From Actinorugispora endophytica (lineage in GTDB: Bacteria; Actinomycetota; Actinomycetes; Streptosporangiales; Streptosporangiaceae): DNA of 64,000 nucleotides. The notes under the pieces are model-generated. The model was not told where the DNA came from. It did no database searches and saw only the letters and a list, made by a program, of their open reading frames with translations. The stretch covers positions 187,696-251,695 of the forward strand of contig NZ_SNYN01000005.1 in the NCBI RefSeq assembly GCF_004363075.1. Direction: 5' to 3'. The first letter of the stretch is position 1. The number at the start of each line of letters is the position of its first letter. The position numbers and the translations under genes were made by a program. Of the stretch, positions 1 to 64,000 are shown piece after piece.

Positions 1-408
1 ATGAACGTCTCCGGGCACCGCATCTCCACCACCGAGGTCGAGTCCGCCCTGGTCTCGCACCCCACGGTCGCCGAGGCCGCCGTGGTGGGCGCCTCCGACC
101 CCACGACCGGCCAGGGCATCGTGGCCTTCGTGATCCTGCGCGGCGGCGTCGCCGAGGGCGAGGCGCGGGGCGAGGAGGCCATCGGCGCGCTGCGCGACCA
201 CGTGGCCAAGGAGATCGGCCCGATCGCCAAGCCGCGCCAGATCATGGTGGTGCCCGAGCTGCCCAAGACCCGCTCGGGCAAGATCATGCGCCGCCTGCTG
301 CGCGACGTGGCCGAGAACCGGGAGGTCGGCGACGTCACCACGCTGGCCGACTCCTCGGTGATGGACCTCATCTCGTCGGGCCTCAAGGGGGGCGGCTCCG
401 AAGAGTGA
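1..408 (+). CDS. acs: Acetyl-CoA synthetase (AMP-forming), C-terminal fragment; the 5' end lies outside the window
   Basis: The 135-aa ORF ends in the conserved Acs C-terminal block (...PKTRSGKIMRRLLRDVAEN...) and runs off the window start. Confidence 0.8.
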   Translation: MNVSGHRISTTEVESALVSHPTVAEAAVVGASDPTTGQGIVAFVILRGGVAEGEARGEEAIGALRDHVAKEIGPIAKPRQIMVVPELPKTRSGKIMRRLLRDVAENREVGDVTTLADSSVMDLISSGLKGGGSEE

Positions 409-420
409 TCTAGGACACGA

Positions 421-457
421 CAAAAGGCGCGCCATGCCCGGCATGGTGCGCCTTTTG
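421..457. terminator. Bidirectional rho-independent terminator hairpin after acs
   Basis: AAAGGCGCgCCATGcccggCATGGtGCGCCTTTTGT is a GC-rich stem with A/T tracts on both sides. Confidence 0.5.
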
Positions 458-607
458 TGGTGTTAATCGATGTTACAGGCATATTTCGTCCACCAACAGT
501 GCCCACTTCATTGACACTCGTCACATTGAGCCCACATTCTTTTCGGCATGAACCTGTCAGACAGCCGGACAGCAGGGCAGCCTGGTGTCCCCGGTCGCGT
601 CAGCGCG

Positions 608-1336
608 ATGGAGGCCGTTCTCGCGAACCTGCGCGCGGCGATCGAGAACGGTGAGTTCGCCGTGGGCGCGAAACTCCCTGCCGAGACGGCTCTGGCACGG
701 CGCTACACGGTCAGCCGCTCGGTCATCAGGGAGGCGCTGAGGGCGCTCCAGGCCATCGGCATGACCGTCTCGCGCACCGGCAAGGGGACGTTCGTCCAGG
801 CCGACCGCGCGGTCGAGAACCCCACGTTCGGCTCGTACTCGGCCCGCGACCTGCTGGAGGTCCGGCTGCACGTGGAGATCCCGGTCTCGGGCTACGCGGC
901 GGACCGGCGCACCGAGGACGACCTGGACGCGCTGGGCGACCTGCTGGACCGGATGGCCTCGGAGGCCGACGACACCGACTGGGCCGCGCTGGACACGCTG
1001 TTCCACATCACCGTCGCGCAGGCGTCGGGCAACCCGGTCTTCCGCAGGGTCATCGAGGAGATCCGGGACGCCCTGGCACGCCAGTCGACCTTCGTCAACC
1101 AGATCCACGGGCGCCGGGAGCAGTCCGACACCGAGCACCGGCGCATCGTGGACGCGATCGCCGGCAGGGACCCGGACCGAGCCAGGAAGGCCATGCGCGC
1201 CCACCTCGAGAAGGTCGACACCAGCCTGAACGCCATCGTGCTGCGCGTCCCTCCCCAACCGGCCCGCGCCTCGGAGGGCGCGGACACCGGCCCCGACCAG
1301 CGACCGTCCGCGGGTCCGAAGACCTTCCCGCTCTGA
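608..1336 (+). CDS. GntR-family transcriptional regulator with a FadR-like FCD C-terminal domain
   Basis: The N-terminal wHTH reads AVGAKLPAETALARRYTVSRSVIREALRALQAIG, and the C-terminal helical FCD region carries conserved His/Asp. The ATG at 608 is in frame in the 548..1336 ORF, downstream of an AT-rich promoter-like region at 460-545 that contains TTGACA. Confidence 0.75.
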   Translation: MEAVLANLRAAIENGEFAVGAKLPAETALARRYTVSRSVIREALRALQAIGMTVSRTGKGTFVQADRAVENPTFGSYSARDLLEVRLHVEIPVSGYAADRRTEDDLDALGDLLDRMASEADDTDWAALDTLFHITVAQASGNPVFRRVIEEIRDALARQSTFVNQIHGRREQSDTEHRRIVDAIAGRDPDRARKAMRAHLEKVDTSLNAIVLRVPPQPARASEGADTGPDQRPSAGPKTFPL

Positions 1337-1551
1337 CCCCCGCTACCAGTAGGAGGTTCGACCGCCCATGCGCGCGCGGCCGCCCGGGGGGAGAAGAGGG
1401 CCGCCCGCGAACACCTGACGACTCCTGAAACACCGCACCAGCCGCACCCGACACGTTCCGGCACCGGGCGCTCTCCGAATCCCGGGCCGTGACCGAACCC
1501 CGCACAGGGCACGCTGCCCGACACCCCTTCAATACGGAAAAGATCTCTCTG

Positions 1552-3018
1552 ATGCAAGCCATGACCGACGCGCTCGGCGTCGTGAACGACAACTTCTGGA
1601 CGTTCCTCGTCATTCCGCTGCTGGTGATCGCCAGCCTCTACTTCACCGTGCGCTCGGGAGCCGTGCAGCTCAGGCTCGTACCGGAGATGCTGCGGACCAT
1701 GTTCGAGACGCCCGAGGCCGCCCCGGACGGGAAGAAGGCCATCTCGTCCTTCCAGGCGTTCTCCATCTCGGCGGCGGCCCGGGTGGGCACCGGCAACGTC
1801 GCCGGCGTGGCCATAGCGATCGCGCTGGGAGGCCCCGGCGCGGTCATGTGGATGTGGATCATGAGTATCGTCGCCGGCTCGGCCGCGTTCGTCGAGTCGA
1901 CGCTGGCCCAGCTGTACAAGGTCCGGGACAAGACCGGATACCGGGGCGGTCCCGCCTACTACATGCAGCACGGGCTGAAGGCCCGGTGGCTGGGCGTCAT
2001 CTTCGCCGTCGTCATCACCTTCACCTTCGGCTTCGTCTTCACCTCGGTCCAGTCCAACAGCATCGCCGCCGCTGTGGCCAACTCGGTCTCCACCGTGACC
2101 GGGGCCGAGCCCGGGGCGTGGCTGGCCCCCGCCGTCGGCGTCGCGCTCATGGTCCTGACCGGAGCCGTCATCTTCGGCGGCGTGCGCAGCATCGCGAACG
2201 TGGCGCAGGCGATCGTGCCGTTCATGGCGGCGGTCTACCTCCTCATGGGCATCGCGGTGGTGGCCATGAACATCGAGCAGGTCCCCGCGGTGCTCGCCGA
2301 CATCGTCACCTCCGCGTTCGGCATCCGCCAGATCGGCGCGGCCGGGCTCGGCACCGCCATCATGATGGGGGTCCGCCGCGGGCTGTTCTCCAACGAGGCC
2401 GGAATGGGCTCGGCGCCGAACGCGGGTGCCACGGCCGCGGTGAGCCACCCGGTCAAGCAGGGACTGACGCAGACCTTCGGCATCTACTTCGACACCCTGC
2501 TCGTCTGCTCCATCACCGCGTTCATCATCCTGGTGTCCGACCCGGTCTACGGGGAGCAGGTCGGCGCGGACCTGACCCAGAACGCCTTGGAGGCGAACCT
2601 GGGCTCCTGGTCGCTGCACCTGCTGACCTTCATCATCTTCCTGCTGGCCTTCACCTCGGTGCTGGGCAACTACTACTACGGCGAGTCCAACCTGACCTTC
2701 CTGAGCGCCCGGCCCGCCGTGACGCTCGGGTACCGGGTGGCCTTCCTGCTGGTGCTGTTCCTGGGTGCCGTCGCCTCGCTCAGCCTCGTCTGGACCCTGG
2801 CCGACGTGACGATGGGCGTCATGGTGGTGGTCAACCTGGTCGCCATCATCCCGATGGGCGCGCTGGCGGTCAGGCTGCTCAAGGACTACACCGACCAGCG
2901 GCGCCAGGGCCTGAACCCGGTGTTCACCCGGGACCGGCTGCCCGATGTGGAGGGCGTGCAGTGCTGGGAGCCCCAGCACGAGGAGTCGCGCGCCGAGTCC
3001 GCGCCCGCGGCCGGGTAA
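1552..3018 (+). CDS. agcS: Sodium:alanine symporter (AGCS family)
   Basis: About 10 TM segments and AGCS signature blocks (SFQAFSISAAARVGTGNVAGVA, GLFSNEAGMGSAPNAGA). The start is placed at MQAMTDAL. Confidence 0.8.
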   Translation: MQAMTDALGVVNDNFWTFLVIPLLVIASLYFTVRSGAVQLRLVPEMLRTMFETPEAAPDGKKAISSFQAFSISAAARVGTGNVAGVAIAIALGGPGAVMWMWIMSIVAGSAAFVESTLAQLYKVRDKTGYRGGPAYYMQHGLKARWLGVIFAVVITFTFGFVFTSVQSNSIAAAVANSVSTVTGAEPGAWLAPAVGVALMVLTGAVIFGGVRSIANVAQAIVPFMAAVYLLMGIAVVAMNIEQVPAVLADIVTSAFGIRQIGAAGLGTAIMMGVRRGLFSNEAGMGSAPNAGATAAVSHPVKQGLTQTFGIYFDTLLVCSITAFIILVSDPVYGEQVGADLTQNALEANLGSWSLHLLTFIIFLLAFTSVLGNYYYGESNLTFLSARPAVTLGYRVAFLLVLFLGAVASLSLVWTLADVTMGVMVVVNLVAIIPMGALAVRLLKDYTDQRRQGLNPVFTRDRLPDVEGVQCWEPQHEESRAESAPAAG

Positions 3019-3261
3019 CCACTCCGCGTGCGGGCCCCGGCCGCGGTCCGGGCCGGGGCCCGCGTGCGGGGCAGCCGTCTTCCGAGGGGCCGGGCCGTAT
3101 CGCCGGCTCCCGGGGGCGCCCGCCCCGGAGACCCGCGGGGAGGCCCCCGCCCTCCTGGGGGAGGGGCCCGGATGACCACGGCCCGCGCTCAGGGTCGGCT
3201 CAGGGGCGGGCCAGGGGGCTTCCCGATGGGTTTTCCGGCCCGAGGCGGGCACTCTGAAAGC

Positions 3262-3522
3262 ATGAACGAGAACTTCGGTGGGAAAAGCTTCCGGCGCAGC
3301 AGCAGCAACCGACTCATCACCGGCGTGTGCGGCGGTATCGGCGAGTTCGTCGGGGTCGACGCCAACATCGTCCGCCTCGCCTTCGCCGTTTTCACCCTGC
3401 TGGGCGGCAGCGGTGTCCTGCTCTACATCATCGCCTGGCTGGTGATGCCCGAGGAGGGCGGTCGCTCCTCCGTCATCGAGCACCTCATCCGCACCTTCCA
3501 GGGCAAGGAGTCCAAGCTGTGA
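3262..3522 (+). CDS. PspC-domain membrane protein
   Basis: MNENFGGKSFRRSSSNRLITGVCGGIGEFVGVDANIVRLAFAVFTLLGGSGVLLYIIAWLVMPEE is the canonical PspC motif followed by one TM segment. The ATG at 3262 is in frame in the 3028..3522 ORF. Confidence 0.65.
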   Translation: MNENFGGKSFRRSSSNRLITGVCGGIGEFVGVDANIVRLAFAVFTLLGGSGVLLYIIAWLVMPEEGGRSSVIEHLIRTFQGKESKL

Positions 3523-3710
3523 GCTGGACCCTGCGCGCGAGGTCGGGGCGGGTGCTGAGGCTCCCCCGCGAACTGCTCGACCAGGCGGGGAAGACCGACG
3601 GCCAGGCCCGGTCCGAGCCGTCCCCGCAGGGAGGATCGGGCGCTTCGGACACTCCGGACGGCGCCTGCTCCGGCTAGGGCGCTCCCGCTGCCGTCCGGCC
3701 TGGCCAGGTC

Positions 3711-5078
3711 CTACTGGGACTCGGAGCGGTGCATCAGCTCGACGGTGCCGCGCGAGAGGCGGGACCAGGGGATCGACAGGCCCAGCGCGCCCAGGGAGCC
3801 GAGGGCGCCCGCGGCGACGATGACGGGCTGGCTGCCGGTGAACTCCACCAGGAGGCTGGCCGTCGCGATGCCGATGCCCTGGACGACCTGCAGGCCGGCC
3901 GCCACCAGGCCGAACGCCAGGCCCCGGCCCGCCGCGGGCGCGCACAGGACGAAGGCGGCGTTGGCCACGAACTGGTAGGACGCCGCCATACCCGAGAGCA
4001 CCAGCAGGACCGCCATGAGCCACAGCGGAGGACCGAACACCCAGGCCGTCAACGGCAGCGACGCCGCCACCGCCATCGGGGCCAGGAGGCGCATCCGCGT
4101 CGGGGGGCCGATCAGCCGGGTGAGGACGAGCCCGCCGAACACCGCCCCGACCGACGGGGAGGCCATGATGAGGCCGGCGACCGCCGCGCCTCCGCCGATC
4201 TCGGCGGCCATCGGGTTGGCCAGCCCGTAGGGAACGATGTAGCACCCGGCGAGCCAGGCGAGCAGGGCCAGTGTGCGCAGGTGCGCGTCCCCGAAGACCA
4301 GCCGGGCGCCGCCCCGGACGACCTTCCACAGGCCCGGGCGCTCGGAGCCCTCGACGGTCGGGGCGGGGCGGGACCGCACGCCCAGCGCGATGATGGCCGC
4401 GGAGAGAAGGAAGGTCAGCCCGTTGTAGACGACGGTGGTGCGCGCGTCGACCAGCGCGACCACGGCCCCGCCCGCGGCCAGCCCCACGAGAGTGCCCACC
4501 TGCGTGGTCAGGTTGATGAGCGTGGACCCGGCGACGAAGCGCTCGCCCTGAACGATCTGGGACATCAGCGCCGCGCGCGCCGCCCCGAACGGCAGCATCG
4601 GCAGGACCGAGCAGAACAGCAGCAGCCAGATGCCCCAGACCGGCAACCCGGGGATGCCGATGCACATGACCAGCGCGGCGCGGAGCACGTCGCTGACGAC
4701 CATGACGCTGCGGCGTGGGAACAGGTCGGCCAGACCCGACAGCAGCGGGCCGGCGATGAGGGGCGACAGGAAGGTCAGGGCGAGGGTGAGGCCGCTGGCC
4801 AGGGCGGAGCCCGTCTGCCGGAAGACCAGTACGGTGACGGCGATGTTCAGCAGGTAGTTGCCGGTCATCGAGAGCGCGTGGGCCAGCCACATCACCCGGA
4901 ACTCGCCGACCCGGACCACGTCCCGGTAGCTGTTCCGCCAGTCCGGCCCGGAGGCGTCGCCCTTCGGGGACGGCCTTTCCCCGGTGCCGGCGGTTCCGGT
5001 GACGGCCAGCGACTCGTGGCTCCCCGCGCTCTGACGCGGGATGTCGAAGCCGCGGCTGCCCGTACGTGGATCACGCAC
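3711..5078 (-). CDS. MFS transporter (exact start uncertain)
   Basis: 12-TM pattern with an MFS-type N-terminus (...RNSYRDVVRVGEFRVMWLAHALSMTGN...) and conserved Arg-rich loops. Confidence 0.7.
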   Translation of the reverse strand: MRDPRTGSRGFDIPRQSAGSHESLAVTGTAGTGERPSPKGDASGPDWRNSYRDVVRVGEFRVMWLAHALSMTGNYLLNIAVTVLVFRQTGSALASGLTLALTFLSPLIAGPLLSGLADLFPRRSVMVVSDVLRAALVMCIGIPGLPVWGIWLLLFCSVLPMLPFGAARAALMSQIVQGERFVAGSTLINLTTQVGTLVGLAAGGAVVALVDARTTVVYNGLTFLLSAAIIALGVRSRPAPTVEGSERPGLWKVVRGGARLVFGDAHLRTLALLAWLAGCYIVPYGLANPMAAEIGGGAAVAGLIMASPSVGAVFGGLVLTRLIGPPTRMRLLAPMAVAASLPLTAWVFGPPLWLMAVLLVLSGMAASYQFVANAAFVLCAPAAGRGLAFGLVAAGLQVVQGIGIATASLLVEFTGSQPVIVAAGALGSLGALGLSIPWSRLSRGTVELMHRSESQ

Positions 5079-5265
5079 TCTGACGCCCCCCGCCTTGACT
5101 AACTCTTAGTCGCTATTTGATAACATAGCGTCTCTAGTCAAGGGTTGGGAGCGCAAGCGGTTCAGGGGAAAACACGTCTGATTCGTTGCGTTCGACATGG
5201 TCGGCTTTCCTTTACGGCCCTGATCCGCGCGGTGAGCGTGGAAACAGTCGCCCCGAAAAGACCGG

Positions 5266-5610
5266 CTACGCCCAGCCGAGTTCGTGCAGCCGCTCGTCGT
5301 CGATCCCGAAGTGGTGCGCGATCTCGTGCACGACGGTGATCCGCACCTCGTCCACGACGTCCTCGGCCGTCTCGCAGACCGCGAGGATCTCCCGCCAGTA
5401 GATGAACACCTGGTCGGGCAGCACCCCGCTGTACCCGTCCCCGCGCTCGGTCAGCGGGATGCCCTCGTACAGCCCCAGCAGCCCCGGAACCGGGGGGTCC
5501 TCCGCGATGGTGATCACAACGTTGTCCATGAAGCGGGTCAGCTCGGGTGGGATGGTGTCGAGGGCGTCGGCGACGAGTTCTTCGAACCGCGCACGGGAGG
5601 TTTCGCTCAC
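5266..5610 (-). CDS. Small zinc metallopeptidase-family protein (HExxH)
   Basis: 114 aa beginning VSETSRARFEEL..., with a GTG start at 5610 and a C-terminal HEIAHHFGIDDERLHELGW motif. The upstream in-frame extension in the track is a GC artefact. Confidence 0.7.
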   Translation of the reverse strand: MSETSRARFEELVADALDTIPPELTRFMDNVVITIAEDPPVPGLLGLYEGIPLTERGDGYSGVLPDQVFIYWREILAVCETAEDVVDEVRITVVHEIAHHFGIDDERLHELGWA

Positions 5611-5695
5611 GTCTCGTATTGTGCGGCAGAGGGGTAGTGAAAGCGAAGGGGTGCGGGTGCGGCGTTCCACGGGTGGGAGGGGCGAAGGAGGCGCT

Positions 5696-7276
5696 GTGGA
5701 CCTGAGGGCGGTTCTGTACCGGTTCCACCGGGCCGTCCGTCGGGAGCGCCTGGGCGAGCTGCGGGGGCTGGCCGGGCGCGTCCGCCGGGGCAGGGCCTGG
5801 CGCGCCGGCGCGGTGGTCGTCGCCGCGTTCGTCGGCGGCTGGATCGGCCTGTCCCTGGGCGGCCAGGTGCTCACGCCGATCGGTCCGGCGGACGTCAACC
5901 TCAGCGTCAGCCCCTCGTGGCGCGGCGAGACGGTCCTGAACATCGCCCCCCTCGGCAAGCTCGCCTTCGACACGCACGCCGCGCCGCTGCGCTTCGAGGC
6001 CACGATCGCCGAGATCCGGCTGGCCGCGGCCGAGGAGCTGTTCGAGAACCCCGAGGCGATCAACCGCCTCGGGGCGAGCATCGTCGCCGACCTGCGTCAG
6101 GGGGTCATCGACCTGGCGGTCCAGGCGCTGCTGTTCTCGGTCGCGGGCGCCGCGCTGGTGGCGCTGCTGGTCTTCCGGAGCTGGGTGCGCGCCCTGCTCA
6201 GCGCGGCCGTCTCCCTGGCGGTCCTGGCGGCGGCCGGCGGGGTGACGTACCTCTCCTTCAACCCCGGCGCGATCGCGGAGCCCCGCTACACCGGCCTGCT
6301 GGCGGGCGCGCCCCAGGTGGTGGGCAGCGCGGAGGACGTGATCAACCACTTCTCGGAGTACCAGACGCAGCTGGCGAGCCTGGTGGGCAACGTGTCGCGG
6401 CTGTACGAGGTCACGGCGGCGCTGCCCGTCTACGAGGACGACGGCTCCACGATCCGCGTGCTGCACGTCTCCGACCTGCACCTCAACCCCGCCGCGTGGA
6501 ACGTCGTCGACTCGCTCGTGGAGCAGTTCCAGGCGGACGTGGTCGTGGACTCCGGGGACATCTCCGACCGGGGCAGCGCGGCCGAGGACGTGTTCATGGA
6601 CGAGATCGCGGACCTGGACGTGCCGTACGTGTGGGTCCGCGGCAACCACGACTCGATGGGCACCCAGCGGGCGGTCCAGGCCCAGCCGAACGCGGTGGTG
6701 CTGGACGACGAGATCGCGGAGGTGGCGGGGCTGCGCTTCTACGGCGCGGGCGACCCCCGGTTCACCCCCGACAAGGCGCTGGACAACCCCACGAACGAAG
6801 AGGTCGCCGCGCTCGGCGCGGAGCAGGCGCGCGGTATCGAGGGCGTCGAGCCGCCGGTGGACGTGGCGGTGCTGCACGACCCGCTGCAGGGGGAGGCTTT
6901 CAGCGGGGAGGTGCCGCTGGTGCTGTCCGGGCACGGCCACCGGCGCTGGACCGAGCTGGAGCCCACGGGCACCCGGTTCTTCGTGCAGGGCTCCACGGGA
7001 GGGGCGGGGCTGCGCGGCCTCGACCACGGGGAGGACGAGCCCACCCCGTACGAGGCGTCGGTGCTGTACTTCGACGCCGAGACCAGGCGCCTCCAGGCGT
7101 GGGACGACGTGACCCTGGGCGGTCTGGGGCTGAGCTCGGCCCAGATCGAGCGCCACATCGAGGCCGATCCGACACGCCGGATCACCCCGGCCACCGCCTC
7201 CCCCGCCCCGTCGGGGACTCCCACGCCGTCGGGGACGCCCTCCACGCCCTCCCCACCTGCGGAATCGCCTCGGTAG
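5696..7276 (+). CDS. Membrane-anchored calcineurin-like metallophosphoesterase
   Basis: GTG start preceded by AAGGAGG. N-terminal TM segments are followed by MPE motifs (VLHVSDLHLN, DSGDISDRG, VWVRGNHDS, VLSGHGHRR) and a Pro/Thr/Ser-rich C-terminal tail. Confidence 0.7.
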   Translation: MDLRAVLYRFHRAVRRERLGELRGLAGRVRRGRAWRAGAVVVAAFVGGWIGLSLGGQVLTPIGPADVNLSVSPSWRGETVLNIAPLGKLAFDTHAAPLRFEATIAEIRLAAAEELFENPEAINRLGASIVADLRQGVIDLAVQALLFSVAGAALVALLVFRSWVRALLSAAVSLAVLAAAGGVTYLSFNPGAIAEPRYTGLLAGAPQVVGSAEDVINHFSEYQTQLASLVGNVSRLYEVTAALPVYEDDGSTIRVLHVSDLHLNPAAWNVVDSLVEQFQADVVVDSGDISDRGSAAEDVFMDEIADLDVPYVWVRGNHDSMGTQRAVQAQPNAVVLDDEIAEVAGLRFYGAGDPRFTPDKALDNPTNEEVAALGAEQARGIEGVEPPVDVAVLHDPLQGEAFSGEVPLVLSGHGHRRWTELEPTGTRFFVQGSTGGAGLRGLDHGEDEPTPYEASVLYFDAETRRLQAWDDVTLGGLGLSSAQIERHIEADPTRRITPATASPAPSGTPTPSGTPSTPSPPAESPR

Positions 7277-7381
7277 CGGAGGCTGCGCAAACCACTTTGG
7301 CACTTGGTCCGGATCTCCCCTATGCTTGACCCGTCCCCGACGGCAGGCGAAACGGGAAATGACGACTCGTTCGTCGTCGAG

Positions 7382-7454
7382 GCCCCCATCGTCTAGTGGC
7401 CTAGGACGCCGCCCTTTCAAGGCGGTAACACGGGTTCGAATCCCGTTGGGGGTA
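7382..7454 (+). tRNA. tRNA-Glu (anticodon TTC)
   Basis: Cloverleaf by eye: acceptor GCCCCCA/TGGGGGT, anticodon loop cTTTCaa, T-arm ACGGGTTCGAATCCCGT. Confidence 0.85.
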
Positions 7455-7569
7455 CTGCTCGGTTCGAAGTACTGCTGAAGGTCTGGCAGAATAGAGAACA
7501 GAGCGAAGGACGCGGAACACCTGATAGGATCGGGTTAACGCGAACGAAGCGGACAAATTGAATAAGCAA

Positions 7570-7644
7570 GGTCCTGTGGAGCAGTTTGGAGTGCTCGCCA
7601 CCCTGTCAAGGTGGAGGCCGCGGGTTCAAATCCCGTCAGGACCG
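7570..7644 (+). tRNA. tRNA-Asp (anticodon GTC)
   Basis: Acceptor GGTCCTG/CAGGACC, anticodon loop cTGTCaa, T-arm GCGGGTTCAAATCCCGT. Confidence 0.85.
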
Positions 7645-7679
7645 CTCGCCTCACTGAAAAGTGCGGCCGGGGCCAGGTA

Positions 7680-7753
7680 GCTCAGTCGGTACGAGCGTCC
7701 GCCTGAAAAGCGGAAGGTCGGCGGTTCGACCCCGCCCCTGGCCACATCCATAA
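7680..7753 (+). tRNA. tRNA-Phe (anticodon GAA)
   Basis: Acceptor GGCCAGG/CCTGGCC, D-arm GCTCAGTCGGTACGAGC, anticodon loop cTGAAaa, T-arm GGCGGTTCGACCCCGCC. Confidence 0.85.
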
Positions 7754-7772
7754 GCAGCCAGGAAGCCCGGAA

Positions 7773-7806
7773 CCCTTGCGGTTCCGGGCTTTTTTGACGA
7801 CAACGC
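7773..7806 (+). terminator. Rho-independent terminator after the tRNA cluster
   Basis: AGCCCGGAACCcttgcGGTTCCGGGCT followed by TTTTTTG. Confidence 0.7.
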
Positions 7807-7874
7807 CGACGACAACGCGGTTAGTCGAGGGCACCCCCCAGCTTCCCGAGCGTGCGCAGCGCCCGTTCGGCCCT

Positions 7875-8095
7875 CGCTCGGAATGATCATGGGCTTTCCG
7901 CCCTTTCAGACCCCGAAGCGGGCAGAAAGCCCAAGACCGCTAACGGAACCCCACGCAACGGACATCATGGGCGCGATCTTGACTCGCGCCCGCCGTCGCC
8001 GCCCGTTGTGACCTCGCGATCCGCGTGGCGTGCGGCCGAAAGACCCACCCGAAGCACCGGCACGCCGAACCACCCCCGCTCCGGCAACTCCCTAC
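7875..8095. repeat. Intergenic repeat element, copy A: a near-palindromic hairpin module plus a roughly 100-nt conserved module
   Basis: GGAATGATCAT-GGGCTTTCCGCCC...GGGCAGAAAGCCC, then ...GTGACCTCGCGATCCGCGTGGCG.GCGGCCGAAAGACCCACCCGAAGCACCGG.ACGCCGAACCACCCCCGC. It is near-identical to the element at 18150-18330. Confidence 0.6.
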
Positions 8096-8220
8096 CCCGC
8101 GTTCGGTAGTGAAGTGAAGATACTCAAAGTAGCCGATGATTACTCAACGTGAGTTTCGGGAAGGTGGTGGCCTGGGCCGCGAAGACGCGGCCGGTACGGA
8201 GCAGGGAGAGGAACCGGCAC

Positions 8221-8523
8221 ATGATGGTCCGTCGACTCGTGTCCACCGCCGTTCTCGCGGTCGCAGTTTTTTCCAGTCTGGGATTCAGTTTCGAGTCCTC
8301 GTCGTCAGACGTCGGCAACCGCATCGAATGCGCTTCCCCCTGGGGCGGCGAGACGCGCGGCGGGGTGATCATCGGCGAGCGCTGGGAGGACGACAAGGTC
8401 TCCTACCTGGTGGAGTGGGACGACGGGCGCACCGGCATCGTCACCCGGACCAAGTACTGCATCGTCGTGCCGGACGACTCGGGGTACGGGGAGTACGGCC
8501 GGTCGGTCTCCCCCACGGCGTGA
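8221..8523 (+). CDS. Hypothetical small secreted protein
   Basis: The MMVRRLVSTAVLAVAVFSSLG signal peptide is followed by a roughly 75-aa domain with 2 Cys. A GGGAGAGG RBS lies about 10 nt upstream. Confidence 0.45.
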   Translation: MMVRRLVSTAVLAVAVFSSLGFSFESSSSDVGNRIECASPWGGETRGGVIIGERWEDDKVSYLVEWDDGRTGIVTRTKYCIVVPDDSGYGEYGRSVSPTA

Positions 8524-8668
8524 TTCGGCGAGTAGGGCCGTGCCCGCGATGATCTCGACGTCGGCGTTCCCCGGAACGGACATGTCGGAACGCTGACGTC
8601 GAGATCATCGACTCCCCGCCCCGGAAACCGGCGTGAGAAGTTGATCAAGCCCGACATAATGAACGATC

Positions 8669-9646
8669 GTGATGACTGAATGCGCGATCTACCGCGCGGG
8701 TGGGCGAGAACAGGTCGACGGTGACATCAGTGACGCGCTCGACGCGATCCTGCTCAAGGACGAGGACGCCTTCTGCTGGATCGACCTGCACGAACCCACC
8801 GAGGAGGAGTTCAAGCTCGCCTCGGAGGAGTTGAACCTGCACCCCCTCGCGGTGGAGGACGCGCTCAACTCCCACCAGCGTCCCAAACTGGAGCGGTACG
8901 ACAAGGTCGTGCTCGTCGTCATCAAGGCCCTGACCTATGACGAGGCCACCCAGGACGTCGAGGACGGCGAGATCCTGGTGTTCGTGGGCCGCAACTACGT
9001 GGTGACGGTCCGCCACGGCGACATCGACCCGCTCACCGCCGTCCGGCGCCGCCTCGAAGGCGATCCGGGACTGCTGTCCTTCGGCTCGCCGGTGGTGCTG
9101 TACGGGATCCTGGACGCGGTCGTGGACGAGTACGTGGAGATCGCCGACAAGGTGCAGGAGGCGGTCACCGGCCTGGAGGAGCGCGTGTTCGTCGTCGGCC
9201 GGGGAGCCCTGGCCGCCGACATCTACGCGCTGAAGCGCGAGGTGCTGCAGATGCACAACGCCGTCCAGCCGCTGCTTCCCGTCTGCAACACGCTGCTGGC
9301 CGGAGGGGTGGTGCGGCTCACGCCCGAGGCGGTGCCGTTCTTCCGCGACGTCGCCGACCACGCCACCCACGTCAACGCCAAGATCGAGTCCCTCAACGAG
9401 CTGCTCCCGCAGGTCCTGTCGGCCTACCTGGCCCAGGTCGGCATGCAGCAGAACGACGACGCCCGCAAGATCACCTCGTGGGCCGCGATCATGGCGGTGC
9501 CCACCATGGTCGCCGGTATCTACGGGATGAACTTCACCCACATGCCCGAGCTGAACGAGATGTGGGGCTACCCGATGGCGCTGGGGTTCATCGTGTTCTC
9601 CTGCGTGCTGCTGTTCGTGCTGTTCAAGCGGAGCAGATGGCTCTGA
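8669..9646 (+). CDS. corA: Magnesium/cobalt transporter CorA
   Basis: A cytoplasmic N-terminal domain is followed by 2 C-terminal TM segments with YGMNF (GMN motif) in the first TM loop. Confidence 0.85.
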   Translation: MMTECAIYRAGGREQVDGDISDALDAILLKDEDAFCWIDLHEPTEEEFKLASEELNLHPLAVEDALNSHQRPKLERYDKVVLVVIKALTYDEATQDVEDGEILVFVGRNYVVTVRHGDIDPLTAVRRRLEGDPGLLSFGSPVVLYGILDAVVDEYVEIADKVQEAVTGLEERVFVVGRGALAADIYALKREVLQMHNAVQPLLPVCNTLLAGGVVRLTPEAVPFFRDVADHATHVNAKIESLNELLPQVLSAYLAQVGMQQNDDARKITSWAAIMAVPTMVAGIYGMNFTHMPELNEMWGYPMALGFIVFSCVLLFVLFKRSRWL

Positions 9647-9686
9647 GGCCGTCGCGCCCCGCTCCGGACGGGCTTCCCGGGCGGGG

Positions 9687-10208
9687 CTACTCGGGGAGCC
9701 TGTCCGCGTGGTCGCTCAGCCAGGCGTCCACCTGGGCGCGCTCGTAGCCGCGCAGGGCGACGCGGAAGAGGCCGTCCTTTCGCAGCTGCTCCCGGGTGAC
9801 CGGGGGCCCGGCGGACGGGTCGCCGTCGATGGTGCCGAGGACGCGGCGGGTCAGCGTGTCGACCTGCCGCCGCTCGTAGCCGCGCAGCACCACGTCGAAC
9901 GCGGGCGACCACGGCCCGAGTCCCGGGATCAGGGGCTCCTCCTGGGGGGCGCCGCCGGGGGCCGGGGCGAGGTTGGCCGCGAACCAGTCGTCGACCTGCC
10001 GCCGCTCGTAGCCGCGCGCCACCACGTCGAACGCCGGGACGGCAGCGGGCGTGCCGCCGCCCATGACCTCGGCGACGGCCGCCTCCACCTGCGTGCGCTC
10101 GTAGCCGCGCGGCACCACGTCGAACTCCGGCGCCTGCCCGTCGCCCGGTCCGATATCGCCCATGGCTGCTCCTTTATCCGGTTTTGCCTTCTCTTTGTCG
10201 TTATCCAA
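9687..10208 (-). CDS. DivIVA-domain protein with four tandem F-D-V-V-x-R-G-Y-E-R-x-Q-V-D repeats
   Basis: Four copies of the DivIVA N-terminal motif (FDVVPRGYERTQVEAAV, FDVVARGYERRQVDDWF, FDVVLRGYERRQVDTL, FRVALRGYERAQVDAWL) separated by Pro/Gly-rich linkers. Confidence 0.6.
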   Translation of the reverse strand: MDNDKEKAKPDKGAAMGDIGPGDGQAPEFDVVPRGYERTQVEAAVAEVMGGGTPAAVPAFDVVARGYERRQVDDWFAANLAPAPGGAPQEEPLIPGLGPWSPAFDVVLRGYERRQVDTLTRRVLGTIDGDPSAGPPVTREQLRKDGLFRVALRGYERAQVDAWLSDHADRLPE

Positions 10209-10277
10209 CCATGAACAGTGTCGTCGGAGTGGATACCCGTCCGCGGACCGGCCCCGACGCGGGGAGGGGGGAGAAGT

Positions 10278-10466
10278 TCAGCTCTCGGGGGTGTCGTTCT
10301 TGCTCTTCGCCACGGCGGCGGTCATGGCCGCACCGCTGCCGGAGCCGAGCGCGACCCCGAGCGCGAGCCCCAGCGCCAGGTTGTCCAGGGCGAGACCCAA
10401 CGCGACGCCGGTGGCCAGTCCGGTGCCGATGCCGATGGAGAACGCGCTCGCCATGTTTATTTTCAT
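10278..10466 (-). CDS. Small Gly/Ala-rich membrane peptide (possibly YeaQ/YmgE/GlsB-like)
   Basis: 62 aa of G/A/L-rich hydrophobic sequence with a basic/acidic tail. GGAGG lies 5 nt upstream of the ATG. Confidence 0.35.
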   Translation of the reverse strand: MKINMASAFSIGIGTGLATGVALGLALDNLALGLALGVALGSGSGAAMTAAVAKSKNDTPES

Positions 10467-10605
10467 TGGACCTCCGTGTGCGGTGATTTGTCATGGTTCG
10501 ACGGACGCGCCGCTTATCCGGTTCCCGCTCCCCGTCGCGGGTCCGCCGGCACGGGGGCCCGCCGTGCCGGTCCCCGCAGCGGTCCGGACACGGCAGGCTG
10601 GGGGC

Positions 10606-11331
10606 ATGGGATACCGATACGCGACCGACCGCGAGGACCACACGGATCTGGCCAGCGGACAGGTGCTGCGGTCCGCGCCCGGGTACCCGGGGTTCCCGGT
10701 GCGGCTCGGTTCGGAGCTGGCGCAGCGGGCGATGGCGCGGCTGCCGTCGCGTCCGCTCGTCCTGTGGGACCCGTGCTGCGGCAGCGGCTACCTCGCCACC
10801 GTCGTCGGGCTGCTGCACCGGGACCGGCTGGCACGCGTGCTGGCATCGGACGTCGACGCGGAGGCGGTGCGGCTGGCCGGGCGCAACCTCCGGCTGCTGA
10901 CCGCCGAGGGGCTGGCGGAACGGGCGGCCGAGGCGCGCGGGCGGGCCGCCGGGTTCGGCAAGCCGTCCTACCTGGCCGTGGCCGAGAGCGCGGACCGCCT
11001 CGCGCGCGGGCTCGCCGAGCGCGGCGGGGACCTGGCGCACACGGTGGAGCGGGCCGACGCGTTCGCTCCTTCCGGTCCCCCCGTCCCCGTCGACCTGGTC
11101 CTGACCGACGTCCCCTACGGCGACCTCACGCACTGGTCGGGCGCCCGCCCCGACGCCGAGCCGGTTCCCGCCCTGCTGCGCGCGCTCGCGGCGGTCCTGC
11201 CCGACCACGCGGTGCTCGCCGTGACCGCGCGGACCCGCCGGGTCCCCCTCCCCGGGGGCGTGCCCGCCCTGGAGCGGGCCCGGGTGGGAAACCGCGCGGC
11301 CGTCCTGGTGCGGGCGTCCGACCTGCGCTGA
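10606..11331 (+). CDS. Putative class I SAM-dependent methyltransferase (N6-adenine/N-methyltransferase-like, DVPYG motif)
   Basis: LWDPCCGSGYLATVVG resembles the G-rich motif I and LVLTDVPYGDLTHW resembles the (D/N)PPY-like motif IV. Start placed at MGYRY. Confidence 0.55.
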   Translation: MGYRYATDREDHTDLASGQVLRSAPGYPGFPVRLGSELAQRAMARLPSRPLVLWDPCCGSGYLATVVGLLHRDRLARVLASDVDAEAVRLAGRNLRLLTAEGLAERAAEARGRAAGFGKPSYLAVAESADRLARGLAERGGDLAHTVERADAFAPSGPPVPVDLVLTDVPYGDLTHWSGARPDAEPVPALLRALAAVLPDHAVLAVTARTRRVPLPGGVPALERARVGNRAAVLVRASDLR

Positions 11332-11526
11332 CCCGGAGCCGCGCCCGCGCTCCGCAGGGCCCCGAACGGCCGGCGGCCGACGATGTTCGTCCGGCCGGCC
11401 GTCCTTCGGGCGTGTTCCGGGCAAGCCGAAAACGTTGTTTTCGGGATAAATGTGATTCACGGTGTGAAAGGGGCCAGTAGGCTTTCCCCCCGTCGAAAAC
11501 ACAGGCAACCGTGGAGCGGAGCGTCT

Positions 11527-12303
11527 TTGATCGCGCGGGAACGCGTCCGGGTCTTCGTGGACGCGCGCTGGTTCCAATCGACCATCATCACCCTGATCCT
11601 GGTCAACGGGCTGGTGCTGGGTGCGGAGACCTCGCCCGGGGTGATGGCCGAGCACGGCGTCATGCTGCACCTCGTGGACGTCACGGTCCTCTCGGTGTTC
11701 GTCCTCGAACTCGCGCTGCGCGTCTTCGCCTACCGGGGGGACTTCTTCCGGGATCCGTGGAACTGGTTCGACGTGGTCATCGTCGGCATCGCGCTGCTGC
11801 CCACGTCGGGCCCGTTCGCGGTGCTGCGGGTCCTCCGGGTGCTGCGCGTGCTCCGGCTGCTGTCGGTGATCCCCACCCTCCGGCACGTCGTCGCGGGCCT
11901 GCTCAAGGCGCTGCCGGGGATGGCCTCCATCGCGCTTCTGGTGGGGCTGCTGCTGTACGTGGCCGCGGTGATGGCCACCACGCTGTTCCAGGACATCTCC
12001 CCCGAGTACTTCGGCGACCTGTCCAGCTCGCTGATCACCCTGTTCCAGATCATGACGGGGGACGGCTGGGGCGACATGGCCAAGACCGTGACCGAGCACC
12101 ACCCCTGGGCCTGGTTCTTCTTCGTCTGCTACATCCTCGCCTCCACCTTCATCGCCCTGAACCTCTTCATCGCGGTGGCCGTGGAGGCGCTGGAGCACGA
12201 GGCCGACGAGGACAAGGAGGAGGCCGACTCCCAGCACGCCGAACTCCTCGCCGAGCTGCGCGCCCTGCGCGCCGAGGTCGCCGCGATGCGCGAACGCGCC
12301 TGA
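11527..12303 (+). CDS. Voltage-gated ion channel, single 6-TM domain (ion-transport family; start uncertain)
   Basis: The S4 segment carries an R-x-x repeat (VLRVLRVLRVLRLL), the pore region reads TLFQIMTGDGWGDM, and the C-terminal tail is coiled-coil. Confidence 0.65.
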   Translation: MIARERVRVFVDARWFQSTIITLILVNGLVLGAETSPGVMAEHGVMLHLVDVTVLSVFVLELALRVFAYRGDFFRDPWNWFDVVIVGIALLPTSGPFAVLRVLRVLRVLRLLSVIPTLRHVVAGLLKALPGMASIALLVGLLLYVAAVMATTLFQDISPEYFGDLSSSLITLFQIMTGDGWGDMAKTVTEHHPWAWFFFVCYILASTFIALNLFIAVAVEALEHEADEDKEEADSQHAELLAELRALRAEVAAMRERA

Positions 12304-12589
12304 GGGGCTTCGGGAACGCCCACTCCCCGACCCTCGGAATACCCCTTGGGGGTATGGTGGTTCGTGAGGGGGAGAACCGAGGCCGTGGTCGGGGCGGGAG
12401 CCCCTGGGAGGAAGGTGCGGTTGTGGGCGTTCTGGGAAGGCTGGGGGTCTACGGGCTGGTGCTCGTGGCCGGGTTCGGGGGCGCGTTCTGGGTGGGGGCG
12501 CTGGTCGGGCCGGTCGTGCCCGAACCCCCGGCCGCGCACGAGCAGGAGCAGGTCCGGCACGAGGACTCGGGTTCGCACGAGGAGGCGCG

Positions 12590-14842
12590 ATGAGCGGCGG
12601 AACGGCGACGGACCGGGTCGAACTGGCCATCGGCGGCATGACCTGCGCGTCGTGTGCCAACCGGGTCGAACGCAAGCTCAACAAGCTCGACGGCGTGACC
12701 GCGAGCGTCAACTACGCCACCGAGAAGGCGCGGGTCGAGTACGGCGGTGACGTCACCACCGACGACCTGATCGCCCAGGTCGAGAAGGCCGGGTACACCG
12801 CCGCGCTGCCCCGGCCGCCCCGGTCCGAGGACGCCGGGAGCGGCGCCGCCGAGGCGGACCCCGTCGGGGCCCTGCGCACCCGGCTCGTCGTCAGCGCGCT
12901 GCTCTCCGCACCCGTCGTCGCCATGGCGATGGTCCCGGCGCTGCAGTTCACCTACTGGCAGTGGGCGTCGCTGACCCTGGCCGCCCCGGTCCTGGTGTGG
13001 GGCGCGCTGCCGTTCCACGCCGCCGCGTGGAAGAACCTCAGGCTCGGCGAGGCCACCATGGACACCCTCGTGTCCATGGGCACCCTGGCCGCCTTCGCGT
13101 GGTCGCTGTACGCGCTGTTCCTGGGGAGCGCGGGCGTCCCCGGGATGACGCACCCGTTCGAGTTCACCATCGCGCGCGTGGACGGCTCCGCCAACATCTA
13201 CCTGGAGGTCGCCGCCGGGGTCACCACCTTCATCCTGGCCGGGCGCTACTTCGAGGCCCGCTCCAAGCGCAGGGCCGGGGCGGCGCTGCGCGCCCTCATG
13301 GAACTCGGCGCCAAGGAGGTGTCCCGCCTGCGCGACGGCCGCGAGGAGCGCGTCAGCGTGGACGCCCTCGCCGTCGGGGACCGCTTCGTGGTCCGCCCCG
13401 GGGAGAAGATCGCCACCGACGGCGCCGTCACCGAGGGCACGTCCGCCGTCGACATGAGCATGCTCACCGGTGAGTCCGTGCCGGTCGAGGTCGGTCCCGG
13501 AGACACCGTCGCGGGCGCCACCGTCAACGCGGGCGGCCGGATCGTCGTGCGCGCCACCCGCGTGGGCTCCGACACCCGGCTCGCCCAGATGGCCCGCCTG
13601 GTGGAGGAGGCGCAGAGCGGCAAGGCCGAGATCCAGCGCCTCGCCGACCGCGTCTCGGGCGTGTTCGTCCCGGTCGTGATCGTCCTGGCCGTGGCCACGC
13701 TCGGCTTCTGGCTGGGCACGGGCGGCCCGGTGGCGGCCGCGTTCACCGCCGCCGTCGCGGTGCTCATCATCGCCTGCCCGTGCGCCCTGGGCCTGGCCAC
13801 CCCCACCGCGCTGCTGGTGGGGACGGGTCGCGGCGCCCAGCTCGGCATCCTCGTCAAGGGCCCCGAGGTCCTGGAGAGCACCCGCCGCGTCGACACGGTC
13901 GTGCTCGACAAGACCGGCACCGTCACCACCGGCCGCATGACGCTGACCGGTGTGCGCACCGCCGACGGCGAGGACGAGGCCGAGGTGCTGCGCCTGGCGG
14001 GGGCGGTGGAGAACGCCTCCGAGCACCCCGTCGCCCAGGCGGTCGCGCGCGGCGCGGCCGAGCGGACCGGCCGACTCGAACCGGTGTCGGACTTCGCGAG
14101 CACCGAGGGCCTGGGGGTGCACGGGGTGGTGGACGGCCACGCCGTCGTCGTGGGGCGGGCCGCGCTGCTGGCCGAGTGGTCCGTCACCCTGCCCGAGGAG
14201 CTGGAGAGGGCCAAGGCCGACGCCGAGGCCGGGGGCGCCACCGCGGTCGCGGTCGGCTGGGACGGGCGCGCCCGCGCGGTCCTGACCGTCGCCGACGCGG
14301 TCAAGCCGACCAGTGCCCGGGCCGTCGGGCAGCTCCGCTCCCTGGGACTCACCCCGATCCTGCTCACCGGCGACAACGAGGCGGTGGCGCGCTCGGTGGC
14401 CGCGCGGGTCGGCATCGAGCAGGTCATCGCGGAGGTGCTGCCCGCGGACAAGGTGGACGTGGTCAAGCGGCTCCAGGACGAGGGGCGGACCGTCGCGATG
14501 GTCGGCGACGGCGTGAACGACGCCGCGGCCCTGGCGCAGGCCGACCTCGGCCTGGCGATGGGGACCGGCACCGACGCCGCGATCGAGGCGGGCGACCTCA
14601 CCCTGGTCCGCGGCGACCTGCGCGCCGCCGCCGACGCCATCCGGCTGTCCCGCCGCACCCTGGGCATCATCAGGGGCAACCTGTTCTGGGCCTTCGCCTA
14701 CAACGTGGCCGCCCTGCCGCTGGCCGCGGCGGGTCTGCTCAACCCCATGATCGCGGGTGCGGCCATGGCGTTCTCCAGCGTCTTCGTCGTCAGCAACAGC
14801 CTTCGGCTGCGCGGATTCAAGCCGATGGACGACGCCTCCTGA
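12590..14842 (+). CDS. copA: Copper-translocating P1B-type ATPase with an N-terminal HMA domain
   Basis: [15 protein letters not shown] (HMA), CPC in TM6, [21 protein letters not shown]. Confidence 0.9.
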
Positions 14843-14899
14843 GGCCCCGGAGGGCGCGGGCGTCCGGGCACCGGTGGAGACCCGGTGCCCGGACGCGGA

Positions 14900-15544
14900 T
14901 CAGACCGGGCGGGCCGGCGGGCGGTCCTCACCGGTGATCCACGTGTACACCGCCGCCGCGGTCGACTCGACCGGGGCGGTGGTGGTGTCCAGCAGGGACA
15001 GCGGCGGGGACAGCCGCTCGGCGTTCTCGTCGATCCAGGCCGCGTACTCCAGCATCTCCGCGATACGCGGCTCGTCCCACTGGCGCCAGGCCGGGCGGTT
15101 CCGCAACCGCTCGGCCAGCACGTCCGGATCGCAGACCAGGGACAGGTAGCGGATCTCGGAGAACAGCGCGCGCTCGGGCAGCGGCTCGAACTCGGGCGGC
15201 GCGACCGTGCCGCACAGCACCGCGGGACGGCCGCTCTGGTGGATCATCGCGATCATCCGCAGCCAGGCCGAACGGAACAGCCGGTGGTCGTCCGCGGGGT
15301 CGCGGAGCCCGGCCAGCCACAGCACGTCCTGTTCGAGCAGCACGTACCGGTCCGCCAGCCAGGGCGCCAGAAGTCGGGCGACCGTCGACTTCCCGGTGCC
15401 GCTGGGGCCGGTCACGCAGTACACCGGCAACCGCAGGAACGGCTGCCGGTGGCCGCAGTCGGCACAGCAGACCACGGGGCCGTCGGGATCGACCACAGGG
15501 ACATCGGTGCGCGCGCCGCAGCGCGCGCAGATCAACAGGTTCAC
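14900..15544 (-). CDS. P-loop NTPase/kinase-like protein with an N-terminal zinc ribbon
   Basis: CARCG...CCADCG Cys pairs are followed by a Walker A motif (GPSGTGKST). Confidence 0.55.
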   Translation of the reverse strand: MNLLICARCGARTDVPVVDPDGPVVCCADCGHRQPFLRLPVYCVTGPSGTGKSTVARLLAPWLADRYVLLEQDVLWLAGLRDPADDHRLFRSAWLRMIAMIHQSGRPAVLCGTVAPPEFEPLPERALFSEIRYLSLVCDPDVLAERLRNRPAWRQWDEPRIAEMLEYAAWIDENAERLSPPLSLLDTTTAPVESTAAAVYTWITGEDRPPARPV

Positions 15545-15559
15545 TGGAAGCCGGTCGAA

Positions 15560-15898
15560 TCAGTCGAAGAGGTCTTCCAGGAAACTCTTGCGACGCTTCT
15601 GGTGGCCGTACGGGCGGGGTGAGTCGGAGTAGCCGTACGGGCCGGGGGAGTCGGGACGGCCCCGGTAGGGCTTGGGCGAGTCGGGCCGGTGGTGGTAGCC
15701 CGGAGCGGGCGCGCCGTAGGGCGCGGCCGCGGCCGGGGGCGGCGGGGGCGGTGCGGTGTAGTGGCGCTGCTCGGCGGCGGCGATCTGCTCCATCTCACCG
15801 GCGTCGAGGAAGACCCCGCGGCAGCGCTCGCACTGGTCGATGTGGACGCCCATGCGGTCGTAGGTGTGCATTCGGCCTTGGCATTTGGGACAAGTCAC
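15560..15898 (-). CDS. TFIIB-type zinc-ribbon protein with a Pro/Tyr-rich tail
   Basis: MTCPKCQGRMHTYDRMGVHIDQCERCRGVFLD, followed by PYG/PYR repeats. Confidence 0.6.
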   Translation of the reverse strand: MTCPKCQGRMHTYDRMGVHIDQCERCRGVFLDAGEMEQIAAAEQRHYTAPPPPPPAAAAPYGAPAPGYHHRPDSPKPYRGRPDSPGPYGYSDSPRPYGHQKRRKSFLEDLFD

Positions 15899-16135
15899 GA
15901 GCCCATGTTACGCAAGGGAGCGGTCAAGGGGGGCTAAGTAGGCGGGCGGGTTGATCACGAGGTGCTTTCCCGGGCGCCGTTCACCGAGGATCGGCAGGTC
16001 GCGAGGGTGGACGGGGCCGGAAAGGGGCGAAGACACCCCGGCTGGGGCGTTCGCGATGTCCTGCGGCCTTCTAAAATCCGAAGTTGGCGCTGTGCCGGTG
16101 TGGCCGCGCTCGTCTCCGGACCGAGGAAGCCGCCC

Positions 16136-17839
16136 ATGAGCACTGAACCCCCCGAGCCCTCCGATTCCCCCGAGCCTCCGGATCTCCTCCTCTCCGGTCG
16201 GTACCGGTTGTCCCGACTCATCGGCGAGGGCGGGATGGGGCGCGTCTGGGAGGGCGTCGACGAACTCCTGGACCGGCCGGTGGCCATCAAGGAGCTCACC
16301 ATCAACGAGCACCTGCCCCCCAGGGAGATCGAGGTGATGCGGGCGCGGATGCTGCGCGAGGCCCGCAGCGCCGCCCAGCTCAGCCACCCGTCGATCATCA
16401 CCGTGTTCGACGTGGTGGAGAAGGACGGCTTCCCGTGGATCGTCATGGAGCTCGTCCGGGGGCAGTCCCTCAGCGAGATCATCAAGGAGCAGGGGTCCAT
16501 CAGCCCCGAGCGCGCCGCGAACATCGGCCTCCAGGTGGCGGCGGGCCTGGCGGTCGCGCACCAGCGCGGGATCGTGCACCGCGACATCAAGCCCGGCAAC
16601 GTGCTCGTGGCCAAGGGCGACCGCGCGGTCCTCACGGACTTCGGCATCGCCCGTCTGGAGGGCAGCAGCCGCCTCACCCGCACCGGGAACCTCCTGGGAT
16701 CGCCCAGCTACCTCGCGCCCGAGCAGGCGCGGGGCGAGGCCGCCGGGCCGGCCACCGACATGTGGTCGCTCGGCACCACCCTGTACGCGGCGGTGCACGG
16801 CTCCCCGCCGTTCCAGCGCTCCACCCCGATGGCGACGCTCACCGCGGTCGTGGTCGACGACGTGCCCCCGCCCCTCAAGGCGGGCCCGCTGCGGCCGCTC
16901 CTGGAGGAGCTGCTCGACAAGGACCCGGAGGGGCGGCCCACCGTCCACGAGGCCGCCGAGACGCTCCAGCAGATCGTCATGGAGGCGCCGCGCGGGGCGC
17001 TGGCCGCCCCCGAACCGCCGGTCCGGGCGGAGCGGACCATGACCATCCCGGTGGGGTCCGTGGCGGCGGAGCCCGAGGTCTCGGAGAACACCGACTCGCT
17101 GCCCGTCCTGCCGCCGGGGAAGGGGCGCGGCGGTGGCGGGCTCGGCCTCCTCGCCCTGACCGGGCTGGCGGTGCTGGTGGTGGCGGCGGTGATCGCGGCC
17201 GTGGTGCTCCTGGTCCCCCCTGCCGGCGGCGCCGACCCCGGCGGGTCGGACCCCGGTGGGGCGGAACCGTCCACCGGGGCCGTGCCCGAGGAGTCGCGGT
17301 CCGCGGTGGAGTCGGCCCCCGAGTCGTCCGCTCCGCCCGAGCCCAGCCCTGAGGGAGAGGAGGCGGACGACGACGAGGAGGAGGACGACTACAGCGGTCC
17401 GCCGCTGGACCGGCACGAGGACTCCACCGGCTTCTCCCTCGACGTCCCCGAGGACTGGGACGTCGACCGCGAGGGCAGCAGCGTCTTCTTCCGCAACCCC
17501 GACGGCGGCTACCTCCAGGTCGACCAGACCGACTCCCCGGGGCCCGACGCCAAGGCGGACTGGGAGGTCCAGGAGCAGGGCGCCGGGGGGCGCTTCCCGA
17601 ACTACGACCTGATCGGGATCGAGGACGTCGACGACGCCTCCATGGACCGCTACGCCACCGCCGCCGACTGGGAGTTCACCTTCACCAGCGGCGACCGCGA
17701 GATGCACGCGGTGAACCGGGGCTTCCACACCGAGGAGAAGGGCTACGCGCTGTTCCTGGTGTACCCGGAGGACGACTGGGAGGACACCGGGGCCGAGATC
17801 CTCGACAGGATGTCCGAGAGCTTCGAACCGGCGGCCTGA
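16136..17839 (+). CDS. Ser/Thr protein kinase with TM and an extracytoplasmic C-terminal domain
   Basis: The ATG at 16136 is preceded by GAGGAAG. Hanks motifs are present: GEGGMGRVW, AIK, HRDIKPGN, DFG, SPSYLAPE. A TM helix lies near residues 350-375. Confidence 0.85.
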   Translation: MSTEPPEPSDSPEPPDLLLSGRYRLSRLIGEGGMGRVWEGVDELLDRPVAIKELTINEHLPPREIEVMRARMLREARSAAQLSHPSIITVFDVVEKDGFPWIVMELVRGQSLSEIIKEQGSISPERAANIGLQVAAGLAVAHQRGIVHRDIKPGNVLVAKGDRAVLTDFGIARLEGSSRLTRTGNLLGSPSYLAPEQARGEAAGPATDMWSLGTTLYAAVHGSPPFQRSTPMATLTAVVVDDVPPPLKAGPLRPLLEELLDKDPEGRPTVHEAAETLQQIVMEAPRGALAAPEPPVRAERTMTIPVGSVAAEPEVSENTDSLPVLPPGKGRGGGGLGLLALTGLAVLVVAAVIAAVVLLVPPAGGADPGGSDPGGAEPSTGAVPEESRSAVESAPESSAPPEPSPEGEEADDDEEEDDYSGPPLDRHEDSTGFSLDVPEDWDVDREGSSVFFRNPDGGYLQVDQTDSPGPDAKADWEVQEQGAGGRFPNYDLIGIEDVDDASMDRYATAADWEFTFTSGDREMHAVNRGFHTEEKGYALFLVYPEDDWEDTGAEILDRMSESFEPAA

Positions 17840-17864
17840 CAAGCCGGGCGGGGAGCAGGGCGAA

Positions 17865-17899
17865 GGGCCGGGACGCCCGCACGCGTCCCGGCCCTTCTA
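17865..17899 (+). terminator. Terminator hairpin after the kinase gene
   Basis: GGGCCGGGACGCccgcaGCGTCCCGGCCC followed by TTCTAT. Confidence 0.5.
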
Positions 17900-18149
17900 T
17901 GGGGGGCTCAGCCTCAGGGCGAGCCGTTCCGGGTAAGTGTTCGGCCGCCGGACCGGGTCCGGCGGGCTCCCTCCGTGGTGTGAACGGTGGCCGCCCGGGT
18001 GGGAGGAGTGGGAGGACGGCCACCGCACAACGAGGGGATCTGTCGTCGACTTTTTGGGAGCGCTCCCAAGTGGTCGGTTCCCATTATTTGTGACTTGCTT
18101 CATATATGTCAATGGGTCCCGTGGGTCCGCTTTACGAGGATTTCGTTGA

Positions 18150-18330
18150 CGGTCGTGGGCTTTCTGCCCGTTTCGGGGCCTTGAAGGGCGGAAAGCCCGT
18201 GATCATTCCGGGTGGGAGCGGGGCCGGCCCGCACCCGCCGCCGCCCGCCGTGACCTCGCGATCCGCGTGGCGAGAGGCCGAAGGACCCACCCGAAGCACC
18301 GGTGCGCGAAACACCCCCGCGCCGGCGCCT
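18150..18330. repeat. Intergenic repeat element, copy B (same family as 7875-8095)
   Basis: GGGCTTTCTGCCC...GGGCGGAAAGCCC-GTGATCATTCC, then GTGACCTCGCGATCCGCGTGGCGAGAGGCCGAAGGACCCACCCGAAGCACCGGTGCGCGAAACACCCCCGC. The hairpin-plus-ATGATCAT module is inverted relative to copy A. Confidence 0.6.
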
Positions 18331-18332
18331 CC

Positions 18333-19727
18333 CTAGCGGCGGGTCAGGTACTTCCCGGCGGCCTCGGTGTAGCGTTCGCGGACCCAGGGGGTGGGGGCGG
18401 CCTCGAAGCGCTCGGTGCGGGACGGCTGCTCGGTCCAGTGCGGGGGCTCGCCGGCCCCCGAGAGGACCCAGGCGGCCTGGCGGGCCGCTCCGTCGGCGAC
18501 GCGCTCGCCGGGGCCCGGGGCCAGCACGGGTACCCCGAACACTCCGGGGGCGATCCGGCGCACCGCCTCGGACCGCGCGGCGCCGCCGATCAGCCGGACG
18601 TTCTCGACCGCGACGCCCTGCGCGGCCAGGGCGTCCAGGCAGGCCGCCATCCCGCACAGCACGCCCTCCACCGCGGCCCGCGCGAGGTTCTCCCGGGTGG
18701 AGTTGGCCAGGGTCAGCCCGTGCAGCGCTCCCGAGGAGTCGGGCAGGTTGGGCGTGCGCTCGCCCTCCAGGTAGGGGACGAACACCAGCCCCCGCGCCCC
18801 GGGCTCGGCGCTCAGCGCCAGGTCGTCGAGCCCGGCCGGGGTCACGCCGAGCATCCGCGCCGCCGCGTCCAGCACGCGGGCCGCGTTGAGCGTGCACACC
18901 AGCGGCAGGAACGCCCCGGTCGCGTCGGCGAACCCGGCCACGAGCCCGCTGGGGTCGTTCGCCTGCCGGGCGGAGCGCGCGAACGCGGTGCCCGAGGTGC
19001 CCAGGGACACCACCACGTCGTCGCCCGCGGTCAGTCCCAGGGACGCCGCCGCGTTGTCGCCCGCGCCCGGGCCGATCACCGGTCCGCCGCCGCGCGCGAC
19101 GGCCTCCGAGGGGCCCGCCACCCGGGGGAGCAGGACGTCGTGCCCCAGGGCGCGGGTCAGCAGGTCGCGGCGGTAGTCGTCGGTGCGCCCGTCGAAGTAG
19201 CCGGTCCCCGAGGCGTCGGAGCGGTCGGTGACGAGGTCGGCGATGTCGGTGGAGCCGGACAGCCTCCAGGTCAGCCAGTCGTGCGGGAGGCACACCGCCG
19301 CCGTCCTGGCGGCGGCCCCGGGTTCGTGCTCGGCCAGCCAGCGCAGCTTGGTGACGGTGAAGGAGGCCACCGGGACGGCGCCCACCGCCTCGGACCAGTA
19401 CTCCGCCCCCAGCTCGGCCACCAGGTCCGACGCGGCCCCGGCCGAGCGCGTGTCGTTCCACAGCAGCGCGGGCCGGACGACCCGGCCGCGCTCGTCGAGG
19501 CAGATCATGCCGTGCTGCTGGCCCGCGATGCTGACCGCGTCCACGTCGTCGAGCCCGCCGGCCTCGGCCAGGGCCTCGCCCAGCGCGTCCCACCAGTGGG
19601 CCGGGTCGACCTCGGTCCCGCCCGGATGGCCGGACCGCCCGTTGCGGACCAGGCGGCCGGTCCCGGCGTCGCGGACCACGACCTTGCAGGACTGGGTTGA
19701 GGAGTCCACTCCGGCGACCAGTGCCAT
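18333..19727 (-). CDS. xylB: Xylulokinase (FGGY carbohydrate kinase)
   Basis: [18 protein letters not shown]...[10 protein letters not shown]...LLWNDTRS... are FGGY N- and C-terminal domain signatures. Confidence 0.85.
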
Positions 19728-19845
19728 GACCCACCATTTCCGTCGAGCGGTTCGAACCGGCGCGCATCAACCTATCCGCTGCCGTGAGCCGGTGACGAGG
19801 GGTGCGGGCCGCCGGATCCGCCGACCGGCGCGGCTTCGGGGCGCC

Positions 19846-20841
19846 TCAGGCCAGCAGGCTCCGGGCCGTCTCCGCGTCGGTGACCACGGTGGAGACCAGC
19901 CCGCTGCGCAGCATCACCCCCACGGCCTCGGCCTTGTCCGGCCCCCCGGCCACCGCGATGACCTCGGGGACGGCGCGCAGCTGCTCGACGCCGACGCCGA
20001 TCAGGCGGTCCGTGAGGGGGGTGCGCACCCACCGGCCCTCGACGTCGAACAGCTGGCCGGAGACCTCGGCGCGCACCCCCAGGTCCCGGTACTCCTCGCG
20101 CGCCTCCGGATCGAGGCTCTGGTAGACGGTGGAGCTCCGCTCGTCCCAGCCGCCGATGGCCACGACCGCCTTGGTCAGCCGGTCGAAGTGGGCGAACGCC
20201 GAGGCGATGCCGGGGTCCTCGCGCAGGGCGCGCGCGGTGGTGGCGTCGGGCACGATCAGCGGCGCGTAGATGGGGTAGGCGGTCCCGCCGGACAGCTGGG
20301 CGGCCCGGCGCACGGTCTCCACCGAGCCCTCGTCCCCCGTGCGGTGCGAGAAGACCCCGCCCAGCTGCACCGTCGTGCACCGCGCGAGCCGGGTCAGCTC
20401 GGCTCCCATGATGTTGATGGTGCGGCCCCAGGCCAGGCCGAGCACGTCGCCGTCCTCGACGATCTCGCCGAGCAGGTCGGCGGCCGTGGCCCCCAGCTGC
20501 TGGCGGGTCTGGACGGGGTCCTCGAACCCGGTCACGACGATGGCGCGGTCCAGGCCGTGGGCGGCGCGCAGCCGGTCGGAGAGGTCCGCGTCGATCTGCG
20601 AGGGCAGCCGGATGGAGATCCGGACGATGCCGGTGTCGCGGGCGATGTCGAGCGCGCGGGCCACCTTGAACCGGCTGAGCCCGAACTCCTCCGCGATCTC
20701 CACCTTGGAGCGCCCGTCCAGGTAGAACCGGCGCGCGATGGTGGAGACCAGGACGGTCTCCGCGGGCCCTCTGGTCGTGGCCTTCTCCTTCTGCGGGGGG
20801 TTCACCGGGGTGTCGGGCCGCCGCGCGTCAGGCGCGCTCAT
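19846..20841 (-). CDS. SorC/DeoR-family sugar-binding transcriptional regulator
   Basis: An N-terminal HTH (VEIAEEFGLSRFKVARAL) is followed by a SorC sugar-binding domain. Confidence 0.8.
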   Translation of the reverse strand: MSAPDARRPDTPVNPPQKEKATTRGPAETVLVSTIARRFYLDGRSKVEIAEEFGLSRFKVARALDIARDTGIVRISIRLPSQIDADLSDRLRAAHGLDRAIVVTGFEDPVQTRQQLGATAADLLGEIVEDGDVLGLAWGRTINIMGAELTRLARCTTVQLGGVFSHRTGDEGSVETVRRAAQLSGGTAYPIYAPLIVPDATTARALREDPGIASAFAHFDRLTKAVVAIGGWDERSSTVYQSLDPEAREEYRDLGVRAEVSGQLFDVEGRWVRTPLTDRLIGVGVEQLRAVPEVIAVAGGPDKAEAVGVMLRSGLVSTVVTDAETARSLLA

Positions 20842-20849
20842 CTGATAAC

Positions 20850-20950
20850 CAAACCGCTCATTCGCAAATCATACGTTGACATCCCGTTTCCGATGGGCTT
20901 TCAATGGCATCAATCAAATGTGTGATCTACCGCTCATTTGAGCGGTCTAC
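20850..20950. promoter_or_regulatory. Divergent promoter/operator region with two AACCGCTCATT boxes
   Basis: This lower-GC 100-bp stretch lies between the divergent sorC-like and dehydrogenase genes. The ACCGCTCA motif occurs at about 20853 and again within the palindrome ACCGCTCAtttGAGCGGT at about 20930. Confidence 0.4.
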
Positions 20951-21965
20951 CGTGGGAGTACGTGTGCGCGCAGCGATCATCGAACAGCCCGGTTCCATCA
21001 CCGTCGGCGACCGCCCCGACCCCTCGCCCGCCCCCGACGGAGTCGTGCTGAAGGTGGGCGCCTGCGGGATCTGCGGCACCGACCTGCACATCGCCGACGG
21101 CGAGTTCCCGCCCAGCCCCTACCCGCTGGTCCCCGGACACGAGTTCGCCGGGGAGGTCGTCGCGGTCGGTGAGCACGCCCCCGGCGGCCTGCGCGTCGGC
21201 GACCGCGTCGCCGTGGACCCGTCGCTCTTCTGCGGCCACTGCCGTTTCTGCCGGGCCGGGCGCGGAAACCTCTGCGCGAACTGGGGCGCCATCGGCGACA
21301 CCGTGGACGGCGCCTTCGCCGAGTACGTGGCCGCGCCCGCCGTGAACTGCTACCGGATCCCCGGGGAGATGACCTACCGGCAGGCCGCCGCCGTCGAGCC
21401 GCTGTCCTGCGCCGTGCACGGCGTGCGCCGCGTCGGCGTGCGGCCCGGTGAGCGCTTCCTCCTGGTCGGCGCCGGGACGATGGGCCTGCTCCTGCAGCAG
21501 CTGCTCCAGGACGGCGGGGCCGCCGTCACCATGGTCGACCGCAACCGCGACCGCCTCAAGATCGCCGCCGACCTCGGCGCCGTCGCCACCGCGACCGACG
21601 TCGCCGACCTGGGCGACGAGCGCTTCGAGGCCGCCGTGGACGTCACCGGTGCGCCGCCCGCCATCGAGGCCGCGTTCGGCGCGCTCCAGCGCGGCGGCCG
21701 CCTGCTCGTCTTCGGGGTCGCCGCCGACGACGCCCGCGTGGACCTCTCCCCGTTCCGCATCTACAACGACGAGATCACCGTCGTGGGCTCCATGGCCGTG
21801 CTCAACAGCTACGGCGCCGCCCTCGACCTCCTCGCCTCGGGCCGGGTGCGCGTCGACCCGCTGCTCAGCCACGCCCTGCCGCTCGGGGACTTCCCCGCGG
21901 CCCTCGACCTCATGCGCTCGGGAGCGGGCGTGAAGGTGCAGGTCACGCCCGGTACCGACAACTGA
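20949..21965 (+). CDS. Zn-dependent polyol dehydrogenase (MDR superfamily; sorbitol/xylitol dehydrogenase-like; start approximate)
   Basis: GACGICGTDLHI, GHEFAGEV, a structural-Zn Cys cluster (CGHCRFCRAGRGNLC) and a Rossmann motif (LLVGAGTMG). Confidence 0.8.
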   Translation, partial: TVGVRVRAAIIEQPGSITVGDRPDPSPAPDGVVLKVGACGICGTDLHIADGEFPPSPYPLVPGHEFAGEVVAVGEHAPGGLRVGDRVAVDPSLFCGHCRFCRAGRGNLCANWGAIGDTVDGAFAEYVAAPAVNCYRIPGEMTYRQAAAVEPLSCAVHGVRRVGVRPGERFLLVGAGTMGLLLQQLLQDGGAAVTMVDRNRDRLKIAADLGAVATATDVADLGDERFEAAVDVTGAPPAIEAAFGALQRGGRLLVFGVAADDARVDLSPFRIYNDEITVVGSMAVLNSYGAALDLLASGRVRVDPLLSHALPLGDFPAALDLMRSGAGVKVQVTPGTDN

Positions 21966-22003
21966 TCCCGCGTCGGCAACGCCCCTGGAGGAAGGAGGAC
22001 CCG

Positions 22004-23359
22004 ATGCGCACGACGCTGCCCCCGCTCGCCGCGCTCTGCACGGGAACGCTGCTGCTCTCCGGCTGCGCCGGAGCCGGAGCGCTCCCGGCGGGCACGGACG
22101 GCACCACGCTCGTCATCGCCATCGTCGCCAACCCGCAGATGCAGGACGCCGTCTCGCTCCAGTCGGAGTTCGAGGCCGAGAACCCGGGCGTCTCCGTGAA
22201 GTTCGTCAGCCTGCCCGAGAACGAGGCCCGCGCCAAGATCACCACCTCCATCGCCACCGGCGGCGGCGAGTTCGACGCGGTCATGATCAGCAACTACGAG
22301 ACCCGCCAGTGGGCCGGGTACGGCTGGCTGGAGAACCTCCAGCCCTACATCGACGCCACCGACGGCTACGACGACGCCGACTTCATCCCCTCCATCCGCG
22401 AGGACCTCTCCCACGAGGGCGACATGTACTCCGTCCCCTTCTACGGGGAGTCCTCCTTCCTCGCCTACCGCACCGACCTCTTCGAGGAGGCGGGCCTGGA
22501 GATGCCGGAGAACCCCACCTGGGACGAGGTCGCGGAGCTGGCCGCCGAACTCGACGACCCCGAGGCGGGGGTCGCGGGCGTCTGCCTGCGCGGCCTGGCG
22601 GGCTGGGGCGAGGTGCTGGCCCCGTTCAACAGCCTCCTCAACACCTTCGGCGGGCGCTGGTACGACGAGGACTGGAACGCCCAGCTGGACTCGCCCGAGT
22701 TCCGCGAGGCCGCCGGGTTCTACGTGGACCTGGTCCGCGAGCACGGCCAGGCCGGCGCGGCCAACAGCGGGTTCGGCGACTGCCTGAACCGCTACAGCCA
22801 GGGCCGCGCCGCGATGTTCTACGACTCCACCTCCATGGTCAGCACCGTCGAGGACCCCGACTCCAGCACCGTCGTCGGCCTGAGCGGCTACGCCCCCGCG
22901 CCCGTCGCCGAGAGCGGCTACGGGGGATGGCTCTACACCTGGTCGCTGGGCATCCCGGCCACGTCCGAGCACAAGGACGAGGCGTGGGCGTTCCTGTCCT
23001 GGATGACCGACAAGGACTACATCCGCACCGTCGGCGAGGAGTACGGCTGGCAGCGCGTCCCGCCCGGCAACCGCCTGTCCACCTTCGAGATCCCCGAGTA
23101 CCAGGAGGCCGCCGGAGCCTACGCCGGCCCCATGCTCCAGGGCATCGAGAACGCGGACCCCGAGAACCCCGGGACGCGGCCGGTCCCCTACACCGGCATC
23201 GGCTTCCTCGCCATCCCCGAGTTCCAGGACCTGGGCACCCGGGTCAGCCAGCAGCTCAGCGCCGCGATCGCCGGGCGCGTCACCGTGGACGAGGCGTTGG
23301 AGCAGAGCCAGCGGTACGCCCAGACCGTGGGAGACGCGTACAAGGAGGAGGACCGATGA
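22004..23359 (+). CDS. ABC sugar/polyol transporter substrate-binding lipoprotein (family 1)
   Basis: Lipobox (LLLSGCAG) and a family-1 extracellular solute-binding-protein fold. Confidence 0.8.
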   Translation: MRTTLPPLAALCTGTLLLSGCAGAGALPAGTDGTTLVIAIVANPQMQDAVSLQSEFEAENPGVSVKFVSLPENEARAKITTSIATGGGEFDAVMISNYETRQWAGYGWLENLQPYIDATDGYDDADFIPSIREDLSHEGDMYSVPFYGESSFLAYRTDLFEEAGLEMPENPTWDEVAELAAELDDPEAGVAGVCLRGLAGWGEVLAPFNSLLNTFGGRWYDEDWNAQLDSPEFREAAGFYVDLVREHGQAGAANSGFGDCLNRYSQGRAAMFYDSTSMVSTVEDPDSSTVVGLSGYAPAPVAESGYGGWLYTWSLGIPATSEHKDEAWAFLSWMTDKDYIRTVGEEYGWQRVPPGNRLSTFEIPEYQEAAGAYAGPMLQGIENADPENPGTRPVPYTGIGFLAIPEFQDLGTRVSQQLSAAIAGRVTVDEALEQSQRYAQTVGDAYKEEDR

Positions 23360-24288
23360 GCGCCGCCACCGGAACGGCGCCCGCGCCGCGCGCCCGCGCG
23401 GCCGAGCGCGCCCAGGGCTGGGCGCTGCGCGCGCCGCTGCTGCCCGCGCTGGTCTTCACGGTCGTCGTCACCCAGCTTCCGTTCCTGGTCACGGTCTTCT
23501 ACTCGCTGCAGTCGTGGAACCTGCTGCGGCCCGGCTCGCGGACCTTCGTCGGCCCGGCCAACTACCTCGCCGTCTTCACCGACGCGCAGTTCCTCGGCGC
23601 GGCGTCCAACACCGTCCTGTTCACCGCCGCCTGCGTGCTGGTCTCGATGGCGCTGGGCGTCGGCCTGGCGATGCTGCTGGACCGCCGCTTCCCCGGGCGG
23701 GGCGTGGTGCGGACCCTGCTGATCACACCGTTCCTGATCATCCCGGTGGCCACCGCGCTCCTGTGGAAGACCACCATGTTCGACCCGGTGTTCGGGCTGG
23801 TCGGGTTCGTCCTGACCCCGTTCGGGCTGGGCGACGTGGACTGGGTGTCGCAGTACCCGCTCGTCTCGGTGGTCACCGCGATGGTCTGGCAGTGGACCCC
23901 GTTCATGATGCTGCTGGTGCTGGCCGGACTGCAGAGCCAGGGCCGCGACGTCATCGAGGCGGGCCAGGTGGACGGCGCGAGCCGGTGGCAGATGTTCGTC
24001 GGGATCACGCTGCCGCACCTGCGCCGCTACATCGAGCTCGGCGTGCTGCTGGGCTCGATCTACGTGGTCAACACCTTCGACACGATCTACATGATGACCC
24101 AGGGCGGGCCGGGCACCGCCAGCGCCAACCTGCCCTTCTACATCTACCAGCGGACCTTCCTCGGGTTCGACATCGGCCAGTCCGCCGCCATGGGCGTGGT
24201 CGTGGTCGTCGGCACCATCATCGTGGCCACGCTCGCGCTGCGGCTCATCTTCCGCTCGTTCATGTCCGCCCAGGAGGGGATCTCGTGA
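23356..24288 (+). CDS. ABC transporter permease (MalF-like)
   Basis: An ATGA overlap with the upstream stop, AAGGAGGAGG RBS, 6 TM segments and an EAA-like loop. Confidence 0.8.
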   Translation: MSAATGTAPAPRARAAERAQGWALRAPLLPALVFTVVVTQLPFLVTVFYSLQSWNLLRPGSRTFVGPANYLAVFTDAQFLGAASNTVLFTAACVLVSMALGVGLAMLLDRRFPGRGVVRTLLITPFLIIPVATALLWKTTMFDPVFGLVGFVLTPFGLGDVDWVSQYPLVSVVTAMVWQWTPFMMLLVLAGLQSQGRDVIEAGQVDGASRWQMFVGITLPHLRRYIELGVLLGSIYVVNTFDTIYMMTQGGPGTASANLPFYIYQRTFLGFDIGQSAAMGVVVVVGTIIVATLALRLIFRSFMSAQEGIS

Positions 24289-25184
24289 CGGCCGAAGCCC
24301 TGGTGAAACCCGACGCGGCGGCCCCCCGCGCCACCCGGGCCCCCGCGCCGCCGACCGCCCGGCCGCGCCGCCGGGGCGCGGTCGGGGCCGCCGCCCTGAC
24401 CACGGCGACCTGGGCGATCGCCCTGGTGTTCGTGTCCCCGGCGCTGTGGCTGGCGCTGACCGCGTTCAAGCAGGAGGGCGACGCGGCCACCGATCCGCCC
24501 AAGCTCTTCTTCGAGCCGACCCTCGACCAGTTCCGCACCGTACTCGCCTCGGACTTCCTGCCCTACCTGGGGAACTCCCTGACCGCGACGCTGCTCTCCA
24601 CCCTGCTGGTGCTGCTGCTGGGCGTCCCCGCCGCCTACGCGCTGTCGATCCGGCCGGTCCGGCGCACCCAGGACGTCCTGTTCTTCTTCATCTCCACCAA
24701 GATGCTGCCGGTGGTCGCGGTGGTGGTCCCGCTGTACGTGGCCGCCGCCCGGCTCTCGATGCTGGACAACATCTGGACCCTGGTCGTCCTCTACACCGCC
24801 ATGAACCTGCCCATCGCGGTGTGGATGCTGCGCTCCTTCTTCCTGGAGGTGCCCAGGAGCATCATCGAGGCGGCGAGCATGGAGGGGGCGGGGCTGCCCC
24901 GCGTGCTCTGGTCGGTGATGCTGCCCGTCATGGCGCCCGGGGTCGCCGCGACCGCGCTGATCTGCATGATCTTCTCGTGGAACGAGTTCTTCCTCGCGGT
25001 GAACCTGACCGCCTCGCAGGCCGCCACGGTGCCGGTGTTCATGGTCGGGTTCATCACCAGCGAGGGGCTGTTCTGGGCCCAGCTCGCCGCCGCGGCGACG
25101 CTGGCCTCCCTGCCCATCGTGGTCATCGGCTGGACCGCCCAGCGCCAACTGGTGCGCGGGCTGTCCATGGGGGCGGTGAAGTAG
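24285..25184 (+). CDS. ABC transporter permease (MalG-like)
   Basis: GTGA overlap with the upstream stop, 6 TM segments, EAA motif (IEAASMEGAGLPRV). Confidence 0.8.
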   Translation: MTAEALVKPDAAAPRATRAPAPPTARPRRRGAVGAAALTTATWAIALVFVSPALWLALTAFKQEGDAATDPPKLFFEPTLDQFRTVLASDFLPYLGNSLTATLLSTLLVLLLGVPAAYALSIRPVRRTQDVLFFFISTKMLPVVAVVVPLYVAAARLSMLDNIWTLVVLYTAMNLPIAVWMLRSFFLEVPRSIIEAASMEGAGLPRVLWSVMLPVMAPGVAATALICMIFSWNEFFLAVNLTASQAATVPVFMVGFITSEGLFWAQLAAAATLASLPIVVIGWTAQRQLVRGLSMGAVK

Positions 25185-25223
25185 GGGCCGGGGGACGCCC
25201 GGGAAAACCTGTTGCGCGGAGAC

Positions 25224-25255
25224 GGCCCGCCCGGATTCAATCGACCGGGCGGGCC
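25224..25255 (+). terminator. Terminator hairpin after the ABC permease operon
   Basis: GGCCCGCCCGGattcaatcgaCCGGGCGGGCC. Confidence 0.45.
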
Positions 25256-25480
25256 GCCGCCGGATCCGACGGCGCCCGCGGTTCCTTCGTCCTCCGGGAA
25301 AGCGGTGAGTCTGTGGCCAGGCCTTCGGTGAGCGTCGTCCGCCTCCTCGGGGAGGGGCACCGCTCGGCCCGGTGACCGTACCGGTCGCCAATCCGATCCG
25401 GCCCCTCGCGGAGGCGGCGGGCGGCGCGACACGTCTGTCCCGTGTTCTCGCCCGACCTTTCCCGCAAGGAGCAACCCACC

Positions 25481-25870
25481 GTGTCACGACGACGCGACGA
25501 CCGTTCCCACTCCCGTCCGCGCGCCCGCCAGGGCGCCGAGTCGTTCCGCTGCCTGCACTGCCGCCTCGACGTGTCCATGAGCGCGCCGGGCACCGCCCAC
25601 CGCAACCACTGCCCGAACTGCCTGCACAGCAAGCACGTGGACGACCGCGTCCCGGGCGACCGGGCGTCGGACTGCCACTCCCGCATGGAGCCCATCTCCA
25701 TCGCGGTGCGCGGCGACGGCGAATGGGTGATCATCCACCGCTGCACCGGCTGCGACGAGCTGAGCGCCAACCGGACCGCGGGCGACGACAACCCGCTGCT
25801 GCTGGTGGGCATGGCCACCCGCCCGCTCGCCAGGCCCCCGTTCCCCTTGGAGCGCCTGGCCATGCTCTGA
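25481..25870 (+). CDS. RNHCP-domain protein
   Basis: The GTG start is preceded by AAGGAG. The sequence HRNHCPNCLHSKHVDD plus CxxC pairs is the RNHCP zinc-ribbon signature. Confidence 0.65.
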   Translation: MSRRRDDRSHSRPRARQGAESFRCLHCRLDVSMSAPGTAHRNHCPNCLHSKHVDDRVPGDRASDCHSRMEPISIAVRGDGEWVIIHRCTGCDELSANRTAGDDNPLLLVGMATRPLARPPFPLERLAML

Positions 25871-25948
25871 CCGGGCGAACCCCGCGAAGAAGGCCGCGCC
25901 CGGACCACTGGGTCCGGGCGCGGCCCCCACCGCCCCGCCGGAAGCCCG

Positions 25949-28900
25949 CTACTCCTTGAAGCCCCGGGCCGCCCGGGTGATGGCGGTCTCGACCGCTCCG
26001 ACGCGGTCGGCGAGGAGGCCCACCGCGCCCACGGCGCGGGACAGGGGGTCGTCGTCCGCGCCGCCCAGCGCCCGGGCGCGGAGGAAGGCGGCCTTCACCT
26101 CCGCCCAGCGGGCCCGCTGCTCCTCGGTCATGCGGCCGCGCAGCTCCGCCAGCTTCAGCAGGTTGGCCTCCGCGCCCGAGGTGAGGGTCTGCGCCTCGCC
26201 CCGGTAGTGGTCGTCGATCACCGCCTCCAGCTCGGCGTCGTTCATCACCGGGACGATGCGCTCGGCCAGCTTGTTCATGTTCCGGTAGGAGCCCTGCAGT
26301 CGGAACGGCGGCTCCGTCCGCGAGGCGTCCGACTGCGCCGCCGACGCGATGTAGGCGCGGTTGTTGGCCAGCACCACCTCCTGGACCCGCAGCAGCTTGC
26401 GCAGCACCGACAGGATCTGGTCCAGCTCCACCGACGAGTACGGGTGCGCGAGCCGGTCGGGCCGCACGCCCTCGTCGCCGCGCGCCATGCGCACCAGGAG
26501 CCGCACGTCCCCGCGTTCGCGGGTGGACAGCGGGGCCAGCACCGGGTTGGAGGTCAGCGCGTTCTCGACGTAGCTCAGCGCGAACAGCTCCTCCCGTCCG
26601 CTCAGCACGTCGCCCAGGTTCCACACGTCGGCGCGGTTGGCGAGCATGTCCGGGACCCGGAACCGCTTGCCCTCCTCGGTGTACGGGTTGCCGGCCATGC
26701 ACACCGCGAACCGCTTGCCGCGCAGGTCGTAGGTCCGCGTGCGGCCCTCCCACACGCCCTCCATCCGGCGCTGGCCGTCGCACAGCGAGATGAACTTCTG
26801 CAGCAGCTCCGGAGACGTGTGCTGGATGTCGTCCAGGTACAGAAGCACGTTGTTCCCGGCCTCCAGGGCGAACGAGATCTTCTCGACCTCCTGGCGCGCG
26901 GTCGCGTCGGGCGCCTCCGCCGGGTCCACCGAGGTCACCGCGTGCCCCAGCGACGGGCCGTTCACCTTCACGAACACCAGGCCCAGGCGGCTCGCCACGT
27001 ACTCCATCAGCGTGGTCTTGCCGTAGCCGGGCGGGGAGACGAGCAGCAGCAGCCCCATCTGGTCGGTGCGCTTGGCGTCGCCCGCCGCCCCCAGCTGCTT
27101 GGCGAGGTTGTCGCCGATCAACGGCAGGTACACCTCGTCGAGCAGCTGGTTGCGCACGAACGAGCTCATCACCGTGGGCCGGTACTCGTCCAGCCGCAGC
27201 CGCGCGCGCTCGGCGGCCACCAGTTCGTTGCGCCGCCGCTGGTAGGCGCGGTACGCGGGGACGCGCTCCGCGCGGAAGAGCCGGGTACGCTCCAGGGTCT
27301 CGTCCAGGCGCAGCTCCAGGCGCCGCCCGCGCACGCGCGGGTGCGCCCCGAGCAGCCCCTCGACCACCGTCGACAGCGGGCCGTCGCACTCGTACCGCTC
27401 CAGGTCCGGGGCCAGTTCGAGCGCGACCGCCTCGGGCAGGTCCGCGTCCTCGCCGGGGCGCTCCGCAGAGGCCAGGTACGCCCCCAGCCACGCCGCCACC
27501 AGCTGGTGCCGCGCCGCCAGGTCGGGCCCCAGCGCCGCGAGGTCGGCGTCGAGCTCCCCGCGCGCGGCCACGCCCAGGCTCCGGCGGAACCGCTCCACGA
27601 GCGAGCGGGCGCCGGAGCCCGCCGCGAACCCGGCGGGACCGGTCCCCGAGGCGAGCTCCTCGAACAGGTACTCGCCCGCCTGGGAGGTGCCGTCGGCGTA
27701 GGCGGCGGTGAGCCCCGCCCCCTCCAGGAACACCGCGACGGCCGCGCCCAGCTCGGCGGACAGCTCGCCGACCGCGCCGCCGCGCCCGAAGCCGAACACC
27801 GAGCGGGCCCGCGCCAGCGAGCGCGCCCGCGTGGCCCAGGACCGCTTCGCCGCGTCCCGCGCGCCGAACGCCCAGAACAGCTGCGCCGCCGCGCGGGCGG
27901 CGCGCGGGTAGCGCAGCAGCCCCGCCCCGCCGTGCAGCCGCAGCAGCGCACCCAGGACGAGGGCCGCGTCGTGGTCGTGGACGCCGCGCTCGTACCCCTC
28001 GTCGTAGCGGGACTCGGCGGCCCCGCGCACCACGGCCAGCAGCGCGTCGGGGTCCTCGGCGGCCTCGCGCAGCGCCGCCGCGGTGGTCCCGCCCTCACCC
28101 GCCTCGGCGTCGGCCAGGACCGCCGCGGCCAGGAACTCCGCCCGGTACACCTGGGGCGTCTCCGACACCAGGTGCTGCTCCCAGAACGGCCGGGTCTCGT
28201 CGAAGCCCTCGGCCGCCACCGGCGAGCGGTAGTCGGTCCCGGTGATGCTGAACGCCATCCGCCCGTCGTGCGGCACCAGCGTCAGGTCGAGCGGCTGGGT
28301 GTTCACCGCGAACCGGTGCGGCCCCAGCCGGACCGACTCGCCGCCGTCGGTGAACAGGTCGAGGCGGTCGCGCAGCGCCCGGCCGGCCTCCTGGCGGGCC
28401 GACTTGACCCGCCCCTCGACCTCCTCGGCGCGCACCTGGTCGCCGAGCGCGCGCAGCTCGTCGGCGGTGGAGCGGAGCCTGGCCACCATGGGGTCCGAGG
28501 CGAAGTAGGTGTTCACCTCGTCGACGGAGCCCAGCGACGCCGCCCGGCGGCGCACGCTGCCCAGGACGCGCTCGGCGGACTCGGCGAGCCGGTCCGCGCG
28601 GCGGACGCGCTCGTCCAGCAGGGCCTGCTTACGCCCGCTGAACGCCTCGTAGACGTCCTCGCGCTTGGCCTCCAGCTCGTCCAGGAAGTCGTCGAACTCC
28701 CCGAAGCGCGACTCCAGGTTCTCCACCTGGAGCATCAACCGCCCCAGCTGCTCGTCGCACGCCTCGGGGGTGTCGGCCATCGCGATCGCGCCGGTCACCG
28801 CCTGGCCCAGCAGCGCGAACTCCGCCGCGAACGCCGCCCGCCCCTCGGCGGCCAGCAGCTCCCGGCGCCGCGCGGCCAGGGTGGCGCGGGCCCGGTTGAC

Positions 28901-30919
28901 CGAGCCCAGCACCTCGCCGATGCGCTCCAGGATGCGCGTGCGCACGGTCGCGTCGGCGATGTCGAGCGAGCCGACGACCTCGGTGACGGTCTCCAGGCCC
29001 TCGGTCTGCTCGGCTAGCCGTGCCTCGACGGGCGCGGCGTCCGCGACGGTGGCGATGGCCTCGGCCCCGGCGATCAGCGCGGCCACGTCGGCGTGGTAGC
29101 CGGTGAAGGCGTCGTCCCCGCTCAGGAACTCCACCGCCCGCCGCCCGGCCGAGGCCAGGTCGTCCACGAGCGTCCCGGCGAGCGCGTCCAGCCGGCCGGT
29201 GTCGACGTAGCGCAGCTCGCGCAGCGTCTCCAGGCGCCCCTGGGACCGGCGCAGCTCGGCCAGGCGGCGCACCCACTCGTCCGCCGAGGCGGGCGCCTCG
29301 CCGCGTACCCGGCGCACCAGCGCGGTGACGTCGCTCCCGGCCTCGTCCAGGGCCGCGGCCGCCCGCGCGGTCAACGACTGGACCTTCTCGAACTCGTCCA
29401 GCACCTGACCGGCGGTGGCCCGCACCCGGGTGAGCGGTTCGCGCAGGTCGCCCAGGTCGGCGTCGCCCAGCCAGTGGTACTGGTCCAGGGTCCGCCGGCA
29501 GGCCGCGATCAGCCCTTCGAACACGCGGGCGGAGGGCGCCATCTCGTCGACCATCCGGGCCACCGACAGCGCGTCGGAGACGCCCCGGACCAGGTCGGCG
29601 TTGCCGACCCGCTCCAGCGGGCCGGTGCCCACGGGCTGGCGGGCGGCGTAGGCGTCGGACTGGAACGGGGTCCGCCACACCTGCATGGGGTGGACCCGGG
29701 TGGGCTCCTCCGACAGGGCGCGGAACACCACCATGGTCCCGTCGTCGAAGACCGAGTACCCGTGGCAGGTGATCGGGTTGGCGACCTCCTTGCGGATCAC
29801 GTTGTACGGCAGCAGCAGGCTGCGGCCGTCGGCCCGGGAGTGGAAGACGTACAGCACGTCCTCGCCGTTGGGCGAGCGGACCAGCTGCTGGAACTCCAGG
29901 TCCGCCACGTCGGTGTCGAAGGTCCTGGCCACCCCGGTGGACAGGTAGAAGCCGCCGGGGAAGATCAGGCCCTGGTCCTCGGGCAGCCGCTGGCAGGCCT
30001 GCCCGATGCCGTCCAGGCGGACCACGTCCCGGGTGCGCGTGTTGAACACCAGGTACCGGTGCTCGGTCTCCTTGTAGGGCAGGACGCGCAGCAGGATGAG
30101 CGGGCCCACCCGGGCGTGCGCGACGCTCGCGTCGGCCAGGCTCTGCAGCGGCTCGGCCACCGGCTCGCTGTAGACGCCCTCGCCGGTCTCGGTGTTGTTC
30201 TCGACCTTGACGGTGAGGTCGCCGCCGACCGTCTCCACGAACAGCTCGTCGGCGATGGAGATGTGCGGGTGGCGGCCGACGACGTGGTCCTCGCGGGTGG
30301 CCTCCACCCAGGCGAGGTCCTGCCGCGGCGGGAAGACGTGGTCCCGCTCGCCCTTGTTGTCCAGGTAGGACAGGCCCCCGTCGGGGCCCACGCGCCAGCG
30401 CAGCACCCGGATGTCGGAGGTGGCGGGCCCGGTCTGGAAGACCGCCAGCAGCCGGCCCTCGACGCGGCGCAGCTGGAGCAGCCGGGTGTCGCGGAAGTAC
30501 CGGTACAGCTCGGCGAAGTCCTTGCGGAACCGCTCGTCGTCCAGCAGCTCGGGCAGTTCGCCCGGACCGGCGTCGGCGAAGGCGAAGGCGTCGTCCTCGG
30601 ACGTGAAGCGGTGCAGCGAGAGGACGTCCTCGACGCGCGTCTCGGACCTGAGGCCGATGAAGACGTTGTAGCCGAACAGCATGAGGCCGCCCGCGGGCAC
30701 GATGTCGCGCGGCACGCAGTTGTGCGCGGTGCGGATCCGCTCGGTGCCCAGCAGCGTCAGTTCGGTGCCGCCGAAGACGCCCAGGCGCGCGGCGTTCAGC
30801 GCCTCGGCGCGCCGGGCCAGCTCGGCGGCCTGCTCGCCCAGCCGGGCCCGGAGCACCTCGAAGGTGCCCATGTCGAGCCCGGCCCGGTCGTCGTCCGGCG
30901 TCGTGACGAGGTCGGTCAC
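25949..30919 (-). CDS. Giant (1656 aa) flotillin-associated protein: an unassigned roughly 1150-aa N-terminal region plus a C-terminal MoxR/dynein-like AAA+ ATPase module
   Basis: Single uninterrupted frame. The GTG start lies 7 nt after the flotillin stop. Walker A (LLLVSPPGYGKTTLMEYV) and Walker B (VLLYLDDIQH) both lie in the C-terminal 450 aa, and I recognise no domain in the first roughly 1150 aa. Confidence 0.8.
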   Translation of the reverse strand: MTDLVTTPDDDRAGLDMGTFEVLRARLGEQAAELARRAEALNAARLGVFGGTELTLLGTERIRTAHNCVPRDIVPAGGLMLFGYNVFIGLRSETRVEDVLSLHRFTSEDDAFAFADAGPGELPELLDDERFRKDFAELYRYFRDTRLLQLRRVEGRLLAVFQTGPATSDIRVLRWRVGPDGGLSYLDNKGERDHVFPPRQDLAWVEATREDHVVGRHPHISIADELFVETVGGDLTVKVENNTETGEGVYSEPVAEPLQSLADASVAHARVGPLILLRVLPYKETEHRYLVFNTRTRDVVRLDGIGQACQRLPEDQGLIFPGGFYLSTGVARTFDTDVADLEFQQLVRSPNGEDVLYVFHSRADGRSLLLPYNVIRKEVANPITCHGYSVFDDGTMVVFRALSEEPTRVHPMQVWRTPFQSDAYAARQPVGTGPLERVGNADLVRGVSDALSVARMVDEMAPSARVFEGLIAACRRTLDQYHWLGDADLGDLREPLTRVRATAGQVLDEFEKVQSLTARAAAALDEAGSDVTALVRRVRGEAPASADEWVRRLAELRRSQGRLETLRELRYVDTGRLDALAGTLVDDLASAGRRAVEFLSGDDAFTGYHADVAALIAGAEAIATVADAAPVEARLAEQTEGLETVTEVVGSLDIADATVRTRILERIGEVLGSVNRARATLAARRRELLAAEGRAAFAAEFALLGQAVTGAIAMADTPEACDEQLGRLMLQVENLESRFGEFDDFLDELEAKREDVYEAFSGRKQALLDERVRRADRLAESAERVLGSVRRRAASLGSVDEVNTYFASDPMVARLRSTADELRALGDQVRAEEVEGRVKSARQEAGRALRDRLDLFTDGGESVRLGPHRFAVNTQPLDLTLVPHDGRMAFSITGTDYRSPVAAEGFDETRPFWEQHLVSETPQVYRAEFLAAAVLADAEAGEGGTTAAALREAAEDPDALLAVVRGAAESRYDEGYERGVHDHDAALVLGALLRLHGGAGLLRYPRAARAAAQLFWAFGARDAAKRSWATRARSLARARSVFGFGRGGAVGELSAELGAAVAVFLEGAGLTAAYADGTSQAGEYLFEELASGTGPAGFAAGSGARSLVERFRRSLGVAARGELDADLAALGPDLAARHQLVAAWLGAYLASAERPGEDADLPEAVALELAPDLERYECDGPLSTVVEGLLGAHPRVRGRRLELRLDETLERTRLFRAERVPAYRAYQRRRNELVAAERARLRLDEYRPTVMSSFVRNQLLDEVYLPLIGDNLAKQLGAAGDAKRTDQMGLLLLVSPPGYGKTTLMEYVASRLGLVFVKVNGPSLGHAVTSVDPAEAPDATARQEVEKISFALEAGNNVLLYLDDIQHTSPELLQKFISLCDGQRRMEGVWEGRTRTYDLRGKRFAVCMAGNPYTEEGKRFRVPDMLANRADVWNLGDVLSGREELFALSYVENALTSNPVLAPLSTRERGDVRLLVRMARGDEGVRPDRLAHPYSSVELDQILSVLRKLLRVQEVVLANNRAYIASAAQSDASRTEPPFRLQGSYRNMNKLAERIVPVMNDAELEAVIDDHYRGEAQTLTSGAEANLLKLAELRGRMTEEQRARWAEVKAAFLRARALGGADDDPLSRAVGAVGLLADRVGAVETAITRAARGFKE

Positions 30920-30926
30920 CGGCGCG

Positions 30927-33074
30927 TCACCGCTTCAGCGCGTGCGCGTCGAGTTCGGACAGCGGCTTGTCGGCCACGCCCAGCCGCCGCGCGGACCGCA
31001 GCAGGTCGGAGAGGCCGGCGGAGTCGGGGCCGCCCGAGTCGATCAGCTTGAGCAGCAGGGCCGACAGGGTGAGGTTCCTGACGTCCTCGGAGTCCACCGA
31101 CCCCAGCAGCCGGGACAGGTCCCGGGTGAAGTCCTGGGAGCCGTCCAGCCACGCCCCGGCCAGGGACTGGGCGGTCGCGGAGTTCTCCATGAAGCCGTCC
31201 ACGGCCTTGCCGACGCTGATCGAGTTGACGATGCGGTCGAAGAACATCCCGTCGCCGCCGACGATGTCGATGTCGGCGCTCTCCAGGCCCTTGCCCAGCA
31301 CGCTGGCCTGGGCCTCGGCGACCCGGCGCTGGACGTCGATCCCGGCCAGGCGGACCTCCTTCTCGGCCTCCAGGCGCAGGCGGTACTCCTCGTGGTCGCG
31401 GGTGGCGTCGTCGAGCGCGGCCATCGCCTCGGCCTTGTCGGTGATGCCCTCGGCCTCGGCCTTGAGCTTCTCGCGGATCTGCGTGGCCTCCGACATCGCC
31501 TTCTCGCGGTCGGCCAGGGCCTGGGCGAGCCCGACCTTCTCGACCTTCTCGGCCTGCGCCTGGGCCTGCTCGCGGTCGGCGACGGCCTGGGCGAGCCCGA
31601 GCTTCTCGATCTCCTCGGCCTGGGCGAGCGCCTTCTCGCGCCGGACGACCGCCTCGGCGCGGCCGGTCTTCTCCAGGGCCGCGGCGTCGCGCTCGCGGAC
31701 CTGGACCTCGGCCAGCCCGTCGGCGGCGGCCTCGGCCTGGCGGCCCTCGGCGAGGCGGATGCTCGCGGCGGCGTCCAGCTCGGCGGCCCGCTGGCGCGCC
31801 TCGGCCAGGGTCAGCTGCTCGCGGGCGGAGTGCTCGGCGGCCTGCGCGGCGGCCTCGGCGGCCTTGATGTCCTTGACCAGCTTCTCCTGCGCCTCGCCCT
31901 CGGCGAGGATGACCGCGGACTGGCGGTGGCGCTCGGCCTCCTCCAGCACGCGCAGCTTCTTGATGTTCTCCTCCTGCTCGGCGACGGTCCTGTCGACGGC
32001 GATGCGCTCGCGGATGGCCTCGGCGATCTCGCGCTTCTCGGCCTCCAGCTCCTTGTCCTTGGCGATGCGCGACAGGTCGGTCTCGCGCTCGCGGGCGATG
32101 ACCTCCAGCAGGCGGTCCTTCTCGATGCGCTCGGTCTCGATCGCGATGACCCGCTCGCGGTTCTTCTCGGCCACCGCGATCTCGCGGTCCCGGTTCTCGC
32201 GCTGGACGCCGAGCTCCTGGTCGGCGCGGATGCGCGCGGCCTGGGACTTGAGCAGCTCGTCGGCGCGCACGATCTCGGTCTCGGCCTCGGCGCGGGCGCG
32301 CAGCGACTCCACCTCGCGCTTCTGCCTGGTCTCGGCCTCCTCGCGGCGGCGCTCCAGCTCCAGGATGGTCTCGCGCGCCTCGACGTTCTGGCGCTCGAGC
32401 TCCTTCTCCTCGTTGCGGCGGTGCTCGTTGGTGCTGATGCTCTGCAGCGCGGTCAGCTCGGTGATCTTGCGGATGCCCTGGGCGTCCAGGATGTTCGCCG
32501 AGTCGAGCTGGGTCATCGGGGTCTGCTCGAGGTAGTCGATGGCCGCGTCCTCGAGGCTGTAGCCGTTGAGGTCGGTGCCGATGACGTGGATGATCCGGTC
32601 GCGGAACTCGTCGCGCTTTGTGTAGAGGTCCTCGAAGTCGAGGTGCTTGCCGACGGTCTTGAGCGCCTCGGAGAACTTCGCGTTGAACAGCTCCTGGAGG
32701 GTGGACTGGTCGCTGGCGCGCTCGGTGCCGATGGCCTGGGCGACCTTGATGACGTCCTCGGTGGTCTTGTTGACCCGGACGAAGAAGGTGATGCGGATGT
32801 CCGCGCGGATGTTGTCCCGGCAGATCAGGCCCTCCTTGCCGGTCCGGGCGATGTCGATCGTCTTCACCGAGATGTCCATGACCTCGGCCTTGTGCAGGAC
32901 CGGCAGCACGACGGCGCCGGTGAAGGTGACGTCCACCTTCGTGACCTTGGAGACGATCAGGGCCTTGCCCTGCTCGACCTTGCGGAACAGGCGGCTGATG
33001 ACGAACAGCAGCCCCAGGAGGACGAGGAGGAGGACGGCGATGAGCACGCCGACCCCTGCGGTGATTGTTTCCAT
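30927..33074 (-). CDS. Flotillin (SPFH/band-7) family protein with a very long coiled-coil
   Basis: An N-terminal TM segment and SPFH domain (KALIVSKVTKVDVTFTGAVVLPVLHKAEVMDISVKTIDI) are followed by an E/A/R-rich coiled-coil of more than 300 aa, typical of YqiK/FloT. Confidence 0.9.
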   Translation of the reverse strand: METITAGVGVLIAVLLLVLLGLLFVISRLFRKVEQGKALIVSKVTKVDVTFTGAVVLPVLHKAEVMDISVKTIDIARTGKEGLICRDNIRADIRITFFVRVNKTTEDVIKVAQAIGTERASDQSTLQELFNAKFSEALKTVGKHLDFEDLYTKRDEFRDRIIHVIGTDLNGYSLEDAAIDYLEQTPMTQLDSANILDAQGIRKITELTALQSISTNEHRRNEEKELERQNVEARETILELERRREEAETRQKREVESLRARAEAETEIVRADELLKSQAARIRADQELGVQRENRDREIAVAEKNRERVIAIETERIEKDRLLEVIARERETDLSRIAKDKELEAEKREIAEAIRERIAVDRTVAEQEENIKKLRVLEEAERHRQSAVILAEGEAQEKLVKDIKAAEAAAQAAEHSAREQLTLAEARQRAAELDAAASIRLAEGRQAEAAADGLAEVQVRERDAAALEKTGRAEAVVRREKALAQAEEIEKLGLAQAVADREQAQAQAEKVEKVGLAQALADREKAMSEATQIREKLKAEAEGITDKAEAMAALDDATRDHEEYRLRLEAEKEVRLAGIDVQRRVAEAQASVLGKGLESADIDIVGGDGMFFDRIVNSISVGKAVDGFMENSATAQSLAGAWLDGSQDFTRDLSRLLGSVDSEDVRNLTLSALLLKLIDSGGPDSAGLSDLLRSARRLGVADKPLSELDAHALKR

Positions 33075-33129
33075 GGGGGGTCCTAGCGATCGGTGGGCGA
33101 ACTGGCGATCGGTGCGGGTGCGGGCCGGG

Positions 33130-33778
33130 TCAGGAGACGGGGCGGTCCGGGTCGAGTTCGGCGTCGTAGGCCGTGACCCAGAAGAACGCCCCGGCGTCGT
33201 CGTACTCGAAGATCAGGGCGGTGCTGCCCGAGGTGAGGGGGTCGTCGCCGTTCTGGCGGACCTGGACGAGCGCGGTGGAGCCGTCGGCGGAGGACACCTC
33301 GGCCTGGCCGAAGTCCTTGTCCACCCGCCCGGTCCTGATCACGCAGACCCGGCCGACGAAGTCGCGCTGGGAGGGCTCGCGGCCGTCGGGGGCGAAGCGG
33401 CGCCACAGCACGGCGAGGAGGCTGGTCGCGGCCCAGGCGCAGACCAGCGCGATCGCGAGCACGACGACGCCCAGCGCGACGACCATCGGGGAGGAGAGGT
33501 CGGCGCCGTCCAGGAGCGCGGCGCCGGTGAGGCTGGTGAACCAGGAGACGGCGATCACGAGCGAGAGTGACACGGTGACGGGTATCCCTCCGAGGCCGAT
33601 GCCCGACATGAACCCGGCGAAGCCGCCCGCTTCGGCGCCTTCGTCGACGTCGGCGTCGAGCAGGTCGAGGCCGAGGGCGCCCAGGACCACCATGACCCAG
33701 TAGCCGATGACGACGATTAAGGCGAAGCTGAACAGGGCCGTGGGGAAACCGAGCGCTGCGGACAGGAATTCACTCATA
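33130..33778 (-). CDS. NfeD-like membrane protein (YqiJ/YuaF type), the flotillin partner
   Basis: N-terminal TM helices are followed by a C-terminal OB-fold region (GRVCVIRTGRVDKDFGQAEVSSADGSTALVQVR). The stop lies 55 nt upstream of the flotillin start. Confidence 0.75.
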
Positions 33779-34122
33779 CCGGTCTGTTGAGCCCCTCCAC
33801 GCGGGAGCCGGATCCGGGAAGCGGCCGCCGGTTCCGGAACCGTCCGCAGGGCGGAATCCACCGAGCGGCCCTTCCGGCCGCAACGCCCTGTCCGCGACCG
33901 GTCACCTGCCCGGTCGGGACGCCCGGTCTCCCGGACGTGCCGACCGGACCGGCAGCGCCCGCATCCGTCCTCCGCGATCGTCGCGGGTGACGTTCATGCG
34001 CTTCTAGGACGTGCCGGGGTGAAATCCGGTTCCCACCTTTTGCGGTGTTTTCTCCGCAGTGGACGCGGGCCGCGGCCGGGCCGGGGGGCGCCGCCCGGGG
34101 TCCGGCCCGTCGCCGGTGCGGG

Positions 34123-37026
34123 TCAGACGCGCCAGAGGGCCCCGCCGTCGGTGCCGTACAGCACGGCGTCGCCGTCGTCCTGGACGACCAGGCGGGTTCC
34201 CGGGTTGCCCGAGGTCCCGCTGTTCCAGAGCCGGTGGCCGTCGGCGTCGTAGAGGACGAGGTCGCCGTCCTCCTCCAGGTGCAGGACCCCGACGGAGGCG
34301 CCGTGGGTGCCCGTCGCCCACAGGGCGCGCCCGCGCGGCCCCCGGTAGAGGACGAGGTTGCCGTCGTGCTGGTAGACGAGGTGGTACTCGCCCGAGGCCG
34401 AGTCCAGCGCCCCCGGGGTCATGACCTGGCCGCCCAGCATCGTGTCGCCCCGGGCGGGCGGCCCCTCGGGCAGGGGGCGCCGTACGACCTCGGTGTCGGT
34501 GGCCCACAGCTCCTCGTCGTCCTCGCCGTACAGGACGACGTTGCCGTCGCCCCGGACGACCAGGCGCGCGCCGGGGTTCTCCTCGGTTCCGCTGTTCCAG
34601 ACCAGGTCGCCGTCGGCGTCGTAGAGGACGAGGTCGCCGTCCTCCTCCAGGTGCAGGACCCCGACGGACGAGCCGTAGGTGTCCGACGCCCACAGGGCGC
34701 TGCTGGAGCCGGTCCGGTAGAGGACGAGGTTGCCGTCGTGCTGGTGGGCGAGGTGGTACTCGCCGGAGGCGGAGGTGAGGGTGCCGCGCCGGAGGGTCTG
34801 GCCGGGCAGCATCGTGTCGCCCTGGGCGGGCGGCCCCTCGGGCAGCCTGCTCGCCTGCGCCGTGCCGGTGTGCCACAGCCGCCGGCCCGCCTCGTCGAGG
34901 AGGACGAGGTCGCCGTCGTCCCGGACGACCAGGCGCGCGCCGGGGTTGCCGGAGGTGCCGCTGCGCCAGACGGGGGCGCCGCCGCTGTTGTACAGGACGA
35001 GGTCGCCGTCCTCCCCCAGGTGCAGGACCCCGACGGAGGCGCCGTACGTGTCCGTCGCCCACAGGGCGTGGCCGTGGGAGCCCCGGTAGAGGACGAGGTT
35101 GCCGTCGTGCTGGTGGGCGAGGTGGTACTCGCCCGAGGCGGAGGAGAGGGACCCGCGCCGGAGGACCTGGCCGGGCAGGACCGTGTCGCCCTGGGCGGGC
35201 GGCCCCTCGGGGAGGGGGCGCCGGACGGTGTCGGTGTGCCACAGCCGCTCGCCCGCCTCGTCGAGGAGGACGAGGTCGCCGTCGTCCCGGACGACCAGGC
35301 GCGCGCCGGGGCTGCCGGAGGTGCCGCTGCGCCAGACGGGGGCGCCGCCGGCGTCGTGGAGGACGAGCTCGCCGTCCTCGTGCAGCGCCAGGGCCCCGAT
35401 CGAGGCGCCCTGGGTGTCGGACGCCCACATGGCGTTGCCGCGGGGGCCCTGGTAGAGGACGAGGTTGCCGTCGTACTGGTAGACGAGGTGGTACTCGCCC
35501 GAGGCCGAGGAGAGCGACCGCGGCCCCAGGACCTGGCCGGGCAGCATCGTGTCGCCCTGCGCGGGCGGCCACTCCGACAGCGGGTACCGGGCGGTGCGTG
35601 TGGCCCACAGCGGCCTGCCGTCGGCGTCGTGCAGCGCGAGGTCGCCGTCGTCCCGGACGACCAGGCGCGCGCCCGGAAGCCCCGAGGTGCCGGTGCGCCA
35701 GACGGGGGCGCCGTCGGCGTCGTGGAGGACGACGTCGCCGTCCTCGTGCAGGGCGAGGGCCCCGACCGAGGCCCGGCGGGTGCCGGACGTCCACAGGGCG
35801 TGGTCGTCGCTGTCCCGGTAGAGGGCGAGGTCGCCGTCGTTCTGGTGGACGAGCGTGTACTCGCCGGAGGCGGAGGTGAGGGACTGGCGTCGGAGGGTCT
35901 GGCCGCGCAGCAGCGCGTCGCCCCGCGCGTGCGGGCCCTCGGGGAGGGGGCGCCGGACGGTGCCGGTGGCCCACAGCCGCTCGCCCGCCCCGTCGTACAG
36001 CACGACGTCGCCGTCGTCCCGGACGACCAGGCGCGCGCCCGGGCTGCCCGCGGTCCCGGTGCTCCAGACCTCGTCCCCCCGGGCGTTGTGGAGCACCAGG
36101 TCGCCGTCCTCGCGCAGGGCGAGGCGCAACGTCCCCCCGCGGTGCCTCCCGGTCTCCCACAGGGACCGGCCGTCGTGGTCGCGGTACAGCACGACGTTGC
36201 CGTCGTTCTGGTGGACGAGCGTGTACTCGCCGGAGGCGGAGGTGAGGGACTGGCGCCGGAGGGTCTGGCCGGGCAGCATCGTGTCGCCCCGGGCGTGCGT
36301 GCCGGCTCCGGCGGGGGGCGGCGGGAGCGGGGCGGCGGCGGGGGAGTCGGCGACGCCGAGCTCCGCGGGGGTCTCCCACTCCAGGTGCTCGCGCTCCTCG
36401 TCGGCGGGGTCGCCCTTGGCGGGGACCGGGAGGTAGCCGCTGTCCCCGGTGACCGGTTCGCCCCGGTCCCGGTATCGCCACAGTCCCGCCGGCCTTCCGT
36501 CGTGCATGGCGTCCGCGACGTCGGCGAGCAGGTGGGCGAGGCTCGGCCACTCGGCGGGCTCGTCGTTGGCGTCGTCGTGGCGCCAGCTCATGACGCAGCC
36601 CTGCCGGGGGCCCTCGCGCAGGTCGACGAACATGTGGTCGCCCGACCCGTCGGCGGCGATCGGGACGAAGTACTCGGAGTAGTGCGGGGGAGGGGTCCCG
36701 GCCTCGCCGTCGCCGTCGCCGTCGTGTGCCGGGTCCGCGAACCCGCTGTCGGCTCCTCTGGACTCCAGGGCCGCACCCCGGATGGAGGCGACCTCGCCGA
36801 GCCCGATGGAGGCGTGGTCGGGAGGGAACACCGTGAGGTCGTCGAAGCGCGGCATCCGCCACCACGCCACCAGGTCGGGGGGAAGGGGGAACCCGAGGGC
36901 CTCCTCTTCGAGGCGGCGGACCTCCTCGTCGGTCGGCGGCTCCCGCCGCAGCTCCGGACTCCCGGGCACGTTCGCGTCCAGCCAGTCGAGGACGCGCTTC
37001 CATGACTCTTCCACTGAGGGGTACAT
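34123..37026 (-). CDS. SUKH (Smi1/Knr4) domain protein fused to six tandem bulb-type (monocot mannose-binding-type) lectin domains
   Basis: The N-terminal 200 aa carry WKRVLDWLDANVP...LGFPLPPDLVAWW...EYFVPIAADGSGDHMFVDL, a SUKH-1/SMI1_KNR4 signature with no signal peptide. A Pro-rich linker follows, then six repeats of about 123 aa each beginning GDTMLPGQ..L....SL.SASGEY.L..Q.DGN.VLY (the QxDxNxVxY motif) with degenerate second and third subdomain motifs (HEDGDLVLH, VVRDDGDLVLY). The DNA shows a period of about 369 bp. Confidence 0.75.
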   Translation of the reverse strand: MYPSVEESWKRVLDWLDANVPGSPELRREPPTDEEVRRLEEEALGFPLPPDLVAWWRMPRFDDLTVFPPDHASIGLGEVASIRGAALESRGADSGFADPAHDGDGDGEAGTPPPHYSEYFVPIAADGSGDHMFVDLREGPRQGCVMSWRHDDANDEPAEWPSLAHLLADVADAMHDGRPAGLWRYRDRGEPVTGDSGYLPVPAKGDPADEEREHLEWETPAELGVADSPAAAPLPPPPAGAGTHARGDTMLPGQTLRRQSLTSASGEYTLVHQNDGNVVLYRDHDGRSLWETGRHRGGTLRLALREDGDLVLHNARGDEVWSTGTAGSPGARLVVRDDGDVVLYDGAGERLWATGTVRRPLPEGPHARGDALLRGQTLRRQSLTSASGEYTLVHQNDGDLALYRDSDDHALWTSGTRRASVGALALHEDGDVVLHDADGAPVWRTGTSGLPGARLVVRDDGDLALHDADGRPLWATRTARYPLSEWPPAQGDTMLPGQVLGPRSLSSASGEYHLVYQYDGNLVLYQGPRGNAMWASDTQGASIGALALHEDGELVLHDAGGAPVWRSGTSGSPGARLVVRDDGDLVLLDEAGERLWHTDTVRRPLPEGPPAQGDTVLPGQVLRRGSLSSASGEYHLAHQHDGNLVLYRGSHGHALWATDTYGASVGVLHLGEDGDLVLYNSGGAPVWRSGTSGNPGARLVVRDDGDLVLLDEAGRRLWHTGTAQASRLPEGPPAQGDTMLPGQTLRRGTLTSASGEYHLAHQHDGNLVLYRTGSSSALWASDTYGSSVGVLHLEEDGDLVLYDADGDLVWNSGTEENPGARLVVRGDGNVVLYGEDDEELWATDTEVVRRPLPEGPPARGDTMLGGQVMTPGALDSASGEYHLVYQHDGNLVLYRGPRGRALWATGTHGASVGVLHLEEDGDLVLYDADGHRLWNSGTSGNPGTRLVVQDDGDAVLYGTDGGALWRV

Positions 37027-37070
37027 GCGCGGCACTCTGCCAGTGAACGGTGACAGGAAGGCGAACCTCC

Positions 37071-37132
37071 GCCGATCTTGACCTTTTCGGGGTCTCGACT
37101 GCGGCTGAGACCCCGAAAAGGTCAAGATCGGC
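37071..37132. repeat. Palindromic intergenic repeat (family P), copy 1; contains the stop codon of the DUF559 gene
   Basis: GCCGATCTTGACCTTTTCGGGGTCTC-gactgcggct-GAGACCCCGAAAAGGTCAAGATCGGC. Confidence 0.7.
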
Positions 37133-38060
37133 GAGGAAGTGAGAGCTCGCGCCGGAGGTAGGCGAGGATCGCGGTGTTCGCGGGGTGGAGGTCGGCCTGG
37201 GTGCAGACGTAGAGGTCCCAGCCGAGGTCCTTGACGGCGTTGCGGCGTGCCGCGTCCTCGCGCCACCTTTCGCGGTGCACGACCCCGTCGTACTCGACGG
37301 CGATCCGCTGTTCCCGGTAGCCGAGGTCGAGGCGGGCCACGTGTCGGCCGGACGGGGCGAACAGGTTGATCTGGGCCTCGGGGCGGGGAAGCCCCGCCCG
37401 TACGAGCTTCATCCGCAGCCGGGACTCGCCGGGGGACTCGCTCGCGGGTTCGGCCTGCTCCGCGACGAGGACGGCGCGTCGGATCCCGCGCCACCCGGCG
37501 AAGCGTTCGTGTCGCGCGTGGTCGGCCAGCTCCTCGGGTGTGAACAACCCGAGGTGGGTGAGCGCGTCCACCGCGACGACCGCTTCCGTGTCGTTCCCGC
37601 CCGGACCGGTCCTGCGCGCGAGGTCGAGTCCGGTGCGCAGGGGGGTGGTGGCGAGCAACCCCGCGAACCGCGTCACGTCTTCGGGGAGCAGCTCGGCGCG
37701 CCGGATCGACAGGCCGCGCCGCGGTCTCATCGGAGCACCTCGCGGCAGGGTGATCTCCAGGGGGTCGTTCCACCGGCGGATGTCCGCCCCGTACAGCCAG
37801 GCCGCGGTGCTCCCGCTGAGGACGGCCCCCTCCGGCAGGACGAGCGCGAGCGCGTGGACGCGCTGCTCGATGGTGTCGGGCAGTCCGGCGAACACGTAGA
37901 CGTCGCGCAGCAGCCGACGCCAGCAGCCGCTCCGCAGCTGCTCCGCGGTCAACGTCCCCTTCCGGCACGCTTCGGTGCCGCGGAACGGGCCTGTTCTGAG
38001 GGGTTCGGGAATCTCCGGGAGGGTTGGCATGTGTCCAGGGTGCGGCCGACCGCCGTCCAC
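37122..38060 (-). CDS. DUF559 (Vsr-like endonuclease domain) protein with an AbiEi-like N-terminal region
   Basis: The C-terminus reads EQRIAVEYDGVVHRERWREDAARRNAVKDLGWDLYVCT, typical of actinobacterial DUF559 proteins. Start is GTG at 38060 or ATG at 38030. Confidence 0.7.
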   Translation of the reverse strand: MDGGRPHPGHMPTLPEIPEPLRTGPFRGTEACRKGTLTAEQLRSGCWRRLLRDVYVFAGLPDTIEQRVHALALVLPEGAVLSGSTAAWLYGADIRRWNDPLEITLPRGAPMRPRRGLSIRRAELLPEDVTRFAGLLATTPLRTGLDLARRTGPGGNDTEAVVAVDALTHLGLFTPEELADHARHERFAGWRGIRRAVLVAEQAEPASESPGESRLRMKLVRAGLPRPEAQINLFAPSGRHVARLDLGYREQRIAVEYDGVVHRERWREDAARRNAVKDLGWDLYVCTQADLHPANTAILAYLRRELSLPRRS

Positions 38061-38080
38061 CGGGGATGCCTGTCCACAAC

Positions 38081-38152
38081 CCCTTGTTGATCTTGACCTT
38101 TTCGGGGTCTCAACCGCGGTTGAGACCCCGAAAAGGTCAAGATCAACAAGGG
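38081..38152. repeat. Palindromic intergenic repeat (family P), copy 2; a perfect 72-bp palindrome
   Basis: CCCTTGTTGATCTTGACCTTTTCGGGGTCTCAACCGCGGTTGAGACCCCGAAAAGGTCAAGATCAACAAGGG. Confidence 0.75.
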
Positions 38153-38163
38153 AGGGGTGCGGG

Positions 38164-38793
38164 CTACTCGACGATCAGGACTTCCAGGGTCCTCGGGCCG
38201 TGGACGCCCTCGACGCGGTCGAGTTCGATGTCGCTGGTGGCCGAGGGGCCGCTGATCCAGGTGAGGGGGCGGGACGGGTCCAGGCGGCTGACGGCGTCGG
38301 GGACGTCCGGCACGATCTGGTCGACGCGGACCACGCACAGGTGGTAGTCGGGCACGAGGGTGAGGGCCCGCCGCCCCTGGGCCGGGCCCGCGTCCAGCAC
38401 GATCGTGCCGGTCTCGGCGGCGACCACGGCGCAGCCGGTGAGCACGCCGTCCGCCGCGTCGAGGGCGGCGATGTCGAGCGCCTCGTCGGTGAGCACGGCC
38501 GCGTCGACGCGGCTCGTCCACTCCCCGGGCAGGTCCGTGGGCACCACCACGCGCCCGACCGAGCGCCGCGCCAGCGCGGCGGCGATCTCCTCGGGCAGGT
38601 CGGCCTCCGACACCCGGCGGGTCAGCGCCTTGTAGTCCTCCAGGCGGTCGACCAGCAGCTCGACCAGCTCCACGGGGGTGTGCGCGCGGGCGTAGCCGCG
38701 CGGCACCGCGACGTCCTCGGGCTCCTCGGCGCGCGGCACGTCCGCCAACGCCGCCCGCACCCGGGCCAGGACCCGTTCACGTGATCCGCTCAT
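38164..38793 (-). CDS. lutC: Lactate utilisation protein C (LutC/YkgG, DUF162)
   Basis: MSGSRERVLARVRAAL..., ending ...TLEVLIVE. The ATGA start overlaps the lutB stop. Confidence 0.8.
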   Translation of the reverse strand: MSGSRERVLARVRAALADVPRAEEPEDVAVPRGYARAHTPVELVELLVDRLEDYKALTRRVSEADLPEEIAAALARRSVGRVVVPTDLPGEWTSRVDAAVLTDEALDIAALDAADGVLTGCAVVAAETGTIVLDAGPAQGRRALTLVPDYHLCVVRVDQIVPDVPDAVSRLDPSRPLTWISGPSATSDIELDRVEGVHGPRTLEVLIVE

Positions 38794-40229
38794 CGGCCGC
38801 CTCCCTTCTTCTTCTCCTTCTCGTGCCCGGCCCACCAGTCGCGGAAGGACTCGGCCGGGATGTCGGGGATGTCGCGGGTGTCGGTCCAGGCCGCGCCCGG
38901 ACCCGGCAGCCGCCGGGGCACCAGGTTGCGCGCCCTGCCCGCCGCGCGCTGGGCCAGGCCCAGCCGCTTCTCGTCGCCCAGAACCCACCCGGCCGCGCCC
39001 ATGGCGGCGCGCTCGGCGGCGTGCCCCTTGCCCTGGGTGACCTTGCCGCGCAGGTGGACCAGCACCTCGGGGATGTCGATCGCGACCGGGCACACCTCGT
39101 AGCACGCGCCGCACAGCGACGAGGCGTACGGCAGGGAGGCATCCAGCTCCGAGGAGGTGCCGCGCAGCTGCGGGGTGAGGATCGCGCCGATGGGGCCCGG
39201 GTACACCGAGCCGTAGGCGTGGCCGCCCGCGCGCTCGTACACGGGGCAGATGTTCAGGCAGGCCGAGCAGCGGATGCAGCGCAGCGACTGGCGTCCGACC
39301 TCGTCGGCGAGGACGTCGGTGCGGCCGTTGTCCAGCAGCACCAGGTGGAACTCCCGCGGCCCGTCGCCGGGGGTCACGCCGGTCCAGGTGGAGGTGTACG
39401 GGTTCATCCGCTCGCCGGTGGAGGAGCGCGGCAGCAGCTGCATGAACACCTCCAGGTCCTGCCAGGTGGGCACGAGCTTCTCGATCCCCACCACCGAGAT
39501 CAGCGTCTCGGGCAGGGTCAGGCACATCCGGCCGTTCCCCTCGGACTCCAGCACCACCAGGGTCCCGGTGTCGGCGACGGCGAAGTTCGCCCCGGACACC
39601 GCGACCCTGGTGGTGAGGAACTTCTCGCGCAGGTGCACCCGGGCGGCCTCGGCGAGCGCGCGGGGGTCGTCGCTGAGGTCCTCGGGCGCGGGCACGCCCC
39701 AGTCGCTCATGGTGCGGTCGAAGATCTCGCGGATCTCGGCGCGGTTGCGGTGGATCGCCGGGACGAGGATGTGGGAGGGGCGGTCCTCCCCGAGCTGCAC
39801 GATGAGCTCGGCCAGGTCCGTCTCGTACGCGGTGATCCCGGCCTCGGCGAGGGCCTCGTTGAGCTCGATCTCCTGGGTGGCCATCGACTTGACCTTGACC
39901 ACCTCGGTCTCGCCGGTCGCCTTGACCAGGCGGGTGACGATGGCGTTGGCCTCGGCGGCGTCCGCGGCCCAGTGCACGTGGCCCCCGGCGGCGGTGACCG
40001 TCTCCTCCAGCCGCTCCAGGTAGACGTCCAGGTGGCGCAGGGTGCGGTCCTTGATGGCCTTGCCCGCCGCGCGCAGCTCGGCCCAGTCGTCGAGCTCGCC
40101 GACCACCGAGGCGCGCCTGCCGCGGATGGTGTGGGTGGCCTTGCGCAGGTTGTGGCGCAGCTGGGCGTCGCCGGTGGCGATCCCGGCGGCCTGCGGGAAC
40201 GGGGGCATCCCCAGGAAAGTTCCGCTCAC
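38790..40229 (-). CDS. lutB: Lactate utilisation protein B (LutB/YkgF, Fe-S oxidoreductase)
   Basis: The GTG start (with AAGGAG RBS) overlaps the lutA stop as GTGA. Two 4Fe-4S ferredoxin motifs are present (CIRCSACLNICPVY, CGACYEVCPVAIDIP), together with a DUF162-like domain. Confidence 0.85.
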   Translation of the reverse strand: MSGTFLGMPPFPQAAGIATGDAQLRHNLRKATHTIRGRRASVVGELDDWAELRAAGKAIKDRTLRHLDVYLERLEETVTAAGGHVHWAADAAEANAIVTRLVKATGETEVVKVKSMATQEIELNEALAEAGITAYETDLAELIVQLGEDRPSHILVPAIHRNRAEIREIFDRTMSDWGVPAPEDLSDDPRALAEAARVHLREKFLTTRVAVSGANFAVADTGTLVVLESEGNGRMCLTLPETLISVVGIEKLVPTWQDLEVFMQLLPRSSTGERMNPYTSTWTGVTPGDGPREFHLVLLDNGRTDVLADEVGRQSLRCIRCSACLNICPVYERAGGHAYGSVYPGPIGAILTPQLRGTSSELDASLPYASSLCGACYEVCPVAIDIPEVLVHLRGKVTQGKGHAAERAAMGAAGWVLGDEKRLGLAQRAAGRARNLVPRRLPGPGAAWTDTRDIPDIPAESFRDWWAGHEKEKKKGGGR

Positions 40230-40963
40230 AGGGCGGGCTCCTTCTCGGTCGAGGCCAGGATCTCGGCCAGGTGCATGACCCGTACCCCCGATCGCTGGCG
40301 GTCCATCGTGCCGCCGATGTGCATGAGGCAGGAGTTGTCGACCGCGCACAGCACCTCGGCGCCGGTGTCGGCGACGTGCCGGGCCTTGTCCGAGCCCATC
40401 GCCGCGGACACGGCCTCGTTCTTCACCGCGAAGGTGCCGCCGAAGCCGCAGCACTCCTCGGCGCCCTCCAGCTCCACGAGCTCCAGCCCGCGCACCGCGC
40501 GCAGCAGCCGGGTGGGGCGGTCGCCCAGGCCCAGCATGCGCAGGCCGTGGCAGGTGGGGTGGTAGGTGACCTTGTGCGGGAAGTACGCGCCCACGTCGGT
40601 GACGCCGAGGACGTCCACCAGGAGCTCGGACAGGTCCAGGACGCGGGGGCCCAGCTCGGCGGACGCGCGCTCCAGGCGGCTGCCGGGCTCGCCCAGCTTG
40701 CGGTAGTTGTCGCGGACCATGGCCGCGCACGACCCGGACGGGGCGAGGACCACGTCGTAGTCGGCGAAGGTCTCCACGAAGCGCACCGCGAGCTTCTGCG
40801 CGTCGCGGCGGTACCCGGTGTTGTAGTGCATCTGCCCGCAGCAGGTCTGCGAGGGCGGGAACACCACCTCGTGCCCCAGCCGCTCCAGCAGCCGGACGAC
40901 GGCCTGCCCGGTGCCGGGGAACAGGGTGTCGTTCACGCAGGTGATGAACAGTGCGATCCGCAT
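40226..40963 (-). CDS. lutA: Lactate utilisation protein A (LutA/YkgE, cysteine-rich CCG-domain oxidoreductase)
   Basis: MRIALFITCVNDTLFP...CCGQ...HPTCH...ECCGFGGTFAV are CCG-domain signatures. Confidence 0.85.
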   Translation of the reverse strand: MRIALFITCVNDTLFPGTGQAVVRLLERLGHEVVFPPSQTCCGQMHYNTGYRRDAQKLAVRFVETFADYDVVLAPSGSCAAMVRDNYRKLGEPGSRLERASAELGPRVLDLSELLVDVLGVTDVGAYFPHKVTYHPTCHGLRMLGLGDRPTRLLRAVRGLELVELEGAEECCGFGGTFAVKNEAVSAAMGSDKARHVADTGAEVLCAVDNSCLMHIGGTMDRQRSGVRVMHLAEILASTEKEPAL

Positions 40964-41506
40964 GGGCCTCCCCACCTCATGGTGAACACGAACGCGAGCC
41001 CGGGATTGATCGGACCAATGCGGAATCTACCAGCCGTTCTTGCTTGAAACGAGAGCTGGGCGAGGGGTTAGGGGAAAATTGGTCTGAGGACTTCGCGTTC
41101 GCGAGTGGCCGGACACCCCTCGCCCCCGGCGGTCCCGGAAGCCGGGAGCCGGCGGGTCCCGCGGACCCGACCGCGGAACGGCCTGTCTCGCGGCCGTCCA
41201 GAGGCCTTCGGCCCGCAGGTCGACGCGTTTCCTCTCACATGGTGAGACGGCTGGACGGAATGCTGAGACTGTGGTTAACCTCGTTGGCATGGTTGAGCTC
41301 GTCTCCCGTCGACACGTCGACTACGCCCGCGTGAGCAGCATGCTCTGTCGGGCCGCGGCCTGACAGCAGGCACGCCCCGCCGCGCCCCTTTCCCACCGGC
41401 GCGCCGCCGACCACCCCGTTTCCCCGGACCAGCCGACCGCACCGGCGCGGCGTCCGTCCGCGCGCGGTCCCCAGTCCACCGAGCAGTGCGTTTCGACAGG
41501 AGCATC

Positions 41507-42856
41507 ATGACCGCCGAAGCCCCCGACACCACGCCCGCGCCCGAGCCCACCGCGCCCGAGACCGGCGAGTGGTCGTTCGAGACCAAGCAGATCCACGCCG
41601 GAGCCCAGCCGGACCCGGCCACGGGCGCGCGGGCCACGCCGATCTACCAGACCACCTCGTACGTCTTCCGGGACACCCAGCACGGCGCGGACCTGTTCAG
41701 CCTCGCCGAGCCCGGCAACATCTACACCCGGATCATGAACCCCACGCAGGACGTGCTGGAGCAGCGCGTGGCGGCACTGGAGGGCGGCGTCGCCGCGGTC
41801 GCGTTCGCGTCGGGCATGGCGGCCACCACCGCGGCCTTCCTCAACCTGGTCGGCGCGGGCGACCACATCGTGGCCAGCCCGTCCCTGTACGGCGGCACCT
41901 ACAACCTCCTGCGCTACACGCTTCCCAAGCTCGGCGTCGAGGTGACCTTCGTCGAGGACCAGGACGACCTCGACGCCTGGCGCTCGGCCGCCCGGGACGA
42001 CACCAAGCTGTTCTTCGCCGAGAGCCTGGCCAACCCCGGCAGCAACGTGCTGGACATCCGGGGCCTGGCGGACGTCGCCCACGACATCGGCCTTCCGCTG
42101 GTCGTGGACAACACCGTGCCGACGCCCTACCTGCTGCGCCCGATCGAGCACGGCGCGGACGTCGTGGTCCACTCGGCCACCAAGTACCTCGGCGGCCACG
42201 GAACCGCCGTGGCGGGCGTCGTCGTGGACGGCGGCACCTTCGACTTCGGCGCGCACGGCGCCCGCTTCCCCGGGTTCGTCGAGCCCGACCCCAGCTACAA
42301 CGGGCTGAAGTACTGGGAGGCGCTGGGCCCCGGCGCGTTCGCCGCCAAGCTGAGGGTGCAGCTGCTGCGCGACACCGGCGCGGCCATCGCCCCGCTGAAC
42401 AGCTTCCTGATCCTGCAGGGCATCGAGACGCTGTCGCTGCGCATGGAGCGGCACGTGTCCAACACCCAGGCGCTCGCCGAGTGGCTGGAGTCCCGCGACG
42501 AGGTGGAGAAGGTCTACTACGCGGGCCTGCCCTCCAGCCCGCACCACGCCGCCGCCCGGAAGTACCTGCCGAACGGCACGGGCGCCATCGTCTCCTTCGA
42601 CCTGCGCGGCGGCGTCGAGGCGGGCCGGGCGTTCGTGGACGGCACCGAGCTGTTCAGCCAGCTCGTCAACATCGGCGACGTGCGCAGCCTCATCGTCCAC
42701 CCGGCCAGCACCACGCACGGCCAGCTGTCCCCCGAGGAGCGGCTGGCCGCGGGCGTCACCCCGGGCCTGGTGCGGCTCGCCGTGGGCCTGGAGAACCTGG
42801 ACGACCTGCGGGCGGACCTGGAGGCGGGACTGCGCGCCGCCAAGGCGTACCAGTGA
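41507..42856 (+). CDS. metY: O-acetylhomoserine aminocarboxypropyltransferase (sulfhydrylase), PLP-dependent
   Basis: AGGAGcatcATG start. TKQIHAG, IYQTTSY, a Cys/Met-metabolism PLP motif ([11 protein letters not shown]) and C-terminal LVRLAVGLE. Confidence 0.9.
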
Positions 42857-43989
42857 CCGACGGCGCCGCCGTTCCCCCTCCCGCCGCCGGTGCGTGGCGG
42901 GAGGGGGACCCGCCCGGGAACCGGCGCTGGACCGGGGCCGGGCCGCTCCGGCTGGAGTCGGGGGCCGAGCTGCCCGACGTGCGCCTGGCGTACGAGACGT
43001 GGGGGACGCTCGACGCGGACCGCTCCAACGCGGTCCTGGTGCTGCACGCGCTGACCGGCGACAGCCACGTCGCGGGGCCCGAGGGGCCCGGCCACCCGAG
43101 CCCCGGCTGGTGGGAGGGGCTGGTCGGCCCCGGCCTGCCGCTGGACACCGACCGTTACTTCGTCGTCGCGCCCAACGTGCTCGGCGGCTGCCAGGGCAGC
43201 ACCGGCCCCGCGTCGACGGCGCCCGACGGGCGGCCCTGGGGCTCCCGGTTCCCCCGGATCACCATCCGGGACACCGTCGCGGCCGAACTGGCGCTGGCCG
43301 ACGCGCTGGGCGTGGCCGAGTGGGCGGCGGTCGTCGGCGGCTCCATGGGCGGGATGCGCGCCCTGGAGTGGGCGGCGGGGCACCCCGGGCGGGTGGCGCG
43401 CCTGCTGCTGCTGGCCTGCCCCGCCGCGAGCTCCGCGCGGCAGATCGCGTGGGCCGCGCCGCAGCTGCACGCCGTCCGGTCCGACCCGGACTGGCACGGC
43501 GGCGACTACCACGACCGTCCCGGCCCGGGGCCGGTCGCCGGACTGGGGATCGCCCGGCGGATCGCGCACATCACCTACCGGGGGGCCGGGGAGCTCGACG
43601 AGCGCTTCGGCCGCCTCGCCCAGGACGGCGAGGACCCGATGGGCGGCGGCCGGTTCGCGGTGGAGTCCTACCTGGACCACCACGCGGCCAAGCTGGCCCG
43701 CCGCTTCGACGCGGGCAGCTACGTGCTGCTCACCGAGGCCATGAACACCCACGACGTGGGCCGGGGCCGGGGCGGCGTCCCCCGGGCGCTGGGCCGGGTC
43801 GCCGCGCGCACCGTGGTCGGCGGGGTGGGCAGCGACCACCTGTACCCGCTCGCGCGGCAGGAGGAGCTGGCGGCGGGCATCCCCGGCGCGGACGGGCTCC
43901 GGCTGATCGACTCGGCGGCCGGGCACGACGGCTTCCTGGTGGAGATCGACCAGGTGGCGGCGCTGGTCAAGGAACTCCTGGCGGACTGA
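42853..43989 (+). CDS. metX: Homoserine O-acetyltransferase
   Basis: The GTG start overlaps the metY stop as GTGA. LVLHALTGDSHVAG and GGSMGGM (nucleophile elbow) indicate an alpha/beta-hydrolase MetX-type enzyme. Confidence 0.85.
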   Translation: MTDGAAVPPPAAGAWREGDPPGNRRWTGAGPLRLESGAELPDVRLAYETWGTLDADRSNAVLVLHALTGDSHVAGPEGPGHPSPGWWEGLVGPGLPLDTDRYFVVAPNVLGGCQGSTGPASTAPDGRPWGSRFPRITIRDTVAAELALADALGVAEWAAVVGGSMGGMRALEWAAGHPGRVARLLLLACPAASSARQIAWAAPQLHAVRSDPDWHGGDYHDRPGPGPVAGLGIARRIAHITYRGAGELDERFGRLAQDGEDPMGGGRFAVESYLDHHAAKLARRFDAGSYVLLTEAMNTHDVGRGRGGVPRALGRVAARTVVGGVGSDHLYPLARQEELAAGIPGADGLRLIDSAAGHDGFLVEIDQVAALVKELLAD

Positions 43990-44037
43990 GCGCCGGGGCG
44001 GCCGCCGACCGGCTCCGGCGGGCCGTACGATCGACCC

Positions 44038-44931
44038 GTGTCCGCGACGGAGGAGTTCGAGGCGCAGCGGCCGCGGCTGCTCGCGCTGGCGTACCGGCTG
44101 CTGGGATCGGCGAGCGAGGCCGAGGACGCGGTGCAGGACGCCTTCCTGCGCTGGAACGCCGCCGACCGCGCGCTGATCGGGACGCCCGCGGCCTGGCTGG
44201 CCAAGGTGCTCACCAACCTGTGCCTGAACCGGCTCGACTCCGCGCGGGCCCGGCGGGAGCGGTACGTGGGGTCGTGGCTGCCCGAACCGGTCCTCACCGC
44301 CGACCCCGCGCCCGGGCCGCTGGAGACCGCCGAGCTGCGCGAGTCGGTGTCGATGGCGTTCCTGGTGCTGCTGGAGCGGTTGACTCCCCCCGAACGGGCG
44401 GTGTTCGTGCTGCGCGAGGCGTTCGGCTACGGGCACCGCGAGATCGCCGACATCCTCGACGTCACCGAGTCCGCCTCCCAGCAGCTCCACCACCGCGCCC
44501 GCCTGCGCCTGGGCCGGGACCGGCCCCGGTTCGAGGCGTCGGCGCCGGAGCGGCGGCGGGTCGTCGAGCGCTTCCTGGCGGCCGCGGCCGACGGGGACAT
44601 GGCTGGGCTGGAGCGGCTGCTCGCCGCCGACGTCGTGTCCTGGACCGACGGCGGCGGCAAGGTCAGGAGGGCGGCCCGGCGCCCGGTCACGGGGGCCGCC
44701 AAGGTCGCCAGGCTCTTCGTCATCGGTGTGCTGGGAGGACTCCCCGAGGGCGCGGAGATCCGGATCGTCGAGGTCAACGGCCAGCCCGCCCTCGTCGGCC
44801 TTCTCGGTGGCCGCCCGTTCGGCGTCGTACTGCCCGAGGTGGCCGACGGCCTCGTCACGGCGGTCCGCGTCGTCGCCAACCCGGACAAACTGGAGTACCT
44901 GGCGGGGCAGCTCGCCGCCTCCGGGGCCTGA
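44038..44931 (+). CDS. ECF sigma factor of the ECF41 (SigJ-like) type with a SnoaL-like C-terminal extension
   Basis: Sigma-2 and sigma-4 regions plus the ECF41 hallmark YVGSWLPEP, in a roughly 297-aa protein with no adjacent anti-sigma gene. Confidence 0.8.
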   Translation: MSATEEFEAQRPRLLALAYRLLGSASEAEDAVQDAFLRWNAADRALIGTPAAWLAKVLTNLCLNRLDSARARRERYVGSWLPEPVLTADPAPGPLETAELRESVSMAFLVLLERLTPPERAVFVLREAFGYGHREIADILDVTESASQQLHHRARLRLGRDRPRFEASAPERRRVVERFLAAAADGDMAGLERLLAADVVSWTDGGGKVRRAARRPVTGAAKVARLFVIGVLGGLPEGAEIRIVEVNGQPALVGLLGGRPFGVVLPEVADGLVTAVRVVANPDKLEYLAGQLAASGA

Positions 44932-45097
44932 CCCGGTGCTTCCCCCGATGACCCCGGGGATCGCCATGTGGCGCGGGTCACTCCTCTTTCGCTCCCCTGT
45001 TCCGTCATGGATCGGGCCGCCGCCCGGTTCAAGAGGTGACAACGACGCACCGTCGCGGGCGCCGGGGAACCGGGTCGCGGGAGAAGGGCAGGGGAGA

Positions 45098-46285
45098 GTG
45101 TTGGCGCATCGAATCGTGGTCATCGGGGCCGGCTATTCGGGTCTGGCGGCGGCCGGCCGGGCGGCACGCCGGGCCGGAACACCGGGAGCGGAGGTGACGC
45201 TGGTGAACGCCGCGCCGCACTTCGTCGAACGGGTCCGGCTGCACCAGCTCGCCGCCGGGCAGGAGCCGCGCGAGCGGCCGCTGCGGGACGCGCTGCGCGG
45301 ATCGGGGGCGGAGCTGGTCGTGGGCCGGGTCACCGGCCTGGACCCGGGCCGCCGCGAGGTGCTCGTGGACACCGGGGCCGGATCCGACTCCCTGCCCTAC
45401 GACACGCTGGTGTACGCCCTGGGCAGCGCCGCCGGGACCGGCGGGGTCCCGGGCGCGGCCGAGCACGCCCTGTCCGTGTCCACCGGACCCGAGGCGCGCC
45501 GCTCGCACGCGCGGATCGCCGGACTCGCCTCGGGCGGCGGTTCGGTCGCCGTCGTGGGCGGCGGGCTGACCGGCGTCGAGGCGGCCGCCGAACTCGCCGA
45601 GAGCCACCCGGGTCTGCGGGTGCGGCTGCTGACCAGCGGGGAGCCGGGCGCGGCGCTGTCGGAGCGGGGCCGTCGCCACCTGGACGGGGCGCTGGAGCGG
45701 CTGGGCGTCGACGTCCGCGCGAACAGCAGGGTCGTCCGGGTGGACGGGAGCGGGCTCACGCTGGCCGACGGCGCGTCCGTGCCCGCCGACGCGGTGCTGT
45801 GGAGCACCGGTTTCGCGGTCCCCGACATCGCCGAGCGGGCCGGGCTGGCCGTGGACGCGTCCGGCCGCGTCCTGGTGGACGAGCGGCTGCGCGCCGTCTC
45901 CGACCCCGACGTCTACGCGGTGGGCGACGCCGCCCTCGTGACCGGCCCGTCCGGGATCCCGCTGCGGATGGCGTGCGCGACGGGGCTGCCCATGGGGCTG
46001 TACGCCGCCGACGCGATCACCGGCCGCCTGGCCGGGCGGGAACCCGCCCCGTTCCGGTTCCGGTACTACGCCCAGTGCGTGAGCCTGGGCCGCCGCGACG
46101 GCCTGATCCAGTTCGTCGACGCCGACGACACCGCCCGCGAGTCCGTGCTCACCGGCCGCGCCGCGGCCCGGGTCAAGGAGGCGGTCGTCCGGGGCGCCGC
46201 CTGGGCGGCCCGCAACCCCGGCCCCTACACGCCGCGCGCCCGCCGCGCCCGGAGCGCCGCCCGCCCCGAGGCGGTGCTCCGCTGA
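45098..46285 (+). CDS. FAD/NAD(P)-binding oxidoreductase (NDH-2-like pyridine-nucleotide-disulfide oxidoreductase family)
   Basis: Two dinucleotide-binding motifs (IVVIGAGYSGLAAA, VAVVGGGLTGVEAAAEL) and YAVGDAA. Confidence 0.7.
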   Translation: MLAHRIVVIGAGYSGLAAAGRAARRAGTPGAEVTLVNAAPHFVERVRLHQLAAGQEPRERPLRDALRGSGAELVVGRVTGLDPGRREVLVDTGAGSDSLPYDTLVYALGSAAGTGGVPGAAEHALSVSTGPEARRSHARIAGLASGGGSVAVVGGGLTGVEAAAELAESHPGLRVRLLTSGEPGAALSERGRRHLDGALERLGVDVRANSRVVRVDGSGLTLADGASVPADAVLWSTGFAVPDIAERAGLAVDASGRVLVDERLRAVSDPDVYAVGDAALVTGPSGIPLRMACATGLPMGLYAADAITGRLAGREPAPFRFRYYAQCVSLGRRDGLIQFVDADDTARESVLTGRAAARVKEAVVRGAAWAARNPGPYTPRARRARSAARPEAVLR

Positions 46286-46375
46286 CCGTCCGCCGGACCG
46301 CGGCGCGCCGGAGGGACCCCCGGCGCGCCGCGGCCCGTGCGGCGCGCCCGCGGACCACCGCACGTCCGAGCCCCT

Positions 46376-48976
46376 CTACGCGCCCGCCGTCGGAGGGTGT
46401 CTGACCACCTTGTGGATGGTGTCGGCGGCCAGAAGGGCCGGGACCACGCACAGGATGGCGGGCCAGGAGATGGCGGGAGGAGCGGTGCCGCCCAGGTGGC
46501 CGGGCAGCGGGGGGAGGAGAAGGAAGACCGGCAGCGCCAGCAGCCCCGCCCCGAGCGCGGCCGGGAGCAGGGGGTCTCCCGCCCAGGGCACGGTGTCGAA
46601 CGGGTCGGTCTCGCTGCGGCACGCCAGCGCGGTGGCCGCCTGGCCCAGCGCGACCGTGGCGAAGGCGGCTCCCGACGCCGCCGCCAGCAGGGCGGGGCCG
46701 GGGACCGCCCCCCACGTCCAGCCGCCGGTCAGCAGGGCGATGACGAAGGCGAACACGGTGACGGCGGCCGCCAGCGGTCCCAGGACGCCCAGGGACCGCG
46801 CGACCAGTCGCCGGTCGATGAGCGTGGCCCCGGCCGGCGTCCTCCCGCGCATGGCGCGCCGGTCGGGGGGCTCCGCGCCCAGCGCGAGCGCGGTGAGCAG
46901 GCCGGTCCCGAGGTCCAGGGCGAGGATCTGCAGGACGCCCAGCGCGAGCGGGACGGCGCCGCCGGTCAGCGCCCACACGAGGAACGGCGCGAGTTCGGCG
47001 GTGCCCGCCACGAGGTGGTGGGTGAGGAGGCGGCGGACGTTGCCGAGGGCGGCGCGGCCCAACTCGACGGCGGAGACGAGTTCCTGGAGATGGTCGTCGA
47101 GGAGGACGAGGTCGGCCGCCTCCCGGGCGGCGTCCGTACCCGAGGCGCCCAAGGCCACGCCGATGTCCGCCCGGCGCAGCGCGGGCCCGTCGTGGGCGCC
47201 GCCGCAGACCGTCGCCACGACGTGGCCCCGGTGCTGGAGGGCGACGGTGACGCGCAGCCTGTCCTCGGGGGTGGCGCGGGCGACCACGACCCCGTCCCGG
47301 TCCAGCAGCTCGCCGAGGTCCCGCAGGTCGTCGGGTAGCTCCGCGCCGGTCACCACCAGCGGGGGGTCCGCGGCGAGCCCGGCCTCGCGCGCCACGGCGA
47401 GGGCGGTCCCCGGATGGTCGCCGGTCACCAGCGCCGTCCGGACGCCCGCCCGGCGGAAGCGGGCGACGGCGGCGGACGCGCCGGCGCGCGGCGGGTCCGC
47501 CAGAGCGGCCAGCCCCAGCAGGGTGAGGTCCCGTTCGGCGTCGTCGGCGCCGTCGGGAGGGGCCGACGACGGGGCCGCGTCGCGCCGGGCCACGGCCAGC
47601 ACCCGCAGGCCGCGCGCCGTCATCCCGGAGAGCGCGGGCGCCGCGGCGGAGGAGTTCCCGCAGAGCGGCAGCACCGCCTCGGGGGCGCCCGCGACGTGCA
47701 CCGCGCCTCCGGCGACGGCCGACGCCCGGCGCCGGCGCGGGTCGAACGGGTGGCGGCGCGGCACGGGGGGAGCGGAGCGGTCGACCCCCGCTCGGGCGGC
47801 CAGGGCGAGCAGGGCCGCCTCCGTCGGGTCCCCCCTCGGATGCCACCGGTGGTCGGCGGACCGGAACGCCGCGCCGGAGCCGAGCACCGCCGTCTCGGCG
47901 ACCGCCCGGACGGCGGCCAGGGCGGGGGCGCCGCCCGCGAGTCCGCCTCCGGGGGAGTCCACGGCGCCCTCGACCCGCACGGTCCCCGCCGGGGTCCACA
48001 CCTCGATCACCGACATCTCGCCGCGGGTCAGGGGCCCGGTCGTCCCGGTGCAGACGAAGGACACCGAGCCGATCCGCTCCACCGCCTCCGGGCGGCGTAC
48101 CGGCGCGCCGTGCCGGGCCATCCGCCGCGCGGTCCACGTCAGGGACAGCGTCACAGCGGGGAGAAGCCCCTGCGGCACGAGCGCCACGGCCGCGCCGACG
48201 CCGATCAGGAGGCTGTCGGCCGCCGAGGCGCCCAGCGCCGTCGCGACGACGGCGAACAGCACGCCGACCCCCGCCGCGGCCACCGCGACGAGCGCGGACA
48301 GGTCCCGCAGGTCCAGTGTCAGGGGACCGGCCGGGCGGCGGGCCTCGCGGGGCCGGGCGGCGGTCCGGCCGAGCCGGGTCCGCGCGCCCGTGGCGGTCAC
48401 GACGCCCTCGGCCTCCCCCTCGACGACGTACGCCCCCGCGTGCGCGGTCGCGCCGTCGGAGAGGCGCGCGGTGGTGCTCCGGCCGTTCGGCGGCGACTCG
48501 TCGAGGACCAGTGAGTGCGCCGAGGCCAGCCGGACGTCGGCCGCGACGCGGTCGCCCGCCGCGAGGAGCACGACGTCGCCGACCACCAGCTCGGCGGCGT
48601 CGACGAAGGCGCGCCGCCCGTCCCGGACCACGGCGGCCGCGGCGGGCGGCACGCCGCGCGGGTGCCGCGCGGCCCGGGCCGCGCGGTATTCCAGGACGAA
48701 CGCGAGCAGACCGTTCGCGACGACCACCACCGCGATGACCGCCGCGACGCGGGGCAGTCCGCCGACGAGCACCAGCAGCGCGGCGCCCCACAGCAGAAGG
48801 GCGAAGAGGCGGGTGAACTCACCCGCCAGCAGTGTGAACGGGACGGGCCACCGGGGAGGCGGCAACGCGTTCGGGCCGTCCCGGCGCAGCCGTTCGGCGG
48901 CCTCGGCGCCGGTCAGACCCGTGCGCGCGGATTCCGGTGGCCCCGCTCCGGGATCAGCCCCCGCGTCGTGCGCCAT
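46376..48976 (-). CDS. P-type ATPase paralog (type-II-like architecture) with degenerate catalytic motifs; a possible pseudo-enzyme
   Basis: Cation_ATPase_N (GLTGAEAAERLRRDGPNALP), about 10 TM segments and TGD (LVTGDHPGTA) are present. However, the TGES position reads LDESPP, DKTGT reads CTGTTGPLT with no Asp, and GDGVNDAPAL reads GGAHDGPAL. The long frame is continuous. Confidence 0.7.
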   Translation of the reverse strand: MAHDAGADPGAGPPESARTGLTGAEAAERLRRDGPNALPPPRWPVPFTLLAGEFTRLFALLLWGAALLVLVGGLPRVAAVIAVVVVANGLLAFVLEYRAARAARHPRGVPPAAAAVVRDGRRAFVDAAELVVGDVVLLAAGDRVAADVRLASAHSLVLDESPPNGRSTTARLSDGATAHAGAYVVEGEAEGVVTATGARTRLGRTAARPREARRPAGPLTLDLRDLSALVAVAAAGVGVLFAVVATALGASAADSLLIGVGAAVALVPQGLLPAVTLSLTWTARRMARHGAPVRRPEAVERIGSVSFVCTGTTGPLTRGEMSVIEVWTPAGTVRVEGAVDSPGGGLAGGAPALAAVRAVAETAVLGSGAAFRSADHRWHPRGDPTEAALLALAARAGVDRSAPPVPRRHPFDPRRRRASAVAGGAVHVAGAPEAVLPLCGNSSAAAPALSGMTARGLRVLAVARRDAAPSSAPPDGADDAERDLTLLGLAALADPPRAGASAAVARFRRAGVRTALVTGDHPGTALAVAREAGLAADPPLVVTGAELPDDLRDLGELLDRDGVVVARATPEDRLRVTVALQHRGHVVATVCGGAHDGPALRRADIGVALGASGTDAAREAADLVLLDDHLQELVSAVELGRAALGNVRRLLTHHLVAGTAELAPFLVWALTGGAVPLALGVLQILALDLGTGLLTALALGAEPPDRRAMRGRTPAGATLIDRRLVARSLGVLGPLAAAVTVFAFVIALLTGGWTWGAVPGPALLAAASGAAFATVALGQAATALACRSETDPFDTVPWAGDPLLPAALGAGLLALPVFLLLPPLPGHLGGTAPPAISWPAILCVVPALLAADTIHKVVRHPPTAGA

Positions 48977-49228
48977 GGCCGGCGCGGCGCGGACGGGGCG
49001 CGCCGCGGAGTCGGGTGCGGTGTGCGGGAGCAGCCATCTCGGACCTTCCTTCCGGCCGGTGTCCGTCGTGCCGCCGCGTGGCCGAGAAGCGCGGGGCATC
49101 TCCACTACCCGGGATCGTCCGCGGCTACTCGGGGCCGTCCGGCTCCCCTCGGACCTGCCTGTCCCCGCCCGGGGGTGCCGCGCGGCGCCGGCTCTCGATT
49201 TCAGGGGGAATCACACTTGTTTGGATCC

Positions 49229-49261
49229 GTTAACTACTTTATGATCCATAAAGTAGTTAAC
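49229..49261. promoter_or_regulatory. Perfect 13-7-13 palindromic operator in an AT-rich promoter region
   Basis: GTTAACTACTTTAtgatccaTAAAGTAGTTAAC lies about 25 nt upstream of a GAAGGAG RBS and the ATG of the membrane-protein/regulator operon. Confidence 0.6.
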
Positions 49262-49284
49262 CAGAGCGAAAGAAGGAGTGCGTG

Positions 49285-49713
49285 ATGGCGGAGGAGTCCC
49301 GTCTCTCCCGGGAGGACATCGACAGGGCCGAGCGGCTGCGTGTCCGGACGGCCGCCGCCGGACGGTGGTACAGCGGGTACCTGGTCGTGGTCGGTCTGCT
49401 CTCGGCGGCGCTGGTCGTCGCGGTGGAGGCGTTCTTCCCCGACGGCCCCGCCCGCTTGACGGCCTGTGGGGTGTGGTTCCTGGTGGCGCTCGCGGCCGGC
49501 TGGTGGGCCGAGACCCGCCAGGTGCGCCCGCGAGGGGCGACACGCTTCTTCACGGCCGCCGGAGTGGTATGGCTCGTCGGCTACCTGCTGCTCGTCGGCC
49601 CGCTGGTGCGCTGGCGGTTCGACGACTCGCTCGTGGCGTGGAGCCTGGCGTCCGCGGCGCTGTCGCTGCCCTTCGCCGCGGCCGCGCTGTGGATGCGGGG
49701 GAGGAACCGGTGA
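49285..49713 (+). CDS. Small 4-TM membrane protein (hypothetical)
   Basis: GAAGGAG RBS and 4 hydrophobic helices. The stop overlaps the next gene's GTG as GTGA. Confidence 0.5.
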   Translation: MAEESRLSREDIDRAERLRVRTAAAGRWYSGYLVVVGLLSAALVVAVEAFFPDGPARLTACGVWFLVALAAGWWAETRQVRPRGATRFFTAAGVVWLVGYLLLVGPLVRWRFDDSLVAWSLASAALSLPFAAAALWMRGRNR

Positions 49714-50069
49714 GTCATTTGCGACGTGAGCTGGACCAGGTCATCCACTCGCCGGTGCGGTTCTCGATCGTCGCCGCGCTCACCTCGGTGGAACGGGCCG
49801 AGTTCGGCTACATCCGCGACATGGTCGAGATCAGCGACTCCTCCCTGTCGCAGCACGTCACCACGTTGGAGAAGGCGGGCTACCTGAAGGTCGTCAAAAC
49901 CCAGGCGGGGCGGCGCGCCAAGACCTGGATCGGCCTCACCCCGCAGGGCAGGGCGGCGTTCCGCAACCACGTGGCCGTGCTCAACCGGATCGCCGAGGCC
50001 GCGCCGACGGAGCCCGCCGGTGACGGGGGCGGTACGGACCCCGAGGACGGCGGACGGCCGTCGCGCTGA
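49710..50069 (+). CDS. Winged-helix transcriptional regulator (HTH_34/ArsR-MarR-like)
   Basis: HSPVRFSIVAALTSVERAEFGYIRDMVEISDSSLSQHVTTLEKAGYLKV is a wHTH. The gene is translationally coupled to the upstream membrane protein. Confidence 0.6.
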   Translation: MSHLRRELDQVIHSPVRFSIVAALTSVERAEFGYIRDMVEISDSSLSQHVTTLEKAGYLKVVKTQAGRRAKTWIGLTPQGRAAFRNHVAVLNRIAEAAPTEPAGDGGGTDPEDGGRPSR

Positions 50070-50113
50070 CGCGGGATCCGCACCGCCGGGGCGGGGCCGG
50101 GCGGCCGCCCGGC

Positions 50114-50752
50114 TCAGTCCTCGCTGTGGTGGACGGTGATCGACTCCAGGACGACGTCGTGGGACGGGCGGTCCGAGGAGTCGGTCGGGATCGCCGAGAT
50201 GGCGGCGACCACGTCGTGGCCGGACTGGTCGGCGACCTCGCCGAAGACGGTGTGCAGCCCGTCCAGGTGGGGGGTCGGCGCGGACGTGATGAAGAACTGC
50301 GACCCGTTGGTGTCGGGGCCCGAGTTGGCCATGGCCAGCCTGCCGGGCTCGTCGAACGTCAGGCCGGGGTCGATCTCGTCGGGGAAGGAGTAGCCGGGGC
50401 CTCCCATGCCGGTGCCCAGCGGGTCCCCGCCCTGGATCATGAAGTCGGGGATGACGCGGTGGAAGACCGTCCCGTCGTAGAACCGGTCCGATCCGGTCTC
50501 GGGGTTGGTGGCCTTGCCGCCCTCGGCCAGCCCGACGAAGTTGGCGACCGTCTCGGGCGCCTGCTCGGGGAACAGCACGACCTCGATGTCGCCCTCGCTG
50601 GTGTGCAGTGTCGCCCCCGTGACATCGGGGACCGGTACGGACGAGCCGCCGGAGGTCTGGGGCGGCGGGGCGTCCTGGGACTGGCAGGCCGTCGCGGCGA
50701 GGAGAACGGTGCTGAGCAGGCCTGCCGCCGCGGTCGTGGCGAAACGGTTCAT
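50114..50752 (-). CDS. Cyclophilin-type peptidyl-prolyl isomerase lipoprotein
   Basis: Lipobox (LAATAC), [31 protein letters not shown]. Confidence 0.8.
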
Positions 50753-50980
50753 CGTGGGTGTTCTCCGGCTGGTGGGGATCGTCCGAGCCCCCACAGGGTA
50801 GCGCCACGAACGCGGACCGCAGCGACCGCACCCGCCGGCCGTGTCGTCCCCGGCCCCGGAAGCGGGGGCCCCGGGGAGGACGGCCCGCCGGGCCCCGGTC
50901 GGGGAGGAGCCGTCGGGCCCGCCGCCGCCCGCCGCAGTCGTCGTCCGGGACGGGCCGCCCGGGCCTCCTCCGGGCGGTCG

Positions 50981-51274
50981 TCAGCCGCCCGCGACGGAGG
51001 GCAGCACCCGGATCTCGGCCCCTTCCCGGACCGGGGTGTCCAGACCGGACACCGCGCGGCACTCGTCGTCGTCCACGAAGACGTTGACGTAGCGCCGCAG
51101 GCGGCCCCGCTCGTCGCGGAGGCGCCGGTCCAGGCGCGGGTGGCGGAGCGCGAGCTCGTCCAGGACGTCGCGCAGCCGGGCGGTCCCGTCGGCGCCGCCC
51201 AGCGGTATGTCGATCCTCGCCGCCCCGCTGGACTCGACGCGGAGCACCTGCGGGAGGAACACGGTCACAGTCAT
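50981..51274 (-). CDS. MoaD/ThiS-family ubiquitin-like protein ending in Gly-Gly
   Basis: 97 aa with a beta-grasp-like pattern and the C-terminus ...IRVLPSVAGG. Confidence 0.65.
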   Translation of the reverse strand: MTVTVFLPQVLRVESSGAARIDIPLGGADGTARLRDVLDELALRHPRLDRRLRDERGRLRRYVNVFVDDDECRAVSGLDTPVREGAEIRVLPSVAGG

Positions 51275-51397
51275 GGCGCCGGCCCGTCTCTCCTGAGTGG
51301 TTTCGGGTGGGTGGGAGGCCCCCGCCGCGCGCTGCTCCGCGCGGCGGGGCTCTTTCCTGAAGGGTGGTCGGGCCCGGAGCGATCTGAGGGACACCGT

Positions 51398-52498
51398 CTA
51401 GACCTCGATCGCGCGCACGCACAGGACGTCGGGCAGGTGCGCGGCGACCTGCCGCCACTCCGCGTCGTCGTCGGTGGTCACGTAGACGTCCCCCGACCGG
51501 GTGCCGAAGTAGAACCCCGGAACGTCCGCGCCGTCGGTGCAGGCGCCGTCGCGCAGCACGATGCCGAAGTAGGGGTCGGCGGGAAGCCCGCCGTTCACGG
51601 GCCGCCAGGTGGCGCCGCCGTCGTCGGTGCGGTGAACCTGCAGCCGGTTGCCGGGCGGAAGGTGCACCGCCTCGCTGACCACCGGGAAGTTCAGCGCCGT
51701 GCCGGGGGCGTGCGGGTGCGCGACCAGGGCGAACCCGAAGTCGCTGGGCAGCCCCTCGGCGATGGACTCCCAGCCGGAGGCCGGGTCGGCGCTGCGGTAG
51801 ACGCCGTGGTGGTTCTGCGCGTAGAACCCGCCGTCGGCGGCGACCGCCACCTTGTGGACGCACTGCCCGTACTCGGGGGTCTCCTCGGGCAGGAACGTGG
51901 TGGTGATGCCCCGGTTCGCGGGGGACCACGTCCTGCCGTCGTCGCGGGTCTGGTAGACGCCGCCGGTGGACATGGCCACGGTCATGGCGAGCGGGTCGGT
52001 CTCGGCGGCGCGGACCCTGCCGGGCAGCACGGTGTGGATGGCCGCGCCGCCGGCGCCGGGGAACCAGTTGGCCCGGTGCGGGTGGTCCCACAGCGCCCGG
52101 ACCAGTTCGAAGCTCTCCCCGCCGTCGGCGGACCGGAACAGCGCGTGCGGCTCGACCCCGGCGTACACGGTGTCCGGCTCGTCGCCGAAGGCGAACTGCC
52201 AGACCCGGGCGAACGAGTCCTCGACATCGGGGGGAAAGGCGATCGGCGCCGCGTCCGGTTCGCGCCAGGTGGCCCCCAGGTCGTCGCTGGACCACACGCT
52301 GGGGCCGAAGTGCGAGCTCTCGGCCCCGACCAGGATCCGGCGGTTGTGCGGGTTGACGCCGACCGCGTACACCGCCGCGACGTTGATGTGGTCCTCGGAG
52401 TCGAGCCGGAGCGGGCCGCTGACCTCCCAGCCGCGACGGTCGTCGCTGATCGCGCGGAAGAGCCCCTTGCGTGTGCCGATGACCAGGAGAAAAGCCAT
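51398..52498 (-). CDS. BNR/Asp-box repeat (sialidase-like beta-propeller) protein
   Basis: Repeated SxDxGxTW Asp-box motifs (SSDDLGATW, TRDDGRTW, RTDDGGATW, SADGGESF). Confidence 0.65.
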   Translation of the reverse strand: MAFLLVIGTRKGLFRAISDDRRGWEVSGPLRLDSEDHINVAAVYAVGVNPHNRRILVGAESSHFGPSVWSSDDLGATWREPDAAPIAFPPDVEDSFARVWQFAFGDEPDTVYAGVEPHALFRSADGGESFELVRALWDHPHRANWFPGAGGAAIHTVLPGRVRAAETDPLAMTVAMSTGGVYQTRDDGRTWSPANRGITTTFLPEETPEYGQCVHKVAVAADGGFYAQNHHGVYRSADPASGWESIAEGLPSDFGFALVAHPHAPGTALNFPVVSEAVHLPPGNRLQVHRTDDGGATWRPVNGGLPADPYFGIVLRDGACTDGADVPGFYFGTRSGDVYVTTDDDAEWRQVAAHLPDVLCVRAIEV

Positions 52499-52708
52499 GA
52501 TCGCCTCCGAGGTTGACGGGTACCGACACTGTGACACACGGCTACGACAATTCCGCCTCGTGCCGCTGCCCCGCTTTCCGGGGCCGCGCTCGGGAGGGGC
52601 CGCCGCGCGGGTCCGCCGCCCGCAGGGGGCCGGGGGGATACCGTGGATGGCCCCGCACCGGTCGGAACCGGTCGAGCCCCGGGAACCGCGGAGACGGGAG
52701 ACGACGCG

Positions 52709-53947
52709 ATGCTGCGGCGAACCACCATCACGACCGTTCTCAGGCGGGCGCTGCTCGGCCTGCTCGCGGCGCAGGTCGCGGTGGTCGTCGGCCTCGTCGG
52801 CATCGACACCTGGCGCAAGCGGATCCGTCCCGGACGGGTGGAGTTCCCCACGACCGAGCCGACGGACATCCCGGTCGGCGAGACGGTCGTCACGCCCTAC
52901 ACCTACGGCGAGCACCTCTACGCCGACATGCTCGACGCGATCCGGTCCGCGCGGCACCGCATCCTGCTGGAGTCGTTCATCTTCAAGGGCGACGAGGTGG
53001 GGAAGGAGTTCAAGCGCGCGCTGATCGACGCCGCGGACCGGGGCGTCGAGGTCTTCGTGATCTACGACGGGTTCGCCAACCTCGTCGTGCGGCCGTCCTT
53101 CTTCCGGTTCCCGCCCTCGGTGCACGTCATCCGCTACCCGGTGATCCGGCCGGGGCTCCTGCTGCTGAACGTGCGCAAGTCCGGCCGCGACCACCGCAAG
53201 ATCCTGACCGTGGACGGCGGGATCGGGTTCGTCGGCGGCTACAACATCGGCTCGGTGTACGCCACGGAGTGGCGGGACACGCACCTGCGGCTGGTCGGAC
53301 CGGCGGTGTGGGAGCTGGAGAACGCGTTCTCCGACTTCTGGAACTCCAACCGGGGGAGCGGGCAGCCGCGGCTCGACGACGTGGGCACCGAGCACTGGAA
53401 CGCGCGGATCCGCGCGCACCGCAACGTGCCCGAGGTGCTCATCTACCCCATCCGCGCGATGTACCTGGAGGCGATCGACCGGGCCAGGGACCACATCTAC
53501 ATCACCCAGGCGTACTTCATCCCCGATCGCGAGATCCTGGGCGCCCTGGTCGCGGCGGCCCGGCGCGGGGTGGACGTGCGAATCCTGGTCCCCGAGTACT
53601 CGAACCACGTCGTGGCGGACTGGCTGTCACGCGGCTTCTACTCGGCGCTGCTGCGCGGGGGCGTGACCCTGCTGCTGTTCCAGGAGGCCATGGTGCACGC
53701 CAAGACCGCCACCATCGACGGCCAGTGGAGCACGGTCGGCACCGCCAACGTCGACCGGTTGAGCCTCACCGGGAACTACGAGATCAACGTGGAGGTCTTC
53801 GACAGAGAGGTCGCGGCCCACCTCGAGGGGGTCTTCGCCAACGACAGCACCAACGCGCGCCGGTTGACGGAGGAGGAGTGGCGCCGCCGCCCGTTCGTGG
53901 CCAAGTTCAGCGAGACGGTCCTCGTCCCCTGGCGGCCCTTTCTCTGA
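52709..53947 (+). CDS. cls: Cardiolipin synthase/phospholipase D family with 2 HKD motifs
   Basis: HRKILTVDG and HAKTATIDG HKD motifs, with N-terminal TM segments. Confidence 0.8.
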   Translation: MLRRTTITTVLRRALLGLLAAQVAVVVGLVGIDTWRKRIRPGRVEFPTTEPTDIPVGETVVTPYTYGEHLYADMLDAIRSARHRILLESFIFKGDEVGKEFKRALIDAADRGVEVFVIYDGFANLVVRPSFFRFPPSVHVIRYPVIRPGLLLLNVRKSGRDHRKILTVDGGIGFVGGYNIGSVYATEWRDTHLRLVGPAVWELENAFSDFWNSNRGSGQPRLDDVGTEHWNARIRAHRNVPEVLIYPIRAMYLEAIDRARDHIYITQAYFIPDREILGALVAAARRGVDVRILVPEYSNHVVADWLSRGFYSALLRGGVTLLLFQEAMVHAKTATIDGQWSTVGTANVDRLSLTGNYEINVEVFDREVAAHLEGVFANDSTNARRLTEEEWRRRPFVAKFSETVLVPWRPFL

Positions 53948-54128
53948 CCGGGTTCCGCGTCGAAGCCCTCGATGCTCTTGACGCCATCGCCCCACGAAAC
54001 GGACGTCGCAGGGCGTTGACGTCGAGATCACCGAAGGCGGCGGTGCGAATCCGGCGGTCGAACCTCGGCGAGGCCCGCCGGGCGGGGGGCCGGGAACGCC
54101 CGGCCCCCTCGGCCCACCGGCGGACACG

Positions 54129-54449
54129 TCACCGCGGCGGCATCCCGCGGTTCGTGGCGGGCGAACTGCCGTGGGCCTGCTTGCCCTTGCGCAGTCCGAG
54201 CAGCCCCAGGAGCCCGAGCAGCCCGAGCAGGCCCCACAGGCCCCAGTCGCCGTTGTCGTCCTCGTTCTCGCCGGTGTTGGTGTTGGTGTTGCCGGGGGTC
54301 TGCTGCGCCAGGTCCGCGCCCGGGGCGTGGACGGCCGAGGAGACCGCCGCCCGGTCCGCCGTCGTCGTGTCCGCCGAGGCGGAGGCGGTGGCGAGCGGGG
54401 CGATTACCAGGGAAACGGCCAGACCGAATGCGACAAGAAGCTTTCTCAT
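54129..54449 (-). CDS. Small secreted acidic protein with a C-terminal WGLWGLLGLLGLLGLLGL hydrophobic anchor and basic tail
   Basis: Signal peptide (MRKLLVAFGLAVSLVIAPLATASA), a Thr/Asn/acidic middle region, then a hydrophobic segment followed by RKGK. There is no LPXTG. Confidence 0.4.
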   Translation of the reverse strand: MRKLLVAFGLAVSLVIAPLATASASADTTTADRAAVSSAVHAPGADLAQQTPGNTNTNTGENEDDNGDWGLWGLLGLLGLLGLLGLRKGKQAHGSSPATNRGMPPR

Positions 54450-54739
54450 GACTCCCCCGAAGTGTGGGAACAGTTCTCGGTTGCGCCTTTTGGCGTTTTT
54501 GGACCCTATTCGAGTCTCCTGTTCCTGGTTTCCCCAGGTCGGAGGGGTAAACCTGATTCTGTTGGCGTTGGATAAAGAATTGGTCGGCTCCCCCGGGGGG
54601 ACGGCGTGTCGCGGTGAGGGGGCGAATCGGTTCTTTGTCTTTTTGGATTTCTTTCTCTTTCCGTGGCGAAGGGGTGGCGCGTCCGGCGGCGGGCGGGACG
54701 CGCCCCCGCGTCCGGGACCCCTCGCGGTCGCGCTAGTCT

Positions 54740-54766
54740 ATGACCGTAAGAACCAAAACGGTCATG
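54740..54766. promoter_or_regulatory. Putative TetR operator palindrome
   Basis: ATGACCGTaagaaccaaaACGGTCAT lies immediately upstream of the TetR start. Confidence 0.5.
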
Positions 54767-54774
54767 GAGTTCGC

Positions 54775-55479
54775 ATGGTACGAGCGGGGGCGGAGCGGTC
54801 GGGGCGGATCCTCGACGCGGCGGCGGAGCTGATCGCCCGGTACGGATACGGCAAGACCAGCGTCAGCGACATCGCGCGGACCGCCGGGATCGCCAAGGGC
54901 GCGGTCTACCAGGAGTTCGAGAGCAAGGAAGCGGTCCTGGAGGCCCTGCTGGCCCGCCAGACCGAGCGCCTGGCGCGGGCGGCGACCGAGGCCGTGCTGG
55001 CGGACCCGGAGGGCGGACGGCTGTCGGCCGTCTACCGGCACACGCTCCGCGCGCTCGCCGCGGACCCGCTCATGCGGGCGCTGTACACCGCGGACAGCCG
55101 CGTCCTGGGCGACGTCGTGCGGGGACGCGGTCCCGACCGCTACGCTCCCCGGCAGCGCTGGGCGGTGGAGTTCGTCGCGCGCATGCAGGAGGCCGGACTG
55201 GTCCGGGGCGACCTGGACGCGGCCGCCGTCGCGCACGTGCTCGCCGTCATCTCGACCGGGCTGATCACCGTCGGGTCCGCCGTCGGCTCCGAGGCGGCCC
55301 CGCCCCTGGAGGCCACCATCGAGGCGATCGGCGCCCTGGTCGCGGGCGGCTTCGAGGGCGACCCCTCCGCCGACCCGGCCGAGGGCCGGCGCGCCTTCAC
55401 CGGCCTCGTCACCGGTGTCTTCCCCGGCTCGGGAACCGAGCCGTCCGCCCCTTCGACGGGAACTGAGGCCGGCCCGTGA
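54775..55479 (+). CDS. TetR-family transcriptional regulator
   Basis: N-terminal HTH reads GYGKTSVSDIARTAGIAKGAVYQEFESKEAVL. Confidence 0.8.
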   Translation: MVRAGAERSGRILDAAAELIARYGYGKTSVSDIARTAGIAKGAVYQEFESKEAVLEALLARQTERLARAATEAVLADPEGGRLSAVYRHTLRALAADPLMRALYTADSRVLGDVVRGRGPDRYAPRQRWAVEFVARMQEAGLVRGDLDAAAVAHVLAVISTGLITVGSAVGSEAAPPLEATIEAIGALVAGGFEGDPSADPAEGRRAFTGLVTGVFPGSGTEPSAPSTGTEAGP

Positions 55480-56336
55480 CGCTCGACGCCGTGACCACGC
55501 ACGACACCGAGGTCTCCCACGGACCGATCCGCTACCACCGCGCGGGGGAGTCCGGCCCGGCGGTGGTGCTGCTGCACGGGGCCATGCTCGACACCGCCCC
55601 GCTCACCTGGGGACGGGCGATCCCCGCGTTGCGGGACGGGTACCGGGTGTTCGCGCCCGACTGGCCGCGCCACGGCGGCAGCCGCCCATGGCACGGCCCC
55701 ACCGACCAGGCCGGCCTGGAGGACGTCCTGGCCGAGCTGATGGACCAGTGGGAACTGCCGACCGCGCGCCTGGTCGGGCTCTCCCTGGGCGGCGGGATCG
55801 CCGCCGGGTTCGCGGCCCGCCGACCCGACCGCGTCGAACGGCTGGTACTCGTCGCCCCGGGCGGGATGGAGGGCAGGCGGGTCGCGCAGGGATCGACCTA
55901 CCTGTACCTGCGGGCCCCCGGTCTGCTGCGGCTCACCACCGGACTGTTCGCCCGGAGCCCGCGGCTGGTCCGCGCCTCGATCGCGTCCGCGCTGGTGGAG
56001 GGGGAGCGGAACCCGGACTTCGACGGGATCGTCGCGCTGGCGAACGCGGAGATGGAGGCCAAGCGGGCGGCGGGGGAACTCGTCATGGACGACTGGCAGA
56101 TCCGCTCCTACGGATGGCGCCGCATGCGCACCGACCTGCGGCCGCTGCTGCCGCGCGTCGCCTGCCCGACGCTGGTGGTGCGCGGCGACGAGGACTCCGC
56201 CGTCCCGCTGCGCGCGGTGGAGGAGACGGCCCGGCTCATCCCCGGCGCCGACCTGCTGCGCGTCCCCGGAGCAGGGCACATGCTGCCCCGGGACCGCCCC
56301 GAGGAGTTCCACGCCGCCCTGCGCGCCTTCCTCTGA
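55476..56336 (+). CDS. Alpha/beta hydrolase
   Basis: VVLLHGAML, nucleophile elbow GLSLGG. The start overlaps the TetR stop. Confidence 0.75.
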   Translation: MTLDAVTTHDTEVSHGPIRYHRAGESGPAVVLLHGAMLDTAPLTWGRAIPALRDGYRVFAPDWPRHGGSRPWHGPTDQAGLEDVLAELMDQWELPTARLVGLSLGGGIAAGFAARRPDRVERLVLVAPGGMEGRRVAQGSTYLYLRAPGLLRLTTGLFARSPRLVRASIASALVEGERNPDFDGIVALANAEMEAKRAAGELVMDDWQIRSYGWRRMRTDLRPLLPRVACPTLVVRGDEDSAVPLRAVEETARLIPGADLLRVPGAGHMLPRDRPEEFHAALRAFL

Positions 56337-56351
56337 CCGGGCGGGAGGGGC

Positions 56352-57398
56352 TCACAGGTCGATGACGGTCTTCACCTCGTCGCCGTCGGGCTCGAACGCC
56401 TCCAGCGCGCGGTCCAGCGGCAGCCGCCGGGTGATCATCCGCTCCAGCCAGGAGCGGTCGGCCCGGGCCAGCGCCAGCGCGGCCAGCCCGTAGTGCCGCA
56501 GGTTGGCGTTGACGGACCCGAAGACCACGTCGTTCTCCAGCACGATCCCGCGGTTGAGCGCACCGGCGTCGACGCCGGTGCGGGGGCCGCCCGACGAGAC
56601 GCCGGTGAGGCAGACGATCCCGGCGCGCGCGTTGTCGGCCACCACGTTCAGGACGACATCGGGCGCGCCGGTGGCCTCGATGACCACGTCCGGCCTGGTC
56701 CGGGCGGTGACCTCCGAGACGGGCGCGGTGTGGTAGGCCGCGCCGAGGCCGGCGACCAGGCCGGGCTTGGCCCCCGCCCCGACCCGGTCCAGGACGTGCA
56801 CGTCGAGGCCGCGCTGGGTGCCCAGCAGGGCGGCCAGCAGGCCGATCGGCCCGGCGCCGGTGACGAGCAGGCGGCGCGGCTCGAACCAGGACCGGCCGCC
56901 GATCCTCTCGATGTGCTCCCACGCCTTGGCGACGACCGTGGCGGGCTCCAGCAGCACGCCGACGCGCTCCAGCTCCGGGTCGATCCCGACCGCGTAGTCG
57001 GCCTCCACCGTCCACCGCTGCGCGCCGTAGCCGTGGACGCCCTTGATCCCGCGCTCGGTGAACCGGCCGTTGCGGCACATGTCGAACTCGCCGCGCGCGC
57101 ACGCGCCGCACGGCACCGGGTCCGGCCGCCGCACGACGCCGACCACCAGGTCGCCCGGCGCGAAGCCGCTCCCCGGTGGCGCCTCGCGCACCCGGCCGAG
57201 CGACTCGTGCCCCAGGACCAGCCGCTCCTCGCCGGGCGGCGCCTCGCCGTAGTCGCCTCGGGCGATCTCCCGATCGGTGCCGCAGACGCCCACCGCGACG
57301 CCGTCGACGAGCAGCTCCCCCTCGCCCGCCACCGGCGGTTCGACCTCGCTCACCTCCACCGATCCGGGCTTGAGCGGTGTCACGGTCAGAGCGCGCAT
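56352..57398 (-). CDS. Glucose 1-dehydrogenase-like Zn-dependent MDR dehydrogenase
   Basis: GVCGTDREI, GHESLGRV, LVTGAGPIGLLAA. Confidence 0.75.
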   Translation of the reverse strand: MRALTVTPLKPGSVEVSEVEPPVAGEGELLVDGVAVGVCGTDREIARGDYGEAPPGEERLVLGHESLGRVREAPPGSGFAPGDLVVGVVRRPDPVPCGACARGEFDMCRNGRFTERGIKGVHGYGAQRWTVEADYAVGIDPELERVGVLLEPATVVAKAWEHIERIGGRSWFEPRRLLVTGAGPIGLLAALLGTQRGLDVHVLDRVGAGAKPGLVAGLGAAYHTAPVSEVTARTRPDVVIEATGAPDVVLNVVADNARAGIVCLTGVSSGGPRTGVDAGALNRGIVLENDVVFGSVNANLRHYGLAALALARADRSWLERMITRRLPLDRALEAFEPDGDEVKTVIDL

Positions 57399-57475
57399 GG
57401 TCGTCTCCCGGTTCCGGTCTCGGACGGCTTCCCGGACGGGCTACCCCGATGCCGGGAGGGCACGCCCGGGGCGCC

Positions 57476-58701
57476 TCACCCGCGTCCGCGCCGCCACCGC
57501 GGACGGCGCGGACGCGCCCCCTCCCCCCGAGGGAACCGGGGCCGCCACGCCGTCCACGGCAGCCACGGCACCGCCGTCGGATGGGTGACCTCCGCCTCGC
57601 CGCTCTCGTCCCGCAGGATCTCCTCGGCGTCCTCGGCCTCGATCCCGGCGAACAGCATGATGTCGATGGCCACCAGCTGCACGGCCAGGTGCGTGGCAGC
57701 GGTCAGGGGGTCGTCGGCCGAGACGCGGTCGCTGAACGGGCGGGCGGCCTCGGTCGCCTGGTCGACCGCGTACTGGCGCGCGGCGCGGTCGCTGAGGTCG
57801 CCGGCCAGAACGTCGAGCGCGGACGCCATGGCGCGCACCGCCGGCGCGAGTTCCCGGCGTTCGTCCAGGCTCATGGACGTGGTGGTCCGGGCGAGCGACA
57901 GGCAGCTCTCGGCGAGGAGGATGAGCCGGTCGATCTTCTCGTCCTCGTGCAGGATCGGCCGCAGGTCCCCCCACCGGATGGTGGACGTGCGCATGGCGAG
58001 TTGGCTGCTCTCCCGCGCGCTGCTGAGCTCGGCCATGGGCTGGCTCAGTTCGCCCAGCCGGTTGATCATCTCCCGGGTGAGCGGCTGCTCCCGTTCCAGC
58101 ATGTGCTCGGTGAGGGTGAGCATGCGGGACATCTCCGCCAGCGCCGCCGCCTCGGTGCGGCGCAGCAGGGCGACCAGCCGCACGGGGAACAGCAGCTGAC
58201 TGGTCACGAGGGCCACACCGGCCCCGATCAGCGCGTCGGTGAGCCGCCACAGGCCGTACTCGCCGTTGGCGATGACCACGGTGAGGATCGCGCCGGCGGC
58301 GGCCTGGGCGATCACCATCCGTTCGGCGCCGATCGCGACCGCGACCGTCATCGCGATGAAGGCGGCGGCCGCCAGGGACAGGTGGCCGTCACCGAAGACG
58401 GTGCCCATCACCTCGCCCACGGGGATGCCCACGACGACGCCCAGCAGCAGCCGGATGGCGTTGACCCCCCGCTCCCCGCCCGAGGAGTTGAGCGAGACGA
58501 GCGCCGCGATCGGCGCGAAGAACGGGGCGTGCCCGGGGGTGAGGCCCACCGCGATGACCCACGCCACCGTCGCCGCGGCGGTGACCAGCAGCACCGACCC
58601 GATGTTGAGGGACACGCGCTCCAGCACCGCCGAACCGGTGGCGGCCGCCCACAGCCGCCCCGAGTGGATGAGCGTGCGCGTGTTCCGCATGGGCCTCCGC
58701 A
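57476..58701 (-). CDS. FUSC/aromatic-acid-exporter-family membrane protein
   Basis: An N-terminal multi-TM region is followed by a long helical cytoplasmic domain. The in-frame upstream extension in the track is a GC artefact. Confidence 0.55.
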
Positions 58702-58819
58702 TGGCGTCGGTGCCCGGTCCCGGGCGCCGGGACCGCGGCCGGACTGGCGACACCCAGCCAGTACCCCCGTGCCGTTGCCACGAACGTCCGCCGCCAGAGG
58801 TCCCGGCGCGCTTCCGCCG

Positions 58820-58880
58820 GTGATCGCGGCCTCTCCGGGGCCTCAAAAGCGGTTGGGACCCCGGAAAGGCCACGATCACC
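58820..58880. repeat. Degenerate copy of palindromic repeat family P
   Basis: GTGATCGcGGCCtctCCGGGGCCTCAAAAGCGGTTGGGACCCCGGaaaGGCCaCGATCAC has the same core as the 37.1 and 38.1 kb copies (CGGGGyCTCAA..GCGGTTGrGACCCCG). Confidence 0.55.
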
Positions 58881-58887
58881 GAGAGGG

Positions 58888-61800
58888 CTAGGACGCGCCC
58901 GCGCGGCAGTCGGGGCAGCGGACCGGGCGGCGGCCCCGGCCGGTGTGGGTGAACCCGGCGCCGCAGTCGCGGCAGGTGAGAGCGGGTGGGGAGGGCCGGT
59001 CGGCCGCCTCGGGAAGGGGCCCGGCCGCCGGTTCCGGCTCGGCGCGGGAGGGCGGGGCGAACCGGGGGAGCCGGTGGACGTGCGCCCTCCCCCGGGGCAG
59101 GGCGCTCTCGGCGAGTTCCGCGATGTGCCGGTGGTGGGTGAGGACCACCACCTGGAACTGCTCGGCCAGCTCGTCGAGCACCGCGAGGCCCGCCGCGCTC
59201 CGCTCGTCGTCGAAGGTCATGAAGATGTCGTCCACGATGAACGGCATGGCCTGCCCCGACACCGCGTAGCGCTCCAGCGAGGCCAGCCGCAGCGCGAGGT
59301 ACAGCTGGTCGCCGGTGCCCTCGCTCAGCGCGGAGACCTCCTCCTGCGCGCCGGTGTCGCGGACCACCCGCAGGACGTTCCGGCCGCCGTCGTCGAGCTC
59401 GGGGCGCAGCTCGGTGAACCGCCCCAGGGTCAGGGACCGGAAGAACCCCTCCGCCCGGCGCAGGATGGGGTCCTGGTTCTCCCTGCGGTACGCCTCCACG
59501 CAGCGCAGCAGCACCTCGCGGGCGATGGTCAGCCGCACGTACTCCTCGGCGCGGTCGGTGATCTCGGCGCGGACCGCCGCCAGCTCGTCGGACGCCGCCG
59601 CGGCCTCCGCCGAACCGTCGATCCGGTCGAGTTCGGCCTTGGCCCGGGTCCGCTCCTCGTTCGCGGCGTCGCGCCGCCCCTCCAGCTCCTCGACCCGCCG
59701 GCCCACCTCCTCGAGGTGGTTGTCCAGGTCCGGCTCGGTGAGCCCGTCGGCCTGCTCCTCCAGTGCCGGGATCGCGCCGTGCACGGCCAGCTGCTTCTCG
59801 TCGTGGGCGATCTGCCGCCGCAGTGACGCGGCCTCGTCGGCGCGGCCGATCGCGGCGCGCAGCCCGGCGGTGTCGGGAACCCCGGTCTCGGCGAGGAGCG
59901 CCCCGAGGGCCTCCTCCGTGCTCTCCTCCTCGGCCCGCGCCTCGCGCAGGGCCTCCTCGCGCCCCCGGATGTTCCCGGTCAGCTCGGCGCGCCGCCGCAC
60001 GGCCTCGATGTTGGCGAGGACCCGCTGCTCCAGGGCCTCCAGGGCCACGGAGCGCTCGGCCCAGCCGTCGGGCGGCTCCACGCCGCACTCCGCGAACGCC
60101 GCCTCCAGCCGCTCCCCGAAGGCGGAGACCTCGGCCCGCAGCTCCTCGGCCCGCAGCTCCGACCCGCGCGCCCTCTCCAGCAGCTCGGCGACGTCGGCGA
60201 GCCGGTCCAGGTCGGCCTGGACGGACTCCGGAGCGGCGGAGGGGGCGAACCCGGCGGGTTCGACGGCCTCGGCCCACTGGCGCTCCCACTCGGAGAGAGC
60301 CGCCTCCGCCTCGGTCTGGTCGTCCAGGAGCCTGGCCAGGTCCCGCTCCGCGGACTCCACGCGCAGCAGCGCCGCGGCGCGGTCCTCGGCGGCCCCGCGG
60401 CGCTCGGCGAGTTCGCCGTCGGCGAGTTCGCGCAGCTGGGGCAGCAGCGCGACGCTGCGGCCCACCCCGGCCCCGGCCTGCGCGGCCAGCGGCTCCAGGG
60501 CGACGCCCGCCCCGGTGAGCAGCGACGCCAGCTGGTCGATGAGGGTGTCGGCGGTCTCGACCAGCCGTTCGAGCTCGGCGTGGCGGGCGGTGCGCTCGCT
60601 GTGCAGCGCGCGGAGCCGGTCCAGCCGGTCGAGCACGTCCTCGGCGGCCCCCACCTGGGGGGCGGGCAGCGCCTCGGACGGCCACAGCTCCTCCCAGCCC
60701 TGTTCCAGGGCGTCCTGGACCCGGTCGAGGTCGGCCAGCTCCTCGTCGATCCGGTCGAGTTCGAGCGTCCTGTCGCGGACGCTCCCCTCCAGCTGGTACC
60801 GCTCGGCGACCCGCTCGGCGTTCTGCCACAGCCGGTCGGCGAGCGCATCGGCGGCCTCCAGCGCCGCCTCGTAGGCGGTGAGCGCGGAGCCGTCCGCCCC
60901 GCCCGCGCGGACCCGCCGCCACAGCCCGTCGCGTTCGGCGCGCGCGGCGGCGAGGTCGGCGGCGCTGGGCGGGTTGTCGCCGGCCCGCAGCGCCTCCAGC
61001 CTGCCGTCGGCCTTGTCCAGTTCGGTCCGGGCCCTGGAACGGGCCCTGCGCCGCTCCCTGCGCTCGTCTTCGAGGTCGTCGAACCGCTTGAGGTGCGCCT
61101 TGACCTCGGAACGGCCGGGGGCTGCGGACTTCAGCAGGGTCTCGGGCTCCTCGCCCGCCCAGCCCGCCTCGGCGAGCAGCGCGGCGATCCGCGCGTCGGT
61201 CCCGGTCAGGTCGTCGTGGGCGCGGGGCAGGTCGGCGTCCAGGGCCGGGGGGAACTCCGACAGGACCGTTTCGAGCAGGTCGTGGCCGACGGCCTCGGCG
61301 AGCGCGTCGAGGCCGCGCCGCGCCGCCTCGACGTCCTCGCCCTTGGCCGCGCTCTGCCTGCGGGCGTTCTCGACGCGGGCGACCAGGCCCGGGTGCTTCT
61401 GGGCGAGCGCGGTGATCCGGTCGGCGGCCGCGGCGGCCACGGTGAACGACCCGGGGTCCTCGACGGAGGCGCCGGGGCGGGTCCGGCGCAGCAGCCGCTC
61501 GGCGCCGGCGCGGGCGTCGGCCGCCTCCCGGGACAGCGCGGCGAGGTCGTTGTCCGCGCTCTCCACCTTCGCGGCGGACTTGACCAGCGCGGACACGGAC
61601 CTGGCCGCGCCCGTCAGGCGCTCGTCGACGTGCAGCGCGCCCAGCTCGTCCTTCTGGGCCTGTAGGTCGTCCTCGGCCTGCCTGCGCTTCTGCCGGGCGA
61701 GAACGGCCTTCTGCTCCAGTCCGTGCAGCCGCTCGGTGGCGTCGTCGGCGGCGAGGGGCCCCTCGGCGGTGAGCGCGGCGAGGCTCTCGCGGGCCAGGGC

Positions 61801-62541
61801 GCGCGTGCGCAGCAGCGGAAGGGCCGACGCCAGCCGGTTCAGCCGCCCCTGCTCGTCGCGTTCGGCCCGGAGCCGGTCGCCCAGTTCGGCGAACCGCTTC
61901 TCGGCGGCCTCCACGGCCGTGCGCAGCTTCACGAACTCGGCGGGGAGCGTCTGCCTCTCCCGGACCGTCCGGTCCAGCCGCCGGTACTCGCCGAGCGCCC
62001 TGTTGATGCCCGGGTTCTGGCCGCGCAGCAGGAAGAGCTCGCGGCGCCGGTCCTCCAGCCGGTCCAGCACGGAGGCCAGGTCCTGGCTCGACCGCGCGGA
62101 GAACAGCGCCTGGCCGATGTCGCCCTCGCCCTTGAGCAGGCTCTCGCCGCCCTGCTTCAGCTCGGCGAGGGTCAGCGCGAACGTGTTCGTGAAGACGTCC
62201 TTGGTGATCCCGTGCAGGAAGCCCAGCAGCCGGTCCTCGTCGAGCGGGGTCCCGTCCGGGCCGGTCAGGTCGTTCTTGCGGCGCTTGTGCCGGACGAAGT
62301 CCAGGACCGCGCCGTCGCCGTCGGTGATCTCCGCGCCCAGCCGCAGGGCCGTGATGTCGTGCACGAACCCGTACCGGCTGCGCAGGTCGATCCCGTAGAA
62401 CAGCTGGTTCAGGGCCTCCAGCGCGGTGCTCTTGCCCGCCTCGTTGGGGCCGTGGACGACGTGGACGCCGGGCGCGTCCAGGGGCAGGCTCAACCCGCTG
62501 AAGGGGCCGAACGCGGTCAGGTCGAGGCGGTTGATCCTCAT
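58888..62541 (-). CDS. SbcC-like AAA ATPase (Rv1278/YhaN-like) with a C-terminal Cys4 zinc ribbon
   Basis: ATGA start overlapping the sbcD-like stop. Walker A (VVHGPNEAGKSTALEA), about 900 aa of coiled-coil, and a D-loop/Walker B (PFIVDDIFMTFDDERS). The C-terminus reads CRDCG...CPDC. Confidence 0.8.
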   Translation of the reverse strand: MRINRLDLTAFGPFSGLSLPLDAPGVHVVHGPNEAGKSTALEALNQLFYGIDLRSRYGFVHDITALRLGAEITDGDGAVLDFVRHKRRKNDLTGPDGTPLDEDRLLGFLHGITKDVFTNTFALTLAELKQGGESLLKGEGDIGQALFSARSSQDLASVLDRLEDRRRELFLLRGQNPGINRALGEYRRLDRTVRERQTLPAEFVKLRTAVEAAEKRFAELGDRLRAERDEQGRLNRLASALPLLRTRALARESLAALTAEGPLAADDATERLHGLEQKAVLARQKRRQAEDDLQAQKDELGALHVDERLTGAARSVSALVKSAAKVESADNDLAALSREAADARAGAERLLRRTRPGASVEDPGSFTVAAAAADRITALAQKHPGLVARVENARRQSAAKGEDVEAARRGLDALAEAVGHDLLETVLSEFPPALDADLPRAHDDLTGTDARIAALLAEAGWAGEEPETLLKSAAPGRSEVKAHLKRFDDLEDERRERRRARSRARTELDKADGRLEALRAGDNPPSAADLAAARAERDGLWRRVRAGGADGSALTAYEAALEAADALADRLWQNAERVAERYQLEGSVRDRTLELDRIDEELADLDRVQDALEQGWEELWPSEALPAPQVGAAEDVLDRLDRLRALHSERTARHAELERLVETADTLIDQLASLLTGAGVALEPLAAQAGAGVGRSVALLPQLRELADGELAERRGAAEDRAAALLRVESAERDLARLLDDQTEAEAALSEWERQWAEAVEPAGFAPSAAPESVQADLDRLADVAELLERARGSELRAEELRAEVSAFGERLEAAFAECGVEPPDGWAERSVALEALEQRVLANIEAVRRRAELTGNIRGREEALREARAEEESTEEALGALLAETGVPDTAGLRAAIGRADEAASLRRQIAHDEKQLAVHGAIPALEEQADGLTEPDLDNHLEEVGRRVEELEGRRDAANEERTRAKAELDRIDGSAEAAAASDELAAVRAEITDRAEEYVRLTIAREVLLRCVEAYRRENQDPILRRAEGFFRSLTLGRFTELRPELDDGGRNVLRVVRDTGAQEEVSALSEGTGDQLYLALRLASLERYAVSGQAMPFIVDDIFMTFDDERSAAGLAVLDELAEQFQVVVLTHHRHIAELAESALPRGRAHVHRLPRFAPPSRAEPEPAAGPLPEAADRPSPPALTCRDCGAGFTHTGRGRRPVRCPDCRAGAS

Positions 62542-63776
62542 CGGGGGCCCTCCAGCGCGGCGACGAGCAGTTCCACGGCCTCCCCGGCCATCCGGTCGGG
62601 CCAGCCCTCGTCGCCGAGGAAGCCCCTGAGCTCGGTCGGCAGCTTGGCCTCCAGCTGGGTGCCCCGGACGATGGACGCCACCTCCCCGGGGTCCGCGCGC
62701 AGGGCGTCCCCGGCCGCGCGCACGCTCTCCAGGAGCCCGGCGACGTGCTCGGGGTCCGCCTTCTCCCCGGGGCGGGTCGTGGCGATCCGCACCTTCTCGA
62801 CCCACAGGGACTCGTGCTCCTGGCTGAGGCGGCGGACCTCGCTGGTGAAGGACTCCCGGTCGCCGACCAGCGCCGCGTGGACCTCGCTCTCCCCCGTCGC
62901 GACGATCCGCACGGCGTGCGCCCGGTCGGGGTCGTCGCCGAACTCGGCGGCGAGCCGCTCCTCGATGAGGCGGGTGGCGTCGCCGCGGTCGCGGGCGTCG
63001 GTCATGTCGACCCGGACCTCGTGCCAGCGGGCGGCGGTGTCCAGGTCGTGGTGCTCGGGCTCGCCGACGACGCTCAGGCCGTCCACGGTGACGAGGGTGC
63101 AGCCCTTCGCGCCGGTCTCGCCCGCGTGCCGCCCCTGGGTGTTGCCGGGGAACACCACGTGCGTGCCGTCGGCGTGCTGGACCGAGCGCTTGTGGATGTG
63201 CCCCAGCGCCCAGTACTGGTAGCCGTGCGCGGCGAGCTGGTTCACCGTGCAGGGCGCGTAGTTGTCGTGCCCGGGGCTGCCGGTCAGCGCGGTGTGCAGC
63301 AGCCCGACGTTGAACAGGTCGTCCCGCGCCGCCGGGTAGCGCTCGGCGAGGTTGTCGGTGACGTCGCGCTGCGCGAAGCTCTGCCCGTGCACGGCGAGGC
63401 CGAGGTCGTCGCGCTCGACCGTCTCGGCCTCGCCGCTGGCGAACCGGTGCACGTTGTCGGGGAGGCTCAGTTCCCGGGTCATCTTGTTCTCGGCGTCGTG
63501 GTTGCCGGAGATCATGAACACCGGGATGTCGGCCTCGCGCAGCCGCGCCATCTGGTTGGTGAAGAACAGCCCGGTGTTGAAGTCCCGCCAGGTGCCGTCG
63601 TAGACGTCCCCGGCCAGCAGCACGGCCGCGACCCGCTCCCGCAGCGCCAGTTCGACGAGGTTCTCCACCGCCCGCCGCGTGGCCCCGCGCATCTGCTCGA
63701 CGGGCGCGCCCTCGTATCGGGCCAGCCCGTGCATGGGGCTGTCGATATGGAGGTCGGCGGCGTGCAGGAGCTTCAT
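62538..63776 (-). CDS. SbcD-like DNA-repair exonuclease (metallophosphoesterase)
   Basis: MKLLHAADLHIDSP, GDVYDG, ISGNHD, GHIH. Confidence 0.85.
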   Translation of the reverse strand: MKLLHAADLHIDSPMHGLARYEGAPVEQMRGATRRAVENLVELALRERVAAVLLAGDVYDGTWRDFNTGLFFTNQMARLREADIPVFMISGNHDAENKMTRELSLPDNVHRFASGEAETVERDDLGLAVHGQSFAQRDVTDNLAERYPAARDDLFNVGLLHTALTGSPGHDNYAPCTVNQLAAHGYQYWALGHIHKRSVQHADGTHVVFPGNTQGRHAGETGAKGCTLVTVDGLSVVGEPEHHDLDTAARWHEVRVDMTDARDRGDATRLIEERLAAEFGDDPDRAHAVRIVATGESEVHAALVGDRESFTSEVRRLSQEHESLWVEKVRIATTRPGEKADPEHVAGLLESVRAAGDALRADPGEVASIVRGTQLEAKLPTELRGFLGDEGWPDRMAGEAVELLVAALEGPR

Positions 63777-64000
63777 AGGGGGAGATCCTCCTCGGACGCG
63801 TGGACAGAGCCTTCCAGAATGTCACAGTAGCCACGCGCGCCCGCCCCTTTCACACGAACCGGAACCGGTGTCCCCACGCGGCCAGGAGGACGGCGATCCG
63901 CCGGAGCCGGGACGGGCGGGTCTTGCGGGCGTAGTAGGCGGGTGTGGCGTGGGCGGGCCAGTGGTCGCCGTGTCGGTGGGTCCCGGCGGCGATGGCGCGC

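What the first reader, a model, noticed from the sequence alone, without database searches (positions are those of the whole stretch)
37071..38152. Perfect palindromic repeats bracket a DUF559 endonuclease-domain gene; a third degenerate copy lies at 58.8 kb
A 62-bp palindrome at 37071-37132 and a perfect 72-bp palindrome at 38081-38152 share the core GATCTTGACCTTTTCGGGGTCTC..GAGACCCCGAAAAGGTCAAGATC. They flank the 37122-38060 gene exactly, and the gene's stop codon lies inside the first copy. A diverged relative of this repeat at 58820-58880 sits between two other genes. The pattern suggests a REP/MITE-like element family, or that the DUF559 gene was mobilised as a cassette.
Basis: seen in the sequence. 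Interest (0 to 1): 0.55.

Follow-up and report, generated by a model that had tools for sequence, protein, structure and literature searches.

The report
Hairpin repeats bracketing a nuclease gene
Two nearly identical 58-base hairpin-forming repeats bracket a gene for a DNA-binding nuclease, and the same bracket is found around relatives of this gene in many other bacteria, which points to an undescribed gene-plus-repeat unit that may be mobile.

Summary
palA (37070-37133) and palB (38081-38152, a perfect 72-nt palindrome) share a 58-nt core and bracket a minus-strand gene (37122-38030). Its stop codon lies inside palA. The source is Actinorugispora endophytica. The protein has an AbiEi-like DNA-binding part and a Vsr/DUF559-type nuclease.

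The window holds five elements of exactly 58 nt, each with TGATCT[TC]GAC ends or diverged versions of them. All five lie 9-26 nt after a stop codon.

The main new result concerns relatives of this gene from other organisms and other genomic contexts. In 25 of 67 such loci, direct copies of a repeat, most 55-75 nt and usually hairpin-forming, bracket the gene (shifted controls: 2 of 294). One copy abuts the stop of the upstream gene. The other overlaps the gene's own stop.

The stem pairs covary. Both copies are conserved in orthologous loci. A DnaA-box-like motif sits in the leader.

Best reading: the repeat is the nuclease's own hairpin site, and gene plus repeats form a conserved module like a REPtron or a cassette. 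Recent mobility is not shown, and the mechanism is inferred. I found no published description.

The parts
38081..38152 (.). palB, the repeat copy upstream of the nuclease gene. It is a perfect 72-nt palindrome. Its 58-nt family core is 38088-38145 (TGATCTTGAC-N38-GTCAAGATCA). The core ends 18 nt after the lutC stop codon (38164-38166).
   Evidence: (I2)
38071..38078 (+). DnaA-box-like motif TGTCCACA (TGTGGACA in the gene's orientation). It lies 2 nt from palB and 49 nt before the ATG. It is the only occurrence in the 64-kb window.
   Evidence: The same motif sits in the leader of 20 of 67 homologous loci (p about 1e-23).
37122..38030 (-). Gene for a 302-aa protein with an AbiEi-like DNA-binding N-terminal part and a Vsr/DUF559-type PD-(D/E)XK nuclease C-terminal part. 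Its TGA stop (37122-37124) lies inside palA.
37070..37133 (.). palA, the repeat copy at the 3' end of the nuclease gene. It has 27-nt perfect arms and a 10-nt spacer. Its 58-nt core is 37073-37130. It lies 43 nt upstream of the start (37026) of the SUKH/B_lectin gene.
   Evidence: (I3, D1)
58821..58878 (.). palC, a solo 58-nt family member with diverged ends (TGATCGCGGCC on the plus strand). It starts 9 nt after the stop of a minus-strand AAA_27/SMC-like ATPase gene and lies before a FUSC_2 membrane-protein gene.
8550..8607 (.). Solo 58-nt family member with perfect ends (TGATCTCGAC...GTCGAGATCA) and a different interior. It starts 26 nt after the stop of a small plus-strand gene and lies before a corA-like gene.
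53973..54030 (.). Solo 58-nt family member with one mismatch in its ends. It starts 25 nt after the stop of a plus-strand PLD-domain gene (52643-53947).
7884..7940 (.). Hairpin of a related sub-family (GGAATGATCAYGGGCTTTCCGCCC...GGGCAGAAAGCCC). Membership in the 58-nt family is uncertain.
   Evidence: By my reading of the two sequences it is about 88% like the reverse complement of 18140-18214.
18140..18214 (.). Second copy of the related hairpin sub-family, in the opposite orientation. Membership in the 58-nt family is uncertain.

Best explanation
The palindromes are copies of a 58-nt hairpin-forming element, called R here. In R the two 10-nt ends (TGATCTTGAC and GTCAAGATCA) pair to form the base of a long stem, while the interior is free to vary as long as it stays self-complementary. 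The gene between palB and palA encodes a protein with an AbiEi-type winged-helix DNA-binding part and a Vsr-like nuclease part. I take R to be this protein's own (cognate) site.

The whole arrangement is: stop of the upstream gene, R, a leader of about 60 nt with a DnaA-box-like motif, the nuclease gene, R overlapping its stop. This is a conserved module of a large, mostly actinobacterial protein family. It resembles a REPtron (a nuclease gene flanked by the repeats it acts on) or an attC-type gene cassette. In this genome R also occurs as solo copies at the 3' ends of other genes.

**Shown:**
- the anatomy of the module;
- its recurrence in other organisms and contexts;
- the fixed element length within the clade;
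- the covariation of the stem;
- the conservation of both copies;
- the domain make-up of the protein.

**Inferred:**
- that the protein binds the paired ends of the extruded or single-stranded hairpin and nicks near its base;
- that this activity copies or disperses R and keeps the gene bracketed by it.
For: **The bracket recurs.**
- Homologues at 54-72% identity, in at least three clearly different gene contexts, are bracketed by repeats. Three of them (L020, L040, L045) share the TGATCTTGAC ends, and there the TGA of that motif is the gene's stop codon. The fourth (L044) has a different repeat.
- In 25 of 67 non-redundant loci the region upstream of the gene and the region around its stop share a direct repeat with local score 30 or more. 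Shifted pseudo-genes in the same loci give 2 of 294. The cross-locus null has mean 10.2 and 99th percentile 19.5.
- Most units are 55-75 nt. Fourteen of 21 fold at -25 kcal/mol or better.

**The length is fixed.** All five window copies are 58 nt. So are the three copies in L040 and the upstream copy of L045 and L047 (one shared sequence). The L020 copy is 57 nt. About one loose hit appears in 505 kb of other loci.

**The hairpin itself is maintained.** In nine elements, 86.6% of 24 stem pairs are kept, against 69% in shuffles and 33-42% when the partner is slid. Eighteen of the 24 pairs have changes on both sides.

**Both copies are functional sites.** In the orthologous loci L084, L099 and L108, upstream copies are 72-89% alike across loci, against 76-81% between the two copies of one locus. 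The flanks are 88-93% identical and the gene 74-85%.

**Placement is not random.**
- The upstream copy starts within -15 to +28 nt of the stop of a co-directional ORF in 17 of 23 loci. Random positions do so 12% of the time (p = 1e-11).
- Where the loop is asymmetric, orientation is direct in about 19 loci and flipped in 4.

**Repeats cluster at the gene.** In the 28 loci with a strong repeat, 56 copies flank the gene. A whole-repeat similarity search found 5 further distinct copies in about 208 kb.

**The protein fits the role.**
- PADLOC AbiEi models match at E = 1.7e-12.
- The fold search's top hit is Rv2827c, PDB 1zel, E = 8e-4.
- A profile of the family matches the DUF559 structure 3hrl at E = 1.4e-4.
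- D235, E246 and D248 are invariant and H252 nearly so.

**Precedents from papers.**
- A Vsr-fold homing endonuclease acts as a homodimer and footprints about 60 bp (PMC3239194).
- AbiEi-family proteins bind inverted repeats (PMC7319586).
Against: - Nothing shows that this protein binds or cuts R.
- No presence/absence polymorphism or empty site was found. What lies downstream of lutC differs in every relative examined.
- Orthologous loci are syntenic, so any mobility is rare.
- Forty-two of 67 loci lack a clear repeat pair.
- Outside this window, no solo copies were seen in the +/-3 kb flanks of other lineages. The dispersed, REP-like aspect may therefore be special to this clade.
- Vsr-fold enzymes hydrolyse DNA and do not religate, so a self-contained cut-and-join mechanism is hard to picture.
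- The 67 loci are not phylogenetically independent, because several are orthologous sets.
Confidence: 0.5

Rival explanations
1. Regulation only. The upstream copy is a terminator or insulator hairpin for the preceding gene and/or an operator bound by the protein's AbiEi-like domain for autoregulation. The downstream copy ends the gene's own transcript. No DNA mobility or DNA processing is involved.
For: - AbiEi-family proteins repress their own promoters through inverted repeats (PMC7319586).
- Both copies abut stop codons.
- Both copies are conserved in orthologous, syntenic loci.
- A protein-binding-site-like motif sits in the leader.
Against: - An operator does not need compensatory changes through the whole 24-bp stem.
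- Two independent terminators have no reason to stay 84-90% identical to each other within a locus while sharing only their ends and length with those of other genera.
- The hairpins have no T-tract.
- This reading does not explain three-copy arrays that enclose other genes.
- It does not explain the solo copies with the same ends and the same 58-nt length elsewhere in the window.
Confidence: 0.25
2. Whole-hairpin target duplication. The gene inserted into a pre-existing 3'-end hairpin after two nicks on opposite strands at the two inverted ends, 58 nt apart. Gap filling then duplicated the hairpin, in the way a CRISPR repeat is duplicated at spacer integration.
For: - The two copies are in direct orientation.
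- The upstream copy sits where a host gene's 3' hairpin would be.
- The spacing of the two ends is fixed.
- The reading frame runs into the repeat and stops there, which gives variable C-termini.
- The solo copy palC could be an unoccupied site.
Against: - In orthologous sets the duplication is old and both copies are conserved, so they are not decaying relics.
- The conserved TGATCTTGAC ends in four organisms would then have to pre-exist in every host.
- Each copy has its own palindromic extension into its flanks, which a simple duplication does not give.
- In L040 the two outer copies are identical and the middle one differs.
Confidence: 0.12
3. The association is incidental. The palindromes are ordinary species-specific REP-like or terminator hairpins that happen to lie on both sides of this gene, with no link to its product.
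For: - Solo copies sit at the 3' ends of unrelated genes in the same window.
- Similar long hairpins follow lutC in relatives.
Against: - The bracket recurs around homologues in other organisms (25 of 67 loci, against 2 of 294 controls), with clade-specific repeat sequences.
- Repeat copies are concentrated at the gene.
Confidence: 0.05

Closest known systems
REPtrons (REP/BIME repeats with their RAYT gene)
   Same: - A single nuclease gene is flanked by short, hairpin-forming, species-specific repeats.
- The repeats also occur as solo copies in intergenic regions at the 3' ends of genes.
- The gene is inherited vertically rather than hopping.
   Different: - The enzyme is an AbiEi-like wHTH plus a Vsr-fold hydrolase, not an HUH/Y1 transposase.
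- The repeats are 58 nt with TGATC ends, not 20-40 nt with GTAG.
- The flanking copies are in direct orientation, not inverted.
- Abundance across the genome is unknown.
Integron gene cassettes (ORF plus attC)
   Same: - The site is an imperfect palindrome whose conserved ends pair with each other while the centre varies in sequence but stays self-complementary.
- The site lies directly after, or overlapping, the stop codon.
- Successive copies are in direct orientation.
- Small arrays enclose other genes (L040, L117).
   Different: - No IntI tyrosine recombinase or attI site was seen.
- The core sequences differ from RYYYAAC/GTTRRRY.
- The two sites around one gene are near-identical here, which is not the case for neighbouring attC sites.
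- The 'cassette' gene is itself the candidate enzyme.
I-Bth0305I / EDxHD homing endonucleases (PMC3239194)
   Same: - The architecture is multidomain, with a Vsr-fold catalytic domain at the C-terminus.
- The enzyme is a homodimer on a pseudo-palindromic target with a footprint of about 60 bp, close to the 58-nt element.
   Different: - I-Bth0305I is encoded in a group I intron of a phage gene, and its target is split by the intron.
- Here the gene stands free between host genes and the presumed target is intact on both sides.
- The structural match is weak (3r3p, E about 1.4, TM 0.50 on the target).
AbiEi antitoxins (type IV toxin-antitoxin AbiE; Rv2827c)
   Same: - The N-terminal two-thirds of the protein match AbiEi models and the Rv2827c fold.
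- AbiEi proteins bind inverted repeats at their own promoters.
   Different: - No AbiEii/DUF1814 nucleotidyltransferase partner is present.
- The C-terminus is a nuclease instead.
- The repeats lie on both sides of the gene and covary as a hairpin.

Membership tests
REP elements / REPtron | Short palindromic repeats dispersed in many intergenic copies in one genome | tested here: inconclusive
   Five 58-nt copies lie in 64 kb, all intergenic and just after stop codons.
REP elements / REPtron | The associated gene encodes a RAYT (HUH/Y1 transposase of the IS200/IS605 type) | tested here: not met
   The bracketed gene matches AbiEi_1, MTES_1575 and DUF559, PADLOC AbiEi models and the structure 3hrl. 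No Y1 transposase match was found.
REP elements / REPtron | The repeats flank the gene in inverted orientation and carry a conserved GTAG-type tetranucleotide | tested here: not met
   Where the loop is asymmetric, about 19 loci are direct and 4 flipped. The ends are TGATCT[TC]GAC.
MITE | Terminal inverted repeats plus a direct target-site duplication | tested here: not met
   Terminal inverted repeats are present. The flanking bases, however, are complementary to each other rather than direct repeats.
Integron cassette / attC | Conserved inverse-core and core ends (RYYYAAC ... GTTRRRY) that pair, with a variable palindromic centre | tested here: not met
   The design is the same: the ends pair and the centre covaries. 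The end sequences are TGATCTTGAC/GTCAAGATCA, not the attC cores.
Integron cassette / attC | An IntI tyrosine recombinase gene and an attI site next to the array | not tested
   The adjacent genes are lutABC and a SUKH/B_lectin gene. The rest of the window was not screened for integrases.
Intrinsic (Rho-independent) terminator | A G+C-rich hairpin followed by a T/U tract | tested here: not met
   No terminator-like sites were found in 36800-38400. No T run follows either palindrome.
Known RNA families (Rfam 15) | A match at or above the gathering score | tested here: not met
   Only three tRNAs pass in the window. In E-value mode, only sub-threshold microRNA-hairpin matches appear.
DUF559 / Vsr-like PD-(D/E)XK nucleases | C-terminal domain with the D...E-x-D-G-x3-H catalytic signature | tested here: met
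   - D235, E246 and D248 are invariant and H252 is nearly invariant.
- The family profile matches 3hrl at E = 1.4e-4.
- The single-sequence Pfam scores are below cut-off (DUF559 17.3 against 20.6 bits).
- Close homologues carry precomputed PF04480 and PF18741 hits.
AbiEi antitoxin (type IV TA) | AbiEi-type DNA-binding plus C-terminal domain | tested here: met
   PADLOC AbiEi matches at E = 1.7e-12 over residues 31-176. Pfam AbiEi_1 scores 22.0 bits against a cut-off of 22.2. The top fold hit is Rv2827c, E = 8e-4.
AbiEi antitoxin (type IV TA) | An adjacent AbiEii (DUF1814 nucleotidyltransferase) toxin gene | tested here: not met
   The neighbours are LutC (LUD domain) and a SUKH/B_lectin protein.
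EDxHD homing endonucleases | [quoted passage not shown] | tested here: not met
   The gene stands free between host genes, with intact repeat copies on both sides.

The most novel reading that the evidence does not exclude
The AbiEi-wHTH/Vsr-nuclease genes with their direct hairpin repeats are a previously unrecognised class of nuclease-driven hairpin element.

In this reading the protein recognises the paired ends of the extruded hairpin and nicks at its base. A nick at the upstream copy and another at the downstream copy would release or copy a single-stranded [gene + R] unit. That resembles rolling-circle or cassette behaviour, possibly helped by DnaA at the leader box. The unit would then enter other R hairpins at the 3' ends of genes.

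Solo 58-nt copies would be non-autonomous derivatives or landing sites. Three-copy arrays would show capture of other genes.
Probability: 0.2. Interest if true: 0.85.

Novelty: new variant of a known kind. Interest (0 to 1): 0.62.

Why it matters
DUF559 proteins fused to AbiEi-like domains form a very large family with no known function. In a library of one representative per 50%-identity cluster, 1,732 representatives match at E <= 1e-30 and 16,588 at E <= 1e-10.

A fixed companion DNA element gives this family its first concrete, testable substrate. That element is about 58 nt long, forms a hairpin, sits on both sides of the gene, abuts stop codons and covaries to keep its stem.

If the protein acts on the hairpin, three things would follow:
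- a nuclease/repeat partnership parallel to RAYT/REP but built on a different enzyme fold;
- an account of how long perfect palindromes arise and persist in high-G+C genomes;
- a possible new sequence- and structure-specific nickase.

If it does not, the hairpins still mark a conserved way of insulating a potentially toxic nuclease gene.

Tried and rejected
- **Genome-contig scan** with the degenerate arm pattern GACCCCGRAAAGGYCAMGATC.
- **Exact-protein look-ups.** The 312-aa and 302-aa forms of the nuclease are not on record; the public record holds a 276-aa form. The P0031 look-up failed. The attempt to extend the window through the SbcD-like gene returned only a 4.8-kb read assembly.
- **blastn of palB against plasmids:** no match.
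- **Viral-contig scan** for TGATCTYGAC-N36-40-GTCRAGATCA: four hits of 56-60 nt with weak folds and G+C of 0.42-0.61, which I take to be chance.
- **Rfam:** nothing relevant.
- **Consensus promoters and terminators:** none.
- **Other nuclease copies.** A second DUF559 gene or pseudogene near palC or elsewhere in the window: none by tblastn.
- **Empty site in relatives.** What follows lutC differs in every relative: TetR in Thermobifida halotolerans, a tRNA plus an integrase element in Allosalinactinospora, and a DDE_5 insertion sequence in an uncultured relative.
- **Fresh target duplication or strong concerted evolution.** Rejected as a general rule, because in orthologous sets upstream copies resemble each other across species at least as much as the two copies of one locus do.
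- **Solo copies in other lineages,** searched by whole-repeat similarity and by end motifs: almost none within +/-3 kb.
- **Strand-specific G-U pairing.** palC folds better on the sense strand, but the copy at 53973 folds better on the antisense strand. This gives no verdict on RNA against DNA.
- **Literature.** No paper in the library links DUF559 to flanking repeats.
Full report
**1. The observation**

- palA has 27-nt perfect arms (37070-37096 and 37107-37133) around a 10-nt spacer.
- palB is a perfect 36+36-nt palindrome at 38081-38152.
- The 23-nt core GATCTTGACCTTTTCGGGGTCTC occurs four times, once per arm, against none in 100 shuffles.
- As single strands the two elements fold at -61 and -73 kcal/mol, with z-scores of -10 and -14.

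All genes in this stretch lie on the minus strand, in this order: lutA, lutB, lutC (stop 38164-38166), palB, a 302-aa gene (37122-38030), palA, and a SUKH/B_lectin repeat gene that starts at 37026. The TGA stop of the 302-aa gene (37122-37124) lies inside palA. The third copy at 58821-58878 is a true relative with compensatory arm changes.

**2. Source and protein**

- Exact and near-exact protein matches place the window in Actinorugispora endophytica (Nocardiopsaceae), on a 303-kb contig.
- The protein matches PADLOC AbiEi models at E = 1.7e-12 over residues 31-176.
- Its AlphaFold model (pLDDT 77.6) has Rv2827c, the M. tuberculosis AbiEi-family protein, as top structural hit.
- A profile of the protein and its homologues matches the DUF559 structure 3hrl over the C-terminal 60 residues.
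- D235, E246 and D248 are invariant and H252 nearly so.
- The protein is therefore a DNA-binding domain fused to a Vsr-type nuclease, with no AbiEii partner gene.
- The alignment with homologues supports ATG 38030 as the start, rather than the shorter public annotation.

**3. A family of 58-nt elements in the window**

A covariance model of the three copies picked up further candidates. A scan for the two inverted 10-nt ends then found five elements of exactly 58 nt:

| Element | Coordinates | Ends |
|---|---|---|
| solo | 8550-8607 | perfect |
| palA | 37073-37130 | 2 mismatches |
| palB | 38088-38145 | perfect |
| solo | 53973-54030 | 1 mismatch |
| palC | 58821-58878 | diverged (4 mismatches) |

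- Random sequence gives 0.8 pairs per 64 kb under much looser criteria.
- Every element lies between genes, 9-26 nt after a stop codon.
- The interiors differ between sub-groups but remain self-complementary.
- Two further hairpins (7884-7940 and 18140-18214) form a related sub-family.
- None has a T tract, and none matches an Rfam family.

**4. The bracket travels with the gene**

The closest homologues come from other organisms and lie in other contexts.
- P0002 (72% identity) sits next to a GmrSD gene and a helicase/MZB/PLD cluster.
- P0004 (61%) is from a Nocardiopsaceae metagenome-assembled genome (MAG).
- P0003 (66%) and P0006 (54%) are further examples.
- The three closest (L020, L040, L045) have an inverted-repeat element with TGATCTTGAC...GTCAAGATCA ends upstream, and a copy or a degenerate copy at the 3' end whose TGA is the stop codon.
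- P0006 has a different repeat in the same two places.
- In L040 all three copies are 58 nt, as is the upstream copy of L045; the L020 copy is 57 nt.
- Between these genera only the ends and the length are shared. Within a locus the two copies are 84-90% alike.

**5. Generality**

A metagenome scan with an alignment of these proteins returned 80 loci at 32-67% identity.
- I aligned the 400 nt before each gene with the region around its stop. Twenty-five of 67 non-redundant loci scored 30 or more.
- The cross-locus null has mean 10.2 and 99th percentile 19.5. Shifted pseudo-genes in the same loci reached 30 in only 2 of 294 cases.
- Most units are 55-75 nt, and many are 57-61 nt between their outermost inverted ends.
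- Fourteen of 21 units fold at -25 kcal/mol or better.
- The upstream copy ends 10-60 nt before the start in most loci. The downstream copy usually starts between 48 nt before and 5 nt after the stop.
- The upstream copy begins within -15 to +28 nt of the stop of a co-directional ORF in 17 of 23 loci, against 12% for random positions (p = 1e-11).
- Where the loop is asymmetric, about 19 loci have direct copies and 4 fit a flipped loop better.
- In the 28 loci with a strong repeat, 56 copies flank the gene. A whole-repeat similarity search found 5 further distinct copies in about 208 kb.
- Two of those extras make three-copy arrays. L040 has R, the nuclease gene, R, about 720 nt of lower-G+C DNA with a 102-aa ORF, then R. 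L117 has R after ileS, a methyltransferase gene on the other strand, R, the nuclease gene, then R.

**6. Old or recent?**

- Pairs of loci with similar genes often have flanks that are more conserved than the gene itself. L084, L099 and L108 have flanks 88-93% identical and genes 74-85% identical. L094 against L117, and L080/L111 against L120, behave likewise. These are orthologous, syntenic loci.
- In the L084 set, upstream copies are 72-89% alike across loci, while the two copies of one locus are 76-81% alike.
- The duplication therefore predates these species, and both copies are kept. This argues that both are functional sites. It also argues against fresh target duplications or frequent hopping.
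- L081 shares its repeat type with L120, L080 and L111 but has no detectable flank homology to them. The window, L020 and L040 likewise lie in unrelated contexts. Over longer times the gene and its repeats have therefore moved together.

**7. Hairpin or duplex site?**

- I aligned nine 58-nt elements from about six independent lineages. They keep 86.6% of 24 stem pairs, against 69% in shuffles and 33-42% when partners are slid. Eighteen pairs have changes on both sides.
- Self-complementarity itself is maintained, while only the 10-nt ends are conserved in sequence.
- This is the design of sites that work as folded single strands or cruciforms, such as attC, REP and IS200/IS605 ends. It is not the design of a duplex operator.
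- Each window copy also carries a few extra symmetric bases outside the 58-nt core, and these differ from copy to copy. The flanks are complementary rather than direct repeats.
- Insertion into short palindromes, or hairpin-templated synthesis, would both produce this. I cannot tell which applies.

**8. A leader motif**

- Between the upstream repeat and the start codon, 20 of 67 loci carry T[ATG]TCCACA in either orientation, mostly 47-67 nt before the start. About 1% would be expected (p about 1e-23).
- Several are perfect TTATCCACA or TTGTCCACA, the DnaA-box consensus as I know it from the general literature.
- In the window the only occurrence in 64 kb is at 38071-38078, 2 nt from palB.
- It may be a true DnaA site or the operator of the protein itself.

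**9. Interpretation**

The best-supported reading is that R is the cognate hairpin site of the AbiEi-wHTH/Vsr nuclease, and that gene plus repeats form a conserved module. It is like a REPtron in that a nuclease gene is flanked by its repeats and, in this genome, solo copies lie at the 3' ends of genes. It is like an attC cassette in the design and placement of the site.

That the protein binds the paired ends and nicks at the stem base is inference. It is supported only by analogy:
- a Vsr-fold homing endonuclease that works as a homodimer and footprints about 60 bp (PMC3239194);
- AbiEi proteins that bind inverted repeats (PMC7319586).

The rivals are regulation and insulation only, whole-hairpin target duplication, and incidental association. 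They are weighed in their own sections of this report. The last is strongly disfavoured by the controls.

**10. Novelty**

- Twenty-five papers in the library mention DUF559, and none links it to flanking repeats or mobility.
- Searches on RAYT and REP in Actinobacteria found nothing comparable.
- The family is large.
- I rate this a new variant of a known kind: a nuclease with its own hairpin repeats. Interest is moderate to high, tempered by the lack of any direct evidence for activity or mobility.

**11. Limits**

- No close relative of the source genome was available.
- The loci surveyed are partly orthologous sets, so counts overstate independence.
- Gene starts in metagenomic loci are approximate.

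Noticed in passing
window 38071-38078 (and the leaders of L071, L110, L080, L111, L076, L040, L020 and others): A DnaA-box-like motif T[ATG]TCCACA lies between the upstream repeat and the start codon in 20 of 67 homologous loci, in either orientation and mostly 47-67 nt before the start (p about 1e-23). In the window it is the only occurrence in 64 kb.
   Followed up: partly
window 7884-7940 and 18140-18214: These two hairpins are about 88% alike in opposite orientation (GGAATGATCAYGGGCTTTCCGCCC...GGGCAGAAAGCCC). They start with TGATCA and share GACCCCGAA with palA and palB. They may be a second sub-family of the same element.
   Followed up: partly
window 37073-37130, 38088-38145, 8550-8607, 53973-54030: Each 58-nt element is embedded in 3-8 further bases of palindromic symmetry that differ between copies. 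The flanks are complementary to each other, not direct repeats.
   Followed up: partly
L040 5887-7750; L117 1468-3272: These are three-copy arrays. In L040 the second interval holds about 720 nt of lower-G+C DNA with a 102-aa ORF that has no Pfam match, and the two outer repeat copies are identical while the middle one differs. In L117 a methyltransferase gene lies between the first two copies.
   Followed up: partly
L020 1173-10468: The closest homologue (72% identity) lies next to a GmrSD gene and a helicase / MZB (DUF1998) / PLDc_2 cluster that looks like a defence island.
   Followed up: no
window 37952-38030: The public annotation of the nuclease gene is 276 aa, which corresponds to a TTG start at 37952. 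The alignment with ten homologues supports ATG 38030 (302 aa).
   Followed up: yes
L019 9501-9541 (= window about 38122-38163): A read-based assembly holding a LutC identical to the window's (the public record names it Actinorugispora endophytica) breaks inside palB, 41 nt after the lutC stop. This is expected for a repeated palindrome.
   Followed up: no
window 34123-37026 (- strand): A 967-aa protein has an N-terminal SMI1/KNR4 (SUKH-1) domain followed by many B_lectin repeats. The repeats are highly repetitive at the DNA level and gave the highest scores in the window-wide repeat control.
   Followed up: no
L132 5619-5680: In Thermobifida halotolerans the lutC stop codon lies in TGATCCTGTC, at the foot of a hairpin of about 55 nt. 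This loosely resembles the window's element (8 of 10 bases at the end).
   Followed up: no
window 415-463 and 7754-7799: Two other hairpins lie here. One is a 24-nt-arm inverted repeat at 415-463. The other is a classical hairpin plus T tract immediately after the third tRNA gene (tRNAs at 7382-7744).
   Followed up: no

Follow-up and report, generated by a model that had tools for sequence, protein, structure and literature searches.

This analysis of a 64,000-nucleotide stretch of Actinorugispora endophytica DNA (hereafter the window) indicated that a gene at 46376..48976, on the minus strand, encodes a catalytically dead homologue of P2-type ATPases (866 aa, MAHDAGAD...PTAGA), an identification supported by Pfam matches, by an AF2 model and by omega values. 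The protein combines homology to an enzyme family with the loss of essential residues and with purifying selection across species, and is thus a probable pseudoenzyme. Taking all the evidence together, we consider it likely that it is the dead descendant of an actinobacterial P2-type pump, selectively kept as a nucleotide binder that acts through its headpiece without hydrolysis.

The coding sequence comprises 866 codons in the list of open reading frames, from an ATG at 48976 to a stop at 46376, and its product is 100% identical to an annotated A. endophytica "cation-translocating P-type ATPase" (P0001). The initial annotation had argued from an uninterrupted frame of 909 codons. This maximal open frame does exist, from a GTG at 49105, but it carries little weight: the G+C content of the region is 80% and other frames there are open for 872 and 944 codons too, so that the absence of interruptions is weak evidence when taken alone. 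GC3 of the gene is 0.95. The GTG-initiated 909-codon frame, with its N-terminal extension, is not considered to mark the genuine start, as no upstream in-frame start codon is conserved and the in-frame region upstream of the ATG is closed at differing points in other species.

By homology and fold, the protein belongs to the P-type ATPase superfamily. Five Pfam families were found above cutoff (Cation_ATPase_N, E1-E2_ATPase, Cation_ATPase, Cation_ATPase_C and Hydrolase), the Hydrolase match being weak and partial (32.6 bits, profile positions 78-141); dead members score 25-47 bits against this profile vs 69-84 bits for canonical members. The generic NCBIfam model TIGR01494 scored 190.9 bits, above its cutoff of 62.3, while all NCBIfam equivalog scores were far under cutoff. 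Among the curated P2 subfamily models, the best was TIGR01106, with 330 bits vs a cutoff of 946, and the PMR1, SERCA and PMCA models gave 260-296 bits vs cutoffs of 507-798. The AF2 model shows 10 transmembrane (TM) helices and an A/P/N headpiece (pLDDT 90.8, pTM 0.89), although its alignment consisted mostly of active homologues, so that it cannot prove that the dead sequence adopts this fold. Foldseek gave TM-scores of 0.85-0.89 against E1-ATP-state P2 pumps (Na,K-ATPase, SPCA1 and SERCA2b), and palytoxin-bound Na,K-ATPase was also among the structural matches. The P-type architecture, the approximately 10 TM segments and the TGD motif described in the initial annotation were thus all recovered.

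The residues on which P-type chemistry depends were clearly affected. Motif register was taken from a HMMER alignment to Na,K-ATPase and from the family alignment, and all motif coordinates given here are on the minus strand. In the TGES-equivalent loop of the A domain (48476..48487), the sequence reads N164-G-R-S167, with Arg in place of the dephosphorylation Glu; T. fusca has Met at this position and the other five dead lineages have Arg. In the DKTGT-equivalent (48032..48046), which reads G311-T-T-G-P315, Gly occupies the place of the phosphorylated Asp, and the six dead lineages carry G, A, P, H, P and H at this position, the neighbouring Lys and Thr being likewise lost. Arg573 (47258..47260) replaces the family-invariant Lys of PEDKLRI, equivalent to SERCA K684; all 98 canonical members carry Lys here, and all six dead ones Arg. 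The TGDGVND-equivalent (47189..47209), V590-C-G-G-A-H-D596, has lost the first, Mg-binding Asp as well as the Asn, another P-domain ligand, and has kept the last Asp; T. halotolerans is the sole dead lineage in which the first Asp persists (GDGPDD), D703 being lost in the other five. The losses listed in the initial annotation were therefore borne out by the alignment, whereas the register in which they had been read was not: the "LDES" taken for TGES belongs to an upstream VDES box, and TGTTG and GGAHDG, the former rightly described as lacking Asp, were each shifted by one residue (GTTGP and VCGGAHD). The TGD motif is kept at residues 518-520 (47417..47425) and reads TGD or TGE across the clade, which has also kept DPPR, the final GDGVND Asp and the majority of N-domain residues. 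The nucleotide-binding Lys of KGAPE is Ala in the window protein, Arg in its closest relative and kept only in Thermobifida, so that ATP binding may not be conserved clade-wide.

The membrane cation sites were altered as well. The M4 PEGL-equivalent (48164..48175) reads PQGL, without the cation-ligand Glu, and is PLGL in the Thermobifida species. In the M5-M6 region (46898..47017), TDNVAE of M5 has become VAGTAE and DIGTD of M6 has become DLGTG. In the dead clade, the M4, M5 and M6 ligands have mostly given way to Gly, Ala, Val or Leu, and the Thermobifida copies have only one or two acidic cation ligands left. The changes PEGL to PQGL, K684 equivalent to R573, VAGTAE in M5 and DLGTG in M6 add to those recorded in the initial annotation. 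Over 221 near-invariant columns (conservation of 95% or more among 98 active members), active proteins deviate at a median of 2 positions (maximum 14) and the five dead members compared at 46-65, the deviating columns being clustered in TGES, PEGL, DKTGT, K684, TGDGVND and M4-M6. The DKTGT Asp, the TGES Glu and the P-domain Mg2+/phosphate ligands expected of a competent P-type ATPase are thus missing, as are the M4/M5/M6 cation ligands expected of a P2-type pump. Judged from its sequence, the protein is predicted to be unable to form the aspartyl-phosphate or to dephosphorylate, and to have lost most membrane cation ligands. Every database labels it as PacL or as an ATPase transporting cations, Mg2+ or Ca2+; these transporter names are almost certainly wrong, and such mis-naming will pass into transporter inventories and metabolic models.

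Intact dead orthologues were found in six lineages: A. endophytica, four Thermobifida species and one further relative, the species concerned including T. alba, T. cellulosilytica, T. fusca and T. halotolerans. The T. fusca and T. halotolerans orthologues were located via MetX anchoring and a second protein search. The dead copies are monophyletic in 100 of 100 neighbour-joining bootstrap replicates, on a long stem branch, while approximately 180 other family members, Nocardiopsis copies among them, are canonical. The comparison of substitutions across orthologues that the initial annotation had suggested showed that the phosphorylated Asp and the TGES Glu are absent from all six lineages, and that all of them have derived changes in common, K to R and N319G among them. 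In addition, all copies lie at one locus, between cyclophilin and MetX-MetY. Monophyly, shared derived substitutions and a single syntenic locus show that the dead clade has a single origin, and the distribution of the gene dates it, on sequence grounds, to before the Actinorugispora/Thermobifida split. Neither protein search returned, among its best 120 matches, a canonical copy of the same family from Actinorugispora or Thermobifida, and the dead gene looks like the lineage's only member of an otherwise active family, as far as these best 120 matches go. The term "paralog" used at first thus holds relative to the CopA of the window and not for a canonical copy of the same family. This CopA-type P1B ATPase (12368..14842, plus strand) is canonical, as had been stated, with TGES, DKTGT, GDGVND and a full Hydrolase match of 104 bits.

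Gene content at the locus varies between lineages. The divergent mem143/HTH_34 pair and the downstream oxidoreductase and sigma genes are each present in only some lineages; mem143/HTH_34 is missing from three of them, and cyclophilin is only a fragment in T. cellulosilytica. No partner gene conserved beside the ATPase across lineages was found at the locus, and in Marinactinospora and N. algeriensis no ATPase was found beside MetXY. A contig search with a four-member alignment gave, among the matches listed, only canonical or distant loci; the canonical ones were used as controls in the omega analysis and in the upstream-ORF comparison described below.

Selection on the dead gene was evaluated by pairwise GY94-F3x4 maximum likelihood with likelihood-ratio tests, in our own implementation rather than codeml or HyPhy. 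Omega was 0.20 between T. alba and T. cellulosilytica, 0.18 between A. endophytica and its closest orthologue, 0.08-0.17 for other Thermobifida pairs and 0.04-0.11 within T. alba, and a value of 1 was rejected for all tested pairs (p from about 1e-7 to 1e-106). Wrong-frame controls gave omega of about 1 or above, the sole exception being an antisense frame with wobble positions in common (0.27-0.28). NG86 estimates of dN/dS were discarded, being inflated by the extreme GC3 (ATPase, 0.63; housekeeping flanks, 0.2-0.4), and the canonical pairs L009-L010 and L010-L011 were dropped as saturated. In T. fusca, population differences are too few (2 synonymous, 3 non-synonymous) to support a conclusion. 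Purifying selection is ongoing at each time-scale sampled with enough differences to test. In a frame-blind nucleotide alignment, all nine gap runs are multiples of 3, and there are no stops or frameshifts in any of the six lineages. The dN/dS comparison across orthologues proposed in the initial annotation, with 0.08-0.20 between species and neutrality rejected, supports its view that this is a pseudo-enzyme that has been kept and not a gene in decay, as do six intact syntenic orthologues, an overall omega range of 0.04-0.20 and in-frame indels. Constraint has nonetheless eased about three- to four-fold relative to active relatives, since active family pairs gave 0.04-0.06 (flanking genes, 0.02-0.15), and the share of Ala, Gly, Arg and Pro residues is 43-49% vs 41%, a drift toward GC-rich codons. 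The raised omega and this drift in composition together imply that much of the former constraint is gone.

The remaining constraint is unevenly distributed over the protein. Omega was lowest in the A domain (0.08-0.12), followed by P (0.12-0.22) and N (0.16-0.19); it was about 0.2 in M5-M10, 0.21-0.47 in M1-M2 and 0.38-0.64 in M3-M4, where only one of the two pairs tested fell significantly below 1. Overall, cytoplasmic parts gave 0.14-0.16 vs 0.25 for TM parts. Of 46 family-conserved positions in the N domain, 44 are retained, and the share of such columns lost is 35% in P1 and 36% in M1-M2. Eight clade-specific residues, clustered in the P domain, are invariant in the six dead lineages.

Upstream of the gene, a distinct arrangement was observed on the same strand. 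A 27-codon upstream ORF, MAAPAHRTRLRGAPRPRRAGHGARRGG (48954..49037, minus strand), lies in a different frame and overlaps the ATPase start codon, its TGA being located 20 nt inside the ATPase CDS; in T. halotolerans, the upstream-ORF TGA overlaps the main ATG (GTGATGG). A Shine-Dalgarno-like GGAAGGAAGG (49044..49053, minus strand) precedes it, and GGAGG, GGGAGG or GGAAGG occurs 4-8 nt ahead of the upstream-ORF start in all six lineages, so that in each the putative ORF has a ribosome-binding site. No such ORF was found ahead of any of the six canonical loci examined. Further upstream, a conserved leader (49071..49128, minus strand) consists of the box GTAGCCGCGGACGATCCCGGGTAG (49105..49128) followed by a G+C-rich hairpin (49071..49096); it contains columns invariant in a five-species alignment and is found in T. 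halotolerans as well. The covariation term of RNAalifold was unfavourable for this leader, and support for an RNA structure is weak. A promoter scan gave no sigma-70-type match, and an Rfam scan of 44-51 kb gave nothing relevant, only a chance mir-9 match (E = 0.75). Together with the GC3 of 0.95, the ribosome-binding site, upstream ORF and leader are indirect signs that the gene may be expressed.

Several other readings of this gene must be weighed. An ordinary, neutrally decaying pseudogene, or an artefact of sequencing or annotation, might be suspected because G+C-rich DNA offers long frames by chance, such as the 872 and 944 codons mentioned above. This reading is already refuted by the omega, wrong-frame and indel results, omega being far below 1 and all indels in frame at a GC3 of 0.95, and we regard its probability as negligible. 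Indeed, the same substitutions recur across the six lineages in genomes and metagenomes obtained independently, the T. fusca dead allele being present on hundreds of contigs, and a truly decayed homologue (L019) shows 17 stops across the same span. The conserved fold, TGD/TGE, DPPR, last GDGVND Asp and N-domain residues could be taken to indicate a working transporter or ATPase using unconventional chemistry or other residues. The Asp nucleophile is, however, indispensable in HAD and P-type chemistry, and no lineage has an acidic residue at or beside the phosphorylation site; with the adjacent Lys and Thr, the TGES Glu, K684 and, in five of six lineages, D703 also gone, and the M4, M5 and M6 ligands turned largely into Gly, Ala, Val or Leu, we find a working pump very improbable. 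Re-use of the membrane domain as a passive channel or carrier, with a vestigial headpiece, has a precedent of sorts, P-type pumps being convertible to channels, as in palytoxin-bound Na,K-ATPase, and M5-M10 are indeed clearly constrained, at about 0.2. It nevertheless sits poorly with a headpiece under tighter constraint (0.14-0.16) than the TM parts (0.25), with M1-M4, which line the ion path, being the least constrained, and with the replacement of polar and charged pore residues by small hydrophobic ones, and we give it little credence.

It may also be proposed that the protein has no function of its own and is decaying slowly under residual selection: its expression would be a historical leftover and, a truncated or misfolded 10-helix membrane protein being toxic, only frameshifts and destabilising changes would be purged. 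An omega three- to four-fold above that of active relatives, nearly neutral M3-M4, a composition drifting to GC-rich codons, the lack of a conserved partner gene and the variation between lineages at the former catalytic Asp would all fit with this. On the other hand, deletion would be the cheapest escape for a useless product, yet all six lineages have kept the gene while neighbours at the locus were lost over the same period. It is the soluble domains (A, N and P) that are most constrained, not the helices, where misfolding toxicity would be expected. Moreover, the clade-specific residues invariant in all six lineages, the dedicated conserved leader and upstream ORF before the gene, and an omega within T. 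alba (0.04-0.11) not above that of flanking genes (0.16) speak against this reading too. We therefore consider this explanation unlikely.

The reading that we prefer, that of a selectively kept, dead descendant of a pump, leads to the following scenario. An ancestral actinobacterial P2-type cation pump would have become a catalytically dead membrane protein, still translated at full length, which probably does some other job than pumping. Since A, N and P are the most constrained domains and N keeps nearly all its family-conserved positions, this pseudo-pump may act through its cytoplasmic headpiece, while the membrane domain, M1-M4 above all, would have drifted toward a plain hydrophobic anchor. 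The membrane-anchored protein could then bind nucleotide without hydrolysing it and serve as a sensor, regulator or scaffold, not as a transporter. Its production is probably linked to the conserved upstream ORF through translational coupling. That these features together define the first recognised bacterial clade of P-type pseudoenzymes, with a conversion in the ancestor shared by Thermobifida and Actinorugispora, a sensor, regulator or scaffold role based on nucleotide binding by a nearly intact N domain, and a clade-specific leader with a coupled upstream ORF, is a proposal that we put forward tentatively. P-type ATPases rank among the best-understood membrane enzymes, and a stand-alone bacterial case offers a tractable system in which to study uses of the P-type scaffold without the reaction cycle. 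The evolutionary record is clean, with one origin, six lineages and constraint measurable at domain level, and Thermobifida fusca, one of these lineages, is cultivable and industrially studied; no expression data for its dead ATPase (AAZ56854.1) were found in the literature searched.

Compared with known systems, the closest are the active actinobacterial P2-type ATPases (P0005, Nocardiopsis sp. MT53 P0260, and those of Amycolatopsis, Actinomadura and Nonomuraea), which are 50-58% identical over the full length and have the five Pfam domains and the 10-helix and A/P/N organisation in common with the dead protein. These relatives keep the DKTGT, TGES, K684, TGDGVND, PEGL, M5 and M6 signatures, which the dead protein lacks; conversely, the dead clade has its own leader and upstream ORF, unlike the loci of active relatives examined. 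The nearest solved structures are Na,K-ATPase alpha (score 2e-96), LMCA1 and SPCA1. No bacterial precedent for a dead P-type ATPase was found in the literature searched, and a 2023 review of open problems in the P-type field does not mention inactive members (PMC10654040). The few degenerate P-type cases encountered all come from eukaryotes and are either fusions with another enzyme or disputed. Animal TMEM94 (ERMA) has a ten-helix P-type-like fold without TGES, and a structural study reported no evidence of a phosphorylation cycle or of Mg2+ binding (PMC12134183), while another report argues for an active Mg2+ ATPase (PMC13322241), so that its activity is disputed. It is eukaryotic and distant, and keeps an Asp (D417) at the phosphorylation position, where the bacterial protein has none. 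Flippase modules of alveolate guanylate cyclases (P4GC; Cryptosporidium, haemosporidian GC-beta, gregarines and Tetrahymena) have been retained although their DKTGT Asp and A-domain Glu are changed or absent, and the authors consider it possible that ATPase activity was lost and that constraint has weakened (PMC13466520). These modules are eukaryotic and of P4 type, and their fused cyclase offers an obvious reason for retention; by contrast, the dead bacterial protein is a stand-alone P2-type homologue with no fused effector domain.

Residue-by-residue alignment of the dead ATPase (46376..48976 (-)) to Na,K-ATPase and to family members confirmed the motif losses claimed in the initial annotation, with the register corrected to NGRS, GTTGP and VCGGAHD; the 'LDES' read there as the TGES equivalent is in fact the upstream VDES box, and the TGES site itself reads NGRS. 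Canonical L-T-G-E-S is replaced by P-N164-G-R-S167, the phosphorylation motif C-S/T-D-K-T-G-T-L-T by C-T-G311-T-T-G-P315-L-T (Asp to Gly), and T-G-D-G-V-N-D by V590-C-G-G-A-H-D596, where the first Asp is gone and the last retained. PEDKLRI reads PEDRLRV, so that Arg573 is the equivalent of SERCA K684, and in the membrane PEGL (M4), TDNVAE (M5) and DIGTD (M6) read PQGL, VAGTAE and DLGTG. TGD (518-520) and DPPR are retained; so are the Phe that stacks on adenine, the GDPxE Glu and the Arg in the RGLRVLA strand. The contrast drawn with the CopA-type pump of the same window (12368..14842 (+)) is valid, its TGES, DKTGT and GDGVND being canonical and its Hydrolase match full, at 104 bits.

Losses of this kind mark one clade. 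Six lineages carry a dead copy (A. endophytica; its closest relative, known only from read-archive assemblies; and Thermobifida alba, T. cellulosilytica, T. fusca and T. halotolerans), and across them the phosphorylation Asp position reads G, A, P, H, P and H. The TGES Glu is lost in all six, T. fusca having Met there and the other five Arg; the K684-equivalent Lys is Arg in all six, and the first Asp of GDGVND is Gly in five and retained in T. halotolerans. The M4 motif reads PQGL or PLGL throughout; the KGAPE Lys survives in Thermobifida, whereas A. endophytica has Ala there and its closest relative Arg. At the 221 columns with 95% or higher conservation in a set of 98 active members, the five dead members then in hand deviated 46-65 times, against a median of 2 (maximum 14) in active ones, and Pfam Hydrolase scores were 25-47 bits in dead versus 69-84 bits in active proteins. 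As far as sequence can tell, it is established that the protein is unable to run the P-type cycle, since the nucleophile and the dephosphorylation Glu are missing and the Mg/phosphate site is dismantled, and that most cation ligands are also gone. The protein failed on each of the features examined by which a working P-type ATPase is defined, and should therefore not be filed as a cation-translocating ATPase. It is 100% identical to an A. endophytica protein annotated 'cation-translocating P-type ATPase'.

By homology and fold, it is a member of the P-type ATPase superfamily. Pfam matches comprise Cation_ATPase_N, E1-E2_ATPase, Cation_ATPase (N domain) and Cation_ATPase_C, together with a weak and partial HAD-type Hydrolase match (32.6 bits, profile positions 78-141 of 191); the generic P-type TIGR01494 is the sole NCBIfam model passed, all subfamily models being far under their cutoffs. 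Among solved structures, its best matches are Na,K-ATPase alpha (2e-96), the Listeria Ca2+-ATPase and SPCA1. An AlphaFold2 model (pLDDT 90.8, pTM 0.89, ten membrane helices) superposed on E1-ATP-state P2 pumps with TM-scores of 0.85-0.89, which indicates fold compatibility rather than proof of fold, since active homologues dominate the underlying alignment.

It is also established that catalytic loss occurred once, before the Thermobifida/Actinorugispora split. The four closest of the 120 best database matches (61-100% identical) all lack the motifs, whereas the remaining 116 (46-58% identical) all carry DKTGT and nearly all carry every motif, one being without exact GDGxND and three without exact TGES. 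Further dead members, gathered by cluster look-ups and a second protein search, brought the total to six lineages; the dead sequences were monophyletic in 100/100 neighbor-joining (NJ) bootstraps, on a long stem, and their NJ topology, ((T. fusca,(T. alba, T. cellulosilytica)),(closest relative, A. endophytica)), agrees with that of the species. Family proteins P0008, P0061, P0114, P0119, P0290, P0304 and P0320 keep DKTGT and are otherwise canonical, with the exact TGES or GDGxND string absent. Canonical copies occur in two Nocardiopsis strains, and none from Actinorugispora or Thermobifida was found among the best 120 matches of either protein search; the dead gene is thus probably the only representative of the family in its lineage, judging from those matches.

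The initial annotation regarded the gene as a preserved pseudo-enzyme rather than a decaying gene, and this view is upheld on much stronger evidence than was then available. That frame (909 codons on the minus strand from 49105 to 46376, with an annotated CDS of 866 aa from the ATG at 48976) is a weak argument in the 46-48 kb composition bin, where G+C reaches 80% in a window of 69-80%: two other frames overlapping the gene (46173..49244), of 872 (-) and 944 (+) codons, are also open and are by-products of this composition. NG86 being unreliable at a GC3 of about 0.95, we fitted the Goldman-Yang codon model to sequence pairs (F3x4, free kappa) and compared each fit with omega = 1 in a likelihood-ratio test. 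Omega was 0.20 between T. alba and T. cellulosilytica, 0.18 between A. endophytica and its closest relative, 0.13 and 0.17 for T. halotolerans against T. alba and T. cellulosilytica, 0.08-0.10, near saturation, for T. fusca against the other three Thermobifida, and 0.04-0.11 among three T. alba genomes. Across these orthologues (0.04-0.20) omega = 1 was rejected, with p of 1e-37 to 1e-106 between species and about 1e-7 to 1e-10 within T. alba. Wrong-frame controls on the same alignments gave 0.78-0.98 or above 3.7, except for the antisense frame sharing third positions (0.27-0.28). Concatenated T. alba flanking genes gave 0.16, and both active family pairs (Ilumatobacteraceae) and MetX 0.04-0.06.

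All gap runs in the six dead genes are multiples of three (3, 3, 3, 3, 3, 6, 9, 27 and 30 nt in a frame-blind nucleotide alignment). By comparison, a family homologue in an uncultured Actinomycetes MAG (L019, 8001-10552) carries 17 in-frame stops across the same span and no DKTGT where matched; it is apparently truly decayed, though a frameshifted tblastn join is possible. GC by codon position in the dead ATPase (0.83/0.60/0.95) follows a coding pattern, with GC1 and GC2 above those of active relatives (0.77/0.53). Dead proteins contain 43-49% Ala+Gly+Arg+Pro versus 41.1 ± 1.5% in active ones, and 4.3-7.2% versus 10.0 ± 1.0% of residues from AT-rich codons, a shift which is the mark expected of relaxed constraint under GC pressure. 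Constraint is relaxed about three- to four-fold, yet has clearly gone on acting both recently and anciently, and it is established that purifying selection has maintained the protein at full length since catalytic loss. With a single loss and a cycle that cannot run, this qualifies the protein as a pseudoenzyme as the term is normally used, rather than as a pseudogene.

Constraint is unevenly distributed. In two independent pairs, omega was 0.08-0.12 in the A domain, 0.15 in the N-terminal segment, 0.12-0.22 in the P domain, 0.16-0.19 in the N domain, about 0.20 in M5-M10, 0.21-0.47 in M1-M2 and 0.38-0.64 in M3-M4 (p = 0.018 and 0.34 against omega = 1). Among columns with 90% or higher conservation in active members, the N domain had only 2 of 46 lost in four or more dead lineages; the corresponding losses were 36% in M1-M2, 27% in M3-M4, and 35% and 24% in the first and second P segments. 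The six dead lineages share twenty-two invariant residues that are present in less than 10% of active members. A cluster of eight lies in the P domain, among them R573, T577, V578, H582 and R602. A headpiece more constrained than the membrane core, an N domain nearly untouched and new invariant P-domain residues together point to the cytoplasmic headpiece as the part that carries the role, the membrane domain being mainly an anchor.

Insertions and losses particular to single lineages or groups surround the gene. The dead ATPase lies between a secreted cyclophilin and a metX-metY pair in all six lineages, and no ATPase adjoins metXY in Marinactinospora or Nocardiopsis algeriensis. A divergent operon encoding a 143-aa membrane protein (49285..49713 (+)) and an HTH_34 regulator (49710..50069 (+)) is present in A. 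endophytica and otherwise only in T. alba (L021, 8958-9724); the pair is absent from the T. cellulosilytica (L001), T. fusca (L024) and T. halotolerans (L027) loci and is therefore no obligatory partner. An NDH-2-like oxidoreductase, convergent with the dead ATPase, an 88-aa protein and a sigma factor are confined to A. endophytica and its closest relative, the sigma-70 region-2 and 88-aa proteins (44038..45036 (+)) lying between metX and the oxidoreductase; the 88-aa protein is possibly an anti-sigma factor. A short-chain dehydrogenase is found in T. halotolerans only, and T. cellulosilytica retains only a 48-aa remnant of the cyclophilin (L001, 9653-9801), a real gene loss adjoining a retained dead ATPase. 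Neighbours thus came and went while the dead ATPase stayed.

Some local features deserve mention in their own right. A perfect AT-rich inverted repeat, TTAACTACTTTAT-GGATC-ATAAAGTAGTTAA (49230..49260), in surroundings of roughly 75% G+C, stands just upstream of the membrane protein/HTH_34 operon and is probably the operator of the regulator; T. alba shows the same arrangement with diverged sequence, TCAATCACTTTAG-GAATA-CTAAAGTGATTGA. Between two T. fusca assemblies, metY (L024, 8673-10004; L028, 6786-8117) has 37 synonymous and 19 non-synonymous differences beside identical metX and cyclophilin genes, which looks like a recombination or replacement patch. A T. alba 366-aa protein without Pfam match (L021, 7110-8210; L022, 7102-8202) shows 1 synonymous and 9 non-synonymous differences within the species (NG86 omega about 3) and is the fastest-evolving neighbour between species (65-67% amino-acid identity).

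Upstream of the ATPase start, all six lineages share a box, GGATAGCCGCGGACGATCCGGGTAG (49105..49128 (-)), a G+C-rich hairpin (49071..49096 (-)), a strong Shine-Dalgarno-like element (49044..49053 (-)) and a short upstream ORF in another frame (48954..49037 (-)). The conserved leader as a whole, box GTAGCCGCGGACGATCCCGGGTAG included, covers 48954..49128 (-). The ORF, of 27 codons in four lineages including A. endophytica, 30 in its closest relative and 16 in T. halotolerans, spans the ATPase ATG and ends 20 nt into the CDS; the T. halotolerans ORF has a TGA that overlaps this ATG (GTGATGG), a classical coupling arrangement. No obvious ribosome-binding site directly precedes the ATG, and this organization suggests that the two frames are probably translationally coupled. 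Dual coding would also account for the strong conservation of the first eight ATPase codons (MAHGxGAD). An in-frame N-terminal extension of the ATPase, also considered, is not conserved across lineages. Six canonical family loci showed neither such an upstream ORF nor a comparable leader, RNAalifold gave no covariation support for a structured leader, and the Rfam and sigma-70 promoter scans were negative.

From a mechanistic point of view, the reading held most likely is a sensor, regulator or scaffold that would bind nucleotide without hydrolysing it, the membrane domain serving mainly to anchor it. We hold it likely that the ATPase is catalytically dead, maintained and employed in this way, a judgment that rests mainly on its being dead and maintained; the specific mechanism, taken by itself, is tentative. 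Selection solely against toxic truncation or misfolding would also preserve an intact frame, but neighbouring genes were lost at the locus while this one was kept, and its soluble domains are the most constrained, which makes such an origin of the signal unlikely. Re-use of the membrane domain as a passive channel is less probable again, M3-M4 being near-neutral and the polar pore residues lost. Residual unconventional catalysis appears highly improbable, and neutral decay or artefact, refuted by omega far below 1, wrong-frame controls, in-frame indels and recurrence in independent genomes and metagenomes, deserves practically no credence.

Pseudoenzymes are common in general. In the open-access literature searched, we found no bacterial precedent for a dead P-type ATPase, an absence which is not proof of novelty, and the words 'inactive', 'non-catalytic' and 'degenerate' are absent from a field review of 2023 devoted to open questions (PMC10654040). 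The protein is a stand-alone bacterial pseudoenzyme that descends from a P2-type pump; its evolutionary record is clean, and the case can be put to the test in T. fusca. Its closest relatives are active actinobacterial P2-type pumps of the same family, itself uncharacterised. It resembles in kind the eukaryotic TMEM94, which has a P-type-like fold without TGES (PMC12134183) and whose activity is disputed, PMC13322241 giving the opposite view, as well as the flippase modules of alveolate guanylate cyclases, in which the DKTGT Asp and the A-domain Glu are altered in Cryptosporidium, GC-beta and others (PMC13466520).
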